Assembly: GCA_951406725.2 (NCBI GenBank)
Contig: OX597821.1
Coordinates: 97,960,001-98,024,000 of the forward strand
Source: Octopus vulgaris
Lineage: Eukaryota
DNA length: 64,000 bases
Reading direction: 5' to 3'
Shown here piece after piece: positions 1 through 64,000 of the stretch. Positions within the stretch are counted from its first letter, which is position 1; every line of letters begins with the position of its first letter. The notes below the pieces were generated by a model that worked only from the letters and a program-made list of their open reading frames with translations, made no database searches and was not told the origin of the DNA. Position numbers and translations under genes: made by a program.

Positions 1-280
1 TATGAAATATTTCAATTTGTTTTCACAGAACTGATTTATTCAATAATACATATGATCATAAAACTATACAATTCTTGTTCCCAAGTTGATGTTTTTTACT
101 GTATTTTTCACCTGATGTAATGAAGGTGATGGGTGGAGAACATTGGAAATTAGGTAAAACACTATAGGTCTAGTTTGGAACACTAAATACCCTGGCTGCT
201 ATACTCTAACTACAACAAACTCTAACATTTATTTTTTTACTTATGTAACAGATTCCATTCCTTAATCAGCATACTATACC

Positions 281-513
281 TATTTCTTTATTACCCACAA
301 GGGGCTAAACACAGTGGGGACAAACAAGGACAGACATAGGTATTAAGTCGATTACATCGACACCAGTGCATAACTGGTACTTAATTTATCGACCCCGAAA
401 GGATGAAAGGCAAAGTCGACCTCAGTGGAATTTGAACTCACAACGTAACAGCAGACGAAATACCATTAAGCATTTCGCCCGGCGTGCTAACGTTTCTGCT
501 AGCTCGCCGCCTT
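281..513 (-). mobile_element. tRNA-derived SINE, family B (Nin/Deu-like core)
   Basis: Minus strand reads GGCGGCGAGCTAGCAGAAACGTTAGC (A-box region), GAGTTCAAATTC (B box), then GTCGACTTTGCCTTTCATCCTTTCGGGGTCGATAAATTAAGTACCAG. 15-bp TSD TCAGCATACTATACC at 266-280 and 517-531. Confidence 0.9.
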
Positions 514-719
514 TCCTCAGCATACTATACCATCCCAGTGACAACCTCCACTACTAACTAGATCACATAGGTAACAGTTAAATAACCTCCTTCCTTTCAA
601 TATTTTAGTTACTATTGAATATCACTACCCAACCTCTAACAATAATTAGATGTCCAAGATAATAGAGACTTTCAATATGGCTAATAAATCAACAATAATT
701 TATAAAGCTTGTTTCATAG

Positions 720-3700
720 ATAATATCTTTCCAGTAAATTTATCGCATCAAAAACCTCACTGTATTTACTGCTATCTTCTCAAGTTGTGCTATCCCATTT
801 GAAGCATTAGTCTTCTGTAGATACTATCAAAAATTCCACTGTACCCACACATATGTACCCACATAAATCTATCCCAAATGAAGCCCTAATCTGAAGTTCT
901 GGTTCTCTTCCCATCTAACAGAGATGTCATGGCATATATTACTCTCTCCTATAGATCAATCACATTTGAGACTCTGCTCCTCTCTCAGTCTGCCAGAGAT
1001 AGCACTGTGTCTACCTATATCTTCTCCAATAAATCTATCACATCTGAAGCTGTAGTACTCTGATAGTTTGCCAAAGATTCCACTGCATCTAGTGTTGTCT
1101 ACTCCAACAAATCTATCACATCTCAAACCCTGTTACTCTGTCACTCAGCCAGAATTTCCACTGTACTCTCTGCTATTTTCTTGAAGAAATTTATCACATC
1201 TGAAGTTCTGGTTCTCTGGTAGTCTACCAGTGACTCCACTGTTATCTTGTATATGTAACACCTTTGACACCCTGGTTCTCTGTGAGTCTGCCTGTCATTC
1301 TACTCTGCCTATGCTATCTTATACTATATCTATTATATCTAAAGCTCTGGTCTTCTATGTGTCAGAAACTGCACTGTATCTTCTGCTATCTTCTCCAACA
1401 AATCTATTACATCTGAAGGCAGAGCATACTATTAGCTTTCCAAAGACTCTACTGTATCTGCTGCTGTCTTCTCTGATAAATCTATGCCATTTGAAGCACA
1501 AGTTCTCTGTCAGTTGGCTAAAGACTTCACTGTATCCACTGCTATTTTCTCCAAGAAATCTATCACATCAAAATTCTTGATACTCTGAAAGTCTGCCAGA
1601 GATTCCTCTGTACCTGCTGCTATTTTCTCCAATAAATCTCCATTGTATCCATTGCTGTCTTCTCCCATATCTATCACATCTGTGCCCTGGGTCTTAATCA
1701 ACTTAGAACTTCTATTGGGTCTACTGCTGTCTTTTCAAATAAAGATGATCCTCTGTAGAGTCTACCAGGGATTCTACAGTAACATTTATATGTCCTCTTA
1801 TGCAACTATCATATCTGAAGTCTTAAGTGTCTGTCTGTCAGAGACACTACTACACCTATTGTTATATTCATCCATATCTAATACACTTAAAGCTCTGGTA
1901 CTTTGACTTCTGCCAGAGATTCCACCTTATCTGCTGCTATCTTCTCCAAAAAATCTATCATGTTTAATGCCCTTGTCCTCTGACAGGGTGACAGAAATTC
2001 CTCTGTACATACCATTATCTTTAATAGATCAATCACATCTGAAGCACTGCTACTCAGTCAGTCTGCCAGAGATTGTACTGTACCTATCAATATTTTCTCC
2101 AATATATCTATCCCATCTGAAGTCCTAGTACTCTGCTAATTTGCCAAATATTCAGCCGGAGCTAGTGCCATCTGCTCCAACAAATCTATCACATCTGAAG
2201 GCCTGATACTCGACCAGTCAGCCAGAGATTTCATTATATCCACTGCTACCACTTCTAAAGTCCTGGTTCCCTATCAGTCTTTTAGGGATTCCATTGTACT
2301 TACTACTATCTCCTCCATATCCATCACATCTGAAACCCTCATTCTCTGTCATTTTGCCAGAGATTCTACTGTACCCATTACTATATTCTCCTCTATGTAT
2401 CAAACCTCTGTCAGTCTGACAGAGATGTCAGCATACACAATGATATCTTCATCTATGCCTATCACATTTGAAGACCTTGTTCTTTCTCTTTCTGCCAAAA
2501 ATTCCACATTATCTACTGCTTTATTCTCCATTTAGTCTTTCATATCTGAAATCCTGGTTCTCTTTTTATTTGATAAATGATCTATTCCATCTGCAGTTAT
2601 CTTTTTACAATATATATAAAATGTCTGAAGCACTAGCGCTCTGTTTGTTTGCCTAAAATTTCTCAGTAGATTTTCTTCTCTTCTCTAATACATCTTTCGC
2701 TTTTGAAGCCCTTGTTTTCTGTCAGTTTGCCAAAGACACCATTACACTTTTGCTGTCTTCCCAAGTATAGTTATCACATTTCAATCCCTGATTCTCTGTC
2801 TGCTGGAGATTCCATTCTACTGTCTTCTCCCATATCCATCACATCTCAAGCTCTGATTACTCCTTCAATTTTCTAGAGACTCCACTATACCTACTGCTGT
2901 CTTCTCCCATGTCTATCACATCTGAAGTCCTGGCTCTTAGTTGTCTGCCAAGGATTCCACTATACCTGTAACTATATTCTCTAATAAATCTGTCACAGAA
3001 ATCTTGATTTCTGTTCATATGCAAAGATTCCACTGTATCTACAGCAGTTTTCTCCAAAAATCTGTGATTCTCTGATAGTCTAGCAAATATTCCACTCTAT
3101 CTATTGCTATCTTTTCCAATAAATCTTCACATCTGAAGTCCTAGTTCTCTGTTAGTTTGCCAAAGATTCCACTCTGTCAACTGCTGTCTTCTTCAATACA
3201 TCTTTCACATCTGAAGCCCATGTTCTCCTTCACTCTACCAAAGATACCACTAAACTTACCACTGTCTTCCTAAGAGCAGCTATCATATCTCAATCCCTTG
3301 TTCTCTTGCTTTCTGCCAGAGATTCTAATATATACACTGCTATCTTCTATATCTATTATGTGAAGGCCTGACTCTCTGTCAGCCTGCCAATCATTATATT
3401 GTATCTTCTACTATATGATGCAATACAGCTATCACATCTGAAGACTTATTTCCCTACCATTATGTCAAAGATTCTATCATACCTCCTACTATTTTCTGCA
3501 GTAAATATAACTCTGAAGCTCTGGTTCTTTGAGATTTCCAAAGATTCCGCAGCACTGACTGCTGTTGTCTCCAATAAATCCATCCCAGCAAAAGTCCTGG
3601 TTTTCTGTCAGTCAGGCAAACATTTCACCCTATCTCCTGCTGTGTTCTTCAATATATCTATTACACCTGAAGAGTTGGTTCTCTCACTCTACCAGAGATT

Positions 3701-4230
3701 TGATTGTGTCTACTTCTTTATTCTCCAGTAAATCAATCATATTTGAAGCTCTGGTATTCCATCAATGTATCTATTTCTATTGTTTCCAATACATCTATCA
3801 ATCTCAATACCTGTTTCTCTCTCAATTTGCCTGAGATTTCACTATTTCTACTACTATCTTCTGCAATAGATCTATCATATTTGAAGCTCTGGTTCTCTGT
3901 TGGCCAGTCAGACATTCCACTGAACTAACAGCTGTCTACTCCAATATATCTATCATATCTGAAGACCTGGTTTTCTCTTAATCTGCCAGAGATTGCATTC
4001 TGTACACTGTTAGCTTCAATATCTATCACATCCAAAACCCAGGTTCTCTGTTAGTCTGTCAGTCATTCCATTGCACCTATAGCTACCTTCCATAAATCTA
4101 TCACATGTGAAGCCTTGGTTCTCTGCCAGTCTGCTAAAAATTCTACTGTATCTGTTGCTTTCTTCTCCAATAAATCTATCAAATCAGATGTTCTGGTTTT
4201 CCTTCAGTCTGACGGAGGTTCCACTGCACT
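720..4230. repeat. Degenerate tandem satellite, ~78-bp unit, roughly 45 copies
   Basis: Recurring unit close to CCAGAGATTCCACTGTATCTGCTGCTATCTTCTCCAATAAATCTATCACATCTGAAGCTCTGGTTCTCTGTCAGTCTG; GATTCCACTG-like anchors spaced 77-79 bp apart. Confidence 0.9.
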
Positions 4231-4714
4231 CATTGCTAACTTACTTGTTTCAGAAATTATGGCATATCTTACATGTTGGTAAGTTTATAGATTTGTTGTT
4301 GTTGTTGTTTTTAATTAGAGTTAAGAGATTGCTAGCAGTATGTGAGATTTTACATTTTTTGTTAAAGGTCATATTAAACAAGATAATTAAGTATTATCTA
4401 TGTTTGTTTCATTATGGCTTGTGCTTCGAAAAGTCTATGATTTTTTTTTTCTTTGAATACTCTGGCAGCATTTTTGAGGCTGTTTACTCTGAGTATATGT
4501 TAGACATTCTTATATTGTAAACTGAATTTTTTATTGTATTGGGAGGCTGTTGATGGTTTGCTATATAGTTGATATTTACTAGCCTTTAGGTTCAATGCTA
4601 TATATATAGGAAGTTAATTATATTTGTGTCATCTTGAAAACTAAGCACATAACAAGTAGCCCCTTTCCAAAGGATCAATTCAAATATCAAAAACAGCAAT
4701 TTCGGTTTCATATC

Positions 4715-5170
4715 AAGAGTCCAGAAGCTGGCTACCCGCATGGTTCTTGGTCTCAAGCATTTGTCTTATGAAGAAAGGCTGAAGACGCTCGACCTTTATT
4801 CTCTAGAAAAATGCCGCCACCGTGGTGATCTCATTCTTGCTCACAACATCATAAGCGGAAAGTGTAACCTCTCGAAAGAGATGTTCTTCACTCCTGCTCC
4901 AGAGCGTCGGCTGCGGGGTCACTCCGAAAAGCTCTATCTGCAACGATTTCATCTCAATCGAAGGAGAGGGGCTTTCTCCGTCCGGGTTGCGGATCCGTGG
5001 AATATGCTGCCGGACGAGATAGTGAAAATGCCGACGACCGCTCAGTTCAAAGTCTCTCTTGACCAGAAATGGCCTGAACTCTTTGCATGAACACCCTCCC
5101 TGTACATAACTCCATGTCCCTCTACATGGCCTTGCTTTTTTGCTTTTTGAGCCAAAAAATTAACTTAACA
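4715..5170 (+). mobile_element. CR1-clade LINE, 3' end of ORF2 plus 3' UTR (5'-truncated)
   Basis: ORF 4740-5090 contains LSYEERLKTLDLYSLEKCRHRGDLI, RLRGHSEKL and FSVRVADPWNMLP, typical CR1 ORF2 C-terminal motifs. Confidence 0.85.
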
Positions 5171-5865
5171 ACAACCAACTCATAAAAGCATTTCACAAAG
5201 GAATAACCAATCAAGTATTTCCAACCTTCAAATTCAAGACATTTTCATTCATTATTATTTTGCTCATACCAGTTCCACTCATTATTTGATTCATCAGGCA
5301 TTCCATGGTTTCACTGTTGCAACAGCTCTGCATCATCGACTTGTTTACAATTATTATATAATGTTAAAATGTTAACAAACTTAATAATGATTGACTATCA
5401 TCTGTTTTGTATGTACACACACATGTACGTACTATTAATTTGGCCTCTGTCCACAAGCTTATGTATTCTGCGTTTCATAACACACATGTCAGCATATTTT
5501 CATTTTGAGTTCTAACCAGTTCTGCCACTTTTCATACTATTTGATTCTGGGCTGAAACCCTATTCAATCAGAGCTTCCTTCTGTTAAATATTCTTAGATC
5601 CTGGTATTCATTGAGACTCATATACATTTTCTGTTACATTCAGATATAATTGTTGCTATGAATAAAACACATTTCGGAGGTAATACATGCATTTCTACAA
5701 TGAAAATTTAATTGTGGTGTCAGGTTTCTTTGGACAATCTTCTTTCTTAACCATCACAATCGACCCAACATCAAAAATTCAGTATATATATAACCACACA
5801 TACTTGCATGCACACATTATAACACAGATTTGTATCTTTGATATAGGATATTTGTGTTAGTATAT

Positions 5866-5908
<43 letters not shown>

Positions 5909-5911
<3 letters not shown>

Positions 5912-6121
5912 TCTCTTTTACTCTTTTACTTGTTTCAGTCATTTGACTGCGGCCATGCCGGAGCACTGCTTTTAGTCGAGCAAATCGACCCCAAGACTTA
6001 TTCTTTGTAAGCCCAGTACTTATTCTATCGGTCTCTTTTGCCGAACCGCTAAGTGACGGGGACATAAACACACCACCATCGGTTGTCAAGCAATGCTAGG
6101 GGGACAAACACAGACACACAA

Positions 6122-6154
<33 letters not shown>

Positions 6155-6316
6155 CGACAGGCTTCTTTCAGTTTCCATCTACCAAATCCACTCACAAGGC
6201 ATTGGTCGGCCCGGGGCTATAGCAGAAGACACTTGCCCAAGATGCCACGCTGTGGGACTGAACCCGGAACCATGTGGTTGGTTAGCAAGCTACTTACCAC
6301 ACAGCCACTCCTGCGC
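5909..6316 (-). mobile_element. tRNA-derived SINE, family A (CORE-like), next to (TA)n
   Basis: Minus strand: GGAGTGGCTGTGTGGTAA (A box), GGTTCAGTCCC (B box), CORE-like TGGCATCTTGGGCAAGTGTCTT, internal (TA)n, (GTAAAAGA)n tail. Many similar copies in the window. Confidence 0.9.
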
Positions 6317-6392
6317 CTTATATATATATAAGAAAAAGTAAATGGAGATCGGAAAGTTAATAATAATTTATTATTAACAGTAGATTAATCCT

Positions 6393-6482
6393 CATTCCTT
6401 ACAGCTGTTTCAATTAATATTCAGTAAATTTTAAGTAAATGATAAATTTATATGACCTGAGCATAATATCTTCAGAGGGAAA
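6393..6482 (-). ncRNA. Hammerhead-ribozyme-like motif (degenerate, Penelope-type)
   Basis: Minus strand: CCT-CTGAAGA-[long imperfect stem II]-GAAACAGCTGTA-AGG; palindromic CAGCTG in stem III. Confidence 0.45.
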
Positions 6483-6544
6483 GAAATATACCCTTGGATG
6501 TTTTGTATGTGTTTGTGGATTCATTATAGCAGACATATATATAT

Positions 6545-8590
6545 AAATGGAACCATCACCCCTACCAAAAAAAGAATATAGGACCTAACCCTAAGGTTGT
6601 AAGCCACCAGCAATACAATATCAGGAGTACCCTAACTTCAAACAGAGAAAGGAAAAATCACTACCCTCAGCATAGACATTGCAACCTCCTCCCCCCATAA
6701 GGAGTTACCAATGAAATCTTCGCTCCAACAATCTACTAAACAACCATGTACAACAAACCCATACCACACGCAATAATTACCAACAATGGCCCCCTAAAAC
6801 ACAACGTCCGAACATGGGATATCAGGACACACTTTTCAATACCATTCCAAGAGCCTTCACCATAAATCACAACACAGCACCCCGTAGCAATAAGGAACAA
6901 CAACATAACAGCTACTGTCCCAACCACCGCAATCATTTTTTAGACCCAATACGCAAACACAGAGACATGAGATAGCACCAAACAGACAGGAGGAACCAAA
7001 AGTGATAAAAATTATCAATCTAACTCACAAAGAACTAACAGCAAACCAAATCAATATGCTCTCCAAAAGGCTCAACTGTACACCCACCCCACAATGCCCC
7101 AACTACAACGAAATGAAAGAAGACATCACGGAATTCTGTAGAAAGTTACAATTTGCTGAGGAGCTATACAACAAATACAACAAGGACAATCGTTGGTCCG
7201 AAATAAAAGTAACTACACCTCCTCAAAAGATAAGAACAAAACTCTTGATCATTTCTGTGAATACATCTTGAATTACTCATATCAACATATGCACAAACAA
7301 AAACACAAACCAAACTTCAGCAAAAAAGAATAGGCTGAGATGAACAAATTAAAAGATGACAAAACACAACAATCAAAGAGGCTGATAAAGGGAGTGCAGT
7401 TGTCTTAATGGACACGGTATGCTATATAACTCTAGTACTATCCATATTAGAAGACACAACATATTATGAAAAAGTCCAACACCACAGTCAGCAGAAAATA
7501 ATGAGAGACCTAAAATCCATGTTAAACCTATACAGAGAAGGTCTCACCAACAAAGAATATGACTATATGACCAATTTCAAAAGTAAAACCAATCAATTCT
7601 ACGATATTCCCAAGATACACAAAAGTGAGAAAACAAGTAACACATGCAGGATAGCCACAGGCGTAATAATCAAAGTCCCTACTGGTAATGACCTCCAATT
7701 GAGACTTATAATAGCAGGTCCCACATGCAAAACCCAACACTTCAGAAACTTTTTAGATACCCTCTTAAAACCATTCCTCAAGTATGTCAAAAGCCACATA
7801 AGGAACAACCTGGATATGCTCAATCACCTTGCTGAAACAATAAACAAAAACACCCTACTAGTATCGTTCGATGTAGTCAACCTCTATTCCAATATCTCCC
7901 ACAACCTAGGAATAGAGGCAATTCAATTCTGGTTAGAGAATTATGCCAATGAACTCCCACATCGCATAAAAAAAGAATTTGTGATAGAAGGGCTAAAATT
8001 TATCTTGGAGAATAACTACTTCGTCTTCAAAACAACTTCTATCAACAAAAATCAGGGACTGCAATGGGTACGAGAATGGCCCCCTCCTTTGCTAACCTAG
8101 TCATGGGATATCTAGAAATTAGTCTTTATCATAAGGTTCTAGAAAAATACGGCAATCCATTCTCCCACTACATAGAAAATAACTGAAGAGATACCTGGAT
8201 GATTGTTTCATTCTTTGGCATGCAAGTATAGAGAGACTTAAAGAATTTCAAGCACTTATAAATGGACTGGACATAAACATTCAATTCATGATGGGATTCC
8301 TCGACATCTTCATTAAGAAATCTAACAACATAATAGAAACAGATATATACTATAAGCCTACGGACTCCAAGCAATATCTACCATTCAACTCATGCCACCC
8401 CAGACACACCAGAATGAATATCCCCTTCAACCTAGCGAAAAGGATATATACTATAGTTTCAAATGTAAGCAACAGGGGCACATGACTACATGAACTAAAG
8501 GATATACTCATCACCAGGAACTACCCAATTTCACTAATTGACATATGCTTTCAACATCCCCTAATTTGGGATGTCCATGAACTCAGACAA
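6545..8590 (+). mobile_element. Penelope-like retroelement, reverse transcriptase pseudo-ORF
   Basis: Across frameshifts and stops: IINLTHKELT, IKEADKGSAVVLMD, FDVVNLYSNI, GTAMGTRMAPSFANLVMG, RYLDDCF, FLDI, YYKPTDSKQYLPFNSCHPRH. Confidence 0.9.
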
Positions 8591-8644
8591 GCAAGCAAGC
8601 ATCTGTTTTCACATCAAAATGTCACCATACTGCCCAGTAGACAT

Positions 8645-9045
8645 ATGAGATGTGTTCAAAAGGTATCTGACTTTATTTTTTCCTGCCATAATTAATGCCA
8701 ACCTTCTTGTGCATTCATAAAAAATGTCATGCCAGTAAGCTGCATCAGTTCTCAGCCATTACTCCTAGAGTACAAATATGTACTCTAGAGTACAAATATG
8801 TTGTGCACAGTGGTTGGATTTTCATTTTCACTGAACACATTGAGCAGAGATTGCATCAAGTTTTGCCAAAAGCTTGGTGATACTCAAGCTCAAACAATCC
8901 AGATGATTCAGCAGGCCTTTGGTAATGATGCCATGGGAAAAACTCAGATAAAAGAGGTGATCCAGCCACTTCAAGAATAGCCACACCTCAGTAGATAGTG
9001 AGGTACACTCAGGCAGGCCATTAACAAGCCAAAACAAAAAGCTGA
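8645..9045 (+). mobile_element. Mariner transposon 5' fragment (left TIR and N-terminal HTH)
   Basis: Starts TA-TGAGATGTGTTCAAAAGGTATC (mariner-type TIR). Encodes CIKFCQKLGDTQAQTIQMIQQAFGNDAMGKTQIKE, then after a frameshift SVDSEVHSGRP. Confidence 0.8.
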
Positions 9046-9390
9046 TTTTCTTTCCTCCACCTCACTCTCTATTTGTATCACATCGAAACTAACTAGGACT
9101 TAATTTTCCCTCTCACACCGTCTCCAATGAATTGATATTATTAATTAATATCCTAGAAACAGCTGTAAGACCTTCTATCTATAAATGCTCAAATAGCTAT
9201 ATAGCCTTGTTTTTTTTATATCTTATTATGCAAAAAATTCTTATATACACACGCTGACATAGAACCAACGTTGAACCCTTTATTCGCAATATTACTGAAT
9301 CTGGAACTTAACTATTGTCTGTCTATAGCACTTATTCAGCATTACCTGACACCTTCGGGTCTCAATGACACCATTATCTCTTATAACCTA
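9046..9390 (+). mobile_element. Probable Penelope pseudo-LTR / 3' end with hammerhead-like motif at 9120-9171
   Basis: GTCT-CCAATGA-[GATATTA/TAATATC stem]-GAAACAGCTGTA-AGAC, downstream of the Penelope RT remnant and ending at (TA)n. Confidence 0.55.
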
Positions 9391-9424
<34 letters not shown>

Positions 9425-9427
<3 letters not shown>

Positions 9428-10065
9428 GAACTTTAGGTCTCACCAAGGAAATGACCAGTGACCGAGACCTTTGGAAGTATGCTGTGCGTGAGAAAACCCG
9501 GCAAGACCAGTGAGAACAGTCAAAATCAAAATCAAACCAAATTGAGGTCGATCAACATCAGGGCCCCCGTGCAGGTGACACATAAAAGCACCATCCATTC
9601 GTAGCCGTTTGCCAGCCCTGTCTGGCCCCCGTGTCGGTGGCACGTAAAAGCACCATCCGTTCATGTCCGTTGCCAGCCTCGCCTGGCCCCCGTGCCGGTG
9701 ACACGTAAAAGCACCATCCGTTCCGTGGCCGTTTGCCAGCTCTGTCTGGCCCCCGTGTTGGTGGCACATAAAAGCACCATCCGTTCGTGTCCGTTGCCAG
9801 CCTCGCCTGGCCCCGTGCCGGTGACACGTAAAAGCACCATCCGTTCGTGGCCGATTGCCAGCTCTGTCTGGCACCTGTGCGGGTGGCACGTAAAAAGCAC
9901 CCACTACACTCACGGAGTGGTCGGCGTTAGGAAGGGCATCCAGCCGTAGAAACACTGCCAGATCTGACTGGGCCTGATGAAGCCTTCCAATTTCACAGAC
10001 CCCAGTTGAACCGTCCAACCCATGCTAGCATGGAGAACGGACGCTAAATGATGATGATGATGATG
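9425..10065 (+). mobile_element. RTE LINE 3' end (last ORF codons, tandem ~61-bp 3' UTR modules, (GAT)n tail)
   Basis: Encodes RTLGLTKEMTSDRDLWKYAV. Six GGTGRCACRTAAAAGCACC modules. Tail CCAACCCATGCTAGCATGGAGAACGGACGCTAAATGATGATG. Confidence 0.9.
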
Positions 10066-10091
10066 ACATATACTTATCACACACACACACA

Positions 10092-10163
<72 letters not shown>

Positions 10164-10249
10164 CATATATATATATTACATCCACACCCACACACACACA
10201 TATACACAGTAATCTATGGGATAAAAATCATCATCATTAGGAGGCATAA

Positions 10250-10660
10250 TTAGGAAAAATTGGGTTTGATTAAGTCATAGAAATTCTCTGACAACCACTT
10301 CTGACTCTTTCCGGAAGTATGGCAAGAAGCTGAATCTTGCTGTCACACATATGGCTTTCCAGCGGCAACTCTCTCCTGCCAGGATGTGACTTCAGTCTCC
10401 AGTAGCTTCATATAGCTTAAGGCCCTATTCATCAATTGTTAGATGAATTCCAGTGTGGGATGCAGTGAGAATGTCCCTTCCTGCTCGTCACAGCTTCGTA
10501 GTCTCCATTGCAGCTGTCCATATCATGTCTTACAGCCTTTATATTGTTCACAGAGCATTGAACAGCAGCCATGCTACTGGTTGGCATTTTGATACCAGCA
10601 TTAATCATCCTGATACAGGTAACTCTTTCTCAATATTCAGATGGCATCCAGTCCTCCACG
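10250..10660 (-). mobile_element. Internally deleted Tc1/mariner-superfamily transposase remnant (maT/DD37D-like)
   Basis: Manual minus-strand translation: MPSEY*ERV...MAAVQCSVNNIKAVRHDMDSCNGDYEAVTSRKGHS joined to WQERVAAGKPYV*QQDSASCHTSGKSQKWLSENFYD (QQD.A..H second-Asp motif). Confidence 0.7.
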
Positions 10661-10811
10661 TCAGCAAACTTTTTCTCAGCTGCACCATTTAATCTTTATA
10701 TTCTCCAATACCATTGACTATTTGCCAATACATCAAGCTTTAGCTACAAAAAAAAAAAAAAAGATATGAAAGATCATGAAATTTAGCCCAAACCCCCTGT
10801 ATATGTATATA

Positions 10812-11387
10812 CACAGACGTCCAGGAAGTAAATAGACACCCTTAATTTTCAAAGTCTTTTGATATTAATTCGTTGAAGGAGAGGTTTTCTTCTAGCTACT
10901 CATCCATAATACCCAAGCTTATGCTGATATGTAACACACGTTCTTGGACTAACTTCTAGCTGTTTTGCAAAGTCAGAAGCCTTTGAATAGGGTTTGTTTT
11001 CCACAATTCTCTTCAAACAACAAAGCTTCCTTTCCAAGGGACCAGGTCGGCTGGGATGAGAATATGTTGTTTCTTTTCCTTGGCTTTTGAATTGCACTAT
11101 AATTCTATTAACAGTAGCAAGAGGAATTTGAAGATTTTCGGCAATTTTTCACTGGCTAAGACCAGCCTCAGATTGCCCAACAATACGACCTCTTTGAAAA
11201 TCTGACAGTTCTGCTGAATTTTTTGTGCATGGCATGGTTACTCTTCGCAAATGTTTAATATAATGGCACCTGGAATGAAAAAGAATAATTACATTGTAAA
11301 TTCTACACTGCTGAAAACATATTAAGACACTTAGATCAGAAGTTTTGAAAATTAAAGGTGTCTATTTACTTCCTGCATGCCTCTGTG
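10812..11387 (-). mobile_element. Non-autonomous Tc1-like element with both TIRs
   Basis: ~42-bp TIRs containing CAGGAAGTAAATAGACACCYTTAATTTTCAAA at 10812-10853 and 11344-11387; left TA flank. Minus strand encodes [37 protein letters not shown] (paired-like HTH); catalytic domain absent. Confidence 0.9.
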
Positions 11388-11574
11388 TGTGTGTGTATGT
11401 GTGTGTGTGTGTGTATATATATACACTCACACGCACATATACATATATATATATACATACATTGGCCTGCTCGCTTAGCCAGCAGGGTGGCGTCATTCGA
11501 AGGCTAAAACAATGCGAAAGCATTGTGACCAGCGATGTGTAGCAGCATCTGATGGTCTGGTAAGGAAAGGAAAT

Positions 11575-11594
11575 ATATACATACATATATACAT

Positions 11595-11681
<87 letters not shown>

Positions 11682-11697
11682 ATATATATATATTATA

Positions 11698-11749
<52 letters not shown>

Positions 11750-11792
11750 ATATATATATATTATAATTGTTTTGTTTTTTTTTTTTTTTTTT
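11575..11792. repeat. Compound microsatellite (TACA)n(CA)n(TA)n and poly-T
   Basis: Directly visible. Confidence 0.95.
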
Positions 11793-12323
11793 TCAGCTTC
11801 AGCTCAGAGCTGCGGCCATATATAATTGTTGGAACCTTCAAACTGAGACAGTCCCAGATAGAACTACAAGTTCCTGTGAGCCAATGAACTTTCCAGTACA
11901 CTTCAATAAAATGGTTACTCTATAAATGTATTGAGTTCTTTCTTTCATTGAAGTAGTTGACTTTGTACACTATATTAATTCTTCTTTTTTTATATATCTA
12001 TGAGAAATATTGTATTTAAAGAAATTCTGGTAAGCCAGAGGGAATCTCAAATAGATTTTCAGTACTATTGTCTTCATTATCATCATCAGCATCGCTTCAC
12101 CACCTCCATCATCAAGGCTATTGCTTATGACTGTTGTCACTGTCATCACTACCTTCATCATAATCATCATCATCATTATTGCCATCATCAACAATTCACA
12201 CAAGTTTCACTGAGAGTATTATTGTCATACACTGTCACAATGATCACCACAACTTCCATTATCATAATCATCATCGTCATCATCAAAGCCATAACAAGTG
12301 ATGAGGGAAAGTTAGATTCAATA

Positions 12324-12733
12324 GGTGTAGGAGTGGCTGTGTGGTAAATAGCTTGCTTACCAACCACATGGTTCCGGGTTCATTCCCACTGCATGGCACC
12401 TTGGGCAAGTGTCTTCTACAATAGCCTCAGGTTGACCAAAGCCTTGTGAGTGGATTTGGTAGATGGAAACTGGAAGAAGCCCGTCGTATATATGTATATA
12501 TGTGTGTATGTATGTATATGTTTGTGTGTCTGTGTTTGTTCCCCCACCATTGCTTGACAACCGATGGTGGTGTGTTTATGTCCCGTAACTTAGCAGTTCA
12601 GCAAAAGAGACTGATAGAATAAGTACTAGGCTTACAAGGAATAAGTCCTGGGGTCAATTTACTCAACTAGAATGCGGTGCTCCAGCATGGCCGCAGTCAA
12701 ATGACTGAAACAAGTAAAAGAGTAAAAGAGTAA
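12324..12733 (+). mobile_element. SINE family A (CORE-like)
   Basis: GGAGTGGCTGTGTGGTAA...GGCACCTTGGGCAAGTGTC...GACTGAAACAAGTAAAAGAGTAAAAGAG. Confidence 0.9.
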
Positions 12734-13129
12734 AGTGCAACAAAAGAGAAATGAAGAGACTATGAAAGAGAGTGTGACTGAGAGCTTAGGCAAGGAAACT
12801 GAGAGGTAAAGAGAGATTAATTGGCAGAGAGAGAGAGAGAGAGATAGACAGATAGACAGACAGTGTGACTGACAAGTAAAAGAGACTGACTGGTAGCTAA
12901 GAGAGAGAGTGTGATTGTTTAAGTGGTTTAAGGGAGGAAGATAATGGAGGGAGTGATGAAGGGGCAGAAAGAAAGAGTGGTAGTATATGGAGAGACAAAG
13001 AGAGGAAGGTAACGATAGTAAGACAGAGGTATAGAAACATAGATATTAAGAGAGATAGCGATTCAAAGTGTAAGAGTGTCAAAGATGGAGTGGGCGACAC
13101 ACAGACAGACAGACAACAAATAATTGTGT

Positions 13130-15985
<2,856 letters not shown>

Positions 15986-16274
15986 CTTTCCATTTTGTTA
16001 ATTGATTAACTGGATGAATCAAGAACTGAAACAATAACAAAAAAATGAAAAAAAATGCCAAACCAAAAAAAAATATATATATATTGAAAGAAATACAAAC
16101 AAACAAGCAAACAAAATACCATCCTGCTGCTTCCATTTGTGTGATAGAAGCTACGCTAAGAAGTCAATCAATACGTTACACACTGCTCAGTCCCTTACCA
16201 CCTCGAAAAACATTTTCTCAATATAGACAAAGTCTGTGTGTCATTGCCATTCAGTTGTCGATGCAAACATTTCC

Positions 16275-16590
16275 GTACTTGCTACACTACACAAGACTAC
16301 ACCATGCTACACTGCACTACTCCGTACTGTATTCCACTACACCATTCTACACTGCACCAAATAACATCACATATATTTCACAATCCTATTCTATAGCATA
16401 TCAAACTGCAACATAATACCACTCCACACAGCACTACACCTCACTACCTTTCACTACACTGAACTTCAATGCTACACTTACACTACACCACATCAGACTA
16501 TACACTACTCCACACAACATCCCATCTGGCCATAGCAAACCATACAATATTATAACACACTACATCACTTCATAGCATTATTACATAAAC
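16275..16590. repeat. Degenerate (CACTA)n pentamer repeat
   Basis: CTACACTACACAAGACTACACCATGCTACACTGCACTACTCC... Confidence 0.75.
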
Positions 16591-16599
16591 AAAGGAAGG

Positions 16600-16792
16600 T
16601 GCCTCTATTACAGTTACTAGGCCTGCTAGAAATAGCTGCTAATTCTTTTGAATGTATTTTTAAAGGAAGCACATATTGGATAATGTAATCCTAGATACAG
16701 TGCATCCAAATAAATGATGAGCTGGTCAAGAGTGGAGTACTTCTGATCATTGAGCTTCTTGATCAGGGCAGACCTAGGGTTAAACAGCCACA
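16600..16792 (+). repeat. Old unclassified interspersed repeat (other copies ~24885-25075 minus, ~25787-25880 minus, ~40895-41080 plus)
   Basis: Shared blocks CCTGCTAGAAATAGC, GGATAATGTAATCC, TGATCATAG...GATCAGGGC...CTAAACAAC among the copies. Confidence 0.6.
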
Positions 16793-16819
16793 ATGCTTCA
16801 TTATACTACATTACACAAA

Positions 16820-18143
16820 TATACAAAACACAGATTCCATCACATGCCAGTGGGGAAAGCTAGAAGTATTCGATAGTTTCTGTTACCTAGGTGACCAAGT
16901 CAGTAGCAGGGGTGAATGCTCTGAGAGCATAGCTGCTAGAATAAGAATAGGCTGGGCAAAGTTCAGAGAGCTCACACCTTTGTTGGTAACAAAGAGCCTA
17001 TCGCTCAGAGTGAAAGGCAGACTGTATGATGCCTGTGTGCAAACAGCCATGCTACATGGCAGTGAAACATGGGCTGTGACTGCTGAGGATATACATAGGC
17101 TTGTATGAAATGAAGCTAGTATGCTCCACTAGATGTGTAATGACAGTGTGCATGCATGACAGAGTGTAAGCATCCTGAGAGAAAAGTTGGACATAAGAAG
17201 CATCAGATAGGGTGTGCAAGAGAGATGACTGTGTTGATATGGCTATGTGATGTGTATGGATGAGGACAGCTGTGTGAAGAAGTGTTGCACTCTAATTGTG
17301 GAGGAAACTTGTGGAAGAGGTAGACCCAGCAAGACATCGGATGAGGTGGTGAAGCATGATCTTCGAATGTTGGGCCTCACCGAGGCAATGACAAGTGACC
17401 AAGGCCTTTGGAGATATGCCGTGATTGGGAAGAACCCATTAAGCCAAGAGAGATCATCGGCCTGGCCAATGCCAGTGTCATTTAATTAGCCCATTAAAAG
17501 CATCCTTCTATCGTTGGGCGATATGCTGTGCTTGTGAAGACCTGTCAAACCAAATGAAATCATAGTCCTGGCTGATGCCAGTGCCATCTGACTGCCACCA
17601 GTGCCAGTTGCATGTAAAAAGCACCATCCATGCATTGGGCCTCATGGAGGCCGTGATGTCATGCCAAGTGAGATCCTAGATGTGACCAATGCCAGTTTTG
17701 CATAACTGGCCCATTAAAAGCACCCCTTCGATCATTGGGCGATATGCTGTGCTTGTGAAGACCTGTTGAACCAAGTGAAATTGTAGTCATGACTGATGGT
17801 AATAACATCTGACTGGTACCCATGCCAATGGCACATAAAAAGCATAATTCAAGCATTGGGCCTCATGGAGGCAGTGACTAAGACCCTTGGCGATAAACTG
17901 TGTTTGTGTTGACCTGTCAAGCCAAGTGAGGCCACTGTCATATATATGACACCCATGCCAATGGCACATAAAAAGCACTCACTACACTCTCAGAGTGATT
18001 GGTGTTAGGAAGAGCATCCAACTATAGAAACCCTGCCAAATCAGATTGGAATCTGATGCAGCCCCTGGCTTACCAGTTTTCAGTCACACTGTCCAACCCA
18101 TGCCAGCATGGAAAGCAGACATTAAACGATGATGATGATGATG
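16820..18143 (+). mobile_element. RTE LINE 3' portion, decayed
   Basis: Encodes RIRIGWAKFREL, LSLRVKGRLYDACVQTAMLHGSETWAV and GRGRPSKT with stops; expanded 3' UTR modules; (GAT)n tail at ~18128-18143. Confidence 0.9.
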
Positions 18144-18469
18144 ATATATGGCTTATCAACAGAACACAGCTCACCACAATGTACTTAATACAGTTTATAA
18201 TTAATACTATGATTAGTAAGTTAATTCATTGAGCACTACACTGTATCTTTAAGTGCGGGGGATATTTGAAATGTATACCTTTTTAAATAAACATCCAATG
18301 TGGAATGTAAACAAAGCAGTTACATCAGAAGTACCAGTTTACAAACACTATAAATAGCAATAGGCTGCTGGTCTCTGACAAAGATCTAGGGAGACTAAAA
18401 ACTTGTCAGATTCATCCCTTTTTTTTTCTGTCCACAGAGAGATAAAACATGGTGTAAACACCTTGTTTA

Positions 18470-19400
18470 TTTTTATAATTAGTATAGTTTATTTTTAGTT
18501 GCATAATCAATAGTACAGTTAGGTTATTTTAAACTAGTAGTGTAATTTGTTTAGAATACAATTAATAGTATAATTAAAATAGAATATAATTTATAGTTTA
18601 TATAGTATGTAATCAACAGTATAGTCAGTATAGTAAATAATTATATACTGCAGTTAGTAGGATATATAATTAATGCTAAAATTAGTATAGTATAAAATTA
18701 ATAGCAATACATAGTTATATATTGTAGTTACTTGAGTATATAATCAATAGTATAGGTAGTTTAGCATTTGATTAATAATATAGTTAGTGAAGTATATAAT
18801 TATATGCAGTAACTAATAGGGTAATTATATACAGTAACTAGTTAGTGGTATGATTAGTATAGTGTAACATTAATAACAGTATATAATTATATACTGTAGT
18901 TAGTTGAGTATATAATGAATACAATAGGTAATGTAGCATTTAATTAATAGTACAGTTAGTGTTGTATATAATTATACACCATAATTAGTATAGTATATAA
19001 TTAATATTACAGTATATATTTATACTCTGTAGTTAGTATAATATACAATTAATTATATATTGTTGTCAATACAGAATATAGTTAATATCATATGTTGTGA
19101 TCAATACAGTATACCGTTAATGCAATATGATGGATCTTAAGTTACAGAGGAGTTAAAAAATTCAATATATTCATTTCTAATTCTGTTTATTACAGAAATA
19201 AATGTATTGATTTAAAAAAAATAAAAAACTCCAATAAAATTTATGACCACCCTGCATAATCATTATAACAGTTTATTTCTGTATATTATTAATAGTATAG
19301 ATAATAGAGTATGTGATTATTGTATTTAGCACAATATATAATAAATAGTATAGTTAATATATAGTATATCATTAATGTTATAATTAGTACAGCATAGTGA
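18470..19400. repeat. AT-rich degenerate tandem / low-complexity region
   Basis: Recurring AGTATATAATTATATACTGTAGTTAGT-like units. Confidence 0.7.
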
Positions 19401-19419
19401 TAACACTGTTTGCGCATTG

Positions 19420-19820
19420 CAGGAGTGGCTGTGTGGTAAGTAGCTTGCTAACCAACCACATGGTTCCAGGTTCAGTCCCACTGCGTGACATCTTGGGCAA
19501 GTGTCTTCTGCTATAGCCCCGGGCCGACCAATGCCTTGTGAGTGGATTTGGTAGACGGAAACTGAAAGAAGCCTGTCGTATATATATATATATGTATGTG
19601 CGTTTGTTTGTGTGTCTGTGTTTGTCCCCCTAGCATTGCTTGACAACCGATGCTGGTGTGTTTATGTCCCCGTTACTTAGCGGTTCAGCAAAAGAGACCG
19701 ATAGAATAAGTACTGGGTTTACAATGAATAAGTCCCGGGGTCGAGTTGCTCGATTAAAAGGCGGTGCTCCAGCATGGCCGCAGTCAAATGACTGAAACAA
19801 GTAAAAGAGTAAAAGAGTAA
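19420..19820 (+). mobile_element. SINE family A (CORE-like)
   Basis: Full match to the other family A copies from head to (GTAAAAGA)n tail. Confidence 0.9.
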
Positions 19821-20099
19821 TTGATAATATAAGGAAACATGATTGTTCTGGTGTTCTTCACAGATTTCCTGAAATTGGTTAAATGGATACAGATGATGTT
19901 CTAATTGCACTATTAGAAGTCTACACCTGAGGCTAGACATGTGCAGTTACAGAATTCCTGAGAGTTGACATTCTGAAGAGGAAGGATTGAGAAAGTAAAT
20001 TGTATGGGACAAGAGTTGGGGTGGGAGATGGAGTAGGTGTGTTAAATAAGTCAGGGTGGAGATGTGTTCAGAAGCCATTGTGGTAGTAGTGGTAAAATA

Positions 20100-20324
20100 T
20101 ATTTCTTTACTACCCACATGGGGCTAAACATAGAGGGGACAAACAAGGACAGACAAATGGATTAAGTGGATTACATCGACCCCAGTGCGTAACTGGTACT
20201 TAATTTATCGACCCCGAAAGGATAAAAGGCAAAGTCGACCTCGGCGGAATTTGAACCTAGAACGTAATGGCAGACGAAATACAGCTACGCATCTCGCCCG
20301 GCGTGCTAACGTTTCTGCCAGCTC
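20100..20324 (-). mobile_element. SINE family B (Nin-like)
   Basis: Matches 281-513. Confidence 0.9.
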
Positions 20325-20714
20325 AGTAATGTAACAACATGTGAGTTTGACATTGAATGAAGTGTGTCGGTGAATTAACCCATGCCATTCAGCCAGACAA
20401 CTTGCATTTTTGGCACGGTCTGGATGTTTTGAGGGTAGCAGCAGCATCTCTCTTTCTGATGTGGGACCTACCCTTATTCTGTTGTGATCTCACTTTAGCT
20501 TTGTAGAGTTTTATCAACTGTTCTGAGCTGAAATTTCAGGCTCTGAAGAAGTCTGGGCTTCAAGATACAGTTTTTGTATGTTGTGGATGTAAGATCATCA
20601 GGAAAGATCATCAGTGATGGTGAAACCTAGCATTCCTAAAGATTCTAAGATCTTACAATTAATGCTATAATTAATAGTACCAAGCTAAATCTATTATTAC
20701 AGCTTATAGATATT

Positions 20715-21135
20715 ACTCTCTTTTTACTCTCTTTTACTCTTTTGCTTGTTTCAGTCATTTGACTGTGGCCATGCTGGAGCACCGCCTTTAGTCGAGCAAA
20801 TCAACCCCGGGACTTATTCTTTGTAAGCCCAGTACTTATTCTATCGGTCTCTTTTGCCGAACCGCTAAATAACGGGGACGTAAACACACCAGCATCGGTT
20901 GTCAAGCAATGCTAGGGGGACAAGCACAGACTCCCAAACACACACATATATATATATATATATACATATATACGACAGGCTTCTTTCAGTTTCCGTCTAC
21001 CAAATCCACTCACAAGGCATTGGTCGGCACGAGGCTATAGTAGAAGATACTTGCCCAAGATGCCACGCAGTGGGACTGAACCCGGAACCATGTGGTTGGT
21101 AAGCAAGCTACTTACCACACAGCCACTCCTGTGCC
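20715..21135 (-). mobile_element. SINE family A (CORE-like)
   Basis: Matches 5909-6316; short TATTACT repeat at both junctions. Confidence 0.9.
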
Positions 21136-21609
21136 TATTACTATATTAAATTTGATAATAAAATTAATATGATAATTGATGTTCTTGTTAATTACATTGT
21201 ATATAACCAATATTATAGTCAATTATATAGATGGATCCCTGTCAGAATTTCCAACATTGAATTTTCAGCTGTGCAATCAACTGACCTATCAAATTTATTG
21301 AATTAAGTGACCGAGTATTCCACAGACATATCTATTCTGAATGAAATTTTCAAATCAGTGTAACAAGGAGAACATTTGAATTTGATGGCTCTCTACACAG
21401 TTTCCATCAGCCCAATGTTGCTCATAAGTTATGAGTCAACTCAAGGGTATAGGAAATAACCCCAACCGAAACTGCCATACAGTAGGATTGAACCAAGTCC
21501 TCATAATTACTAAGTGAATTTCTAAATCACAGCAGTCAATAATACACTACATTTTTGATGCTCTAAAATATTATGTATATATTATGTATATATATATTAT
21601 GTATATATA

Positions 21610-23019
21610 TCATCATCATCATCATCATTTAGCGTCCGTTTTCCATGCTAGCATGGGTTGGACGGTTTAACTGGGGGTCTGTGAAGCCGGAAGGCTTCAT
21701 CAGGCCCAGTCTGATCTGGCAGTGTTTCTACAGCTGGATGCCCTTCCTAACGCCAACCACTCCGTGAGTGTAGTAGGTGCTTTTTACGTGCCACCTGCAC
21801 AGGTGCCAGACAGAGCTGGCAACGGACATGAACGGATGGTGCTTTTACGTGCTACCGGTACGGGGGCCAGGCGAGGCTGGCAACAGACACGAACGGATGG
21901 TGCTTTTACGTGCTACCGGCACGGGGGCCAGGCGAGGCTGGCAACGGACACGAGCGGATGGTGCTTTTACGTGCCAATGGCACGGGGTCCAGGCGAGGCT
22001 GGCAACGGACAAACGATCGGATGGTTCGCTTAACCACAGCTGCAATTTCCACTGATGTTGATTTGGTTTGATTTTGACTGTTCTCACTGGTCTTGCCGGG
22101 TCTTCTCACACACAGCATACTTCCATAGGTCTCAGTCTCTAGTCATTTCCTTGGTGAGACCTAAAGTTCGAAGGTCGTGCTTCACCACCTCGTCCCAGGT
22201 TTTCCTGGGTCTACCTCTTCCACAGGTTTCCTCAACTGCTAGAGTGTGGCACTTTTGCACACAACTATCTTCACTCATTCTCGTCACATGCCCATACCAA
22301 CGCAGACGTCTCTCTTGCACACCACAACTGATGCTTCTTAGGTTCAACTTTTCTCTCAAGGTACTTACACTCTGTCGATTATGAACACTGACATTACACA
22401 TCCATCGGAGCATACTGGCTTCATTTCTTGCAAGCTTACGCATATCCTCAGCAGTCACAGCCCATGTTTCACTACCATGTAGCATGGCTGTACGTACACA
22501 TGCATCATACAGTCTGCCTTTTACTCTGAGCGAGAGGCCTTTTGTCACCAGCAGAGGTAAGAGCTCCCTAAACTTTGCCCAGGCTATCCTTACTCTAGCC
22601 GTTACACTTTCAGCACACCCACCCCCACTACTGACTTGGTCACCAAGATAACGGAAGCTATCAACTACTTCTAGTTTTACCCCCTGGAAAGTGACGGAAG
22701 TTGTTTTCTGCAGACTTTCAGATGTTAATGCTCCCAAGCATCTGCCACATACAAAAACCATCTTCCTAGTTAGCCTTCCTTTGACATTGCTGCACCTCTT
22801 ATGTGTCCATAGCTTAAACTTGGTGCATCTTATAGAGTTTCTACCTACACCTTTTCTACAGATCGAGCAGGGCCATCTACCTGAAGGCGTTTGTGATTTG
22901 TCTACCTTCCTACTTATTACGACTTTGGTTTTAGCTAGATTGACTCTAAGGCCCTTCGATTCTAAACCTTGCTTCCACACCTGAAACTTCTCCTCCAGTT
23001 CTGATAGTGACTCAGCAAT
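21610..23019 (-). mobile_element. Young 5'-truncated RTE LINE (RT C-terminal half with open frame, plus 3' UTR)
   Basis: Open frame IAESLSELEEKF...GLRVNLAKTKV...FRYLG...MLHGSETWA...RLRWYGHV...GRGRPRKTW. (CAT)n at 21610 is the tail. Confidence 0.95.
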
Positions 23020-23024
23020 ATATA

Positions 23025-23291
23025 CGTGTCGGTGGCACGTAAAAAGCACCATCCGAATCGTGGCCGAAGCCAGTGCCGCCTCGACTGGCTTCTGTGCAGG
23101 TGGCACGTAAAAAGCACCCACTACACTCACGGAGTGGTTGGCGTTAGGAAGGGCATCCAGCTGTAGAAACATTGCCAGATAAGACCGGAGCCTGGTGCAG
23201 CCTTCTGGCTTCCCAGATCCCCGGTCGAACCGTCCAACCCATGCTAGCATGGAGAACGGACGTTAAACGATGATGATGATGATGATGATGA
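23025..23291 (+). mobile_element. RTE LINE 3' UTR fragment, head-to-head with the previous copy
   Basis: Two GGTGGCACGTAAAAAGCACC modules and a (GAT)n tail. Confidence 0.9.
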
Positions 23292-23371
23292 TATATATAT
23301 ATCATGTTAGTATATATCTCATTCATTTATATACTTACTGATACAGTGAAGATAGTTAATTCTATAGTCAA

Positions 23372-23742
23372 CCCTTTTGCATTTAAAATGGTCATATCCA
23401 GCTAAAGCATTCTACCTGTTTTATACCCAAACTGACCAGATCTGGCCTCTCGTATCTAGCCTACAATATCAGTGTAAAACTAAACAATCACATCATCAAA
23501 ATCTTGAAGCTACGAGATATTACTCTTTTACTCTTTTACTTGTTTCAGTCATTTGACTGCGGCCATGCTGGAGCACCGCCTTTAGTCAAGCAACTCGACC
23601 CCAGGACTTATTCTTTGTAAGTCTAGTACTTATTCTATCGGTCTCTTTTGCCGAACCACTAAGTTACGGGGACATAAACACACCAGCATCGGTTGTCAAG
23701 CAATGCTAGGGGGACAAACACAGACACACAAACATACACGCG

Positions 23743-23792
<50 letters not shown>

Positions 23793-24032
23793 TACGACGG
23801 GCTTCTTTCAGTTTCCGTCTACCAAATCCACTCACAAGGCTTTGGTCGGCCCGAGGCTATAGTAGAAGACACTTGCCCAAGCTGCCACGCAGTGGGACTG
23901 AACCCGGAACCATGTGGTTGGTAAGCAAGCTACTTACCACACAGCCACGCCTGCACCTATATGCAGGATTAATTCAAAACAATGTGTATAAACACACATT
24001 GCATTTGTCATAATAATCTGAATGCCAAAGAG
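23372..24032. mobile_element. piggyBac-type MITE interrupted by a SINE
   Basis: Ends TCAA-CCCTTTTGCATT and AATGCCAAAGAG-TTAA: degenerate TIRs with a TTAA-type target site. Confidence 0.6.
23522..23957 (-). mobile_element. SINE family A (CORE-like), nested in the MITE
   Basis: Matches the other family A copies. Confidence 0.9.
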
Positions 24033-24263
24033 TTAACACTAGAGCAGCCATAGAACACATAGAACAGATAAACCTGTATTTAATAGACATATATAATTTA
24101 TAGATTACACTCTATATATAGTCATCTGATCATTACATATGATCTAAAGATTATATTTAACATTATAGTCCTGAGATGATACCATTGGTAATAACACAGA
24201 TGATAATATACTTAATGGGAATGGAACTTAATACTATAATATACTGATAAAACTATTGTTCAT

Positions 24264-24327
<64 letters not shown>

Positions 24328-24549
24328 TGTGTGTGAAACAATAAGTCATACAGTTAATAATGTGGTAGGTGTAGATTATATTGTGGTTACTACTATAGTA
24401 TAGTTAAATGGTGCAGTTAGTAAGCAATGGTATATCATAGTGGACAGCACTACAGCTATACAGGACATTCCAACTACACAGGACAGAATAACTGTTCTGG
24501 ATATAGTTGTTAGTCTCATTACTGAAACACGTCAGATGATGTACCTTTA

Positions 24550-24852
24550 CCATTACTAGCAAGAACAGTAGTAGCAACAACAACAGCAGCACCAGCACCA
24601 GCAGTAGCACACTATCATCACTAGCAGTAGCACCATCATCACCACCACCATCAGTAAGTAGGACCATCACCAGCACTACTACTAACAACAACACTATCGG
24701 CACCACCACTACTGCCACTACCCCCCACCATTACTATGACTATCATTAGTAAAACCACTAGCCAATAGTGCCACTCACTATCACTAGCACTACTACCACC
24801 ATAATCTCTCCCACTGCCACTACACCGGCAACAGCAGCATCAACAACAGCAG
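24550..24852. repeat. Degenerate trinucleotide tract (CAC/CAG/TAC/CAA)
   Basis: Directly visible. Confidence 0.8.
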
Positions 24853-25300
24853 GGTGAGTGACTGTAGCTGACGTTAACGGTGGTGTAGTTGGTGATGTTC
24901 AAGCCTGACTGAACAGATCTATGATCAAAGACATTCCAATATTGACCATCCCATCTTTCTGAGTAACAGGGATTACATATCTTTCTGCAATGTGTCCCTT
25001 TTTTTTTTTTGTTTGAAGATGGTAGTGTTTAATTCAAATGAATTGACCCGTTATTTCTAGAAAGTTGAATGACTGCATTGAAGCTCGTTAGAGTCCAGGT
25101 GTTGTTTTGGTGGTAGTGTGTGGGGGTGGGGGGAGGTAGCTTGATGGTAGTGGCACTGATGATATTGATGATAACAGAGGTGTTGATTTTCTGGTTGATG
25201 TTATGGTTATGCTGATGATGGAGGGTTATGTTGGTGGTGGTGGTGGTGGCTATTTAGCTTCTGTGAACAAACCTGATGTAACATGTATTTAACTACAATT

Positions 25301-25349
<49 letters not shown>

Positions 25350-25404
25350 AGAAGACAGTATATATCTGTGTTACATCAGTTAGATGATAGCTAAAAAGCA
25401 GTAT

Positions 25405-25630
25405 AGCTTGGCAGAAACGTTAGCATGCCGGGCGAAATGCGTAGCCGTAATTCGTCTGTCATTACATTGTGAGTTCAAATTCCGCCGAGGTCGACTTTGC
25501 CTTTCATTCTTTCGGGGTCGATAAATTAAGTACCAGTTACGCACTGGGGTCGATGTAATTGACTTAATACCTATGTCTGTCTTTGTTTGTCCCCTCTATG
25601 TTTAGCTCCTTGTGGGTAGTAAAGAAATAG
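25405..25630 (+). mobile_element. SINE family B (Nin-like)
   Basis: TGGCAGAAACGTTAGC...GAGTTCAAATTCCGCCGAGGTCGACTTTGCC...GTAAAGAAATAG. Confidence 0.9.
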
Positions 25631-26006
25631 GTATTGTAATCAGAAGGTAGAGCACCCAGATTGTGCAGTAGCTTGTTAGTTGTATAGCTAGGTGGTGTTG
25701 CAGATAGGTAATGTGACATTTAGATGGTGTTACAACTAGGTGGTAGTATAACTAAAAGATTGTATAGATAAGTAATAGTTGTTGCTCAACCTCAGATTGA
25801 CCATACATATGATCAAAGGAATTCCTACTGTGACCATTCCACCTTTTTTTTAGAATATATATGACTACATTATCTAATGTCTAAAATATGTCTGGAGTTG
25901 TTACTCTACTGCTAATGACCAGATTTGCTCTCCACTGCATAACATATTTAATTTTAATTAATTATAGTTTCAAGGTTGTCTCCCTTGCCTTTTTAATTGG
26001 AATTTA

Positions 26007-26391
26007 TCTTTATATATAAAAGTGAAGTTGTGTGTCTGTCTCCTATGATTTAGATTCCTAACTACTCCCACATTTTGCGGTGCAGTTTAACCATCTTATA
26101 GTCGTGATTCATATCGAGCCCTTCTGAGTATTAGCACACGTCTACGATGAGTCTATGATTTTAAAAAAAATTTACCATCAATTTTTCCCATTTTTTAATG
26201 CATTTTTGGCATATATAAGGGAAGTAACTCTCTAAAAATTTATTATTAAATCTCAGAACGTAAAAAGCTACAGTAACATCCCCCCCTTTGTGGTTAGCCA
26301 TATTGAGATGGCTATTATACTTTACATCTCTAAAAATGCTTATATAGTTATTTCCCTTACAAACCCGAGCAACGCCGGGTGATACTGCTAG
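26007..26391 (+). mobile_element. Short non-autonomous Helitron
   Basis: 5' A|TCTTTATATATAAAA; subterminal GC hairpin ACCCGAGCAACGCCGGGT (26363-26380); 3' CTAG|T; no TSD. Confidence 0.8.
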
Positions 26392-26674
26392 TCATTTATA
26401 AAAAGATACTTCTCTCTATGAATTTAATCTTAATTAATTAAAAGTTTTTGGTTAACAGTGATTTCTTTTTTCTGTTTTCTTGCCCTCTGGAATGGGGAGA
26501 CATTAATTAAGGTAAGATCATTTTGTTGTTTGCCTATTCTTCCATAGGACTGCTTCAGTGTATAATAGGTGTGTCAAGGAATGTAAGGATTAAGAGTGAA
26601 ATAATAATGTTGTTGAATGGCAAGACAGATGTGGTCATGTGAGTGAAGAAAGTACAACTATTAGTAAAATGCCC

Positions 26675-27150
26675 TCCATCAGGCATTTACCAGATTCTGA
26701 ATTTGAAACTCTGATGTCTGGCAGCTGACTTGGCAGACACCCATAAAATTATCAACCATCTTACAAACAATAACTCTGAGAACCTTTTCAAACTCCACCT
26801 GTCTAACACCCGTGGACATATTTACAAAGTCAGAAAACAGCACAGCTCCCATGACTTTAGGAAACATTTTTTCATGCTGAGAGTTGCTGAAGCATGGAAC
26901 AAACTGCCGGCATCAGTTGTTAGTTGTTGGAGCACTGCATCCTTCAAAACTTCCATGCTTTCTGAGATTCGCCAACACCACACCTGATTTCCTCCCCTCC
27001 ATACACACACAAGCATGTATCTGACTCATGCATTGTTCGCTTTCCAGACATTTGTACCTTACTGCATATGCTTTATATGCACTTTCTGACAAGTTGTGGT
27101 GCACCTGAGCACTGTATACAATAATTTCATTATTATATATGTTATTATTA
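26675..27150 (+). mobile_element. CR1-clade LINE 3' end
   Basis: Encodes NTRGHIYKV...RKHFFMLRVAEAWNKLP, followed by 3' UTR and (ATT)n-like tail. Second copy near 60083. Confidence 0.85.
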
Positions 27151-27619
27151 AAACTACAGAGTGTGTCAGATGTGAGTTTAATGCCACTGTATCTAGAATC
27201 AGATGTGTTGGTATTGTACGTGAGGATGAATGATGAAGACCAGCTGAGTGCAGGAAAATAAAAGTCAGATTGAAAGAAGACTTCTTAGGGGTAAGGGGAG
27301 TTTGTGAGCTTTGGCTGGCTAGGAAGAATTATGTGGACCGAGGGACAAGTAATGTTTGCTAATGAGTTTAAAAGGTTGGCTGGGCTAACCAGATTTACCA
27401 GTAGTAGATTAGAAGTTATGGTTAAACTAGGATTCATAGCTTCCTTGATCACATTTCAGTAGGGCTGCGACTTTTCCAAGACATTGAGACTATGTGTTGG
27501 AGATTTAGTGACTTGAGCTAAGGCATTAATTTTGAACACAATAATGGCTTCAGTGAGACCAGATATAATAAATCAGCAAACTTTAAGTAGAGGAATGGTT
27601 GTATACTGTCAATCTAACC

Positions 27620-28044
27620 AGAGCAAATCTGGTCATTAGCAGTAGAGTAACAACTCCAGACATATTTTAGACATTAGATAATGTAGTCATATATATTCTA
27701 AAAAAAAGGTGGAATGGTCACAGTAGGAATTCCTTTGATCATATGTATGGTCAATCTGAGGTTGAGCAACAACTATTACTTATCTATACAATCTTTTAGT
27801 TATACTACCACCTAGTTGTAACACCATCTAAATGTCACATTACCTATCTGCAACACCACCTAGCTATACAACTAACAAGCTACTGCACAATCTGGGTGCT
27901 CTACCTTCTGATTACAATACCTATTTCTTTACTACCCACAAGGAGCTAAACATAGAGGGGACAAACAAAGACAGACATAGGTATTAAGTCAATTACATCG
28001 ACCCCAGTGCGTAACTGGTACTTAATTTATCGACCCCAAAAGAA
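27620..28044 (-). repeat. 425-bp near-perfect inverted duplicate of 25507-25931
   Basis: Reverse-complement identity covering SINE and non-SINE sequence; one mismatch seen (CCCCG vs CCCCA). Confidence 0.95.
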
Positions 28045-28822
28045 CGTGACAGTAGGGGGTTACACCACCGCTGTGTAACCCCCTACTGTCACGTTCACGT
28101 TAGATTGACAGTATACAACCATTCTATCGCCCCACCACCGTACATATCTCTATGAGGGATTTAGAAATTTTATATTTCTGATTTAAGTAGAGGGATTAAG
28201 AGGAAAAAGAAGACAGGTTCAAACATTCAAGAAACATTGCTTTTAGTGTCAAGGGTCACATATGGTCGTGGATTATGAGCCCTACCTAAATTGATTTTCT
28301 ATTGATGTGGCCAAGCAGGATAATAGTAAACTATTGTAACTAGGGCAACAGTCAGGAATGCTAGCTACCCGGTCAACTGAGTAGAGGTGCTCCTACATTC
28401 AGCTGCTGCATGCAGTGGAAGTTCTAAGCAGGTGGGTGTTGAGAGCCCATGTTGGCTCATGCTGCACAACCACTTTTTTGACCCCATGGCTGGGAGTAGG
28501 ACGAATGACTTAAAGGCAATCAATGAAAGAGAAATTAAGTGTGGAGGTACTAGCACTGTAGAGTTGATGATACATGGAATATGATTAAAGATCCAGGTAA
28601 ACATGATTAACTACTTCATTGATGGTGTTGGTGAATGATGGGTGTAAATGGGAGGTATTATAATCAGTAGGGATGAATTAGAATTTGGAGGAGCACAATT
28701 TGCCATGGGTGTGCAAAACCAAAATGTGAGGACTGTGGAATTGCTGAAGCAAGCATGGAGAAAGAAATGTCTCTTGTAAGATTGAAAGCAAGAATTTCCA
28801 TGAAATGACTGACAATAAGCAA

Positions 28823-29305
28823 TCATCATCATCATCATCATCATTTAGCATCCGCTTTCCATGCTAGCATGAGTTGGACGGTTCAACTGGGGTCTGGGAA
28901 GCCAGAAGGCTGCATCAGGCCAAGTCTGATCTGGCAGTGTTTCTACGGCTGGATGCCCTTCCTAACGCCAACCACTCCGTGAGTGTAGTGGGTGCTTTTT
29001 ACGTGCCACCCGCACAGGTGCCAGACGGGGCTGGCAACGGCCACGATCGGATGGTGCTTTTTATGTGCCACCGGCACGGGGGCCAGGCGAGGCTGGCAAT
29101 GGCCACGAACGGATGGTGCTTTTTACGTGCCACTGGCACGGAGGCCAGTCGGGGCAGCGCTGGCAATGGCCAAGATCGGATGGTTTGCTTACTTGTCACC
29201 GGCACTGGTATCACAGCTGCAATTTCCATTGATGTTGATCGACTTCAATTTTGGTTCTGCTTTCTGATATCTGATTTGGTTTGATTTGATTTTGATTTTG
29301 ATTGG
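28823..29305 (-). mobile_element. RTE LINE 3' UTR fragment
   Basis: (CAT)n, the conserved tail, GGTGCTTTT modules and an (ATTTG)n segment. Confidence 0.9.
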
Positions 29306-29864
29306 ACACTGGAATTGTTCTGGAAGAGAGCGCTTCTATTGTTGAAGAATAAGATAATTTATTATAAGTGTTCAAATGGAGAAGATAATGTTGAATTTTG
29401 AGGGAAGTGGAGAGATGGAGCAAAGAAGATATTGTAATGCTTTATGTGGTGGAGCTGGAATTTGGAGCATTACCACTGATGGCAATGACTCAGTTAACAA
29501 AATGTAATGTCTAGTCAGTGTTAAATGACTACATGGCATATTACACAAGCATTGAAGCCACGTGTACAAGGAGAGAGGGGCTTTTTAAAAGTGAAGGCAA
29601 TTGACAGGGGCTTGTATTGTTGTTGATTTGAAATCAGCCTGCTTACAGCTTCTCGTGGCTGAGAAATTGTGGAAATACCAACTGGCGAAATGTAAAAGCA
29701 AGACATACTGTTTGACTAGGAAGGAGCTTCTATTGAATTCAGTGCTAAAAATCACAATGACAGCCTCCAAGACAATAGTAGGAAAAGTGAACAAAGAAAA
29801 GGACCACTAAATTTTAGATGATATTTTGATAGACAAAACATTGGTGGCAGCAGCAGTGGTCATC

Positions 29865-30082
29865 TGAGACGGTTCCTGAAAAGTTCCTGGCTTCAGGTAA
29901 AAGAAAATACAGGAGGATCAGTTAATTAAGATTTTATTCAACTTATTCTCCTCTCAGTTTCACACACTTATTGCAGTGGTCCTTCAGTTTTATTAAGCCC
30001 TATGAAAGAACTTGGAAGGTTGGGCCTACAGCCAGACCTTTTGTGATACTCTTAAAGCCAAGAACTTTTCAGCACCCCCTCA
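29865..30082. mobile_element. Mariner-derived MITE (~220 bp)
   Basis: TIRs TGAGACGGTTCCTGAAAAGTTCCTGGCTT and AAGCCAAGAACTTTTCAGCACCCCCTCA followed by TA. Confidence 0.8.
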
Positions 30083-30414
30083 TAAATCTTCTGAAAAGTT
30101 TGGAGTTGAACTACAGAACCACTGGAATTGTAGTTATGTGGGCAGCAATACATACAGAAAACAATAGGCAAGAGAGAGGTGCATGCACTGACCTACTATT
30201 CAACAAGTATTTCACCAAGGTTGCACAGAAGGTTGAATCTTGTGTAGTATCATTTAGGACCTGTCAAAGTAGTCTTCCGTCATAACCATCATCATCTTGA
30301 GATCATTTTACATCACCTCATACCAAGTCTTCCTTGGTTTCTCTCTCTATCACTGATACCATTCATTTTGAGTACTCAGCACTTGCTTATGCAGCTGCAT
30401 CCTATACTCATACC

Positions 30415-31603
30415 ATCACAGCAAAATTTGTGCCTCACTTGGTCATGGAAGATCAAAAGCAGTCATGACTGAATGCATGTCACAAACTAAAAGAACAGTT
30501 GGAAGTTGATCCAGACCTCTTTTTGATGGTCATCACTGGTGACGAAACCTGCTGCTACAACCTGGAAATGAAACAGCAATCAAGTCAATGGAAGACTTCA
30601 ATGTCACCACACCCCAAAAAAGCACGTCATGTGAAGTCCAGTGTCAAGACGATTCTGGTTTGCTTCGTAGATGCGAAAGGAATTGTCCTCACAGAATTTG
30701 TTCCACCTGGTCAAACTGTTAACCAGACATTTTACTTGGAAGTTCTGAAGTGCTTGTGAGACACGGTGAGATGAAAATGCCATGACCTGTGGCAAAGTGG
30801 AAAGTGGTGGTTTCATCACAAAAACGTGCCTGCACTTACTACCTTGAGCGTGTGACAGATTTTGACTAAGAATAACATGACCCCAATCTACCCACCCTCT
30901 GTATTAATCTGATCTTGCTCCCTGCAACCTTTTTTTTGTTCCCTTGAATGATAAAAGTCCTAAAAGGAAAACGTTTGGAAGAGGTGAAAATGGGAAAGAG
31001 GTGAAGAAAAAACGATTGCGTCACTTTGCAAGAGTTCCAGGACTGCTTCAAACAGTGGAAAATGCATCTGGACTGAGGCATTGCTTCAAATGGAGAATAT
31101 TTTGAAGGTGATAAAAGTGTAGACATGTAAAGTTAAGTGAATAAAATAATATTCATTTCTACTCTAGGCACAGGGCCCAAAATTTTAGGGGAGGGGGCTA
31201 GTCGATTAAATCGACTCCAATATGCAACCGGTTCTTAATTTATCGACCTCGAAAGGATGAAAGGCAAAGTTGACCTCAGTGGAGTTTGAACTCTGAACAT
31301 AAAAACAGACAAAATACCTATTTCTTTATTACCCACAAGGGGCTAAACACAGAGGGGACAAACAAGGACAGACATAGGTATTAAGTCGATTACATCGTCC
31401 CCAGTGCGTAACTGGCACTTAATTTATCGACCCCGAAAGGATGAAAGGCAAAGTCGACCTCGGCGGAATTTGAACTCAGAACGTAACGGCAGACGAAATA
31501 CCGCAAAGCATTTCACCCGGCGTGCTAACGTTTCTGCCAGCTAGCCGCCTTGTGAATAAAATAATATTGCAAAATTCCAGTTTCATTTGGGTACCCACTT
31601 GTA
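30415..31603 (+). mobile_element. Mariner transposase pseudogene (catalytic half and right TIR), interrupted by a SINE dimer
   Basis: AKFVPHL, VITGDETC, KQQSSQWK, EFVPPGQTVNQTFYLEVL, decayed PDLAPC.FFLFP motif; right end TTTGGGTACCCACTTGTA. Confidence 0.85.
31154..31551 (-). mobile_element. Dimeric family B SINE (one tRNA head, two Nin-like cores)
   Basis: Single 17-bp TSD GTGAATAAAATAATATT at 31137-31153 and 31552-31568 brackets both units. Confidence 0.85.
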
Positions 31604-31702
31604 ATTTTGTTTTAATCTTTTTTGCAAACTTTCATAACCTAGTTCAGCAGTTCGATACCTCAGTGGTTTCCTCTTCCAAGATGGTGGTACTACAGCACTG
31701 TG

Positions 31703-32025
31703 AAGGCGCGTGGCTTAGTAGTTAGGGTAGTAGGCTTGCAATCATAAAGTTGTGAGTTCAATTTTTCAAAGTCACATTGTGTCCTTGAGCAAGACACTTT
31801 ATTTCATGTTGCTCCAATCCACTCAGCTGGCAAAAATGAGTAGTACCTATATTTCAAAGGGCCACCCTTGTCACACTCTATGTCATGCTGAATCTCCTTG
31901 AGAACTATGTTAAGGATACGTGCATCTGTGGAGCGTTCAGCCACTTCCACATTAATTCCACAAGCAGGCTGTTCAGTTGATTGTATCAGCTGGGACCCTC
32001 TTTGTAGTAACCAGCAGAGTGCCCC
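31703..32025 (+). mobile_element. tRNA-derived SINE, family C (V/Meta-SINE-like core)
   Basis: GGCGCGTGGCTTAGTAGTTAG (A box), GAGTTCAATT (B box), TTGTGTCCTTGAGCAAGACACTTTA core. Confidence 0.7.
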
Positions 32026-32039
32026 TTTAACTGCAGCAC

Positions 32040-33515
32040 CTGTCATTGTGTATGACAGCTTTCTGTATCATTTGATTCAATATTCAAGTGTACCCTACTT
32101 TGCCAGATATGTTGAGTACTTCAGTAATTATCCCTGATGACCTAGCTACACTCCCAACTTTCATATTCCTTATTGCTTTTCCTATCATACAGCTGTCAAT
32201 CTGGATGGCTGATTCCTCTATTGGATTAATATAAGATATCCTCCACATTCACTAGTATCACTAGCACCTTACACCAACCTCAACACTACTCTATAAAGTA
32301 GTCAATTTTGCTCAGTGTTATATGTCTCTATCTCCCACCTACTATCATAAATGTCATTTAATATTTCTTTGAATCTATGACCATCAGAGGTTCCTTCAAC
32401 TTGCCAATCTTCGTCCTCCAAATTGACAAAGTTTACAAGTGGTTTTCACACTTTAGGAATGGTTCCTTGTTTCTTGAAGACCTATCTCATTCAGGGTGAC
32501 TGTCGATTTCATGAACAAATGTAACCATCACCAAAATTTGTGAACTGATCTTGCTAAGTGAACTAAACTGGCTAAGTGGTTTCCTGGAGTTCCCGTTGTT
32601 ATATCATTTGTATCACAGGAGTCTTGATCTTTCCTCATTTCACTATACCAAACCCATAGCCATTATGCCATTATATACTCCAGAAAAGCCATCATGGCAT
32701 GTTCAACATGTACATAAAAATCACCAGCTGTGATGAAGCCATTGTCATTTGAACCAAAATAGTTGGCAGGAGGGACTCATTAAAACAATCCTTCTGATCA
32801 TCTACCAATCCTGAAAACAGTGCATATGCTGAAATAACTGTCACAGTCAGTTTGCCTATGACTAGTCTAAGCTTAATAATTCTATCACATACTCTCACTG
32901 TCTCATTTACCTTATCGAATCATGTTTCTGCCAATAGAAACTATTACTCTTTTACTCTTTTACTTGTTTCAGTCATTTGGCTGTGGCCATGCTGGAGTAC
33001 CGCCTTTAGTCGAGCAAATCGTCCCCAGGACTTATTCTTTGTAAGCCCAGTACTTATTCTATCGGTCTCTTTTGCCGAACCGCTAAGTGACGGTGACGTA
33101 AACACACCAGCATCGGTTGTCAAGCAATGCTAGGGGGACAAACACAGACACACAAACATATACACACACACTTATATATATATACATATATACGACAGGC
33201 TTCTTTCAGTTTCCGTCTACCAAATCCACTCACAAGGCATTGGTCGGCCCGGGGCTATAGCAGAAGACACTTGCCCAAGATGCCACGCAGTGGGACTGAA
33301 CCCAGAACCATGTGGTTGGTTAGCAAGTTACTTACCACACAGCCACTCCTGCGCCTATTCAGAAGAACTTATCCATGTTTCTTGCCTTGGAGGAGCTTGG
33401 TTGAGGCACTCCTTTCACTTGACTCTTTCTCACAGCATGAAGCCACTTGTTAACACACACCTACCTCTCATCACACTAAAATTAAGGGTGGTTGCCCTAA
33501 AGTTTTGGGCCTGAT
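32040..33515 (-). mobile_element. Old RTE LINE, APE endonuclease region, interrupted by a SINE
   Basis: ORF 32692-32898 RVCDRIIKLRL...VISAYA...QKDCF, then a GDF.VHV-like motif; N-terminal LGPNFRATTLN near 33480-33515. Confidence 0.7.
32946..33356 (-). mobile_element. SINE family A (CORE-like)
   Basis: Matches the other family A copies. Confidence 0.9.
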
Positions 33516-33910
33516 AGGAAAAATAGGTTAGGGGCTTCCAGCTGTGTTCGGGAAGACTTGTACCAGATATCTATGTCTGAAATAAAAATATGTGTGGTTT
33601 TCTATGTTCTCATTCATGACCAGACGTAATTTCCCCCAACGGCTGCTTTTGCTTTGCTGTTCATTCCACAATTCATTGATGAGCCACAAGAAATAAATAG
33701 GTGTCAGTCGTTGCCACATTTAGAGAACATTTGTGAGAAGGACATAAGGAGATACATGCACAGAAATAGAGTCTATTAGACATGTATGAAATATGTGAGC
33801 ATAACTATTTGTACAAAGCCAAAGTCTGAATTACATAGAATCACACACAGAAGTGAGAGGAAATGTAAGTGACCCATGAGGAAAAATCATACATGTATTC
33901 ACACACATAT

Positions 33911-34137
33911 ATCATCATCATCATTGTTTAACTTCCTTTTACTGTGCTAGCATGGGTTGGACGGTTCGACCGGGGTCTGAGAAGCCAGGAGGCTGCACCA
34001 GGCTCCAGTCTGATCTGGCAATGTTTCTACAGCTGGTTGCCCTTCCTAACGCCAACCACTCCGTGAGTGTAGTGGGTGCTTTTTACATGCCACCGGCACA
34101 GGTGCCAGGGGAGTCTGGCAGCGGTCACGATCGGTTG
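33911..34137 (-). mobile_element. RTE LINE 3' UTR fragment
   Basis: (CAT)n tail and one module. Confidence 0.85.
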
Positions 34138-34279
34138 TAGTTCTGAATGTGGAGTGGGGGCTTAATTATGAGATCAGGTCTTCTGTAACCTTGCATATTG
34201 CCAATCAATACAGTCCTTTTCATTTTCTCCAAGATACAAATTCTTCAGGTCAGCCTTCATCATTTTGTCTCAAGTCTTC

Positions 34280-35630
34280 CTTAGACTAATTCTTCTGGAG
34301 GTTCTACTAAAGTGGAGTGCTCAGTATTTCCTTGTGCAGTTGTCGTCTTCAGTATGGTAACCAGGTTAAGAATGGGTTGTAAAAGTTCAGTATGCATTAC
34401 ATTCCTCTTATACTTAATTTTTCTCTCAGTTTGAACTTGGCATTCATACACACCAATATTGTGCATCTATAGGAACATACTGGTTTCATTACTTTCTTCT
34501 CTTGTATTCAAGACCCACATCTTGTTACCATGCAACATCAAAGTTTTGACACAAGTCCCATAAAATTTACCCATAATACTCTGAAGGGAAAAGACCTTTG
34601 TTCCTAGCAGTAATAGTATTTCCCTGAACTTTTTACAACCCATTTTTAACCTGGTTACCATACTTTTTTCACAACCCTCTCTCCTGCTAATTATGTTACC
34701 TAGGTAACAGAGGCTATCAACTACTTTTAGCAATCAGCCAGGCATTTAAAAGGATCTATTTCCGATGTGTTCATAATACATATTGCTCAGTGAATCTGTT
34801 ACATTTGCTTATTTTTTGTTAGTTTGCCTGTAATTCCACCACACCTCATGTGTTTATAGCTTATATTGGGTATAGCTTATAGAGTTTATACCAACTTCTT
34901 TGCATATCTATTTCTTTACTACCCACAAGGGGCTAAACACAGAGGGGACAAACAAGGACAGGCAAACAGATTAAGTCAATTACATCGACTCCAGTGTGTA
35001 ACTGGTATTTAATTTATCTACTCTGAAAGGATGAAAGGCAAAGTCGACCTTGGTGGAATTTGAACTCAGAATGTAACGGCAGACGAAATACGGCTACGCA
35101 TTTCGCTCGGCATGCTAACGTTTCTGCCAGCTCGCCGCTCACTTCTTTGCATATCAAGCAAGGTTATTACTTTGAAAACCAGGGTCCTAACTTCTTTTCT
35201 ACTTCCTAAAACCATTTTTGCTAGGTTTACCCTAAGACCTCACAATTCTTGGTTTAGCTTTCATGTCTGGACTTTCTCTAATTCTACTATAGATTCAGCT
35301 TTGAAGACTAGATCATCAGTGTATAGGAGTTCTCTTGGACAACCAGTCTTAAACTCCTCTGTGATGGTCTGACTAAATAGAATAGGTCTGAAAACTAAGT
35401 CTTGATACACCTCTACTTTCATGCTAAATTCATTACTGAACTCATTGTTGACTTGCACTTTATTCACAAGAGATTGGTTTACACCTAGTTTCCTTAGTGA
35501 CTACTTTACAGAGTATGGTAACTGGTCAAAGGTCTTTTTCAAGTCAGTGAGTGTCAAATATTTCTCTCTGGCTGTTGTCTCAGTAAGAAGATTGCATCTG
35601 TGTAAATCTTATTTTATATTGGATCAATTG
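34280..35630 (-). mobile_element. Old RTE LINE RT region (probably continues at ~36890-37200), interrupted by a SINE and a younger RTE
   Basis: FTDLKKTFD, VYQDLVFRPILF, GCPRELLYTDDLV (YADD), VVDSLCYLG, MLHGNKMW. Confidence 0.8.
34909..35140 (-). mobile_element. SINE family B (Nin-like)
   Basis: 15-bp TSD ACTTCTTTGCATATC at 34894-34908 and 35141-35155. Confidence 0.92.
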
Positions 35631-35639
35631 TATTTACAT

Positions 35640-36891
35640 CTATATAAGATGTACCCAGTGTAAGCTATGGACGCATAAGAGGGGCAGCAACATCAAAGAA
35701 AAATTAACCAAGAAGACAGCTTTCATGTGTGGCAGAGGCACAGGGGCAATAGACACCACAGATACTCAGAAAACAAATTCCATCACACTCCAGGGGAAGA
35801 AACTAGAAGTAATTGATAGTTTCCACTACCTAGGTGACCGAGTTAGTAGTGAAGGTGGATGCTCAGAGAGTGGCACCACTAGAATACGAATAGCCTGGGC
35901 AAAGTTTAGAAAACTTCTACCCCTACTGGTGACAAAGGGTCTCTCACTCAGAGTGAAAGGTAGATTGTACGATGCATGTGTGCAAACTGCCATGCTTCAT
36001 AGTAGTGAAACATGGGCTGTGACTGCAGAGGACATGTGTAGGCTTGAAAGAAATGAAGCTAGCATGATCTGCTGGATGTGTAATGTCAGTGTGCACACAC
36101 GACAGAGCGTAAGTGCCCTGAGAGAAATGCTGGACATAAGAAGCATTGGATGTGGCATGCAAGAGAAACGTTTGCGTTGGCATGGTCATGTACTACGGAT
36201 GAATGAGGAAAGATGTGTGAAGAAGTGCCACTCCCAAACAGTTGAAGGAATCTGGGGTAGAGGTAGACCCAGGAAGACATGGGATGAGGTGGTCAAGCAT
36301 GACCTTCGAACGTTGGGTCTCACAGAGGCAATGACAAAAGACCAAGATCTCTGGAGATATGCTGTGACTGCGAAGACCCGACAAATAACATGAGTTCATG
36401 GCTGTTTCCTGCACCAACTTCACATAGAAGCACTAGCCCATCCAATGTACCTTGGATAGCAGAATGGCCTGCTGTGCTTACCTTGGATCATAGGGCAATC
36501 TGCTGTGCTTGAGGAGTCCTGTACATCAACATCAAATAAAAATCAAATGGAAATTGTAGTTGGATACCTGTGCTGGTGGCACGTAAAAAGCACCAACCAA
36601 ATGTGGCCGATGCTACCACCGCCTTGACTGGCTTCTGTGCCAGTGGCATGTAAAAAGCACCAACCAATCATGGCTGTTGCCAGCCTTCCCTGGCACCTGT
36701 GCTGGTGGCATGTAAAAAGCACCCACAACACTCACAGAGTGGTTGGCATTAGGAAGGGCATCCAGCTCTAGAAACACTGCCAGATCAGACTGGAGCCTGG
36801 TGCAGCCTCCTGGCTTCCCAGACCCCAGTCGAACCATCCAACCCATGCTTGCATGGAAAATAGACGTTAAACAATGATGATGATGATGATG
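35640..36891 (+). mobile_element. 5'-truncated RTE LINE
   Basis: ORF 35725-36393 is the RT C-terminus; three UTR modules; (GAT)n tail. Confidence 0.93.
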
Positions 36892-38015
36892 TTCTCTACC
36901 TACAGTTAATGATTTCTTTGAGAAGTGGTTAATTGTATTTTCATCTTTTTCTGTCTCCTATTAACCATTTAAATGCGAAACAATAGCATGTTCTTGTTCA
37001 ATGTAACACTTTTCATCTTCATTTACAACCTTTTAACACACTTCTTCATAGATTGTCTTTGTCCAAAGCCTCTCCTCACAGCACCCATATATCTTGTTTT
37101 AATTATATTTTTACCTGTCTTTACCTGACACAGATCTTGTTTACTTTCTTCAGACCCTTTTTTCTATAACCATTGTTAGAAATTACAACTCATCAAATAT
37201 TAGTGTCCCAGACACTAATAACCAACAATTACTACTCCAAGCTGTCAAGTGATTTGCAATATTAATTATGTAAATCATGTAGAAATAGAAATATTAATCT
37301 CTGATTAAAAAATAAAGTCAAAATCAACAGATATACTTTTGAACACACCAAATATGGTTTTTGTTTTTATTATTATTATTAATATTTTTATCATAATTTT
37401 TTTTCCATGAACAAAGTTTGACAAATTCATTAAGAGATTAACGCATAAATGCCAACATGAGAATCTCATATTAATGGTATGAGTATTCACCAACACGACA
37501 GGAATTATAATGTTCAGTGAATAAAATATTATATCATTATTGTGTAGAATTTTCTTTTTCTTTATTTTAAGTTTTAATTGCTTAGCAATTTCTCTGACCC
37601 CATCCACCCCCATCATCAACACCAACATTCACAGGGAAAAAAAGAAAATAAATTAAGGGTACAGAATATTCCATACTCCAGCAAAGACTGGTAGAAAGTT
37701 TGAAGAATTGAATAGATGATACTAGTCTTTCTGAAGCATGTAGAAATTTTTTACTTCATCCTGTGACAGATTATATATTTTGGACTGTGAAATAGTAGAG
37801 AGCTAGTATCAAAATTACCAAATACACCAGAGAGCTCACCCTGATGGGGGTGCGAGTCTCAGTCAGTGCTTGCAGTTACATATTCTTTGGTTTTTGTTTT
37901 TTCTTGTTTTGTTTTTTGTTTTTGTTTTGTAATCTTCTTCAGCTTACTTATTCTCTTTAATCTTTATCCACAGTTACATCATTCGATAAATATATATTTA
38001 TACATATATACATAC

Positions 38016-38062
<47 letters not shown>

Positions 38063-40194
38063 AATATATTCTTCAAACAAATCCTAGCTCGGTAATATAT
38101 AGTTTGTTTTTTGTTGTTTTATTTTATAGATCGTAAAAGGTAGAAATATTTCTTTCTAAACAATCACAGATAACTGTAGATGGTGTCCACTTTGTGAGAA
38201 TGGAATACAAAGAAATGGGTACCAAAAAAATTCAGAAATTCAGATCAAAAGGCAGATTCTAATTGAACACCAAACTCTGAATTTCAAAAGAAGTATGTAC
38301 AAGAAAAAAAAAAAAAAAAAAACTAGTAAACATCTGGTGCCAGGATGGAAAGAATGGTGATGACATATGATATAGATTTATAGGCTTTGAAGAAAACTGA
38401 GAAACTGTGGAGAGAGGTCTGTAGCAATAATCAGCAAATATAGAAGATGTGGGTTTGTCACCTACAAGAGCACTGAGGCAGAGAGTATATTTTACTTTTA
38501 TCCTGTATATTCTCTGTCTACCCATTGCCTACATTTAAATTTAGTATATAATAAAAGAGGTTCTTCGGTCATTAATAAATCATTTTATGAAAACAATGTT
38601 CATCATAATGTTGGTTGTCTCTCTACAACTCACTTTACAAACCATTCCATTAATTACTTTTATTTTATTTTCATAATATAATTCTTTATTTGTAAATCTT
38701 TTTTTCTTTTCTTTGATTACTTTTTCTTCCTTTTTCATTTTACCTACTTACTCCCAAACTGAGCCACTGTTAAAGAGAAAGAAGCCAATGCCAGGAGCTT
38801 TCTATTATAGTCAATCAGCTTAAATGTAACATTGGAATCTCCCTCAACTAAATGTACAAAGTCACTGAAATATGGATCCCATGATACAGTGATGGAGGGA
38901 GAAAGCAAGCAGGATACATATTGGTGAGGCATGCTTCTGTGTAATCACATGACCTGTATCCCCCAACAAACTTGTTGTCTTTGCAAGATGGGAACATATC
39001 AAGTCTTTCGTCTGAAGACAGCATACTCTAACAGTAAGGACAGGAGGGACAAAGCTAAAAATATCTGATCAAATGCTTTATTTCATCAGATGTCTCTATG
39101 AGCTATAAAGTCTGCTCAAACCTAATTAACCATAGTAACCAACAGCAACAATAACTGCATTAAGAAATCTCCAAAAAATATTTAGCTTCCAAATTCATTT
39201 CACATCTCAAAAAAAAAAAAAAAAATTAAAATTAATTTTTTAGTTTCATGTTCAATTAGCAGAATTAACTGTTCAATTAATGAAGTAATTACAGAGAAGT
39301 GTTATAATAAACACACACGAGACACTGGAACTCATTAATCTACAATAAAAATAACTTTCTAGCAGATCATAAGCACAAAATACAATTTAAATGAGTTTTT
39401 ACCTTAACACATGTGTAGGGAGATCAGATTCCTTAAACAACAGAGAAAACAAACACACTAAAATGAAACAGATCTGATCTAGAAAGAACAGTTAGTCTTA
39501 CAACACACACACACACACACATTATGTTATGATGAATATTCTCAATTCAAGTTGACTGTAGAAAGGACATTCGTTTGTAAACTAAACTCGTCTAGATAGT
39601 ACAAAAGCCCTTGTCAACCTGTTTTTATAATTTGTCTAGATAGTACAAAAGTCATGATGGTTTTCTTTTTCTGTTTAGGAGACAAGAAACTGAGAAGTGA
39701 CATTTATGCTTAGGTCATTCAGAAACATCTATGAAATCTAGCTCTAGACCCCACAAAAGATGATCACTTAATGTCTTTTTTCGACCACAATTATGGCTCT
39801 GTTTACTCTGAACTAACAATCTGCTCTCTTCTCCAATCATTCTACCCCAGCACCTACACCTTTCTAGCCCATATTTTCCCTGACTGACACAAATAATAAT
39901 TCCATCAAACCTGTAACTAGTTAGGGAAAGTATGCAAGAGTCATGGGCACTGTCCTTTCAATGCAAGAGCCATGGGCACTGTCCCTTCAATAAACAATTC
40001 TAAAAAGACTAAAACTCACCTACAAAACATTATAAAACATTTACTAATATGCACATATTTTAATTTCCATCCACATTTACTTAAATTTCACAATCTACTA
40101 TGATAATGATCCTCATACACATTGGTCTAATTTAAAAGTATGGACAGACAAGATTTTGACAAAAGAGCTTCATCCACTTGGAGCTTTTAGCTCA

Positions 40195-40500
40195 TCTAGG
40201 AGGAAGCAATTTCCAATCTCCAACCACCACTGCCCTGATGTCAACCCATGCTTCCCCCCACCTAGGAAATGGTTTGGGAGTGAAACCCTGAAGAAAAATC
40301 CGGAGTTGTAGCACCTAAGGTGGTTTGCTGCTGCCTTCAGCTTTGCTCCAGCAGCTCCTCTGAGACTGCTGATGTGCCAACCTGTATCAGCCTTGCCACT
40401 CCTTTCAACCTGGAGAAATGGTGGAGTACCAACTGCTACATGGGTAACAACTGGCTTTGGTTTGAGCCCAGGAGAGAATACTCTAGCTTCACCTCAGCAT
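40195..40500 (+). mobile_element. Possible RTE-type 5' UTR remnant
   Basis: GGGAGTGAAACCCTGAAGAAAAATCCGGAG...CCTAAGG resembles RTE 5' UTRs as I recall them; no coding support. Confidence 0.35.
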
Positions 40501-41139
40501 CCATACAACATAGAACATTAAGTTTCTATTGAGTGAAGTCTACTACTACTACTACTACTACAACTACTACAACTACTACAACTACTACCATTACCACCAC
40601 CAGTTTTTGTAACTTAATGGAGGGGACAGTATCCATGACCTCCCTACCAGACTGATTGGATAATATGTTGGTGTCTTACTTGAATATTTGCTGGAAACAA
40701 TGTGATTAAAAAAGGAAATTACAGAGGACTACAGTTCTGGTGAGGAACATTATTTAGTGCATGACCTGGAAAGTAAGTGAGTCACAGTAGGGTTGATGGG
40801 AACAGGGCCTACAGTTCAACTACTATTGCCCATTAATGATCTAAGTGGATAGTACAAAGCTATCTTCCCAAAACAAAATGAACTAACAAGAGCCTCTAGG
40901 TGGTCGATTGACCTGCTGTTTGTAAACAGCAGCTAAATCTGCCTCAAATTATGACCTACTGTCTTAAGAGACAGAAGAACACAATGTTAATATCCTTAAC
41001 AAGAGTGCATGGTCACAGCCGGAATATCTTTTGTTCATAATTCTAGTTCAGGGTTGATATTAGAGGCTAAACAACAACCATGACAGCAACAATCAGACAA
41101 GAAGCAGTAAAGTATTTTCTAAGAATTCACCTCAAACTG

Positions 41140-41500
41140 ATTATATTATTAGTATTTTACAATATAGAGTTGATATTATTTTAATATTTCACAATATAGT
41201 ACTAATTTTACTCTTAATATTTCACAATGCAGAGCTAATATTACTCTAGTATTTCACAATACAGTAGTGATGTTACTCTAGTACTTTGTAATACTTCAAA
41301 ATATACAAATATTATTCTAATATTTCACATTGTAGTGCTAATAATATTCAAGTATAGTAATCTAGTATTATGCAACAATATAGTACTAATATTACTCAGT
41401 AGATGTTACTCAAGAATTGATTATTTCACAATGATGCAGTGCTAATATGACTCTCATATTGATCTAGAATTTCACAATATAGTACTGTTGTACTTATATT
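41140..41500. repeat. AT-rich ~31-bp degenerate tandem repeat
   Basis: Units like AATATTTCACAATATAGTACTAATATTACTCT. Confidence 0.8.
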
Positions 41501-41596
41501 ACACAACAATGTAGTCTGTTTATAATTCTCAACACAGTTTATTAAATTATTTTTATGTTGGTCGATTCCTTTTCTTACGTACATTCATAATAATAA

Positions 41597-42875
41597 TTTC
41601 TAATTTAGGCTCAAGGTCAACAATTTCAAGGGTGGGGATGCTAATCAATTACATCGACCCCTCAGTACTTGACTGATCCTTTATTTTTATCAACCCACAA
41701 AAGGAGAAAGGGAAAAGTTGACATCAGCAAGATTGGAACTCGAAACACAAAACATTTGAAGAAATATTGGTTTCAAAATTTTCAGCTCAAGTTCAACAAT
41801 TTTGAGGGAGGGGATAAGTCGATTATATCAACCCAGTGCTTAACAGATACTTATTTTCTTGATCCCGAAAGGATGAAAGGCAAAGTCAGCCTTGGCAGAA
41901 TTTGAATTCAGGATGTAAAGATGAACAAAATACCACAAAGTATTTTACCTGGCATGCTAACGATTCTGCCAGCTCACTGCCTAGCTTGAAGAAATATATG
42001 GCATTTTTTATATCACTCTAACATTTCTGCTAATCTGCCACAATTTTCATTCATAATAATGTTTCTGTTATATACACAAGGCCAGAAATTCTAGGGTTAT
42101 AATCAATGAGTACTTTCTTTTATCAACTCCAAAATGAGGAAGAGCAAAGATGACTTCAGCAGGATTTGATCTCAGAACATAAAGCAAAGTGTTCATATTA
42201 ATAAAATTTGTTTGTAATTTTGTAACATAGACAGATCATAGAATTTTGTGGAAAGGTATAGTCAATAAGAGTGACCTCAAAAGATTAAAATGCAAAGTTG
42301 AAATAGGCAGGATTTGAACTCGAAATGTAAAGACACCTGTCCAAATACCACAAAGCATTCTACCAATCAAGACTAATTAAGTTAAAACCAGTGTAGTGCT
42401 AGATATATTTATCTTCTAGCTATGTTATAAATACTCATTATGATTAGTATTATTATTTCTAATTTAGGCACAAGGCCAGTAATTTTAAGTGGTTGGGGGG
42501 AAGTTAATTGGTACTATCAACCCCTGTACTTCTACTTTATTTTATCAATGCTGGAGGGATAAAAGGCAAAGTTGATCTCAGTAGAATTTGAACTTAGAAC
42601 ATAAAGAATCAAAAGAAATACCACAAGGCATTTTTCCGAATTGACAATTCTGCAAACTAATAGTAGTAATCATGGTTTCTAATTTAGGCACAGGGCCAGC
42701 AATTATTAGAGTAGGTGGTTATTTAATACGATCAACATCAGTACATGACTAGTATTCTGTCAATACCCAAAAAGATGAAAAGCAAAATTAACCTTAGTGA
42801 GATTTGAACTCTGAAAGCAAAGAACCAGAAGATATACTGCAAAGCAATTTTTCCAAATTCTGATGACTGTGCCAG
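41597..42875 (-). mobile_element. Cluster of about six old, co-oriented family B-related SINEs
   Basis: Repeated TTTCTAATTTAGGCACAAGGCC...AAAGGCAAAGTTGA...ATTTGAACTCAGAA...AAATACC blocks. Confidence 0.8.
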
Positions 42876-43231
42876 ACAATAATAATAATGATAATTGTAT
42901 TATTATTATTATTATTATTGTTGCACAGTTTACATATGTATAAAAATATCTTAGTAATATTTATTTCTAGAAATTTTTTTAGAATAGACAAACATGAAAG
43001 TTATTTCTTGTTTTATTTCTTTATTATTTTAAACAGATAATTTTTTTAATATCTTAAAAAACATTGACACAGTATAATATTGCAGTATTAAACTTTTTTC
43101 CTTCTGAGTTCAAATCCTGTTGGATTGGCCTTTGCCTTTCATCCTTGCAGGATTACTAACATACACTGCAGTCCAGTTTAATCCACTACACATCTCCCAT
43201 ACAAACTCTGACCTTGTAATTTTGCAAGAAA

Positions 43232-43266
<35 letters not shown>

Positions 43267-43662
43267 GGCAGAATGCTTAGTATGCAGGACAAAATGCTAC
43301 TAAGCATTTTGTCCACGTTTACTTTCCAAGATCAAACTGCACCAAGTTCAACCAGGTAACCTCTTCCCCTAAAACTGCTGGTCTTCTGCCAAAATTTGAA
43401 ACCATTTTTATTAAAGGTTGGAGGACAGAAATTTCTCCTCAAATACTATTCAAAGGGAGAAGGGTGAAGATTTCTCTAGAAAATTGTATGAAATGTGGGT
43501 GAGAGTGGTGAACTGAAATGGCTGTGCCTCTACACTGGTGGAAACCACTAGGAGAAAGCACCAGTGTATGAAAGTAATCTGGATGTATGCAGAGTGCTCC
43601 AAATCCCTTTATAATGATTATCCCCACCACCACCACCATATTGGAGGATCCGTGCTTGCTAT

Positions 43663-44061
43663 ATTCTTTCTTTTACTTGTTTCAGTCATTTGACTGTGGC
43701 CATGCTGGAGCACTGCCTTTAGTCGAGCAAATCAACCCCGGGACTTATTCTTTGGAAGCCCAGTACTTATTCTATCGGTCTCTTTTGCCGAACCGCTAAG
43801 TGACGGGGACGTAAACGCACCAGCATCGGTTGTCAAGCAATGCTAGGGGGACAAACACAGACACAAAAACACACACACGCATACATATATATATACATAT
43901 ATACGACAGGCTTCTTTCAGTTTCTGTCTACCAAATCCACTCACAAGGCATTGGTCGGCCCGGGGCTATAGCAGAAGACACTTGCCCAAGATGCCACGCA
44001 GTGGGACTGAACCCGGAACCATGTGGTTGGTTAGCAAGCTACTTACCACACAGCCACTCCT
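43663..44061 (-). mobile_element. SINE family A (CORE-like)
   Basis: Matches the other family A copies. Confidence 0.9.
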
Positions 44062-47000
44062 ACTGTTGCTCTATATGGTTATTGCTATTTATTATTATTG
44101 ATATTCATTAATGTGTCTTTATTTGTTATTGTTGCTCTCATCCCTTTACCCTGGATAAATCCCTCAACATTTCTTCTTCGTTGTTTATTTTATATTTCAT
44201 CTTGGACCTGGTGGATAGTAAAAGAAATCATTAGTATTATGATTATTATTGGCAATGTTGCATTACTTTGAACTAACTTGTGCATCGTTTCTGAAAATTA
44301 TCCTCTCCAGACCTTCCTTAAATTGCATTTAAGGCTTTAAATGGTAAAAATAGGATTTATTTTGTAGATGAGTGAAGAGGGGATAATGTCAGAATCAGAA
44401 GAGAGAGAGGTGACGACTAAACCACCTTTTAGAGATCTTTGTAATTATTTAGATGAGCTTTGAGAACACAAAAGATTTAGTTGAGATTTAAATTCTTTAT
44501 AGTCTTCAATTCCCTTTAAATACCAACTTCAAATTCCACCGGGAATAAGCTTTTTTTTTCATCTTTCTTGGATTGATTAAATATGTATCAGTCAAGTACT
44601 TTTGATTCTCTTCTGTGTGTGTGTGCGTGTGTGTGTGTGCACGAGTGCATACACACACGCACATGCACGCATGCATGTGTGCTCCCTTGCCTTGTAGGTT
44701 GATACAACTCTCATCCTCCATGTATAGTACTGAGCCAAAATTAGAGGTTTGTAGTTTAACAAGCTTTAAAATTTTTCTTGAAATAAAGAATGAATTAATT
44801 TTTGGTCCACAGTTTCTTTTGTTGCTATTGTTGATTCTCTCTCTCCCTCTCAAACGAAATGCTATATCATGAAATGACTATAGCAAATTGGTAAAATACA
44901 TGTGTGTATGCATATTTGAGTGTACAAAAGACAAAAAGTATTCATACATGTAATAAAGTTTATGCATTCAATTGTAACTTAGAGTATTGACAGAGGGAAT
45001 CATCAGCTTTCAATGAATATATATATGTCCAGCAAGTAGCTTGATCTGAGACCAAGTGTTAAAACTGAAGCAACTGCATCACGGAAGAACTAAAGAGCTT
45101 TTAATAACATGCCAAGTTGCAAAATTCACTTTAAATTTAAACATATTTCATGAGGTATCGAATTTTTTGTTGTACAACTGCAGCCAAGTTTCTGACAGTT
45201 GTGCAATACAAATTTTGACACCTAATGGAAAAAATTTAAAGTTAATTTAACAACTTTGTGTCTTATTAAATGACTTTTCCAAGATTTACTTGCTATATAT
45301 ATAAACATTTAGATGTAAAACTCTGCAAGGGTAAAAATATATAAAAATAAAAAAAAGATACAGTTAAGAAAACAAGAAGAAATACACATTAGAAATTAAT
45401 AATGGTTGTGATGTTTTTATATTCAGCAGTAGATTTATAAATATTTGACCTACTGGTGATTTCCCAAATAAATGACCAACATAACTGGCTATATAAATTA
45501 TTGACCACAAATTTGTAAAATAGTAAAAGATGTGTGTGTGTGTGTGTGTATGTATGTGTGTAAAAGAGTGTTGTAATTTTGCTTGAAGCATTGCAAGTGT
45601 GTAAATAAAATAAATGTTTGAAAAAAAAATGTCCTTTGAACAATGCAGGTGACAAGTTACGCAAAATATGTAAGGTGATATCAAGAAATTAAAACAAAGA
45701 GAAAAGATATTGTATTACCATACATAAGTTGTTTAATGATCCTATAATATTTTGAGAAAGATTCTCCTATTCAACTATAGAAAAGAAAATTATCAAGGAG
45801 TTTGGAGAAATTTGTTGTTTGCAGATCATTAAACAACATATATAAGGTAATACATTATCTTTTTGTTTTCATTTATTGACATTACCTTACATATTTAGCT
45901 GAACTCCTCAACAGAAGTGCTTAACGGTTTTCTTTTTTTCAAACATTTATCTCATATATATAGGTATATATACATATATACATGTGTGTGTTTGTGTGTT
46001 TTGCTTTATGAACAAGAGAAAAAGTACTCAGTGCATGTTGAAGAGTATAATTAATTGCACACAGCTGTAGTTCCTGCATTGCAACTGAGAGTTTTACTTT
46101 ATATTCATTACATTAAACTGTCTTTGTTGCTTGACAGAAATATGGATAAAAAGAAATTCTGAGTAGCAATGCATGAGGTACCAGCTACATGCAATAAATA
46201 TATATATAGAAACAGTAGTCTTTATATGGTTGATACAAAGTAAGAGAGACTACTCAATACCAATTCGGTAGCTGTATATGTGTGAATATCAGTTAAATTC
46301 AATGGAACTTACAACTCTGAGGTCTTTGTAATAATACTGAGTTCTTGTACTAGTAATAAGTTACATGAAATTTCTCAACTTGAAATATTCACATACACTG
46401 GAATTATTTCAGTGTCATTGATATTTACAAATGCATGTTTAATGTACATTATATTCATACACACACACACATACATACACATACACACGGAAATATAAGC
46501 CACTTATTACCATATGCTTACAATATTACAGATTGAAGTAAATAACAAGTTTTAGTCTTTCATCGTTTTCAGTCACAGGAGCTGAAGCCATGCTGGGGCA
46601 GCTGTCTATGTATTTGAAAATATTACAGGAGATTCTCTGGAAAAGTTTAGAGTTTTATTTATTTGTTAACCATCATGTAAACCCTTTATGAGTCTTTAAG
46701 GGAGCAGGGTCAGGGAAAAACAAAAAGGAAAGTTAAGAGGCCAATCTAAGATCCTATTGTATTCAATTATTCCAGTAATATGTTGTATAGCCTTAAAAAT
46801 TAATTAATTTATGTGTGTGTTTGTGTGTGTGTGTCACCAAGAATAATGGAAAATATCAGGTTTGGAAAAAGTTACATTACATATATGTGTATATGCCCTC
46901 ATGCATTTGAAATGTGCACAGTAGTAAAAATCAGTAGCTCAGCAGATGTTAACAATGTTAACAGATTAGTGAAAAAGAAAACATCTATGATGTGGATATT

Positions 47001-47517
47001 CCATACAAATTATAGCTTTAAATGTATACCTGTTGCTATTAGGGTACTTGGTTATGCAACTAACTGTTTCAGTACCAATTTTGAGAAGATGTGCCTCACA
47101 AAAGCAAAAAGGACATGGTTAATTACAAGATTACAATTAGAAACCATTAATGAAACTGTGAAAAGATGTAAAAACATTCTGGAAGTTTAGCATGTAACAA
47201 GTGCACACACCACACACATGTAGCCATAAGAACATGAATGTGTAGATGTGCATAAATCAAAGCATAGATTTGATTCACGATGACATCCATGTTTAAACAT
47301 AATATATACTTGTGCAGATAAATACATACAAATATGACTGCCTAGTTAACACTGTCTTAATTTTAATGAAAGAGCCTTTCTTTGTCGGTCAGAAATTCGT
47401 AAAAATAAAGCCAGATAAACAAATTAGTACACATGCACACATACATACATTCCTTCCTTTACTCATGGATAAGAGTCACTATGTTTCACCAAAGTTCCAT
47501 CTGTTACAGTCAATGCC

Positions 47518-47749
47518 TATTTCTTTACTACCCACAAGGGGCTAAACACAGAAAGGACAAACAAGGACAGACAACGGATTAAGTCGATTATATCGACCCC
47601 AGTGCGTAACTGGTACTTAATTTATCGACTCCAAAAGGATGAAAGGCAAAGTCGACCTCGGCGGAATTTGAACTCAGAACGTAGCGGCAGACGAAATACC
47701 ACTAAGCATTTCGCCCAACGTGCTAATGATTCTGCCAGCTCACCGCCTT
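47518..47749 (-). mobile_element. SINE family B (Nin-like)
   Basis: 14-bp TSD TTACAGTCAATGCC at 47504-47517 and 47750-47763. Confidence 0.92.
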
Positions 47750-47899
47750 TTACAGTCAATGCCGTAAAAAGACAGACTACAACATGGTACACACAGCTAT
47801 CACTGAACTGTAGCATCTATTATATTCCAGAGTGACAACTTTTCATCTTGTCAATGCTACTGAGAAAGTGGCAAGACTATAATGTCTAAGGTACTGAGA

Positions 47900-49250
47900 G
47901 AAAAATTAATGTCACTCACATTCTTATTTGTTTTTGTTAATGGCCTGAAGTTATATTCAAGTAATATTGATGACACCAAAGGACAGAACTGGTCATGACA
48001 TTTTCATGGGACATAAGAATGGAGTTTGGTGAAGATTAGTGTTCATTTTTGGTAATCAACCAAAAGAAGATTGTTGACCAGACAAGGAATAAGGATACCA
48101 ATGGCCTGGCTATTTCTTTTACATCCATGATGAATGCTACAACTATCTTGAAATTGATGAGAATGTTGCATGCATTGGTATTGTGAGAAAATCTTGAGTT
48201 ATAAATAATATATCAGCAGATTCAAAAGGCATGAACGATCATCTCCAATAATGCATTTGCAATATCATATACTAATGTTAGTACTAACGTTGGGGATACT
48301 AGACCAGATACTCAAAGAAATCTGTAGCTTAGACATCATCATGAGGAAAATATTAACCATCAAATGTAACATTAACAGTAACAGTGATAAGATTTATGTG
48401 AGATGGAGGCAGAAGCATAAGGGGGAGTCTAAATGGTCTTTAATGTCACACTGTGCCACTCAAACAAAAACAGAAAAAAATGTGCACATAATACGTGCTC
48501 AGGAGGAAAAACATCAGGTGAGGCACTTCTGAATAGATACTCTGGGTGTACAACTGTTCCATGAGGATTAACCTACTTAAATACTCACCAGTATAAACTT
48601 ATACAAAGATGCCTATTCTGAAAGTAGAGGATATCAACAGAATAGATAGTAAGAGTATCCCCTCTAAGATATCACATCTCACCTAGAAGGATATGCCATC
48701 ACTATCTGTAAAAAGGGACTATCCACTAAATATCTGATCAACAAGAGAGACAATGCTTATAAATTTCTATGCTGTGATAGAAAATGTCAAACGTACCATT
48801 TCAGTGAGGAACGTATTACCTACATCAGCAGGCTAAAGTTATCTACAAGATACCTTTCTATGACATTGTTACAAAAACTATTTACTATGCTATCTGCAGG
48901 AAGGATTGTCCTGATAGTTCTACAAGAAGCACACAAGAATCTATCCACGCCTTTAACAATAAAGAATACCAGTGGAACATTCTGATAAAAACAGTGTTCT
49001 GGAGCAAATACAATAGATTTGATATTGTTCTATGGAGCAGGGAATGAAAATGGTGCACTGAAGTAGAGGTCAGCTGCCTAGCAGATGTGGATGCTAGGGT
49101 GAACTAGTATGAAACTTAGTTTTTATATCCAGGCTACAGATTCTCATTTGTACCTATTATCATAGGATTACTGTACTATGTAACAACAAATTCAGTTGAT
49201 TAGTGCTACAATGAAGATCTGTAAAGCATCCCAAAAATTCTACATTTGGG
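47900..49250 (+). mobile_element. Decayed R4/Dong-clade non-LTR retrotransposon (RT C-terminus, zinc knuckle, restriction-like endonuclease)
   Basis: VLTLGILDQILKEICSLDIIMRKILT...SDKIYV; STKYLINKRD...CDRKC (CCHC region); DIVLWSRE*KWCTEVEVSCLADV (PD..E endonuclease region). Many lesions. Confidence 0.7.
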
Positions 49251-49661
49251 TTTCCTGAAATGAATACATACATAAAGAGTAATTATATTTTTGTACTAAG
49301 GAGATATGTACAACATAATAAGAGTACAAACATGCCCCCACACAACCAAAATCACAGGTCCTTGGAACTGTCTTGTCACTTTATTAGTGACCAGTTGGAA
49401 TACTGTGAAGAACTTAAATCTAAAACTAAAAAAATGTATAAATAATAAAACTTGCACATACACAAACATGTTTATATCTATACATATGCATATATATACT
49501 ATAAAAACTGGAGTAACAAGCTCTTTGCAAATAAGAGTGAAACAAAAAGCTACGTAGGGTTTACTTAAAAAAAAAAAAACTTGCAACATGTGTACACATT
49601 CAGAAATACATAAAAACTCCCAACACACAAACATATTTGGAGTATAAAGGATGATAATATT

Positions 49662-49880
49662 ATTTCTAATTTTGGCACAAGGCCAGCAATTTAGAGGGAA
49701 GAGATTTCATCAATATCACTGACATCAGTACTTGAATGATATTGTTTATTTTGTCAACCCAATTAGAGCGGGGATGAAAGGTAAAGTTGACTGCAGCAAT
49801 TTTGAACTTAGAATGCAAAGAGCTAGAAGAAATACCGCAAGGCATTTTTCCCAACATTCTGGTAACTCTGTCAGTTCACT
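49662..49880 (-). mobile_element. Old family B-related SINE
   Basis: TTTCTAATTTTGGCACAAGGCC...GATGAAAGGTAAAGTTGAC...AAATACCGCAAGGCATTT. Confidence 0.8.
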
Positions 49881-51467
49881 AAACTATAAAGGATTAGAAT
49901 CCCTTATATTAACAATCGTAAAATCAATCGATCCAACATAGAACATGCATCATGCCATGCACTATTAATGGCTCTAGATGTAACCTTTGTCTCTCAAAGA
50001 AATATAATACCTTATTAAAGCCTTTTTGCAATTTTGAATGAAAAGTTAGAATTGGTGAATTTTTGCAGATGCTTCCAGCAATATCTATTTAGAAATTTAC
50101 AAATACCGACTGGTAAAAGTAGTGTTTCACAAAATGGATTTACTATATACCCTGAGTGATAGTTACATGCAAAAAAAAGAAAAAAAGGCTACATAAACAA
50201 CAGGTGCTACCTTGAATTTGTACCTTACATAATACTGAAGAAATGAACATTTTTTTTTTCATGTAAATAGACAAATATATCATATGTTCTGAAAGTAACA
50301 ACTGAATAGATGACTGTGTGATGCATTTTTTAATGGTTCTTTGACAACCAGTCAAATACTGATGACTATTTACATTCAGATGCTTGCTAATATATTATAC
50401 CATTTCCCTTTGTTAATTGTTTAAATATTTGGCAATGTGAAGCTGGGAGTATTGATTCAAAAATGTCAGCTTCTGAGATGTGTGTGTATACAACTAGAGT
50501 CGAATGATCTAATAATCAGAATACTCAAAGCTTGAAAGACAAAATACTCAGAACACCAATTTAAAAAATATTTCAAACTTTTAGAGTTTTAAAACATATA
50601 TGTTCAAAGTTTTGAGAGGAGAGTTTATTCAAGAAACATATAACATATTTACTTTTATTATGTTATGTAAGAATAGAGGGAAAGTATAAATTTAAAATGG
50701 AATTTGAGAAACATAACATTTATTTATTTTGTCAGTATAACTATTTTAGGGGTGAAAATCATCTGGAAAAGATTTATTTACAGTTTTAAAACCAAGATTA
50801 CATCAGAATTATAACATTTCCTTTTTTTTATACTATGTCAAAATAACAAAAGCATATTTACTTACAAAATAATTACAATAAATTTATATTGTAGGGATAT
50901 GATATTTAAGACAAAAATGAAAACAAATAGCTAATTTATCAAATACTACATTCCTTAATTTCTCTCATTATTAAATATGTTCCCTCTTGTTTCAATTCAA
51001 AGCTAACACACCAACCGATTAACAAGTTGAATTTTGATTCATTTGCTTATCTCGTTTCGCCTTCGTTTTTTCACTTCATAATGCCAACATAGGACTTTCA
51101 GTTATTTGATTTGTCTACATTTGTATTAAAAGAAATTACGAAAACTAATAATGAGAGAATTCACAGAATGGTAATTATTCTATCAATAAATAAACTATTT
51201 CAGTTTTCACTTACATCTATGATGCCATATCCCTGAAATATACATATGTTTATTTTGTAAATGAATATGCTCACTATATCTTGCTTGCTTTTGTTATTCT
51301 GAAGTAACACAATAAAAGTAAATATGTTACAATAAACTCCCTCTTAAAACCATAAAATAAATATCTTTTTATGGCAGTTTTCCACATTCAGTCATATGAT
51401 TGGTACTGTGTGTGTGTGTGCATGTGTAAGTAAAATGAGTATGTATCTATATATGTGTGTATGTATG

Positions 51468-51499
<32 letters not shown>

Positions 51500-51645
51500 C
51501 TCACACGATTGGATGCATTCAATACACAACAATTAAACCATTCAGGATTTGGTTCAAATAACAATTGGGTGGGTTAAATTCTTACTGTTGTGTGCACACA
51601 TGGGTCCTCTGTGTACTAAATCAATGCTCATGTCCTTTTTCTATC

Positions 51646-51678
<33 letters not shown>

Positions 51679-52093
51679 TATATGTATGCATATGCATATA
51701 TACAGGTCAGTAGTAGAACATGTAAACAAAGTAGAGGTGTATTCCTCTCACCCATCTATGAAGGCAGTAACTCCAAATAAGAACTCACTGGGGCCTATCC
51801 AGCTCAAACCAGCATCAAAAATAGATTAAAAAAAAAAAACATATATATATATATAGGAAACTTTCACAAATGCTTTTCTTGTGAGATTTTTGACTTGCTG
51901 AATTGTGTTACATAAATCATGTAAGCTACTGACAGAGTTCTAGACATTTCAGCTGAGCATTAATCATTAATTATTCATGGAGTCCTCTGTGATTATATAT
52001 TTCATGAGAGATAAATCAGAATGTATCACTGGGAGCACATGTATCTTTATATATATATATATACACACACATATATACATATACACACATACC

Positions 52094-52321
52094 TATTTCT
52101 TTACTACCCACAAGGGGCTAAACACAGTGAGGACAAACAAGGACAGACAAACGGATTAAGTCGATTATATCGACCCCCAGTGCGTAACTGGTACTTATTT
52201 AATCGACCCCGAAAGGATGAAAGGCAAAGTCGACCTCGGTAGAATTTGAACTCAGAACGTAGCAGCAGATGAAATACCGCTAAGCATTTCGTCCAGCGTG
52301 CTAACGTTTCTGCCAGCTCGC
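52094..52321 (-). mobile_element. SINE family B (Nin-like)
   Basis: Matches 281-513; preceded by ATACC. Confidence 0.9.
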
Positions 52322-53760
52322 ATACATATATATATATCACCATCATCACCACCATTTAACATCCATTTCAAATGGTGATATGCAAACATAAAATTCTTAC
52401 ATGACTCTATATAGTATGGAATGAATGACTTATAACATCTTTGCACAGGTTTCAGTGATAATTACATAATGATTATTCAAAATCAATTTTTACATGCAAA
52501 CCACTTGTTCGGAAGCATTATAAGTAGAATAACATAAATTTTTCTTTCCAGGAATCAGTGTTGGAGTGCAATAGAACATATGGAAGTTATAATTCATTGG
52601 TCATATGCTGTGCACATTAAAAACAATACATTTTATATATCATCATCATGACCACCATTTAACATCCATTTCAAATGGTGATATGCAAACATAAAATTCT
52701 TACATGACTATATAGTATGGAATATATATATATATGTACTACTGGTATTGCTGAATTCTTGGGGAATTTAACAAATAAATTCTCTAATGAATTAATTACT
52801 TGTGGATGCAATAGTCCTAGTCCATGTAAGAGTCACTTAATACATGTTCATTTATTTCTCAAGTACCTTACTGCTATTGTTGCTTTCTCTGTTTCTTACA
52901 GAATCACCTCACTACAATCTTATATACACACACACACACACATTTATAAATGCTGGCTGTTCATGAATGTCTGAGGAATACCATTAATGATCATTAAAAG
53001 AATCATGTTTTCAACAATGACTCTCTAAACACCCCTAGGCTCTTACCTGTATTTTAGTAGATCTTACAAAGGTCAAAGCTATGTGCACCAGTGTGCAGAA
53101 ATGAACTTCTATATGTAAGTCACCACTAGATTTGCAAAGCTTCCTGCACGTACACGTTACACAATTTTTATCATGAATACATTTCAGTTAACATTTTTGT
53201 CTGACCTGATGACTTTGTTGGTAACTTGTGAGCCCAGCATTGGAAAGACATATACACCTACATATATCGCAGACCAAGTTTAACCTATCCACTTCACAAA
53301 TTGTGCGTTTTCATGCAGTTCACTTCAAATCTGCATGGGAAATGCAAGCTTTTTCAAAAATATTTGCACCTTCCTTTACCCGTTTTCTCCTTTGGTGACA
53401 ATCAAATTATTCCTTTTCCAGCTGACCCCACTTATTTATATACACATGTGTATAAACAACAAATATATATATATATAATCTGTGTGTATATGTATGTATT
53501 GAGATATATATATATATATATTTATTTATAGTGTATGTATAGAGAGAGACACATATATGCTCATTACAAATCAATTGATAATTCATCTGTTGCTACTCCT
53601 ATACATGTGGTACTACATGTGTATTTATTCAAGCAATGTTCACATTGTACCATCCATCATGTGTAAATATGAATAGCAATAGAGTGAAGCAACAACTAAT
53701 ATAGAAATGTGACACCTCTTAATGAGTACTTTTTCATTTGTAAACAATATTTTATAATTA

Positions 53761-53792
<32 letters not shown>

Positions 53793-54276
53793 TGTATTTC
53801 CCAGCACCCCAATTTCAGGGGGAAAAAAGGCATACATAAAAACAAAATCTCAACACTTTCACATACTTTTGTTAGTGGCTCAGTGACATATATCTTGTAT
53901 TAAATATATATCATATTTTACATGTCCTTTTATAAGTTGTGTTAATCCTTCCCCTTGTTTTTATGGAACTTTATCTTATTCATCACCACATGTTTATTAT
54001 TCCTTACAGTGCAGAGACATGATAAATTTAGTATAAGCTTCCTCTGGACTGAAATTGGTTTATCTTCCAGGATACCTGGTAAATTTTTAAAACTTATTTT
54101 GGAAAGTAAATTGCATCCTCACTGGTGAGGAATCATACATATATACAGGCCAGAAAATAATGGTGCTATTTTTCACCCAAAATATGTCTTGAAAATTTAG
54201 CATGCAACCTGGAGCATGAAGGTTACATAGCCTGATGAGTGGAAACTGTATGTATGAATGTATGTGTGTGTGTGTA

Positions 54277-54319
<43 letters not shown>

Positions 54320-55072
54320 GTGTGTGTGTGAATACATTTATATAATATATGCATACACACGTTGTTTATATTGTTTCCCTTCAAGTCCCATTACTTAGCA
54401 GCTTGACAAATAGATTTTGATGAAATAGAGATCAGACTGAAGTAATTCAGATCAATAAAACTCTTCATGGTTGTGCCCCAGCATGGCCACAGTCCAGTGA
54501 CTGAAACCAATAAAAGAATACAACAATGTGTATATATAGATCTATGAGGAAAAGCAGAGAGAGAGAATGAAGCATGTTTAAGATGAGGCTTGTTCAGGGA
54601 AGACTTCAACCATAACAACTTGTAAAAACATTTTTTATTTAGCGTCTTTCCTCATTTTGAAGTATGTTTTCTGTTGAAACTTTCCTCTTTCTCTTTTTTT
54701 TTTTATAATTATTATTTTTTTGCTTTTCATATGAAAGGGAACAGTTTGCTTTCTTTCTTCTTTCCTTTATTTATATATTTATCATTTTCTTTCATATCAG
54801 TTGGTTATCAAGAAGAATATTTTTTTACCATTTCCAGCAGTTCAATATTGTAGTGGGTTTCAGATACAGGGGGGTGGGGGAACAGGGCTAGTAGGGTGAG
54901 CATAATGAAATGATGAGAAAGGTTTTTTTTTTCTTTTTTGCCTTTCTCTCTGTTTTTTTTTTTTTTTTTACACTAAGTGTAAACAAGGGGCAGGGGTTAA
55001 GTGAATAAAATGTCTGAAGTAAAAGAAAAATTATAAATAAAAAATTTAACGAAATAAAATATAACAATAATA

Positions 55073-55512
55073 GTTTCTAATTTAGGCACAAGGCCAGCAA
55101 TTGTGAAGGGAAGGGGCTAGTCGATACCATCAACCCCAGTATTTCACTGGTACTTTATTTTATCAACTCCAAAAAGATGAAAGGTAAAGTTGACCTGGGC
55201 AGGAACTGAACTCAGAATGGAAAGAGCTAGCACAAATACTGCAGGACATTTTTCTGCGGCTCTAACTATTTTTCCAATCCACTATGCAATATATAACCAT
55301 TTCTAATATAGGCACAAGGCCCTAGATTTGGGAGAGGCTGAGTCAATTAAACCAACTGCAATATTTGACTGATAGTTTATTCTATTGAGCCTGGAGGGAT
55401 AAAAGGCAAAGCTGACCTTGGCAGGATATGAACTCAGAATGTAAGAGAGCCAGAACAAATAACACAAGGCATTTTACTCCAGCACAAACCATTCTGCCAA
55501 TTCACCACCCTT
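55073..55512 (-). mobile_element. Two tandem old family B-related SINEs
   Basis: Two TTTCTAAT.TAGGCACAAGGCC...GAACTCAGAATG units. Confidence 0.8.
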
Positions 55513-56383
55513 ATAATAATAAATTTAACTAACGAAAGACTTCTGACAAAAAATTCATATTTGATGAACAAGGGAAGAGGAAGTGGGGCAAATTGGATCA
55601 GCAGGACAAAGTCTGTTGGGCACAACAATTTGAAATAAAATAAAAATGAAATAAAAGCAAAGCAAAAAATTTACAGATAACGTGTTTGAAAATGCATCTT
55701 TTTTTTAAATGAAAAATAGTCATATCAATATAATAAAAGTCAGGAATTTCCAAGGATGAAAAATTAAAGGGGTACGGTGGAGCAGAAGGACAAAAAAAAA
55801 AATTGTCCCTACCACAGATTTGATTTTTTTTTTTTTCTTACATGCTTATCTACATTAGATTAGCAGATTGCATATTAATGAAGAGATTAAGAGCAAAGAA
55901 CCAACCTGGATACCGGAGAGTGTAGACAAATAGATAAATATATGAATAGGTAGGTAAGTATGTAGAGAGATATACAGACACAGTCAGATAGATAAACAGA
56001 CTGATAGATGGGTAGATAGGCAAGTAGGTAGGTATAGAAAGACAGATAGGCAGGCAGCAAAGGTCACAGTGAACACTGTGACCTAAGACTGGCACTGAAA
56101 TGAGATTTATAACTTGTTTGGATTGGCCTGTAGCTCAGTTGTTTCATAAAATTAATTGACAAGGACAGAGGGATAGAACGATGGTCCAATGAACAGCTTG
56201 CTTTTTCGCTTTATTTTTGCATATTGAATGAATACTTTCCCTGATTCTGGGAATATATTCTCCAAAAGTACGGCACTAAAGAAATAATGGATCATTTGTT
56301 TTTGTAAATCATCGTTCGGCAGTGATACCTTCATAACAAGAATTTGTGTATAACCATGGATAATTCATACCAGCTTCTCACTT

Positions 56384-56437
56384 TCATTGACTGTTTAAAT
56401 ACTGTTGTATAACTTTGTAACAAAAATCATACTGCTC
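56384..56437 (-). CDS. Receptor-type protein tyrosine phosphatase, terminal coding exon (EQYDFCYKVIQQYLNSQ*)
   Basis: Acceptor TTTTTTTTTCTTCCCTAAAG. Phase 0, in frame with the upstream exon ending ...FIEDV. EQYxFCY is the PTP Q-loop motif. TGA stop. Not in the ORF track. Confidence 0.92.
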   Translation of the reverse strand, partial: EQYDFCYKVIQQYLNSQ

Positions 56438-56520
56438 CTTTAGGGAAGAAAAAAAAAGATAAAAAGAAAATTAGATGAATTCTATAAACAATAATGAAAG
56501 AATTTATATATATATATATT

Positions 56521-56730
56521 ACACGATAGTTAATCCAAACAAGAAAGCACAAAAAAACACAACAACATGAGGACGTGGAACAAATATAGTATTATTGGAC
56601 ACTCAGGAAAGAAGGAGGGTTTAACGTTTCGAGCGGAGCTCTTCATCGGAAACATAGGAGAAGGAAAGATCCAGAGAAGGGAAGACAGAGGAAAAAAAAA
56701 TCGCCAACGGTACACACGAGGTCACATACA
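56521..56730 (-). mobile_element. Probable Penelope pseudo-LTR fragment with a minimal hammerhead motif (56619-56653)
   Basis: Minus strand GTTT-CCGATGA-A-GAGC(TCC)GCTC-GAAAC-GTT-AAAC; abuts (TA)n. Confidence 0.6.
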
Positions 56731-57384
56731 CGATACATTAGTATGGTCAGTTTAATAGAATTGGCAGGCTACACTAATGATGATCCATGTCAAAAATAAT
56801 AAGTATACTGGAATAAGTCTTTGTCAGTGACATTAGGAACTAAAGTTTTTAAACATATGTATTTTTAAAAAAGTCAGAAAGAGTATGCATGTTAGTGTGT
56901 TATGAAATAAAGTAAAGACTGTCTTGGCCAGGAATCTCTAATGCAGACTCTCGCGTAATATTACTCACAACTATCTTATGGCACAACACCTAACCTTTTT
57001 TGTTTATATATATATTTCCACTTCAATTCATGCTAGTACAGGTAATCAGTAACATTATATCAACCATGTATTTACACACGGATTATGCGTAACCAAGAAT
57101 TCAATTAGTACTTCATTGTATGAACCCTTAGAAAGATGCAAGATCAATTTGATCAATATACATTTTGAACTGTGAATGAAAAGGGACACGACTGCAAGAC
57201 ATTTTGTTCAATGCAGCACCACTTGCACTACTTTAAAAATACACAGACCACATGTCAAGAAAATAGTACTGTACTAAGTAACGAAAGTGCTTCCATGTAA
57301 ATCTTTAGTCACAAAACAATTTTTCAGCTTCAGAATGAGATGATGTTAGTCATTAAATCTTCATAATTATGTATTAGAGCAACA

Positions 57385-57610
57385 TTATCATCATTTAATG
57401 TTCCTTTTTCGATGCTGACATGGGTTGGACGATTTAATATGCGTATATAAACCAAAGGGTTGTATCAAGCTCCAATGTCTGCTTTGATATGGCTTCTGTA
57501 GTTAGATACCTTTCCTAACACTAACCACTTCAGAGAGTGTACAGAGTGTTTTTCTTTTTTCATGACACCAGCACTGGTGAGGTCACCAAGTACCCACAAG
57601 ACCCCTCGAC
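57385..57610 (-). mobile_element. Old RTE-type 3' tail fragment
   Basis: ATCATCATTTAATGTTCC...CATGGGTTGGACG...CCTTTCCTAACACTAACCAC. Confidence 0.65.
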
Positions 57611-57757
57611 TGAGTGGGGTATGTATATATCATATTGAAGGATACGAAAGTAAGACAGAGGGACATGAGTAGGTGTCAAGCTGAAGCAGTGAATACATGG
57701 TTTACCCATGTGGAAAGAAGAGAGAGCTACGAGGGATATATATATATATATATATAT

Positions 57758-59158
57758 GTTTCTTTATTAGCTACACAGGGCTGCACACAGACGGGACAGA
57801 TTACAAAATAGAGCTTTTCTTTTTTGGGGAGAGAAAAAAAAAAGTGGGGTAGGTTTTCGATCAAAAGGGATCGTAAAAGGGAAAGAAGAAAACAAAAAAC
57901 AAAGAAACGATCAATAGGGATCGTTTATCACAGTGTCATGATGTAAAGTGTAAAGGGGGAAGCAGATAAGGTTTATCCATGGAAAGAAAAGACTACGGAA
58001 AAGACCATGGTAACCTCGGTCAATAATGTTACATGTTACCACATTTGTTTGCAAGTAGGTAACCCTGTTTTAGATTTTCCAGGTTCATAGGATTATGTTC
58101 AAAGTGGCTTCATCATTCATACGTGCCATCCTTGCTACATTCACCCATCTTTTTTTTAAACATTTGCTAGACAAAACTTGCCTCTCTACTCTCACTTTCC
58201 TTTTCAAGTGATACTTGAAGAAGTTGATGAGAGATTGACCAGAGAGGTAAGTGTTTGTCTCCAATCCTTTCAGACGCGTCCACCAGATACATTCTTTCGC
58301 TATAGCCACAAGGATGATGAAAATAGCTCTTCCTTCCCGTTTGAAGATAGGAGGCATGACAATATTGACGATAGACTCAGCTGATAAACTGACTCATCTC
58401 ACACGGGTCAGCAGTCATTCGACATAAGCCTACAGGTCAGAAATTGTTGATACTGCACGAGTGCATGCAGAATAGTTTTGTCGCTCTGACCGCCTCTTGG
58501 GCAGGTCGGCCCCGTGTTTCTCGACCCATGTCTGTAGAGCTTATCCCGAACGGGTAGATCTTATCCCGAATGGGTAGCACTTCCTGATAGCACTGCCAGG
58601 CCAAGGATCTCTGGAAGTTGTCCATGGGCCCTGGCCCGAAAGTCGTCCTGAATAGGAGGGTCAGGTATTCCTCGTTGACGTCCAGGTTCACCCCGAGCTC
58701 GTTGTCGTACCTCCCCTCCACTAATCCCCTATAGAATGCTTTGGTTGTGTTGAAGTCACCCATGTCGACCCGGGACGGCATAGTTGCTTGAGAGCAATGC
58801 GACACTCACGGTGCCATTCGCCCTTCCTCGGCCTCTTTTTGATCCACGACTGCAGTTCGGTCATGGAGACAAGTTGCAGGAAAGCGTGCCTCACAAACGG
58901 CGACCACACCTGTTCACCGTTGTCTACGTAGAGCTTGAGATGTCTCAGTCTCAGCGCGTGTCTGCGCATCATCAACCACGGCATGCCCAGTCCTCCTTTT
59001 AACGGGTGTTGACAGCAAATGGATCACCTGACCATCGGGACGCATCCTTTCCACAAGAAGCAAGAGAATGCGTTCTAGTTTGGTGATGGTAGGGTCGGGA
59101 CAAGGCACGACAGTCAGGTGGTAGTAGATGACGGACGCGATGTACGAGTTCACCACCT

Positions 59159-59160
<2 letters not shown>
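57758..59160 (-). mobile_element. Tx1/L1-clade LINE 3' portion inserted in (TA)n
   Basis: VNSYIASVIYYHL, GLGMPWL, AKECIWWTR...KRWV C-terminal motifs; 3' UTR ends AATAAAGAAAC; (TA)n on both sides. Confidence 0.8.
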
Positions 59161-59235
<75 letters not shown>

Positions 59236-60082
59236 AGGGAGACAGATGGTAGGGTGCTCAAAGGTTGTAAAGTTGAGAGGTATTTAACTACTGATACCAT
59301 ATATAGTCATCATTTCAAATGTTACCACTGCAGTCTTTGTGTCTCATTTCCCAAGGGCACATAACTGACCTCATTACTCCCTGCTTCCACAGCTGGGTTG
59401 CTTAGTGACAGGAAAGTGGAAAGCATCATCATCCAAAAGTAAAAACAATTGCTCCAATAAACCACCATGTTAGTCATGGATGGTAGGCCTAACCATCACC
59501 AACAGTTGTTGGTTGCCTTTAACAGGGTTAATTCTGTTGCAAGTATTGGGGCCAGATACTCCCCACCTATTTTTAGTTTGTAGACATTGATCTGCAGATG
59601 TTCAGGCTGGAAACTGGCCACATCAATATTACCAGCATTGGAAAACCTGAAAAAGTTATGGATACTACCCTTCGTCTTCTAAAATTATAGCATTGGATAT
59701 CATGAATATAAACTGAAAAATAGAAGTGTTAATTGTTATCTATTTTGGGGTTTTTGGTATTTATTATCAATAACATAAATATAGATGACACCTCTAACTT
59801 ACACAATTTTCATCATATTTTAGTATTACAATCAGGGAACAGAAATGTTTCTTTTTTCTTTACCCAAGGCCAAAATAGAATTAAAGAACAGCTTGGTTGC
59901 GAATTAACAGACATTATCAGATTTGTCTATATCATGTTTCTCGCAATTTGTGATAGTAATAACAAGTTCAATACAACTAGTCTCAGAAGTAGGTGTAGAA
60001 GTGCAGACTATGATAATAGTTTACTATATGTGCACAAGGTTACATGTTTACATAGGAGAAAAGGATGTGTTGCCAATTCAAT

Positions 60083-60415
60083 TCTACCCATGGACATATT
60101 TACAAAGTCAGAAAACAGCACAGCTTCCATGACTTTAGGAAACATTTTTCCACGCTAAGAGTTGCTGAAGCATGGAACAAACTGCCGGCATCAGTTGTTA
60201 GTTGCCAGAGCACTGCATCCTTCAAAACTTCCATGCTTTCTGAGATTCGCCAACACTACACCTGATTTTCTCCCCTCCATACACACACAAGCATGTATCT
60301 GTCTCGTACATTGTTCGCTTTCCAGACATTTGTACATTACTGCATGTACTTTATACACACTTTCTGACAAGTCGTGGTGCACCTGAGCACTGTATACAAT
60401 AATTTCATTATTACT
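60083..60415 (+). mobile_element. CR1-clade LINE 3' end, same family as 26675-27150
   Basis: HGHIYKVRKQH...RVAEAWNKLP and a near-identical 3' UTR. Confidence 0.88.
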
Positions 60416-61294
60416 ATTTTTATTTTTATCATTCCCAGAAAGAAGACAAGCGAAGTTAATCCTTGCAGGATTTGAACTCAGAATGTAGACATTCTCATTA
60501 TAGAGTTAAGTTAGGAAAACAAAGATAACAGCAAAAAACTAAACACTGCATGTTTTATCATTTGTTAATCCTTGCTTCTTTTATCACAATAAAGAAGGGT
60601 AGTGTATTTAATTGAATTGACTTCAGTACTTCATTGATAGATATTCTAACAACCCCTGAATGGATGAAAAGTGAATTCTGGTGGTAGCTGAACTCAGAAC
60701 ATTAGTATTATCAATTGAAGTGATGCCAGTATTTGACTGGTATTTCTTTTCTCAAGCTAGGAGAAATAAAATGTAAAACTGATACTGGCAGGAATTGAAC
60801 TCAGTACAGTACATGTAGCGTTTATTCGTTTGAAGCATATACTTTAAATTTAAGTTGTAGTGAAGAGATTGTGTTGTACAGTAATTTATGAAAATTGTAA
60901 CAATTTATGCAAGCGAGTTCTGTGTATATAATCACTCTACATGTCGATTTAACAATGCAATGAGTGTTCTAAATTACGCTAACATAATTAAAGCTTTAGA
61001 GAGAAGACCTTACGTATAAATACTAAATCTCATAACTTGTACATATTAAAGGTGGGATATGTGTGACTGAAACACTGTCAGCACCAAAACTTTTGGTGGG
61101 AGTCTTACAATGGAATGAATGATTTTTTATATAGACATAGAGTTAAAAAGTTTTGAGAAAGAGTGTTATAGATTAATACAGGCATTGGCCCTAAATGGAT
61201 GAAACGTAGTTACCTCTGGGGTAGCAATGGAACTCTTCCAGACCATAATAAAAACAAAAATGTTTGGAATCAAATGTAACATTAAAATACTTAC

Positions 61295-61430
61295 AACATC
61301 TTCAATGAATTGATATCTGTTTACACGAATTTGTTTCACAGTCTGGAAGACATCTACTTCCCTGTCTACTTTCATTCTCTCTATAACAGCACTGATTGCA
61401 CAAAACAGACCGCTGCGCCGTGCCCCATCC
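61295..61430 (-). CDS. Receptor-type protein tyrosine phosphatase, penultimate exon (probably membrane-distal D2 domain, PTPRK/M/T-like)
   Basis: Acceptor TTTTCTTTTTAG, donor GTAAGT. 136 bp, phase 2 to phase 0, the conserved PTP exon that starts within the HCx signature. Encodes DGARRSGLFCAISAVIERMKVDREVDVFQTVKQIRVNRYQFIEDV. Confidence 0.93.
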
Positions 61431-63434
61431 CTAAAAAGAAAACAACACACATGTAATGCTATTGGGAAGTGTGCTTGTGTACATATACAGGGTCAATGGC
61501 TGTAATAGTACATTCTCATTATAGAGTTAAGTTAGGGAAACAAACATAACAGCAAAAAACTAGCCTTCTTGCACTCCACATTATATCACTATGTAACAGG
61601 AGACACACATAATAATAATAATATCCCATTATATAATCAAACAATTGTCATATACAGATGCAAGGTGCAGTGCTATACACCCCACATACATATACCTGCT
61701 GTCACTTTGCTTAGCAGCAATTGTCATCATTGTTGATAATAATGAATGGTGAACATTATAAGAAAAAAATACAAAGATACATAAGTACTGGAAAAAATGT
61801 ATTTAAATGGAAATTTACTTAGATTAAGGATCTGGATGATATAAAGTTAAGAAATTTTTAACATTAGAAAACACAGTTATGTTGGTGGCATTTTTTTAAC
61901 CTTGTCACTATGCCTACAACAGAGCAACATACACCTTCATCACATCAGATACAACCTCAACTCCATTTCGACATTTGATCTTGCTATCAGACTTAGTTGT
62001 TCCTTCTTACACTAATACAAAACAGAAAATCAGCCCAGTTGCAGTCTTCTATATCTTGTAGTAGCCTGTTCATGTTAATATTCAGTTTCATTTCTCTATT
62101 CCAAATTCCAAAATGAAGAATGAGTCTTAAATATGTTCATAACGGAAGCACTTACAGTTTTCTTTAAGAAAGTATTTACCAAAAATCATCTAGAAACCTT
62201 GAGGCCTTGCTACCAATAGGTAAATTATTTGGCAAGGGTTCACAAAATGTGTACTAAGTGACTAAAACACATTTCAACATTTGTCTAACTTCAAGAGTTT
62301 CAAATTATTTTGGCCAATTAGCATCAATGTTCCTGGTAAAAGCTTTCTCAGTGGAAAGTGGAATAGAGAAAGCTGTACAAAAGTTATTCTATAACTTTTG
62401 TACAGCAATGCAGAAAGAACTGGCTAATGCAAATATGTCTCCACGTAATAAGTGTTCAGGATCATCAAGCAAAGGAGAGATTTGAACTTTGGTTGTTGTT
62501 CTGAAGGTGTCAAAATCATTCTGTAGCTTTTCACTCAGTATTTCTTTTCAACTAATTGCTTTAGTTTTTCTGTATTTTGTTGCTGTAGACAATATCTGGA
62601 AGGGATATCTGGCACAGAAAACCCAGGGATAAACAAATGAATGAAAATTCTGTTTTACAGTCAAGAAGTTTACAAGCCTTGCTAATTGTTCAGCATCATT
62701 GGTAGGAGATCTCAGATAATTTAGGCATAAAGATCTTGTGATCTTGATAGATTTCCTATTGATCTGAGATTCCACAAAATAGCAATATTTATGTGAATAG
62801 TCTTGAAGTTGAGATGCAGAACAGGTTCCAAATCTATCTGTTAAACATTTCTATGAAATCAACTGATCATTCCCACACACAAAACAGGTGAAGTGAAATC
62901 AAATTAAAATATTTATCTTTTATTTGTATTACAGTACGTCAATTGATATCTATGAAACATTCATTCTCTACTAAAAGCAAGTTTCATTTGGAAAGATATA
63001 AGAAGCCAATTGCAGGTTAAAGGTCATCAAAATATGTACCCAATATTATTTTGAGTGGATGAATGGATAAATAGACAGATATAGGAAGGAAGGAACTTGC
63101 AGGAGGAGAAAACTAAGAAAGGCAGAGTAAAAATTATAGAAACTGATCTCTGGAATGTGAACCCCACAAAGAGAATAAGAAAAGACCATAAGAAGCAATG
63201 AGATGCAATACATAACTGAGAAGATCCATTTAATTTGTCCAAATATATATAAAAAAAAAAGAGCATAAAATAATGATAGCTGTGGTGGTGATAAGGACAA
63301 TGATGTATGTAGGTGTTTATTCATTTTCCACTACCATTATATCTGAATAATCACCTTGAAGAACTTCAAAAATACAGAAATGAATGAATAAATTCTGTTA
63401 TGTGTATTGAATACAACACACACACACATGTATA

Positions 63435-63700
63435 TCATCATCATCATCATCATCATCGTTTGGTATCCAATTTCCATGCTAGCATAGGTTGGAAGAGTTG
63501 TTGCTGTTCTCCTATGAGTCAAAGGATTATATCTTGCTTTTAAGTTTCATTATTTGCCCACTCAAATTTAAGACCTTGTGCCTACATCAGAAAATATTTT
63601 TAGCTTGGTTTCTACAGCTAGATGCTGTTCTTAACAGCAACCACTTATTAGAGAGTACTGGGTGCATTTTTGTAGCACCAGCACTGGGGAGGGTGCTCTC
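63435..63700 (-). mobile_element. Old RTE-type 3' tail fragment
   Basis: (CAT)n, TTTCCATGCTAGCATAGGTTGGA, TTTCTACAGCTAGATGC...AACCAC. Confidence 0.7.
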
Positions 63701-64000
63701 AACCCACATTTAACAGGATGCACAGGGTGCATAACTATGTAAGGACAAGGATGCAGATGCTCTTTGTTAGTGTGAAGTATTAGATATCTCTCCATCATCT
63801 AGTACACGTCACTGGTACATTTCTTCATGGGCTTCCATAAGGCATCCCCTGCTGACCATATCAAAATCCTTCATGTCAACAAAACTGTGCTGATCAATAT
63901 GTTGCTGTTAACATCTTACCAGGAGTTGGTGTGCTTCAAAGATCATGGGGGGGGGGGAGGGGATGTGTCAAGATGAGACAATATCTCCTTAACATCCTGT

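What the first reader, a model, noticed from the sequence alone, without database searches (positions are those of the whole stretch)
44280..53700. Cluster of long, mutually unrelated imperfect fold-back hairpins downstream of the PTP stop codon
Seen: between the recognisable TEs, apparently unique AT-rich DNA repeatedly folds back on itself, at 44289-44394, 45031-45294, 45610-45950, 46054-46195, 46275-46398, 47231-47293, 50440-50533, 50609-51350, 51856-52010 and ~53588-53693. The arms do not resemble each other or any repeat in the window, and they contain bulges and wobble-type mismatches. Established: coleoid cephalopods have very extensive ADAR A-to-I editing, which needs imperfect dsRNA, and long hairpin RNAs can yield endo-siRNAs in other animals. 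Inference: this could be a multi-kilobase structured RNA domain (long 3' UTR of the PTP gene, 3' UTR of a convergent gene, or a hairpin lncRNA). It is my best candidate for something undescribed here.
Basis: partly seen in the sequence, partly recalled or inferred. Interest (0 to 1): 0.75.

Follow-up and report, generated by a model that had tools for sequence, protein, structure and literature searches.

The report
Old retroelement foldbacks, edited by ADAR
Four of the ten reported hairpins are real and are worn copies of repeats scattered across the genome, likely pasted in back-to-back by Penelope-type jumping genes; one carries likely RNA-editing marks, and nothing here shows a purpose-built RNA structure.

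Summary
Four of ten hairpins beat shuffled controls (45016-45295, 45559-45962, 45989-46220, 50500-51392); six do not. All four belong to dispersed repeat families, so the DNA is not unique, and the density is at the upper end of, but within, the range of random genome tiles. The best-resolved family is a 206-nt unit: 18 of 30 young copies carry an inverted copy of themselves that stops short of the end, 11 of 30 run into TA repeats, and two family consensuses fit a minimal hammerhead ribozyme. This is the known signature of Penelope-like retroelement insertions; no autonomous partner was linked. Contigs of three probable RNA runs show five clustered T>C changes (A>G on the minus, phosphatase-gene strand) in one stem, absent from a DNA run: likely ADAR editing of read-through or long-UTR RNA. 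The window's stems are about as decayed as other copies, so selection on structure is not shown. The scan already noted Penelope-pasted, hammerhead-bearing inverted repeats on other DNA of this genome. Ordinary locus; the wider idea that such insertions supply this animal's editing substrates is testable.

The parts
45016..45295 (-). H2: decayed copy of a dispersed ~206-nt unit plus its inverted duplicate (long arm 45016-45189 with a ~55-nt unpaired tail at the low end; short arm 45194-45295); hammerhead core lost
   Evidence: (82% identical to family consensus)
45559..45962 (-). H3: decayed copy of a dispersed ~285-nt unit plus inverted duplicate (long arm 45559-45825 with ~35-nt tail; short arm 45823-45962); family consensus fits a U3-A8 minimal hammerhead, broken in this copy
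   Evidence: z -12.9
45708..45716 (-). Five probable A-to-I editing sites (45708, 45710, 45713, 45715, 45716) in the H3 stem
   Evidence: T>C in contigs of X1, X2, X9; none in X16; 4 of 5 predicted paired with U
45989..46220 (.). H4: two inverted copies of an older, low-copy repeat (long arm 45989-46095, short arm 46151-46220); family less well resolved
50500..51392 (.).
53671..53740 (-).
   Evidence: E 0.0015
44070..54900 (-). Stretch covered patchily by contigs of three probable RNA runs; strand inferred from T>C changes only; two runs have contigs running past a stretch end
   Evidence: bins with depth: 23, 30 and 25 of 30
54634..54639 (-). AATAAA, candidate proximal poly(A) signal of the PTP gene (a hint only)
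   Evidence: an X9 contig ends at 54618, an X1 contig at 54694
56384..56437 (-). Last coding exon and stop codon of a tandem-domain receptor-type protein tyrosine phosphatase (EQYDFCYKVIQQYLNSQ*)
47511..47752 (.). Young high-copy repeat (second copy 52088-52321, related piece 49644-49874); not part of the hairpins

Best explanation
The four real hairpins are decayed copies of dispersed repeat families, likely born as back-to-back insertions made by Penelope-like retrotransposon machinery, and they likely lie in RNA that runs on past the phosphatase gene, where ADAR likely edits at least one of them as a passive substrate. Shown: multi-copy families, one arm shorter at a fixed point, 5'-truncated and single-unit copies, arms near-identical within young copies, decay in the window's copies. 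Inferred: a short non-coding RNA with a minimal hammerhead is reverse-transcribed from two start points about 35-65 nt apart on the two nicked strands of an AT-rich target. The two copies join head to head and leave a perfect hairpin plus an unpaired tail; point mutation then gives the bulges and wobbles. When RNA polymerase reads through on the minus strand, the fossils refold and are deaminated. Odds by step: dispersed decayed elements 0.95; Penelope-type origin 0.8 for H2 and H3, about 0.55 for H4 and H8; minus-strand RNA with editing in H3 0.85; no selected function 0.8.
For: Copy number; a 28-nt tail motif of the young H2 subfamily has 1906 exact matches, control 0. Architecture: in 17 of 27 two-arm pairings of H2 copies the second arm starts at model position 54-66 while the first starts at <=9. 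Of the first 30 of the 1906 loci, 18 carry an inverted copy, 16 of these ending at position 135-150 of a 206-nt unit with variable inner junctions; 12 are single or 5'-truncated; 11 run into a TA repeat. Young copies have arm identity 0.98 and 0.89 with 16 and 10 shared departures from consensus, so the second arm is copied from the first at insertion. H8 shows partial tandem pieces and a short arm often starting at model position 33-37. H2 and H3 consensuses fit a minimal type I hammerhead with a bulge between positions 9 and 10.1 and a palindromic stem III; 10 of 30 young H2 copies fit; background is 5 hits in 800,000 nt. Literature: 5' truncation, adjacent inverted copy, partial tandems, 30-40-bp tail and (TA)n targets in PLEs (PMC8557442, passages); two reverse-transcription starts bracketing the tail, both strands cut and extended (PMC11167929, passages); minimal hammerheads with that bulge, U3-A8 cores and opposite-strand pairs 100-700 bp apart (PMC4209133, parts 1-2 of 4). 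Editing: five T>C within 9 nt in nested subsets (X2 two, X1 three, X9 five), none in DNA run X16; tallies T>C:A>G 19:11, 29:6, 30:12 against 14:14; the family consensus has T at these sites. Neutral decay: arm identity in the window 0.71, 0.80, 0.70 against medians 0.70, 0.75, 0.65; H3 has 0 shared non-consensus changes.
Against: No autonomous Penelope-like element was tied to these families: none of 4 loci with a PLE-like RT among 278 fetched loci carried a family match. The hammerhead descriptor was written after I saw the candidates, so its background rate understates chance. No hammerhead was found in the H8 consensus, and the H4 family has only a GAAAC...GUA half with no consistent core. 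The H2 tail (55-65 nt) is longer than the published 30-40 nt. The genome also holds a young DUF3504/CryptonA-like family with a terminal hairpin and a hairpin-plus-tail derivative, so the shape alone is not diagnostic. The laid runs are guessed to be RNA, are contigs, and come from other individuals than the DNA run; only 40 of 170 difference rows were shown; the X1 tally alone is not significant (p 0.2). No contig links the PTP stop codon to the hairpins. The region is in the top tenth of tiles at the strictest useful threshold; the window's H3 arms equal the best of 11 other copies; H8 has 28 G.U-making against 14 A.C-making changes on the minus strand (p 0.04 unadjusted).
Confidence: 0.72

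Rival explanations
1. The hairpins are fossils of non-autonomous DNA transposons (CryptonA-type tailed hairpins, Helentron-associated HINE/Helitron2, or foldback MITEs) rather than retro-insertions; the rest of the reading is unchanged.
For: A young 2.4-kb DUF3504 family in this genome ends in a ~75-bp hairpin and has a 370-nt hairpin-plus-tail derivative. Helitrons are abundant (1172 candidates). H2 and H3 tails hold a small stem-loop near the end, like the HINE geometry of subTIR 38-60 bp and palindrome 8-35 bp from the end (PMC4067079, passages). Several H8 copies carry the outer-end sequence on both sides.
Against: Family models match neither the ends of 10 autonomous Helitron loci nor 6 plus 15 DUF3504 loci; the H2 hits seen there were separate insertions. 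12 of 30 young H2 copies lack the second arm and several are 5'-truncated, and inner junctions differ from copy to copy, which fits reverse transcription better. Arms are 100-300 bp, not 11-15 bp.
Confidence: 0.14
2. One reading: the repeats were exapted, and an extended PTP 3' UTR or a hairpin lncRNA keeps these stems under selection to control the transcript through editing, nuclear retention or small RNAs.
For: Probable RNA cover and editing; four old foldbacks in 6.4 kb, top tenth of tiles at score >=60; minus-strand G.U bias in H8; H3 arm identity at the top of its family range.
Against: No excess of compensatory change in H2, H3 or H8; no G.U bias in H2 (12:11) or H3 (8:10); six of ten hairpins at chance level; density not exceptional by local folding; no Rfam family at gathering score.
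Confidence: 0.07
3. The hairpins are repeat fossils in silent DNA; the contig cover is DNA carry-over or repeat cross-mapping, and the T>C changes are alleles or paralogous letters.
For: The runs are only guessed to be RNA, no silent control stretch was laid, and DNA and RNA runs come from different individuals.
Against: The X1 contig bearing the changes is 317 nt with 6 other letters, whereas other family copies are mostly under 85% identical. The changes are all one type, nested across three studies and absent from X16. The three runs hold 47-98 million letters of contigs against a 2.8-Gb genome, which fits transcriptomes (inference).
Confidence: 0.07

Closest known systems
Penelope-like element (PLE) insertions with inverted 5'-truncated copy and tail (PMC8557442, passages; PMC11167929, passages)
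   Same: Constant tail end, 5' truncation, adjacent inverted copy that lacks the tail, partial tandems, AT/(TA)n targets.
   Different: No RT or GIY-YIG ORF in these units; H2 tail 55-65 nt against 30-40 nt; no autonomous partner linked.
Minimal type I hammerheads of metazoan PLEs (PMC4209133, parts 1-2 of 4 read)
   Same: Bulged nucleotide between 9 and 10.1, palindromic stem III, U3-A8 core (H3 consensus), opposite-strand pairs.
   Different: H2 has a G3-C8 core, not named in the parts I read as natural (an engineered double mutant partly cleaves, PMC11167929). The window's copies have lost the motif. None found in H8; cleavage untested.
Animal non-LTR retrozymes (bioRxiv 10.64898/2026.07.22.740005, passages; PMC7229834, listing only)
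   Same: Short non-coding, hammerhead-bearing units proposed to derive from PLE ends, often as dispersed monomers.
   Different: Retrozymes are defined by head-to-tail tandems with a hammerhead in each unit; the sampled H2 copies are single or inverted pairs, with a complex array in 1 of 30.
Self-folding, hyper-edited repeats of Xenopus: Harbinger (PMC5625713, passages) and Kolobok-T2 (PMC10636886, passages); repeat-directed UTR editing in squid (PMC9068888, passages)
   Same: A repeat that folds on itself is an ADAR target without a nearby inverted partner; cephalopod untranslated edits mostly overlap repeats.
   Different: Here the palindrome probably arises at each retro-insertion rather than from a palindromic DNA-transposon consensus; the copies are old (about 80-90% identical to consensus).
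HINE/DINE-1 and Helitron2 (PMC4067079, PMC3627910, PMC7492417, passages); Crypton and Eulor5/6 (PMC3212892, PMC5753468, PMC13465315, passages)
   Same: Asymmetric ends with a terminal stem-loop (HINE); a hairpin-plus-tail derivative exists for a DUF3504 family in this genome.
   Different: No sequence match to sampled autonomous ends; arms far longer than subTIRs; single-arm and truncated copies are common.

Membership tests
PLE-mobilised insertion | Constant 3' end with 5'-truncated copies | tested here: met
   H2 family: 12 of 30 single copies, starting at unit position 1 (7, one being the reference copy) or 9-74 (5); the 30 were selected by the tail motif, so the constant end is by construction there, but unselected tile copies show it too
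PLE-mobilised insertion | Adjacent inverted copy lacking a fixed terminal tail | tested here: met
   H2: 16 of 18 inverted copies end at 135-150 of 206; H3: 10 of 14 second arms start at model 26-54; H8: short arms often start at 33-37
PLE-mobilised insertion | AT-rich or (TA)n target | tested here: met
   11 of 30 young H2 copies run into a TA repeat; 3' flanks 55-100% AT; no background rate computed
PLE-mobilised insertion | Shared end or pLTR with an RT + GIY-YIG element | tested here: inconclusive
   No family match in the 4 of 278 fetched loci with PLE-like RT; no genome-wide search was left for this
Minimal type I hammerhead | Core N3-UGA-N-N8-A with N3-N8 pair, GAAA, stems I and II, palindromic stem III, NUH | tested here: met
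   H2 and H3 consensuses and 10 of 30 young H2 copies fit; descriptor written after seeing candidates; not met in H8 consensus or in any window copy
Minimal type I hammerhead | Self-cleavage | not testable with these tools
   needs in vitro transcription of a young copy as monomer and dimer
Non-LTR retrozyme | Head-to-tail tandem units each with a hammerhead | tested here: not met
   29 of 30 young H2 loci are single or one inverted pair; one complex array; window copies are not tandem hammerhead units
MITE (DDE, TIR-flanked) | Matching inverted termini at both ends with a target-site duplication | tested here: not met
   H2 and H3 ends differ by a fixed tail; H8 ends unresolved; no TSD identified
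HINE / Helitron2 | 8-15-bp asymmetric subTIRs plus terminal palindrome, TT target, Helentron partner | tested here: inconclusive
   offset and small stem-loop present, but arms are 100-300 bp; H2 tail-end polarity does not fit a T-rich 3' end; 10 sampled autonomous loci share no ends
CryptonA non-autonomous element | Termini shared with a DUF3504/YR element, 4-6-bp terminal direct repeat | tested here: not met
   no family-model match at the ends of 6 plus 15 DUF3504 loci; extinct partners cannot be excluded
ADAR-edited repeat | Clustered A>G on the transcribed strand in RNA but not DNA | tested here: met
   five sites in three runs, absent in X16; DNA not from the same individual
ADAR-edited repeat | Partial editing in stranded raw reads with matched DNA | not testable with these tools
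   only contigs were offered for these runs
Conserved structured lncRNA / hairpin RNA | Compensatory substitutions or conservation beyond neutral copies | tested here: not met
   within-genome test only; no related genome was available for orthologue covariation
Known RNA family (miRNA, ribozyme) in Rfam | Match at gathering score | tested here: not met
   0 matches in the window; no hammerhead family among the 150 of 160 rows shown for 8 family loci

The most novel reading that the evidence does not exclude
Penelope-type back-to-back insertion is a genome-wide factory of ready-made ADAR substrates in this animal: over half of new insertions of a short non-coding unit are born as a near-perfect 130-150-bp hairpin that needs no neighbour. 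With about one foldback per 10 kb from dozens of families (40 in 400 kb, 30 families), these would be the main reason octopus tops the hyper-editing ranking, and this locus shows that they stay editable after roughly 20% decay.
Probability: 0.25. Interest if true: 0.55.

Novelty: new member of a known kind. Interest (0 to 1): 0.27.

Why it matters
For this locus, little: edited repeat fossils behind a gene are expected. It removes a candidate for an undescribed structured RNA, and it warns that foldbacks in this genome look unique inside one window because they come from many old families. The testable by-product is a candidate source of cephalopod non-coding hyper-editing. Octopus and frog show the strongest hyper-editing signal; the frog's is partly explained by a palindromic repeat, while octopus was left out of the repeat analysis (PMC5625713, passages).

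Tried and rejected
Rfam: nothing at gathering score in the window; an E-value scan of 8 family loci gave mostly microsatellite and generic miRNA-hairpin matches. No RNA holder is listed on record as RNA; that blank is no evidence either way. Own-genome DNA searches of 46030-46420 and 44270-44420 found only the window; such a search skips common words, and it missed even the query's own locus, so these blanks do not show rarity. A pattern from the 44289 arms gave 3 other places that share little beyond the seed. The six weak hairpins match nothing in 1.25 Mb of fetched DNA, except the part of 50440-50533 that belongs to H8. MITE, Kolobok, HINE and Crypton readings were pursued in turn; the Kolobok and Eulor 'tailed hairpin' leads were recalled, and the word hairpin does not occur in PMC5753468. 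An alignment fold of the tails gave no consensus structure. Contig depth (about 3-10 in the cluster, 27-29 near 54620-54900) cannot rank expression, and the two contig ends there differ (54618, 54694), so the poly(A) site is a hint only. Bins without cover were not read as silence. No second PTP gene was found in the 100 kb below the window. Three putative RT pieces at 6909-8482 gave no Pfam match. Local-fold controls covered 23 of 40 tiles before the time limit. Paper searches for these families in octopus found no description; Repbase and Dfam could not be searched, and no supplements were read, so the families may already be catalogued.
Full report
Setting. The window is G000:C8:97960001-98024000. 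A tandem-domain receptor-type tyrosine phosphatase runs on the minus strand: a second-domain exon near 61292-61429 is closest to PTP alpha and epsilon, further exons lie above the window, and the last exon ends in a stop at 56386-56384. The finding lies 2.7-12 kb beyond that stop.

Observation. Hand-picked boundaries inflate z, so I used boundary-free controls. An inverted-repeat scan on masked DNA gives four calls at score >=60 in the region (H2, H3, H4, H8) and none >=50 in 30 shuffles (a stricter scoring agrees). A local-fold scan gives H3 -7.5, H2 -6.5, H4 -5.1, H1 -3.5 and H5 -3.5; 10 shuffles never reach -5 but average 4.8 structures at <= -3.5. So four hairpins are real and six are what 9 kb of such DNA yields by chance.

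Density. Against 40 random 10-kb tiles, 3 have >=4 inverted repeats at score >=60, 6 at >=50 and 17 at >=45; against 20 flanking tiles, 0, 2 and 5. By local folding, 4 of 23 tiles examined equal the region at z <= -5. The region is at the upper end but inside the range, and it was picked as the best part of a 64-kb window. The tiles hold 40 foldbacks in 400 kb that fall into 30 families, which explains why arms look unique within one window.

Copy number. Searches of the own genome give 755 candidates for the stretch holding H3 (40 scored, all non-self matches on H3), 79 for H2 (40 scored) and 40 for H8, at 64-93% identity. H4 was missed by DNA search, but a pattern from its two arms hits 19 other places against 0 for the control. 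A model built from 13 of these, without the window, hits both window arms (E 1.6e-13 over about 110 nt and 8e-8 over about 70 nt); the 20-nt core is circular, the rest is not. In 3 of 9 folded copies the motif pairs with an inverted copy, judged by eye. H1 found no family.

Anatomy of the families. H2 and H3 have sharp outer ends, and one arm stops short at a fixed point. The H2 consensus of 16 copies is a near-perfect hairpin of about 125 bp plus a 55-nt tail; the window's copy is 82% identical to it. A young subfamily has 1906 exact matches to a 28-nt tail motif. Of the first 30 loci, all on one contig, 18 carry an inverted copy (16 ending at position 135-150 of a 206-nt unit, with different inner junctions), 12 are single or 5'-truncated, and 11 run into TA repeats. 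Two young tile copies have arms 98% and 89% alike while sharing 16 and 10 departures from the consensus, so the second arm is copied from the first when the element inserts. H8 copies show partial tandem pieces and a short arm often starting at model position 33-37; its ends stayed unresolved.

Ribozyme. H2 and H3 consensuses fit a minimal type I hammerhead (cores G3-C8 and U3-A8, a bulge before stem II, palindromic stem III), as do 10 of 30 young H2 copies and one H3 copy; background is 5 hits in 800,000 nt. I wrote the descriptor after seeing the candidates, but the bulge, the U3-A8 variant and the palindrome are published features of PLE hammerheads that I read afterwards (PMC4209133). H8 gave no hit and H4 only half a motif. 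No intact motif remains in 44070-54900.

Mechanism. These traits match Penelope-like insertions: 5' truncation, adjacent inverted copy, partial tandems, a tail at one end, TA targets (PMC8557442). In vitro, a PLE protein cuts and extends both target strands and starts reverse transcription at two sites that bracket the tail (PMC11167929). I infer that two copies primed from those two starts join head to head, giving a hairpin with one unpaired tail. No autonomous partner was linked. The genome also has a young DUF3504 family with a terminal hairpin and many Helitrons, but the sampled ones share no ends with these families.

RNA and editing. Fourteen runs guessed to be RNA hold 55-83% of the words of 44200-47400. 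I laid three of them and one DNA-sized run on 44070-54900. They cover 23, 30 and 25 of 30 bins with pieces up to 1.6 kb. T>C changes at 45708, 45710, 45713, 45715 and 45716 occur in nested subsets in all three and not in the DNA run. On the minus strand these are A>G; 4 of 5 are predicted to pair with U, and all have a 5' U or A, as ADAR prefers (recalled). The family consensus has T there, so paralogues do not explain them. Tallies of T>C against A>G are 19:11, 29:6 and 30:12 against 14:14 (p 0.2, 1e-4, 0.008, 1.0); sites are shared between runs and include repeat mismatches, and 40 of 170 rows were shown. Editing in H2, H4 and H8 is neither shown nor excluded. Whether the RNA is a long UTR or read-through is open: an AATAAA at 54634-54639 with one contig end at 54618 hints at a main end upstream of the hairpins, and nothing laid links the stop codon to them.

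Selection. Arm identity in the window is 0.71 (H2; 11 of 22 other copies as high), 0.80 (H3; 1 of 11) and 0.70 (H8; 3 of 7), with no excess of shared changes; copies were chosen by likeness to the window, which favours it. H8 shows a minus-strand G.U bias (33:12 between arms; 28:14 against consensus, p 0.04) that H2 and H3 lack; transcription-linked mutation bias (recalled) or chance would do, and weak selection is not excluded.

What is known. Repeats that fold on themselves are heavily edited in frogs (PMC5625713; PMC10636886); young repeats are the main ADAR targets across animals (PMC9989829); untranslated edits in squid mostly overlap repeats (PMC9068888). I saw passages of these papers only. 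The scan's earlier notes describe Penelope-pasted, hammerhead-bearing inverted repeats and edited Penelope foldbacks elsewhere in this genome; a look-up by sequence found nothing like 45000-46250.

Verdict. Observation partly confirmed; the structured-domain reading is not supported as stated. The locus is most likely four repeat fossils, probably of Penelope-type origin, in minus-strand RNA, with ADAR editing in at least one. New members of a known kind; interest 0.27.

Noticed in passing
L186-L189, L191 and L190:1001-1373 (e.g. G000:C17:47791447-47794887): A young (95-98% identical) 2.4-kb DUF3504/CryptonA-like family ends in a near-perfect ~75-bp-arm hairpin, with a 370-nt hairpin-plus-tail derivative; the sequence beside the hairpin is an inverted copy of the far end. 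PMC3212892 (passages) reports no terminal repeats in animal Cryptons.
   Followed up: partly
L168:3863-4183, L229-L258: Young high-copy 206-nt unit with a predicted G3-C8 minimal hammerhead, inserted singly or as inverted pairs, often in TA repeats; 1906 exact tail matches.
   Followed up: yes
   Followed up: partly
window 50757-51392: Mismatches in the H8 stem favour G.U on the minus strand (33:12; 28:14 against consensus), unlike other copies of the family. Unexplained.
   Followed up: partly
window 6909-8485: Broken reading frames with an ADKG motif recalled as typical of Penelope-type reverse transcriptases; no Pfam match; related pieces in 4 fetched loci.
   Followed up: partly
window 30469-30759: Fragment of a mariner-type transposase (Pfam Transposase_1, E 1.4e-10).
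   Followed up: no
window 25507-25931 and 27620-28044: A 425-nt inverted pair, 99.8% identical and 1.7 kb apart, suggesting a very recent insertion or duplication.
   Followed up: no
window 1020-3251: Degenerate 77-78-nt tandem repeats with strong strand skew, possibly a decayed repetitive coding region.
   Followed up: no
L166-L185: The genome holds many near-identical (99%) ~6.2-kb Helitrons with open frames of 1500-1700 codons, so the family is probably recently active.
   Followed up: no
window 52322-52422 and 52626-52723: Local direct duplication of about 100 nt, 94% identical.
   Followed up: no
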